A stretch of 15,915 bases of DNA, from contig JALGVI010000063.1 of assembly GCA_029838215.1 (NCBI GenBank), forward strand, positions 1 through 15,915. The letters run 5' to 3'. This document shows, piece by piece, positions 1 through 15,915 of this stretch. This DNA is from Candidatus Helarchaeota archaeon. Lineage in GTDB: Archaea > Asgardarchaeota > Lokiarchaeia > Helarchaeales > RDOG01. A program made the translations under genes and the position numbers. Positions within the stretch are counted from its first letter, which is position 1. Every line of letters begins with the position of its first letter. The notes under the pieces were generated by a model. That model saw only the letters and a list, made by a program, of their open reading frames with translations, was not told the origin of the DNA and ran no database searches.

Positions 1-192
1 AACCTCGCGTGTTTTTTTTACGTTTGACACGTTCTAAGCAACATGCGATTTTTTATCCGTCATGTTTGTTGAAAAGGATAATACCATAAATTTAAAAATT
101 TTTTAAAAATGTTTTAATTCGTGATTAGTTACGTGACTTAATCAAACTCACTGCTTGGATTTTGTGCATACGTGGATTTCAATGAAAATTCA

Positions 193-208
193 GTAAAAGC
201 CTTATTAT
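193..208 (+). promoter_or_regulatory. Putative archaeal BRE/TATA promoter of aglB
   Basis: GTAAAAGC (purine-rich, BRE-like) followed by CTTATTAT; the TATA-like centre is ~30 nt upstream of the ATG at 236, which implies a very short leader. Confidence 0.4.
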
Positions 209-235
209 CGGAATGAGAATGGAAGTCAAAACCGC

Positions 236-3200
236 ATGACGAGTATTTCACGAAAAATTAAGAACGTATTTGGTAAGATTTTTAAGAAGCCAAGTCTAAC
301 ACTTCCAAAAGAAAGCATCGTGTTATATCTTGCGCTCATGTTAATCGTCATCGGTGCATTTTGGATAAGAATTTTTCCCATTTTTTTCAATTATCCTGTT
401 TTGAAAGCATTCGATCCGTGGATCCAATACTCTGCAACGGAATACATTTTAGAACACGGTTTTGCCGCTTATTTCACGTACGTTGATCCAATGCGGTGGT
501 ATCCGTGGGGATATAAAGTCTACAAGTTATACTGTGGATTGCCCTTTTCGGCAACGATATTCTACCTCACGTTTCAATTATTTGGAATTCACATTAGTGT
601 ATATGAATCATGCGTGATTTTTCCGGCTTTTATGGGTGCCGCCGCAACGTTCTTAATGTATTTTCTAGGAAAAATCATTCACAATAAAAAGACAGGCCTG
701 TTGGCGGCATTATTTCTTGCTATCGTTCCTGCATACGTGCAGCGCACCGTCGCAGGATTTTTTGATAATGAAACAATCGGTATCTTTTTGATCATTCTAA
801 TCTTGTATTGCTTCATTAGGTCGATTAAAGAAGATTCTTCTTTTATGGCATTTATAGCGGGACTGGGTGTTGGCGGATTGATGTGCTCTTGGGGGGCTTG
901 GGCTTATATCGTTGATCTTTTACCTCTTGCCGCACTAGTAATGGTGCTAATGAAGAAATATTCAACACGTCTACTTGTTAGTTATACCATCACGATTGGA
1001 GTCGGTATTTTTATAGGATCCAGAATTCCTACAAACGGTGCGCTTGTAATCACTTCTTTTGAGGTGGTGGTCGCTACAGGCATGATAGGAGTCCTATTTC
1101 TCTTTGAAGCCTATAATAGGTTAAAAAAACAGGCGTTTCTGAAAGAACGTAATATTCCGTGGAAAAAACTCATATTTTCATCAATGATTCTTCTTTTATT
1201 TGGAATTATAATTGTCCTTACCGTACTAGCCTTTTTTCAAATAACCATTGAGGATATTTTTGCACTCCTCGGCATTGAAGAAATCTCAAGTAAATTAGTA
1301 GCCGTTCTAAACCCGTTTTCGGCGAATTTCATCATTCAATCCGTTGGTGAAAATCTACCTTCACCGTGGGGAGTCTATTATTATAACCTGCATATTTTGA
1401 TACTTTTTATGCCAATAGGTCTATTTTTCCATTTTCGACGTCTTCATGAAGAAGATGTTTTGATCATTTTATTTGCAGTTACGACAGTTTACTTTGCGGG
1501 ATCACTCATTCGTTTATTGCTTATTTTGGCTCCTGCGGCTTCACTAGTCGGGAGTTACGGAATAACCAGACTAATCGGTCCCTACTCTGATATCTTTCAG
1601 AAAAAGTTTGTAACTTCTCGCCGTCGAAAGCGTTTTTCCAAGATTGTTTCGCGTGAAACTAGTGTTGGAATCGTGGCAATCGTATCATTTCTTACATTCT
1701 TGACAGTCACTCACGGTATCTATACAGCAGCGTATCAATTATCGTCATCTGTAATGATTCCGGGTGGCCTTGAAGAGCAAACGAAATTTCATGATTGGGA
1801 AGAAACATGGTCTTGGATGCACGCGTCATTAGCATCAGGATCCGTGGTAACATCTTGGTGGGACTACGGATATTGGATTACCAGTGCAGGTAATGCAACC
1901 TCGAGTGCAGACAATGGTACCAAGAATTCCACGCAGATCGGAATGATTGGTCGTTTAATGATGGCCACAGATGAAATGGAAGCCGTAGATATTTGTAAAA
2001 TCTTGGGAACAACCCATATCTTGGTATACTGGGGCTATTATACGGGTCTTGGTGGCGATGAAGGTAAATGGGTTTGGATGGTAAAAATAGGATATGAAAA
2101 TACCATCCTGAATGAAGTCACTTACTCCTACGACATTTCAGATTATTGGGTTGAAACTGCAACTGGAGCGTCTGCAAATAAATCCTTCTTGAATAGCCTG
2201 CTTTTCAAGATGTTAACCGCAAATGAGCCTTATTATAAAGCAGCTTATAAGGATAATGATGCAACTGTTCGAAAATACAATTTTCTGATAGGAAGTTACC
2301 TGACACAATTACATTCGGGGACGGATTCAGATGGAGATCCTTGGTCACAAACGATAGAAACACCAGAACGACTGGGAAGTAACCAAGGAAATCTATTTTC
2401 TGGGTACGGTATTGACATTCCTGAATCGTATATTCTTCAGGAGCCTACCTATTTTAAGACTGCATTCGCTTCAAGTAATCATTTGGTAAAAGTATACTAT
2501 GTTGATTATATAAAGGCGGGTCTTCGGATAAATATCACGGATTCAATAGTCTATGATAGTGGGATTTCGATCATTAACGTCAAGAATATTGGTGATCGAA
2601 ATTGCACGTTAGATGCGCTTAAAATTGAAGGCACGGAGTATAAATACGACCTCCTTCAAGGAACTGGACAACTTGCTCCTGGGGAGACTGCAGTCATCAG
2701 AGCTTATGGAGCGAATTTGACCAAGGATGCTAATGTTGAAATTTCATTGGATATTTATGATCCAGAGGTGACATCGAATAGATTCACTGCTACGGCATCA
2801 GATGTTGTTACAGAGGCACCAGTTTACTCATTTTCAATTGATGAATCAAATTCCTATCTGTATAGTAACGATACGATCCACATTAAAATTGAGAATAACG
2901 GGTCGGATTATATTAAAATAGACACGATTCAGCTTTCCAATGGCATAACAACATACGAATTCTCCAACACGGAGTCCAATTATGATTATTATTTAGCAAG
3001 TGAGAGTCTTGGAACCCGAGTTATTCTTAATACATCTCAGTCAGATACCATTATCATCCCAAGTACGTCGCTTGCATCGAAATCACTTGACTTAAGTCCT
3101 GGTGAAATATTTAATGTTACATTACAGGCGAGTGCCGAAAATCAGACAAGTTTCTTTAATAATAAAATGGTGGTGGCAAATGGAAGTTGTCTGACCATCT

Positions 3201-5077
3201 TCAATCCACTTGCATATGCTAATGAATCAGTCTTTTTCACGGTAAACAATACGGGAATAACAGATGTGACGATTAGAAAATTATATCTAAACACTCCATA
3301 TTTTAATTACTATGCAACACCAAATCCGGGTGAATCAGGACTATCTTTGGTACCAGGTGCAGGACAATATTTTGCAATTGATTTTAGAGACGGTATTAAT
3401 GAACTCAACTTAAATTGGACCGAAACCTGTAGAATTAACATAGAAACCGATGAAACCTTGCATTCTGATTCTAACTTACCTTATTATAAAACAGTAGATT
3501 TGGCACCGGGTTATAGTATTAATGTTACGGATGATGCATATTCAAACGAAACATTAATTGTTAATGTGACAAATACGGGACAGTACTCTGTAGAATTAAG
3601 TGATATTTGGGTAGATAACCATGATATTGCTACAATATTGGCTCCTAATGGTAATTTCACTCTTGATCCCAATGAATCTAAGAATTTTACTGCTCTTGTT
3701 TCAAATTACAATTTTAATTTTTCAGATCAAGTCACAGTAAAAGCACGCGTGTTTGAAGGTCCCGAGAATTCAACGTCTCCAATCGTGAAACCGACTGGAA
3801 GCTTGGAAATCATTGACTCGATCGTTTATCAAAATGGAACAGCTTTTGTAAACGTGAATAATACAGGGACAAATGCGTTGTTAATTAAAGAATTCAAGGT
3901 CAATACAGAAACAATTACCGACTTCACTCCCTCTGATTATTTCTTACAACCCAGTCAAAATCAAACTTATAATTTCACCTTATCATCTGCACCCAATCCT
4001 AGTGTGGTCCTTCAATGTAATATCACTACGTATGAAGGTGCGAATGTGAGCGATTATTTGACATGGGCGGTATCGATAAATGTCACCCAAATTCATTCTT
4101 ATGATGATGGAAATGCCACAATTCGAATTGAAAATGTAGGAGCGCAAAACGTTACCATTTATGACATTTTCATCAAGAACTCTACTGGCGGAACAGAAAA
4201 TGCCACGGCAAATATAACTTACATCGAAGGTAACGCAAATATTACCGTGGGTGAGCACATCTTGATAAACGTCACGTCAAGCTTTCTAAATAATAGTTTT
4301 GGTGAACTTTTCACGTTTAATATTAGCGTGAATTATACTGCAACACCGGATATTCTAGAATATCTTGTTGAGGATCTCTTGACGCTTTCCAAAAGCGCAA
4401 ACTTTAGTTTCAGCACGGGGTATCCACATTCTCTGGCTTACGATAACAATACCAATACGGGACCCGGAACTGGGAACGATACGATATTCCTAACTGTAAA
4501 GAATACAGGATCCGTCAATATTACAATGAATCGAACTTTCTTCATATACTTCTCGCCTACTTGGGTCGATTTTACCTTTAACACAACAGACGAGAATGCA
4601 AGCCTCACCCTGCAACCGTACGAATCTCTTCAATTCATAAACGATTCGATAAATGATTATGGTTATGAATTGGTCTTTAATGATAGCCTTCTTATCAGCA
4701 GGATTAACGTGTCAGCTAACTATTCAACAACAATTATCAGCTCGATATTAGACTTGACGATTCTCACGAATGATTACAACATAACGTTGCGAAATGTGAC
4801 GACTGATAAATTAAATAATGAGATAAATTTCACGGTTGTAAACTATGGTAATAAAACATTGACGATAACGGATATCAAATACAATGATACTGACACGGGA
4901 ACGGATTACATTACTGTACAGAACCTAGACTCCGGAGTCATAGGATATCAAATTACACCATCTGAAGTGTTCTCGTTCTCGGGAGATTTCTTTAAGGCTA
5001 CTGTTGGAAAAGTCCTTCACGTCATCGTATATACGTCGGATAACCTACAACACGAATATTACGTCACGGTCACGTAG
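236..5077 (+). CDS. aglB: Oligosaccharyltransferase AglB/STT3 with a very long C-terminal array of Ig-like repeats (1613 aa)
   Basis: Multi-TM N-terminal half with STT3 motifs AFDPW, GFFDNE, SVGEN (SVSE/TIXE-like), WWDYG, DNGT and DEGKWVWMVKI. The core ends at about SNHLVKVYYVD (aa ~757), followed by ~855 aa of beta-rich repeats. Confidence 0.95.
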   Translation: MTSISRKIKNVFGKIFKKPSLTLPKESIVLYLALMLIVIGAFWIRIFPIFFNYPVLKAFDPWIQYSATEYILEHGFAAYFTYVDPMRWYPWGYKVYKLYCGLPFSATIFYLTFQLFGIHISVYESCVIFPAFMGAAATFLMYFLGKIIHNKKTGLLAALFLAIVPAYVQRTVAGFFDNETIGIFLIILILYCFIRSIKEDSSFMAFIAGLGVGGLMCSWGAWAYIVDLLPLAALVMVLMKKYSTRLLVSYTITIGVGIFIGSRIPTNGALVITSFEVVVATGMIGVLFLFEAYNRLKKQAFLKERNIPWKKLIFSSMILLLFGIIIVLTVLAFFQITIEDIFALLGIEEISSKLVAVLNPFSANFIIQSVGENLPSPWGVYYYNLHILILFMPIGLFFHFRRLHEEDVLIILFAVTTVYFAGSLIRLLLILAPAASLVGSYGITRLIGPYSDIFQKKFVTSRRRKRFSKIVSRETSVGIVAIVSFLTFLTVTHGIYTAAYQLSSSVMIPGGLEEQTKFHDWEETWSWMHASLASGSVVTSWWDYGYWITSAGNATSSADNGTKNSTQIGMIGRLMMATDEMEAVDICKILGTTHILVYWGYYTGLGGDEGKWVWMVKIGYENTILNEVTYSYDISDYWVETATGASANKSFLNSLLFKMLTANEPYYKAAYKDNDATVRKYNFLIGSYLTQLHSGTDSDGDPWSQTIETPERLGSNQGNLFSGYGIDIPESYILQEPTYFKTAFASSNHLVKVYYVDYIKAGLRINITDSIVYDSGISIINVKNIGDRNCTLDALKIEGTEYKYDLLQGTGQLAPGETAVIRAYGANLTKDANVEISLDIYDPEVTSNRFTATASDVVTEAPVYSFSIDESNSYLYSNDTIHIKIENNGSDYIKIDTIQLSNGITTYEFSNTESNYDYYLASESLGTRVILNTSQSDTIIIPSTSLASKSLDLSPGEIFNVTLQASAENQTSFFNNKMVVANGSCLTIFNPLAYANESVFFTVNNTGITDVTIRKLYLNTPYFNYYATPNPGESGLSLVPGAGQYFAIDFRDGINELNLNWTETCRINIETDETLHSDSNLPYYKTVDLAPGYSINVTDDAYSNETLIVNVTNTGQYSVELSDIWVDNHDIATILAPNGNFTLDPNESKNFTALVSNYNFNFSDQVTVKARVFEGPENSTSPIVKPTGSLEIIDSIVYQNGTAFVNVNNTGTNALLIKEFKVNTETITDFTPSDYFLQPSQNQTYNFTLSSAPNPSVVLQCNITTYEGANVSDYLTWAVSINVTQIHSYDDGNATIRIENVGAQNVTIYDIFIKNSTGGTENATANITYIEGNANITVGEHILINVTSSFLNNSFGELFTFNISVNYTATPDILEYLVEDLLTLSKSANFSFSTGYPHSLAYDNNTNTGPGTGNDTIFLTVKNTGSVNITMNRTFFIYFSPTWVDFTFNTTDENASLTLQPYESLQFINDSINDYGYELVFNDSLLISRINVSANYSTTIISSILDLTILTNDYNITLRNVTTDKLNNEINFTVVNYGNKTLTITDIKYNDTDTGTDYITVQNLDSGVIGYQITPSEVFSFSGDFFKATVGKVLHVIVYTSDNLQHEYYVTVT
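2513..5074 (+). repeat. About eight degenerate ~90-125 aa Ig/CARDB-like beta-sandwich protein repeats in the AglB C-terminus
   Basis: Recurrent hydrophobic-x-hydrophobic-x-N-x-G motif with the Asn at aa 784, 887, 1005, 1113, 1209, 1300, 1423 and 1536. Each is followed by an L-x-P-G-E-like motif (LAPGE, LSPGE, LVPGA, LDPNE, LQPSQ, ITVGE, LQPYE, ITPSE). Confidence 0.8.
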
Positions 5078-5081
5078 GTAT

Positions 5082-5100
5082 AAAAAAAATCTCTTTTTTT
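5082..5100. terminator. Putative bidirectional oligo(T) terminator between convergent aglB and aIF2alpha
   Basis: A8-TCTC-T7 in the 21-nt gap between the two stop codons, giving a U-tract on each strand. Confidence 0.6.
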
Positions 5101-6172
5101 ATTCTTTTAAAATTTCAAAATGAGCTTCGCCTTTTTGTTCACGCAAGTATTTCATTGCTTGTGCGCTGAGTTCATTCAAGGCTTCTCTCGCAATCTTATA
5201 ATCGCGTGCCTTGACATCAATTCTGTATTGGGGAGCTCCAATCGTATAAATTGAAACATCCACGTCTTCTTTTAATTTATGTTTCTCGGCTTTTTCCAAA
5301 GCATTTCTGATGATCATGACTCCTTCATTCTCATAGGAACGGAGAGTTAACAACCCGGAAAGTTTGATTTTAGCTGTTTCGGAAAATGTTTGAGACACTT
5401 TCAACAAGGCTTTATGATATTCTTTAGGAATGCCCAGCTTTTTCAATACCGGTTCACCATTATCCCGAATTTCTTCAAATGCGGTCATAATTTTTGAAAA
5501 TTTAGCTTGCATTTTCTTGGCAACATTTTCATATATGTCTTCGGCGGTAACATTTATTCCCGATTCCAGGCATTCTTTTAAAACTAGTGCAAGCGTATTA
5601 TTTTCCCGCTGGCGAATCTTCCATTCATGAATTTTCTCACGTTTTAGGTCTTGACCGACCCGACGTAATGATAAATCAATATGTCCTCTCTTCCGATTGA
5701 TCCGAAGAACTTTTGCTACTACCTTTTGCTTGGCACGAATATATCGTTTAATATTACGAACCCAAGATCCCGAAACTTCGCTAACGTGAATGAGTCCTTC
5801 CATGAGACCTTCATTTCCGCGATATTCCTCAAGTCTGACATAGGCACCGTGTCGTTCAACTTTAGTTACGGTTCCAATAACAAGTTCCCCTACATCAGGC
5901 AAATTTTTAGTAGGTATGATGGGTGTTTGAAGGATCTCTTCAATACGGACATTTTCAGAACGTTGTTTCTCGGGTGTTTCTTCGGGTTCTTCCTTAAGTC
6001 CTTCTTTGACTTCTTCAGCGGGTTCAGTTGATTCTTCCTTTTTTACTTCAGGGCTCTTCTTTTTTTTGGAGGTTTTTTTCTTTTTCTTAGCGGTTTTTTT
6101 CTTTGTTTCTTTTGCAGGCTTGGTTGGTTTGGCCGTTATGACTTTTTTTGTTTTCCTTCCTTTTTTTGGCAT
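5099..6172 (-). CDS. eif2a: Translation initiation factor aIF2 alpha subunit with a ~80-aa Lys-rich then Glu-rich N-terminal extension
   Basis: S1 domain LPDVGELVIGTV...GLIHVSEVSGSWVRNI...GHIDLSLRRV and C-terminal YTIGAPQYRIDV. It follows rps27e as in the conserved archaeal cluster. Confidence 0.95.
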   Translation of the reverse strand: MPKKGRKTKKVITAKPTKPAKETKKKTAKKKKKTSKKKKSPEVKKEESTEPAEEVKEGLKEEPEETPEKQRSENVRIEEILQTPIIPTKNLPDVGELVIGTVTKVERHGAYVRLEEYRGNEGLMEGLIHVSEVSGSWVRNIKRYIRAKQKVVAKVLRINRKRGHIDLSLRRVGQDLKREKIHEWKIRQRENNTLALVLKECLESGINVTAEDIYENVAKKMQAKFSKIMTAFEEIRDNGEPVLKKLGIPKEYHKALLKVSQTFSETAKIKLSGLLTLRSYENEGVMIIRNALEKAEKHKLKEDVDVSIYTIGAPQYRIDVKARDYKIAREALNELSAQAMKYLREQKGEAHFEILKE

Positions 6173-6185
6173 TTTATCACGTTGT

Positions 6186-6392
6186 TTAGGTCAAAACTTT
6201 CTCAATTTGAGTCCGAATCTTTGCCTTTGAACCACAAGGTTGGGCAAGTACCTTATCACACACGAGGCATTTCACGTGAGTAGAAGCACACCCGAATATT
6301 ATTTGTTCATTGCCACATTCAAGACATTTCACTTTTAAAAATCTAGATTTGGGTTTAGGGATCAACCGTTCACCGAATTCCATGAGCATCAT
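6186..6392 (-). CDS. rps27e: 30S ribosomal protein S27e (Zn ribbon)
   Basis: PKSRFLKVKCLECGNEQIIFGCAST.VKCLVC motif (CxxC...CxxC). The true start may be the ATG at 6383, which follows an AGGAATGAT SD-like stretch. Confidence 0.95.
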   Translation of the reverse strand: MMLMEFGERLIPKPKSRFLKVKCLECGNEQIIFGCASTHVKCLVCDKVLAQPCGSKAKIRTQIEKVLT

Positions 6393-6402
6393 TCCTGCGA
6401 TT

Positions 6403-6678
6403 TTAAATAATTTCTATTTTTTTCAGTCGCTTAGAAGGCATGTGTCTCATGTAGGAACATTGCTTGCACTTAATTCTTGGCACGATCTTTTTCGTATTCT
6501 TTGAGAATTTCTTTTGAATGGGCTTTGGCTGACTACCATATCCCTTCTTCTTCCGAGTATAACGCCGAGCACCTTGCCGCATGGGATTGTCCTTACCTTT
6601 CTTGTAAAGTGAAACTGTGTGGATCGTATATGCATTGCATCGAGGGCAGAATTTATTCATTTCTTTATGCATCTTCAT
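6403..6678 (-). CDS. rpl44e: 50S ribosomal protein L44e (eL42)
   Basis: FCPRC...H, RQGARRY.RKKKGYGSQPKP, KNTKK and CKQC motifs. Confidence 0.96.
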   Translation of the reverse strand: MKMHKEMNKFCPRCNAYTIHTVSLYKKGKDNPMRQGARRYTRKKKGYGSQPKPIQKKFSKNTKKIVPRIKCKQCSYMRHMPSKRLKKIEII

Positions 6679-6712
6679 GATAATGCCTTCTTTTTAACTG
6701 AATCAAGACTTG

Positions 6713-6724
6713 AATTTAAAAGCT
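6713..6724 (-). promoter_or_regulatory. Putative TATA/BRE for rpl44e-rps27e-aIF2alpha
   Basis: Minus strand reads GAAGC-TTTTAAAT about 40 nt upstream of the rpl44e ATG. Confidence 0.35.
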
Positions 6725-6888
6725 TCATGTAAGAAAGTCCAATTTAGGATTTCTCAAATTCCGTCATTCATGTTAAAGGATATAAATGACGATTTCATGA
6801 TCTTATCCTTTAGGAGCTTTTTAAACTTTTTAATTTTTTTATTGGTTTTTTCTTTTCGTCGTTGTCATGCATGATTCTCAGGAGCGGT

Positions 6889-7458
6889 TTATTTTTTAGA
6901 GATCGTGATTTCTTTAGCCGCGTTGTTTTGAATTTTGATCTTGGCATTATCTGAAGGAAGATAAATAATATCTTCTTTCTTGAACGGACCGTATGAGAGA
7001 AGATCAGATCCCATGCTGGCAGGAGCATCCTGTGTGATTCTGACTAAAGTTAGTGGCACGGATTGGGATCGTTCCACGACTGAATCCGAAGTTGAAATTT
7101 TCTCCACAGGAATTTGCTTTTGTTCATCTTCTTTTTTTTCCAAAGGTGCCTGTAATGCTTCAAAAAAAGCCAATTCTTCCCGAGTCAAGATGACTTTATC
7201 CACGGGTTCCCCTTCAAAGACAAATTGAACTATTTTCTCCTTGCGACACTTTTTTAAATCTTCCAACATTTCCGAGATGTTGTTAATTTCGGTTTCGACG
7301 AGTTCTCGAGTTTGATTGTCATCTTTTTCAAGATTTTTCTTTAAATTCTCCAGATTTGAAATATATTCTTGTACCTTGCTGAAAAGAGCAGGATCAAGTT
7401 TTTTTAGCTTTTTTGTTTCTCGTTCAGAGAACCACGTTTTATAGAGCTTTTCGCGCAT
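6889..7458 (-). CDS. gins15: GINS complex subunit, A-B domain order (Gins15/Gins51 type)
   Basis: Helical N-terminal domain (ERETKKLKKLDPALFSKVQEYI...KCRKEKIV...LTREE) and C-terminal B domain (LVRITQDAP..MGSDLLSYGPFKKEDIIYLPSDNA). It starts 1 nt after the priS stop. Confidence 0.88.
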   Translation of the reverse strand: MREKLYKTWFSERETKKLKKLDPALFSKVQEYISNLENLKKNLEKDDNQTRELVETEINNISEMLEDLKKCRKEKIVQFVFEGEPVDKVILTREELAFFEALQAPLEKKEDEQKQIPVEKISTSDSVVERSQSVPLTLVRITQDAPASMGSDLLSYGPFKKEDIIYLPSDNAKIKIQNNAAKEITISKK

Positions 7459-7459
7459 T

Positions 7460-8644
7460 TCACTTCAACTGTTTTCTTTTGGGGAGTTCGGCAATACGCT
7501 TTGATAGGGCGAATACTGCAGCCGCCATTGGTAAGTTCACTTTTTCGCCACCTTCATATGGACCGTAAATACAATCCATCATGCGAAATTCAGGACACTT
7601 TCTCATCACTAAATAAATTTCTCCCCTTTTAAAAGCAATGGCATCTTTTAAGGGATCAAATCGATCTAAAAAATCTAATGAAACCGGGATGGCTATAAGA
7701 CCAGTCTTTCCATGAAGAGACGATGGCAAGCGCAATAACCGTTTTATATCAAAGGAGACAGGAGCATCTATTTTTGCATTTATCTCAGAAACTAATTTAT
7801 TTGATAATATCGACCAGGTTTTTTGCGAGATCCCTGATACTGATTTTAATTTTGAAGGATTTTTGGAAAGACCTTGTAAGAAAGTTGTCGAGTAGTTAAT
7901 TAACTTGTTTTTAACGGGTTTTTGAATGCTAAATTTTCCCAATTTTTCCATGCTGATGTTTTGAAATAAATCAAGAAAAGCAGCATGCATTCGTCTTTGC
8001 CAGCCATATTTTGTGAGGTCTTTTTTGATAAATAAAGCTTGATCTAGGTTTAAATCAATTCCAAGTAAATAATCTACTATTTCTTGGCGTTCTCTCTGCT
8101 CCAAATATTTATAATCTTCAGCCATTACTTCTATGTGATAACCCCTATTTCCACTAAACTTGACGAGCATGTCAGATTTACTCAAGCCAAAATCGGGAAT
8201 CAAAAAATCCTCAATCACGCGTTGTGTCTCGGATTTCGCAACGTCAAGACAATTATCACATATCCAGTTCTTCGAATCAAAACGCGTGCTTCCACACTTA
8301 CATCTCGCGGGTGGAGCACCTTTCCCCTTACTACCACATTCCTTGCACTTATAAGTATCATGATCTTTTTGACAAGTCAATGGAAGATGATCTGCATCAA
8401 TGTCAATGATGAAATTGCAAGCATAGCTATCTTTTTCATCCATGCTAGACGCACTTGGACTATGGTAATAAGCCGCAGAAACATAAGCATGCTGAGGTGC
8501 TCTTTCAATCAGAAAATTCTGAAGTTCGACAACGGATAGAAAACTCAGATGTCTTTGCATCATCCCCATCTTGTCCCAATAAAAAAATCCAAATTCCCTG
8601 TTTCCAATATGATCGAGACCCGTAAGACGCTTGCCTTCATTCAA
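7460..8644 (-). CDS. priS: DNA primase small (catalytic) subunit PriS
   Basis: REFGF, HAYVSAAYY, catalytic DIDADH, FSGNRGYH and DIKRLLRLPSSLHGKTGL motifs, plus a Cys-rich Zn module. Confidence 0.95.
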   Translation of the reverse strand: MNEGKRLTGLDHIGNREFGFFYWDKMGMMQRHLSFLSVVELQNFLIERAPQHAYVSAAYYHSPSASSMDEKDSYACNFIIDIDADHLPLTCQKDHDTYKCKECGSKGKGAPPARCKCGSTRFDSKNWICDNCLDVAKSETQRVIEDFLIPDFGLSKSDMLVKFSGNRGYHIEVMAEDYKYLEQRERQEIVDYLLGIDLNLDQALFIKKDLTKYGWQRRMHAAFLDLFQNISMEKLGKFSIQKPVKNKLINYSTTFLQGLSKNPSKLKSVSGISQKTWSILSNKLVSEINAKIDAPVSFDIKRLLRLPSSLHGKTGLIAIPVSLDFLDRFDPLKDAIAFKRGEIYLVMRKCPEFRMMDCIYGPYEGGEKVNLPMAAAVFALSKRIAELPKRKQLK

Positions 8645-8676
8645 GTAATATTCTTTAAACCTAGTTTTTAAAAATT

Positions 8677-9909
8677 TTACTTCCCTGTTTTCTTCGATTT
8701 CTGTTTCCCCCTCGTCATTTTCAAATACTTTACAAGCGGAGGTGCCGCTTTTCGAATGGGAAAAAATGGATAGAAGAAGAATTGAAGAAGAATTGAAATG
8801 AAATGAGGAAAGATTATCTTTTCAAGCATCCAAACCATCCTTCTAAAAAAATTTACGGGATTTTTTATCTTTCCCTCTGAACACCAATTATAAAGGTCCA
8901 CGCTGGGAGAAATATAACAAAAGCCCTTAGTTCTCAAGCTCTTGCATCCAAAACTGTAATATTCCTTTTTCAAGGCGTGTTCTATGAAATATTCTGACTT
9001 ATCGGCTTTAAAGTCAGGAGAATGTGCAAACAATTTTAGGAGTTCATCCTTCTTGAAACCAATGCTTAGAAGAAAAAATTCTATGACGAGGCGCTCATCG
9101 TTTGAAAGATTTCTTCCAGCCAAAATATCATTATATAATTTATTGATGCAACCTGGAAATGCTTCGTTATATACATTTCCTGTATAATATTCGCCGATTT
9201 TTCGCTCTTTCTTGAAATCGTTTATTTTCGCCTTGAATTCCAGCCCTTTTTCTATCAATAGTTTAGGGAGATCGGTTTCTTCCATTTCCCCAATTATGCG
9301 TGAAATCCGTTTTGTAATCCATTTTCTCAACACTTCTTCAAATATTTGATGTAATTCTCGTCCATCTAAATTACGGACATAACCATCTCCAACTCTTCGG
9401 TTGACTAACTTCCACTTCTTTTCCATGTTATGCTTTAATTTTACATCTTTAAGCGGTATTCTAATCTCGGATAAATATTTCAAGTAATCGATTACTTTCA
9501 TTTTCCAGGTAGTCGGTTCGGTATCTTCAGGTTCGATTTTTGCGCCTAATTCCGCTATGAGTTCGATGATTTTTGAGTCCTTTTCTTTTTTTATTGACAT
9601 TCGGGTTCGTTTAGCGAAGGCTTCAGCATATCTTTGGATAAACCATTTATCATTAATGAATGAAACCAGGGCATTTTGAACGGAATAACTAAGGAATTCC
9701 GTGGCTCCTTTCCCGAGCTCCTTTGATGCAAAACTGTCAATATCTTCTAGAATAAGGTCCAAATTTTTTTCAACATTTTCCAAGACTTCAGGAACGTCAT
9801 TTAGAATGTTAAAAAGCGTGAAATTATGCTCGACTATTATTTCTCTTGCACTCGCAACAAAAGGATACTTTGCATAATAAGACCAGTTTATTTCAGAAAG
9901 GAGAGGCAT
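8677..9909 (-). CDS. priL: DNA primase large subunit PriL with C-terminal Fe-S domain and a hydrophobic tail
   Basis: YPF at the N-terminus; Fe-S domain FPGCI...G.NLSNDER...FSHSPDF-like...YQ/YF..EH...Y.FGCKSL...GFC...WC...KNP with four Cys; directly upstream of priS. Confidence 0.92.
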   Translation of the reverse strand: MPLLSEINWSYYAKYPFVASAREIIVEHNFTLFNILNDVPEVLENVEKNLDLILEDIDSFASKELGKGATEFLSYSVQNALVSFINDKWFIQRYAEAFAKRTRMSIKKEKDSKIIELIAELGAKIEPEDTEPTTWKMKVIDYLKYLSEIRIPLKDVKLKHNMEKKWKLVNRRVGDGYVRNLDGRELHQIFEEVLRKWITKRISRIIGEMEETDLPKLLIEKGLEFKAKINDFKKERKIGEYYTGNVYNEAFPGCINKLYNDILAGRNLSNDERLVIEFFLLSIGFKKDELLKLFAHSPDFKADKSEYFIEHALKKEYYSFGCKSLRTKGFCYISPSVDLYNWCSEGKIKNPVNFFRRMVWMLEKIIFPHFISILLQFFFYPFFPIRKAAPPLVKYLKMTRGKQKSKKTGK

Positions 9910-10039
9910 GAAATTCCGTCTCTTTTTCTTTTTTATTAAGATTCAATTAAGAATTTTTATGTTTAAGTTTGAGAGATCATGAAATTATTGAAAAAATAAA
10001 TATTTCTGACTTTCGTTTGTTTCCATTAAATAAGGAATC

Positions 10040-10062
10040 CGAAAGAAAAGAAGAAAAGGAGT
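10040..10062 (-). terminator. Putative pyrimidine-rich terminator downstream of the hdrA-mvhD/polyferredoxin pair
   Basis: Minus strand reads CCTTTTCTTCTTTTCTTTCGG ~40-60 nt after the stop at 10099. Confidence 0.4.
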
Positions 10063-10098
10063 CCATTTTTTGATCCGAAGCTAAAAATCACGTGAAAA

Positions 10099-11007
10099 TC
10101 ATTTATACTGGTATTTTACTTTACGTTTCGTTCGACCTTCGAGCCAGAACCGGGTCTTGATGGTATGAAGGTCTTTTTTGGCAAATTGCAGTCGGTCTTT
10201 TAGTTCTTTTAATGCTTCAGGATCCACGTGAGGAATTGCTTGTGTTTCAAAGATTTTTTTGGTGATTTCTTCAATTTGCTGGGGAATATCTCTAATCTCA
10301 AGGGGTGGAAATGTCATTCCGGTTATCTTTTCGATGGCTTGGAGCCAAGAACGTGTCCACGGAGCTTCAATTTCCTTCTTGAACTTGATTGTTTTTCGTC
10401 GGACTTCGATTAATTTTTCGGGACATCCAACGGCACATGCTCCACAATATATGCAGCGTGGTTCGTCAAGAACGATTTTATCTTTAGACATTTTTGGAGA
10501 TGAAAGTGCATCTGTAGGACAGATTTTATAACAAACGACACAACCAACGGGGTCGCATTTTTCCATGTCGTGAAAAATTAGCTTTCCCTGAATGGGAGAA
10601 TCATAATTTTTGATGTCTTTTAGTTCTGGAGGAATGAGGATCTTGTGTTTTTCGTCTGAATCGTACTTGCGTTTTAATTTCAAATAATCGTCCATGTCCA
10701 TGACAGAAGTTTCGTTGAATTTGAATGTAATTGCATTTGTCAGGCAAAGAGCTGCACACAAACCACAAAAAATGCAACGTTCCGGGTCAAAAAGTTGGAA
10801 AGGTGCTTCGAGTAGACCAGACACGACAGATCCTATGGGACCCATTTCGATTGCTTGGGTTGGGCAAATTGCGTTACAGATCCCACAACCAATGCATTTA
10901 TTATTTTCGAATAAGAGCGTTTTTTCGTCCTTCTCAGATTTCCAGATTAGAGAAGTGGTGTTTTCATCAGGCATGTCAAACTCTACTGATATTTCTTTTT
11001 CAGTCAT
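10099..11007 (-). CDS. Polyferredoxin with four 4Fe-4S motifs, resembling a shortened FwdF/FmdF
   Basis: CIGCGICNAICP, CIFCGLCAALCL, CDPVGCVVCYKICP and CIYCGACAVGCP. The AIEMGPIGSVVSGLLEAP linker and the W...W..AIEKI segment after the last cluster resemble FwdF as I recall it. Confidence 0.8.
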   Translation of the reverse strand: MTEKEISVEFDMPDENTTSLIWKSEKDEKTLLFENNKCIGCGICNAICPTQAIEMGPIGSVVSGLLEAPFQLFDPERCIFCGLCAALCLTNAITFKFNETSVMDMDDYLKLKRKYDSDEKHKILIPPELKDIKNYDSPIQGKLIFHDMEKCDPVGCVVCYKICPTDALSSPKMSKDKIVLDEPRCIYCGACAVGCPEKLIEVRRKTIKFKKEIEAPWTRSWLQAIEKITGMTFPPLEIRDIPQQIEEITKKIFETQAIPHVDPEALKELKDRLQFAKKDLHTIKTRFWLEGRTKRKVKYQYK

Positions 11008-11010
11008 GTT

Positions 11011-13383
11011 TTAACTCTCCTCTTTTTTAAATTCACTTCCAATGGGACCAATTTCCAACAATTCTTCTGTAAAATCTTCTATAATTTGCTTGATTTTAAG
11101 ACCTTCTGCTGCCGATGCGCTTTCAACACGAAGACGTTGCGGGCTAATGCCAATTTCGGACAAAATTTCTCTAAGTCCTTTTTCGCGTTGAAGCATGTGG
11201 GTGAATCCGGTTCTATAGTGACATGTTTGTTCATAGCAACCCGATACGAGCACGCCATCCGCACCTTTCTCAAATGCATGCAGGATATAAAGGGGACTAA
11301 CCGCACCAGTACATGGTACTCGGATGATTCTGATGTTAGTTGGATATTCAATTCTTGATGCCCCTGCCAAGTCTGCGGCAGCATAAGAACACCAGTTGCA
11401 GAAGAATCCTATTATAAAAGGATATTCTGTTTTTTCCTCGAGGGCATCAAGCTCAGCCATTATCTGTTCTTGGGTAAATTGAGGTTGGGAAAGTGCACCT
11501 GACGGACACCCAGCAGTACAGACCCCACATCCAATACAAGATGCTTTATTCACGTATATCTCATTTTCCCTGAATTCAATGGCGTTGGAATCACACAAGC
11601 TAATACAAAGCTTGCATCGCAGGCATTTATCTCTATCAACAACCGGAGCAATGGGTGCTACTTCTATCTCTTTCTTGATTGCAATGGCAGCGGCTTCAAT
11701 AGCGGCCAGAGATGCATGTGCCACGGAGTCTTGAATGTCTTTTGGTCCCTGAACACATCCTGCGAGAAAGATACCCGGAATTAGAGACTCCGCAGGACGG
11801 AGTTTTGGATGGGCTTCCATCAAGAAACCATCTGGACTAACCGGAAGGTGTAATTTCTTAATGAGATCTGCAAGTCCAGAGTCTGGTCCAAGTCCAACAG
11901 AAAGTACGACTAAATCTGCATCCAATTCCATTATTTTTCCAAGCATGCTATCTTCAGTTCTCAAAGTAAGATTCTTTGTCACGGGGTCTTCCAATATTTC
12001 GGATACTCTTCCCCTAATAAAATTAATATTGTGGTCCATTTGAGCTTTAACATAGAATTCTTCATAACCTTTTCCAAACGCGCGAATATCAATGAAACAA
12101 ACATTAACCTCAGCATCAGGATTGTGCTCTTTTATTTGTCGAGATTGCTTGATCGCATACATGCAGCAAACTCTTGAACAGTATTCTCTTTCGATCCGCT
12201 TGTCCCTGCTACCAACACATTGGACAAATGCAACTTTTTCAATGCGCTTTCCATCGGAAGGACGCAATAACTCTCCTTTCGTGGGACCTGAAGGTGAAAG
12301 AAGTCTCTCCATTTCAAGCCCCGTGATCACGTTTGAATACCGTCCATATCCGAATTCGTCATATTCAACATATTTTGACGGGTCAAATGTTTCATATCCT
12401 GAGGCAACAATGATGGCGCCCACCTTCAATTCGATTATTTTTTCCTTATCTTCATAATTGATGGCATCGTGTTCACAAAAGATCTCACAATTTCTGCAAC
12501 CAATACAGGCGTTTTCATCAATTACTGCTTGAAGAGGAATGGATTGCGGGAATTGAAGATATATTGCCTTGCGGGTGCCAAACTGGTTGAACTCATTAGG
12601 AACATCAATCGGACAGTGCGATGAACAATCTTCAATGCATCCGGAATTACAATTTTCGTTAACAAAACGCGGTTTTCTCAATATCTTAACCGTAAAATTA
12701 CCGATCATTCCTTTGACTTCAAGCAATTCTGAAAGCGTCAATAACTCTATTTTTTCATGTATTGAAGTCTCAACCATTAAAGGAGATAAGATGCAAATTG
12801 CACAATCTAAAGTCGGAAAGACCTTGTCAAACATTGCCATGTGCCCGCCAATGGAAGGATTTCTTTCTACCAAGTAAACTTTAATTCCTAAATCTGCCAG
12901 TTTTAATGCCGCTTTAACGCCCGCTACACCACCTCCCAAGATTAATACTGCTTGGCTCACGGGCAATTTCTCTTTTTCCAATGGGCTTTTACATTTTATC
13001 TTTCCAATTGCCATTTTTATTAAATCTACGGCTTTCTTTGTCGCATTTTCTGGTGACGAACGATGAACCCATGAATCCTGCTCGCGGATATTCGCAATTT
13101 CTACCATGAATTGGTTCAAGCCGGCGTGCTTGACGGTATCTTGAAATAGGAGTTCGTGCATCTTGGGAGAACAAGCAGCAATTACAACACCGTCCAGATT
13201 TTTTTCTTGAATTGTATTTTTCAGCAATAATAGACCGACTTCGCTGCACATGTATTCGTTATCTATGACCTCTACATCAGGTAACCTTTTGATCTCTTCC
13301 ACTACACGCTTGACATCAACTACCGCACCAATATTATGACCACAATGGCAAACAAATACTCCAATTCGCAAGATGGACACCAA
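11011..13383 (-). CDS. hdrA: Heterodisulfide reductase subunit A fused to a C-terminal MvhD ([2Fe-2S]) domain
   Basis: RIGVFVCHCG, YMCS, AACSP, NIREQDSWVH, GGGVAG FAD site, DCAICILSP, CVGSRD, YCSRVCCMY and two C-terminal ferredoxin motifs. These are followed by MvhD motifs FCNWCSYAAADLAG, IRVPCTG and GVLVSGC...CHY. Start codon is TTG (13383) or GTG (13380). Confidence 0.95.
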   Translation of the reverse strand: MVSILRIGVFVCHCGHNIGAVVDVKRVVEEIKRLPDVEVIDNEYMCSEVGLLLLKNTIQEKNLDGVVIAACSPKMHELLFQDTVKHAGLNQFMVEIANIREQDSWVHRSSPENATKKAVDLIKMAIGKIKCKSPLEKEKLPVSQAVLILGGGVAGVKAALKLADLGIKVYLVERNPSIGGHMAMFDKVFPTLDCAICILSPLMVETSIHEKIELLTLSELLEVKGMIGNFTVKILRKPRFVNENCNSGCIEDCSSHCPIDVPNEFNQFGTRKAIYLQFPQSIPLQAVIDENACIGCRNCEIFCEHDAINYEDKEKIIELKVGAIIVASGYETFDPSKYVEYDEFGYGRYSNVITGLEMERLLSPSGPTKGELLRPSDGKRIEKVAFVQCVGSRDKRIEREYCSRVCCMYAIKQSRQIKEHNPDAEVNVCFIDIRAFGKGYEEFYVKAQMDHNINFIRGRVSEILEDPVTKNLTLRTEDSMLGKIMELDADLVVLSVGLGPDSGLADLIKKLHLPVSPDGFLMEAHPKLRPAESLIPGIFLAGCVQGPKDIQDSVAHASLAAIEAAAIAIKKEIEVAPIAPVVDRDKCLRCKLCISLCDSNAIEFRENEIYVNKASCIGCGVCTAGCPSGALSQPQFTQEQIMAELDALEEKTEYPFIIGFFCNWCSYAAADLAGASRIEYPTNIRIIRVPCTGAVSPLYILHAFEKGADGVLVSGCYEQTCHYRTGFTHMLQREKGLREILSEIGISPQRLRVESASAAEGLKIKQIIEDFTEELLEIGPIGSEFKKEES

Positions 13384-13512
13384 GAATTAAAAAAATTCAA
13401 ATCAACTAAACTAAAAAAAGTAGGATTAAAAATTTTCCAAAGAATTTCAATGTAATCAAGGCTCCGAGAGTATTTAATACAAGTTTTCTTCTCAAGAGAA
13501 CTGCAACAAGCA

Positions 13513-14913
13513 TTACTCGACGCAACAGCTCATTTTAGTAATATCTCTTCTGAACGATTGGGCACCGATCTTGATGGACTCAGATAACGTCGGAAACACG
13601 TGAATCGTTTCAATGACATCATCAATTGTCATGTTATTTTTGATGATCATGATGGACTCATGTATCAAATCCGCAGCATCAACTGCCAATACGTGTATCC
13701 CCAAGATTTGTCGTGTATTATTGTCCGAGACGATCTTTATTGCCCCTCTGGTATCTCGAATCGCACGTGCTTTCGGAACAACTTCCATCGGGATCGTCCT
13801 GCAATTGCAATTATATCCCTGCTTATTTGCCACTTCATCTGTTAGACCAACTTGAGCGAGTTGAGGATCCGTAAAAATCGCATTTGGGACAACTCTATAA
13901 TCCATTTTAATTTTGGTTTTAGAAACGGCATTATTTGCAGCAATCATTCCTTGTCGCGCTGCCACGGTTTCAAGCATGGGATCACCAACTACGTCGCCTG
14001 CGGCCCAAATATTTTTTGTTGCCTGCATTTCTTCATTGACAATGATTTCTCCTTTGCGCCCTAATTGCAAGTCAAGGTTTTCCAAGCCAAGATTTTCCGT
14101 GTTCGGCCGACGTCCCGTTGCAACCAGAAGCTGTTCTCCTTGAACACTCTCAGTCTGTCCTCCAATCTCGAATTCGACGTTTATCTTTCCATCAATTGTT
14201 TTAATTCTTCTGACATCTAAATTTGTATGAATCTCAATGCCTTCATCTTGTAAGTATTCTGCCAGAAGTTTCGTGAGGATATCTTCTGCTCTTGTTATTA
14301 TTCGGTCGGCGCGTTGTAGGAGGTATATTTTCGTGCCAAATCGCGAGAACATTTGAGCAAATTCAACGCCTAGCGGTCCACCTCCCAGAACTATTAGTGA
14401 GTTGGGACGTTTATTAAGGCTCAATATTTCCTTGTTCGTCAAGAAATTTATTTTTTCAATTCCTTCAATTGGAGGAATTATCGTCGAAGACCCTGTAGCG
14501 ATTATGAATTTGTCCGCTTCGTAGACTTCTCCGTTTACAATAACTTCGTTCTTCGACATGAATTGAGCATTACCATTAATGAAAGAAACATTGTTCAAAT
14601 TCGAAAGCACTTTCTCATATTTTTCAGCACGCAACACGTTTACGAGCTCATCTTTTTTCTCAAAAATTGTTTTAAAATCAAAAGATGCCGAAGTCGTCAA
14701 GCCACCAAAATCATTTGATCTTGCATCATGAATTAACTTGCTCACGTGCAATAGATGCTTTGTCGGAAGACAACCGACATTAACACATGTTCCACCTATT
14801 CCAACATCTGAATTATTAATGAATAATGATTTCGCGATCGAATCGTTTGCTTTTATAGCAGCAGAGAATCCTGCGGCACCTCCACCAATAATTATCAAAT
14901 CAAATTGAGACAT
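13513..14913 (-). CDS. merA: Mercuric reductase MerA-type flavoprotein disulfide oxidoreductase without an NmerA domain
   Basis: GGGAAG FAD site, GGTCVNVGCLPTK redox disulfide, second Rossmann GGGPLG...LQRADR, HVFPTLSE and the MerA-diagnostic C-terminal Cys pair (KMSCCVE). SD-like GAGG/GGAG upstream. Confidence 0.8.
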   Translation of the reverse strand: MSQFDLIIIGGGAAGFSAAIKANDSIAKSLFINNSDVGIGGTCVNVGCLPTKHLLHVSKLIHDARSNDFGGLTTSASFDFKTIFEKKDELVNVLRAEKYEKVLSNLNNVSFINGNAQFMSKNEVIVNGEVYEADKFIIATGSSTIIPPIEGIEKINFLTNKEILSLNKRPNSLIVLGGGPLGVEFAQMFSRFGTKIYLLQRADRIITRAEDILTKLLAEYLQDEGIEIHTNLDVRRIKTIDGKINVEFEIGGQTESVQGEQLLVATGRRPNTENLGLENLDLQLGRKGEIIVNEEMQATKNIWAAGDVVGDPMLETVAARQGMIAANNAVSKTKIKMDYRVVPNAIFTDPQLAQVGLTDEVANKQGYNCNCRTIPMEVVPKARAIRDTRGAIKIVSDNNTRQILGIHVLAVDAADLIHESIMIIKNNMTIDDVIETIHVFPTLSESIKIGAQSFRRDITKMSCCVE

Positions 14914-15070
14914 GATACTCCGATCCTCATTTAGAATTAGTCAAGAAAAACTAGTGAAAACTCATATATGATGGCTTGGTTCGATTTAAACAACTATTTG
15001 ATAAAAAATTAGTGATTTTAATTTTAATTCTTGTTAAATTGCTTTTTTCGCAATTATTGATCTAGATTTG

Positions 15071-15745
15071 CTATCTGAAGAAGAACTCCATTGTTGATCG
15101 TTCAACTTTCCGCAAGTGTTCGCCTATTGCTGAATTTGAAATTCCAAAATGTTTCGCTATTGCTTCGGTGCGAATTTTTTTAGGTGAGTCGTAATAGCCA
15201 TGACGAACTGCATACGAGGCAATTTCTCGTTGGCGATCCGTGAAATTCGGTTGAAGAAGATTTGATGGTAAAATGTCTTTTCCCACATCATTTATGGCCA
15301 AAACCTCTAATGATTTTGTAAATTGCCCAATCGTGTCATATAACTTTGATACTAAATTATCTTCGATGATCAGGTTGATCTTTATTGATTCCGAATCCAC
15401 GGTGAGTGGTGGGATGAAAGCCCATGGTCCTGGAGTGATTAATGCCTTTGGCCAAAAGCCTTTTTCCGTGCTCACTTTTACAATGCAAAGGATTGAATTA
15501 TCGACTTTTTTCAACAGGTGAAAGAAATCTACCTGTAGTTTGTCTTGAATTTTTTCGGACCAATTTATGTCTTCCCAGTTGTCCATTAATTCGGGTCGAA
15601 ATACGATTCGATCAAGGGAAAAAAAACTATTCTGATCATACTGGAAGGCATTCAATAGTTCTAAATACATTATTTCATTAAATACATCGGGATATCCTGC
15701 TTTAACTAAAAAATCCGAAGATAATCGCATTCTAATAAATTTCAT
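15071..15745 (-). CDS. Transcriptional regulator with a C-terminal HTH_10 (bacterio-opsin activator type) domain
   Basis: FTDRQREIASYAVRHGYYDSPKKIRTEAIAKHFGISNSAIGEHLRKVE matches the T.RQ.E.L..A...GYYD.PR....E.LA...GIS....EHLRK.E pattern. Confidence 0.88.
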   Translation of the reverse strand: MKFIRMRLSSDFLVKAGYPDVFNEIMYLELLNAFQYDQNSFFSLDRIVFRPELMDNWEDINWSEKIQDKLQVDFFHLLKKVDNSILCIVKVSTEKGFWPKALITPGPWAFIPPLTVDSESIKINLIIEDNLVSKLYDTIGQFTKSLEVLAINDVGKDILPSNLLQPNFTDRQREIASYAVRHGYYDSPKKIRTEAIAKHFGISNSAIGEHLRKVERSTMEFFFR

Positions 15746-15766
15746 GAAAAAAACTTCTCAATTTTA

Positions 15767-15774
15767 TTTATAAA
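15767..15774 (-). promoter_or_regulatory. TATA box of the HTH regulator gene (probably leaderless mRNA)
   Basis: TTTATAAA centred ~26 nt upstream of the ATG at 15745. Confidence 0.5.
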
Positions 15775-15788
15775 GCTATTGTAATAGA

Positions 15789-15806
15789 TGGTTGTCATGA
15801 CAAGCA
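15789..15806. promoter_or_regulatory. Palindromic candidate operator in the divergent promoter region
   Basis: Perfect 12-bp palindrome TTGTCATGACAA (15792-15803), extended by TG/CA after one mismatch. Confidence 0.45.
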
Positions 15807-15876
15807 CTTGATTCATAATACTTGTTTTTCATTATTTTCTTGTAATAAAATAACTGAATGAAACTCGTGATGCAAG

Positions 15877-15915
15877 TTGAAAGTACTGTTAACCGGTGCA
15901 TTTGGAAATGTAGGG
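15877..15915 (+). CDS. 5' end of an NAD(P)-binding Rossmann protein (NAD-dependent epimerase/extended SDR-like), truncated by the window edge
   Basis: TTG start after an SD-like GTGATG, reading (M)KVLLTGAFGNVG, a TGxxGxxG motif. There is an in-frame TGA just upstream. Not in the supplied ORF track. Confidence 0.75.
   Translation, partial: MKVLLTGAFGNVG

Follow-up and report, generated by a model that had tools for sequence, protein, structure and literature searches.

What is the catalytic subunit of an oligosaccharyltransferase (OST) doing with some 850 residues of tandem repeats behind its catalytic core? The question is raised by an aglB/STT3 gene of a Candidatus Helarchaeota archaeon, which lies in the window, the 15,915-nucleotide stretch of contig JALGVI010000063.1 that was analyzed. 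The gene (nt 236-5077, + strand, as are all of its parts below) is a single uninterrupted frame of 1613 aa with no stops and no frameshifts, and it is the sole STT3 homologue found in its genome (one match at 94.3% completeness); the second, short aglB paralogue that the preliminary description of the locus had suggested looking for did not turn up there. The membrane domain (nt 314-1720; aa 27-495) has about 12-13 hydrophobic helices in a hydropathy scan and matches Pfam STT3 (PF02516; aa 32-436, E 1.7e-44). The external catalytic core (nt 1721-2533; aa 496-766), placed by alignment with human STT3A, carries WWDYG at aa 541-545 (nt 1856-1870) and the DK motif DEGKWVWM at aa 608-615 (nt 2057-2080), and is matched by the Pfam AglB/STT3 core at aa 524-596. 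The first catalytic Asp, D60 (FDPW), D177 and E179 (FFDNE), and SVGE at aa 369-372, which includes E372, are invariant across eight homologues.

The membrane domain and external core can be aligned with eukaryotic STT3 (human STT3A, 6FTJ/6S7O; yeast Stt3, 6C26) over aa 27-660, at E 4e-87 for human STT3A; archaeal AglB structures match the core at only about 1e-5. The DxD, SVxE, WWDYG and DK motifs are held in common, and the genome has genes for OST1-like and OST3/6-like partners. With its membrane domain, acidic motifs, WWDYG and DK motif all in place, the protein belongs by sequence to the STT3 family, and the gene encodes the organism's single eukaryote-like STT3/AglB, predicted to be catalytically competent. 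Eukaryotic STT3 proteins are about 700-830 aa long and lack an Ig array, whereas the present protein has around 850 extra residues in eight domains. The motif DEGKWVWM is the one reported for Loki and Thor AglB (PMC11284389).

The passage from core to tail is direct. The end of the core had initially been put at aa ~757; the last core strand reaches about aa 765 here (nt 2513 is aa 760), and the repeats begin at about aa 767 with no linker between. AlphaFold2 predicts a rigid attachment without a disordered linker, the first two domains having pLDDT ~90. GC content is even on both sides of the junction, and with one intact 1613-aa frame and the STT3 Pfam match this bears out the proposed fusion of an OST core to a long tail. 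The tail is acidic and poor in Cys, with abundant Asn, Ser and Thr. No hydrophobic segment was found after aa 495 in the hydropathy scan of the protein, so that a C-terminal anchor is lacking, as had been noted from the letters.

The tail is defined by the motif [VILFM]x[VILFM]xNx[GS] at aa 780, 883, 1001, 1109, 1205, 1296, 1419 and 1532, with spacings of 103, 118, 108, 96, 91, 123 and 113 aa, precisely the range of 91-123 aa first given for eight repeats. Two further matches to this loose pattern, at aa 978 and 1465, fall within repeats 2 and 7 and add no domain; an LxPGE-like turn is seen in most repeats. An independent HMM, for which the five repeats of one relative with 33% identity (P0003) were the sole input, recovers exactly eight domains at the motif sites. 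Six of them reach 13-38 bits, whereas none of 200 shuffled tails exceeds 7.3 bits. These are repeat 2 (nt 2843-3193; aa 870-986; 19.3 bits), repeat 3 (nt 3197-3517; aa 988-1094; 20.6 bits), repeat 4 (nt 3521-3805; aa 1096-1190; 37.9 bits), which is nearest to the consensus, repeat 5 (nt 3809-4078; aa 1192-1281; 26.1 bits), repeat 6 (nt 4082-4447; aa 1283-1404; 16.8 bits), with 12 N-x-S/T sequons, and repeat 7 (nt 4451-4786; aa 1406-1517; 13.4 bits), with 10. Repeat 1 (nt 2534-2839; aa 767-868) scores 7.1 bits, within the range of the shuffles; it occurs in all orthologues and is modeled as an Ig-like beta-sandwich at pLDDT ~88-94. Repeat 8 (nt 4790-5074; aa 1519-1613) is distal and divergent, keeps VxNxG at aa 1532, also scores within the shuffled range (2.8 bits), and shows the lowest conservation of all, 17-41 of its 95 positions being identical in orthologues. 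AlphaFold2 models the whole tail as all-beta (mean pLDDT 77), with repeats 1-7 confident and repeat 8 at pLDDT 32-57. Of the eight beta-sandwiches that had been expected from such a model, repeats 1-7 are well supported, and repeat 8 can be called one only tentatively on its low-confidence prediction.

Both sequence and predicted structure place the repeat among archaeal surface filament domains. A profile of 21 repeats detects the pilin Aap of S. acidocaldarius (8q30, 2.9e-6) and a pilin of P. calidifontis (8fk7, 9e-4) in the PDB, and Pfam Arch_flagellin (PF01917) matches three of the 21 repeats (best E 1.7e-6); in the Pfam search of this protein no single tail repeat passes the cut-off. Modeled alone, repeat 4 has the head fold of FlaF/FlaG and the archaeal pilins: 8q30 ranks first in Foldseek, and VIA-align gives FlaF/FlaG 5tug a Z of 10.7 (rmsd 1.8, 84 aligned), followed by 8fk7 (10.3), 6w8u (10.1), 4p94 (9.3) and 8q30 (8.8). 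PCuAC copper chaperones score alike (Z 9-9.8), so the fold alone is not specific. Bacterial S-layer domains show only a generic Ig-like similarity (Z 7-8, inside the background range), and Foldseek with the whole tail returns generic multi-Ig arrays (Hydin, mastigoneme, alpha-2-macroglobulin, titin) at TM ~0.1-0.2, low values that are expected of a flexible rod. In the ESM Atlas, repeats 3-5 reach at best 0.81, with all values below 0.9 and generic CARDB/Ig leads. The beta-sandwich shared with the heads of pilins, archaellins and ArlF/ArlG (8Q30, 8FK7, 6W8U, 6W8X, 5TUG, 4P94; Z 8.8-10.7) is accompanied by detectable sequence-profile similarity, and on this profile and model evidence the repeat is a homologue of these archaeal type IV pilin, archaellin and ArlF/ArlG heads. 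The ArlF/ArlG comparison suggested at the outset thus proved the closest, and of the label "Ig/CARDB-like" the Ig-like beta-sandwich stands and CARDB falls: CARDB (PF07705) gives no match to the protein at E<=1, does not figure among the 25 families that the 21 repeats hit most often, and yields only sub-threshold leads in the ESM Atlas (0.76-0.78). Nor are the repeats pilins, because they are head domains only, lacking both the class III signal peptide and the N-terminal hydrophobic helix, with nothing hydrophobic after aa 495; pilins are separate filament subunits with signal peptide and helix, whereas eight tandem copies lie here within an enzyme.

The same architecture recurs among relatives. 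Six proteins from different samples, each assembled independently, contain an eight-repeat fusion, and both the sequence of the junction and the gene neighborhood (aglB, aIF2alpha, L44e, GINS, PriS, PriL) are conserved; these proteins form one clade in the core tree (SH-aLRT 100), and their repeats correspond one-to-one as orthologues even where core identity falls to 40%. These sequence comparisons show an architecture that is fixed and passed on vertically. Single-copy AglB is ~1200-1370 aa long across the class and 1627-1715 aa in most of the order, including open frames of this length in a genome of 10 contigs (G008) and others; elsewhere in the phylum it measures 690-1270 aa. Tails of one to eight detected repeats are widespread in Asgard archaea, most Lokiarchaeia having an enzyme with 500-950 extra, predicted extracellular residues, and the eight-repeat tail described here is the most extended version of one that many Asgard lineages carry. 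The cultured relatives P. syntrophicum and L. ossiferum have a shorter form, of four to five repeats in the AglB of Promethearchaeum syntrophicum MK-D1 (L046, 1326 aa). Five-repeat Lokiarchaeales AglB, that of MK-D1 among them, shares tail family and synteny and forms the sister clade, but has four to five repeats rather than eight. Some MAGs labeled Hodarchaeota, Odinarchaeota or Hermodarchaeota nest within the Promethearchaeota clade in the core tree, and these labels were left out as a basis for conclusions. A related-locus search with the tail alone gave no confirmed relative; full-length alignment did find relatives. We found no description of an AglB tail in the literature searched, which did not extend to subscription papers, so the claim that the architecture was undescribed survives to that extent; yet it is widespread in Asgard archaea, AglB lengths have now been surveyed, and GenBank lists the proteins as 'STT3 domain-containing protein', leaving the tail itself unannotated.

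The most distinctive property of the tail is its content of sequons. It contains 53, against 19.3 +/- 3.8 in shuffled tails, a number reached in 0 of 5000 shuffles; the core has five, against 3.3 expected. All six eight-repeat tails carry 2.4-2.9 times the expectation (z 7.5-10.4), this protein 2.7 times. Twelve of the 53 sequons occupy an identical column in all five other eight-repeat orthologues, and 21 lie within two columns in these five; of the 17 tail columns invariant in eight proteins, five hold the Asn of a sequon (N878, N960, N996, N1060, N1104) and one the Thr (T1106). Sulfolobales pilins are likewise sequon-rich. In the five-repeat Lokiarchaeales tails the excess is weak (1.2-2.1x, z 0.6-3.4), and heavy glycan loading can therefore not be the tail's ancestral reason. 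The main text of the P. syntrophicum glycoproteome (PMC11284389), the only one known to us from an Asgard archaeon, describes N-glycosylation as rare and largely confined to a single solute-binding protein, and does not list AglB with the glycoproteins.

We propose that the tail is a self-glycosylated extracellular stalk on a cell without an S-layer. The catalytic core would lie outside the cell and continue without a linker into eight beta-sandwiches, and the tail would project from the membrane, since the catalytic domain is external and nothing re-anchors the chain. An Ig domain is ~4 nm long, which would make the tail an acidic rod of roughly 25-35 nm if extended. The sequons, many of them fixed in position across orthologues, are most likely glycosylated during export of the tail, by its own enzyme or a neighboring copy. 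The resulting glycan-coated stalk may add to the disordered glycoprotein coat of the S-layer-less Asgard cell, and may also act at the translocon, spacing or shielding the enzyme. The low abundance usual for an OST speaks against a bulk coat role. This is the best explanation of the data and one that we consider somewhat probable as a whole, with its predicted topology, presumed glycosylation and putative function. Lokiarchaeia have no ordered S-layer but unordered protruding surface proteins (PMC9834061; PMC11284389).

The kinship with pilin heads and ArlF/ArlG also allows a different function, as an arm on which the domains bind nascent secreted proteins near the active site, in the manner of a chaperone or lectin-like recruiter. 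ArlF/ArlG domains engage other surface proteins in archaella, and the rigid attachment of the tail, with its confidently modeled first two domains, would suit such an arm, whose substrates might be pilin- or archaellin-type or other beta-rich surface proteins. Against this, the conserved tail positions beyond the NxG and PGE turns are largely sequon residues with no obvious binding patch, eight domains extend far past the active site, and conservation is lowest in the outermost repeat; we judge such an arm unlikely. The resemblance to filament subunit heads, and a composition like that of secreted archaeal glycoproteins, could alternatively mean that the STT3 gene is an export vehicle for a polyprotein, the tail being cleaved after export to become a surface or filament protein that is free or only loosely attached. 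That account seems improbable: the last core strand enters repeat 1 directly, without a linker or recognizable cleavage motif, the junction sequence is conserved, the repeat profile matched nothing beyond aglB in its own genome, and an exhaustive HMMER search found tail relatives only as STT3 fusions or contig fragments.

It had also been suggested that the tail replaces accessory OST subunits (Ost1/ribophorin I, Wbp1, Swp1) in cis, and Pfam Ribophorin_I, OST48_N and Ribophorin_II indeed find no match in the genome, although they are equally silent in the control genomes. No Wbp1 or Swp1 homologue was detected in the genome, with the OST48 and Ribophorin_II models silent in the controls too. 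The genome nevertheless encodes an OST3/6-like protein and an OST1/ribophorin-I-like one, a 636-aa orthologue of a Ribophorin_I-positive protein of the same family (E 9e-53, 2e-25). Ribophorin_I homologues stand alongside long AglBs in 46 of 61 genomes of the class, and alongside AglBs of 1627 and 1646 aa in the same family and order. The fold of the tail is that of pilins and ArlF/ArlG rather than of the ribophorin type, and the protein has no Pfam match to the Ost1/RPN1, Wbp1/OST48 or Swp1/RPN2 families. The coexistence of these genes weakens the suggestion, and we regard it as very improbable. An assembly chimera or read-through of two genes might be suspected from a window that starts at the contig end and from two public DNA runs with only short low-depth contigs over nt 320-2549, but its chance is negligible given the six independent assemblies, the long open frames elsewhere in the order, the even composition at the junction and, where read coverage at nt ~2500 had been in question, one identical 151-nt contig that bridges nt 2399-2549.

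The tail also sets this enzyme apart from the OSTs of other archaea. Euryarchaeal AglB-L proteins are ~870-970 aa long in all, with one or two compact peripheral units; we know of no tandem pilin-like array in them, nor of reported sequon saturation. Their similarity to the present protein is confined to the WWDYG region (E ~1e-5). Like it, they are single-chain archaeal OSTs with beta-rich additions to the external domain, peripheral units beyond the central core in A. fulgidus and Pyrococcus (2ZAG, 3VU1; PMC3703281).

No prokaryotic protein known to us is closer to the catalytic subunit of the eukaryotic OST than Asgard STT3. This protein has been used to reason about the move of the Sec61/OST/TRAP translocon to the ER, in a text that makes no mention of extra residues on Lokiarchaeia STT3 (PMC11417166). 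The tail bears on how an archaeal OST sits at the cell surface, on what makes up the unordered densities at the surface of Asgard cells without an S-layer, and on the question whether an OST can serve as its own dedicated substrate. It is conceivable, if doubtful, that the Helarchaeales OST is one of its own main substrates, with a ~30 nm tail of pilin-like domains bearing up to ~50 glycans as a structural element of the envelope. If so, each OST associated with a translocon would add one glycan-coated stalk to the cell surface, which might serve as a spacer, as a shield against proteases or viruses, or as an element of cell-cell contact in syntrophy.

The aglB/STT3 open reading frame (236-5077, forward strand) runs uninterrupted for 1613 aa at the beginning of contig C2, in a source genome of 3.6 Mb and 170 contigs that is 94% complete. 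Pfam STT3 matches aa 32-436 (E 1.7e-44), AglB/STT3 core models match 524-596, and hydropathy places 12-13 hydrophobic segments between aa 28 and 495, with none past aa 495 in the 1613-aa protein. The catalytic and sequon-binding motifs are complete (D60 in FDPW, D177/E179 in FFDNE, SVGE at 369-372, WWDYG at 541-545 and DEGKWVWM at 608-615) and all are invariant across an eight-protein alignment; the last is reported as typical for Loki/Thor AglB in PMC11284389. Among solved structures the eukaryotic STT3s match best: human STT3A aligns with aa 27-660 of the Asgard protein (E 4e-87) and yeast Stt3 aligns with it at E 5e-74, whereas archaeal AglB structures resemble it only around WWDYG (E about 1e-5). 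The genome holds a single STT3 homologue and no short paralogue able to substitute for it.

The aIF2alpha gene (5099-6172, reverse strand) is convergent with aglB and ends 21 nt downstream of it. Beyond lie GINS51, PriS, PriL, a polyferredoxin, an HdrA-MvhD fusion, a flavoprotein disulfide reductase and an HTH_10 regulator, and the order aglB-aIF2alpha-L44e-GINS-PriS-PriL recurs at locus L002 beside P0003, a 1233-aa Lokiarchaeal AglB with five repeats. The aIF2alpha has 357 aa, its S1 domain beginning only at aa 92, against 265 aa for the syntenic protein beside P0003, which indicates an N-terminal extension of ~90 aa in this lineage. The primase large subunit PriL (8677-9909, reverse strand) is likewise longer, at 410 aa versus 361 aa at L002, and its Pfam domain (aa 162-331 only) does not account for the surplus. 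At 10099-13383 (reverse strand) a 790-aa fusion of an HdrA-like flavoprotein with MvhD stands immediately before the 302-aa polyferredoxin; neither hdrBC nor hydrogenase genes occur within the window.

The preliminary description had an OST core fused to a tail of eight repeats spaced 91-123 aa apart. Our analysis confirms the fusion, and the motif [VILFM]x[VILFM]xNx[GS] recurs at matching intervals (aa 780, 883, 1001, 1109, 1205, 1296, 1419 and 1532), followed in most units by an LxPGE-like turn; the loose pattern also occurs at aa 978, inside repeat 2, and aa 1465, inside repeat 7. In a leave-out test, an HMM built from the five repeats of P0003 alone, a protein 33% identical overall, located exactly eight domains at the motif positions. 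Six repeats scored 13-38 bits, where the best of 200 shuffled tails reached 7.3 bits; repeats 1 (7.1 bits) and 8 (2.8 bits) did not exceed the shuffles. An AlphaFold2 model of aa 740-1613, based on an 11-row alignment, is purely beta with no disordered linkers (mean pLDDT 77) and is confident for repeats 1-7; repeat 8 reaches only 32-57. Given this low pLDDT and the weak HMM score, we count seven well-supported domains and, at the end of the tail, a divergent eighth unit.

When 21 repeats of three proteins were combined into a profile, its matches were the Sulfolobus acidocaldarius Aap pilin 8q30 (E 2.9e-6), the Pyrobaculum type IV pilin 8fk7 (E 9e-4) and, more weakly, AbpX. Pfam Arch_flagellin is matched by three of the 21 single repeats (best 1.7e-6), and FlaF_Ig-like is also matched. 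Modelled on its own (pLDDT 85.7), repeat 4 has 8q30 as its top Foldseek match; in VIA-align, FlaF/FlaG 5tug is best (Z 10.7, rmsd 1.8 over 84 residues), with archaeal pilins at Z 10.3, 10.1 and 8.8, FlaF at 9.3, archaellins at 8.3-9.2 and PCuAC copper chaperones, whose fold is the same, interspersed at Z 9-9.8. From these profile, Pfam and structural matches we conclude that the repeat is a head domain of the kind found in the archaeal type IV pilin superfamily; it lacks the N-terminal helix, and so is not itself a pilin. CARDB, the family named earlier, was not detected by Pfam in the protein or the 21 repeats. The repeat profile has no match in the window's genome other than the eight tail copies. 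With the tail as query, HMMER run exhaustively against 1.84 billion representatives returned 17 matches, and all the convincing ones are fused to STT3 or are contig fragments of such fusions.

The eight repeats correspond one-to-one in six proteins (1586-1715 aa) whose assemblies are independent of one another, which rejects an assembly chimera. These are named "STT3 domain-containing protein" or "hypothetical protein" in GenBank, under Candidatus Helarchaeota or Lokiarchaeota, with identities down to 40% in the core and 28% in the tail. GC content along aglB is 0.36-0.41 with no step at the core/tail junction; in public reads one identical 151-nt contig covers nt 2399-2549, and read data otherwise add little. 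The eight-repeat cores form one clade (SH-aLRT 100), sister to a large four- to five-repeat clade, with the placement of P0003 unresolved. Nor is the fusion unique, as tailed AglBs occur across the lineage. Genome surveys of open frames gave mostly about 1200-1370 aa, nearly always single-copy, in the window's class (151 genomes), 1627-1715 aa in four relatives of its order with whole frames (one exception, 1367 aa) and about 690-1270 aa in the phylum's other families. Among named loci, Promethearchaeota including MK-D1 have four to five repeats and a separate clade has two; none were detected in Thor-, Heimdall-, Borrarchaeota or Bathyarchaeia. The 1715-aa eight-repeat orthologue P0008, labelled Ca. 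Helarchaeota, owes its extra length to an inserted Cupredoxin_1-like domain in the proximal tail (aa 928-1003, PF13473, E 3e-6). The best tblastn match (E 2e-162) is an AglB of Asgard type whose tail has five repeats; the contig that encodes it (L092, DATKTP010000174.1) bears the name of a bacterium, 'Candidatus Deferrimicrobium sp.', and is probably a mis-binned Asgard contig. AglB cores from MAGs labelled Hodarchaeota, Odinarchaeota or Hermodarchaeota (L034, L039, L040, L073 and others) nest in the Promethearchaeota five-repeat clade, and the labels or bins of those MAGs look unreliable.

The tail carries 53 N-x-S/T sites against 19.3 +/- 3.8 in composition-preserving shuffles, none of 5000 reaching 53, while the first 757 residues have five against 3.3 expected. 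All six eight-repeat tails are enriched 2.4-2.9 times (z 7.5-10.4). Enrichment is only 1.2-2.1 times (z 0.6-3.4) in the five-repeat tails of Lokiarchaeales, among them that of cultured P. syntrophicum MK-D1, with 16 sites against 10.1 expected. When the other five eight-repeat proteins are aligned to this one, 12 of the 53 sequons have a counterpart in the identical column of every one of them, and 21 have one no more than two columns away; pairwise comparisons give 17-37 shared sites versus 3-4 by chance. The eight-protein alignment has 17 invariant tail columns, of which five are a sequon Asn and one a sequon Thr, the remainder being mostly the structural NxG turn.

In STT3 proteins all sequence beyond the last helix lies outside the cell, so that this tail, with no second anchor, would stick out from the membrane; at roughly 4 nm for each of its eight Ig-like domains, it may span 25-35 nm if extended. 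It is acidic (Asp+Glu 11% versus Lys+Arg 4%) and Cys-poor. Conservation falls on fold-determining turns and sequons, with no evident binding patch, and we therefore favour a self-glycosylated stalk; a substrate-docking arm or a released polyprotein product is less likely. Lokiarchaeia are without an ordered S-layer, their unordered surface proteins protruding (PMC9834061), and PMC11284389 reports no S-layer proteins detected in P. syntrophicum. A glycan rod carried by the enzyme would suit such an envelope. Against a bulk coat role, oligosaccharyltransferases are usually scarce, and the five-repeat tails are only mildly enriched in sequons. Glycosylation also appeared rare in P. syntrophicum (PMC11284389).

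That the tail replaces accessory OST subunits in cis, as had been suggested, is made unlikely by its coexistence with OST1-like and OST3/6-like genes in the same genome. The Pfam Ribophorin_I model matches 46 of 61 class genomes, with no match in the window's genome, and its matches coexist with a long AglB in a genome of the same family (G008, 1627-aa frame) and one of the same order (G002, 1646 aa). With the G008 protein as query, a full-length 636-aa orthologue appears in the window's genome (C11, 13586-15454, reverse strand; E 9e-53 and 2e-25), which is by sequence a candidate divergent OST1, orthologous to the relatives' Ribophorin_I-positive proteins. The gene for a 182-aa OST3/6-like protein (PF04756, E 1.6e-7) is on C111, a different contig from aglB, unlike at L002, where an OST3/OST6-like gene (149 aa, 1366-1815) precedes aglB by about 4 kb. 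The preliminary interpretation is partly supported: the fusion and the spacing are confirmed, CARDB is not supported and the cis substitute is weakened.

Literature on Asgard, AglB or STT3 with Ig-like or peripheral domains or ribophorin yielded no description of the tail, and the JBC 2024 paper modelling the MK-D1 Sec61/OST/TRAP translocon (PMC11417166) leaves it unmentioned in its text. The tailed STT3 is an undescribed form of a known enzyme, lineage-wide and not singular, whose tail we infer to serve as a stalk.
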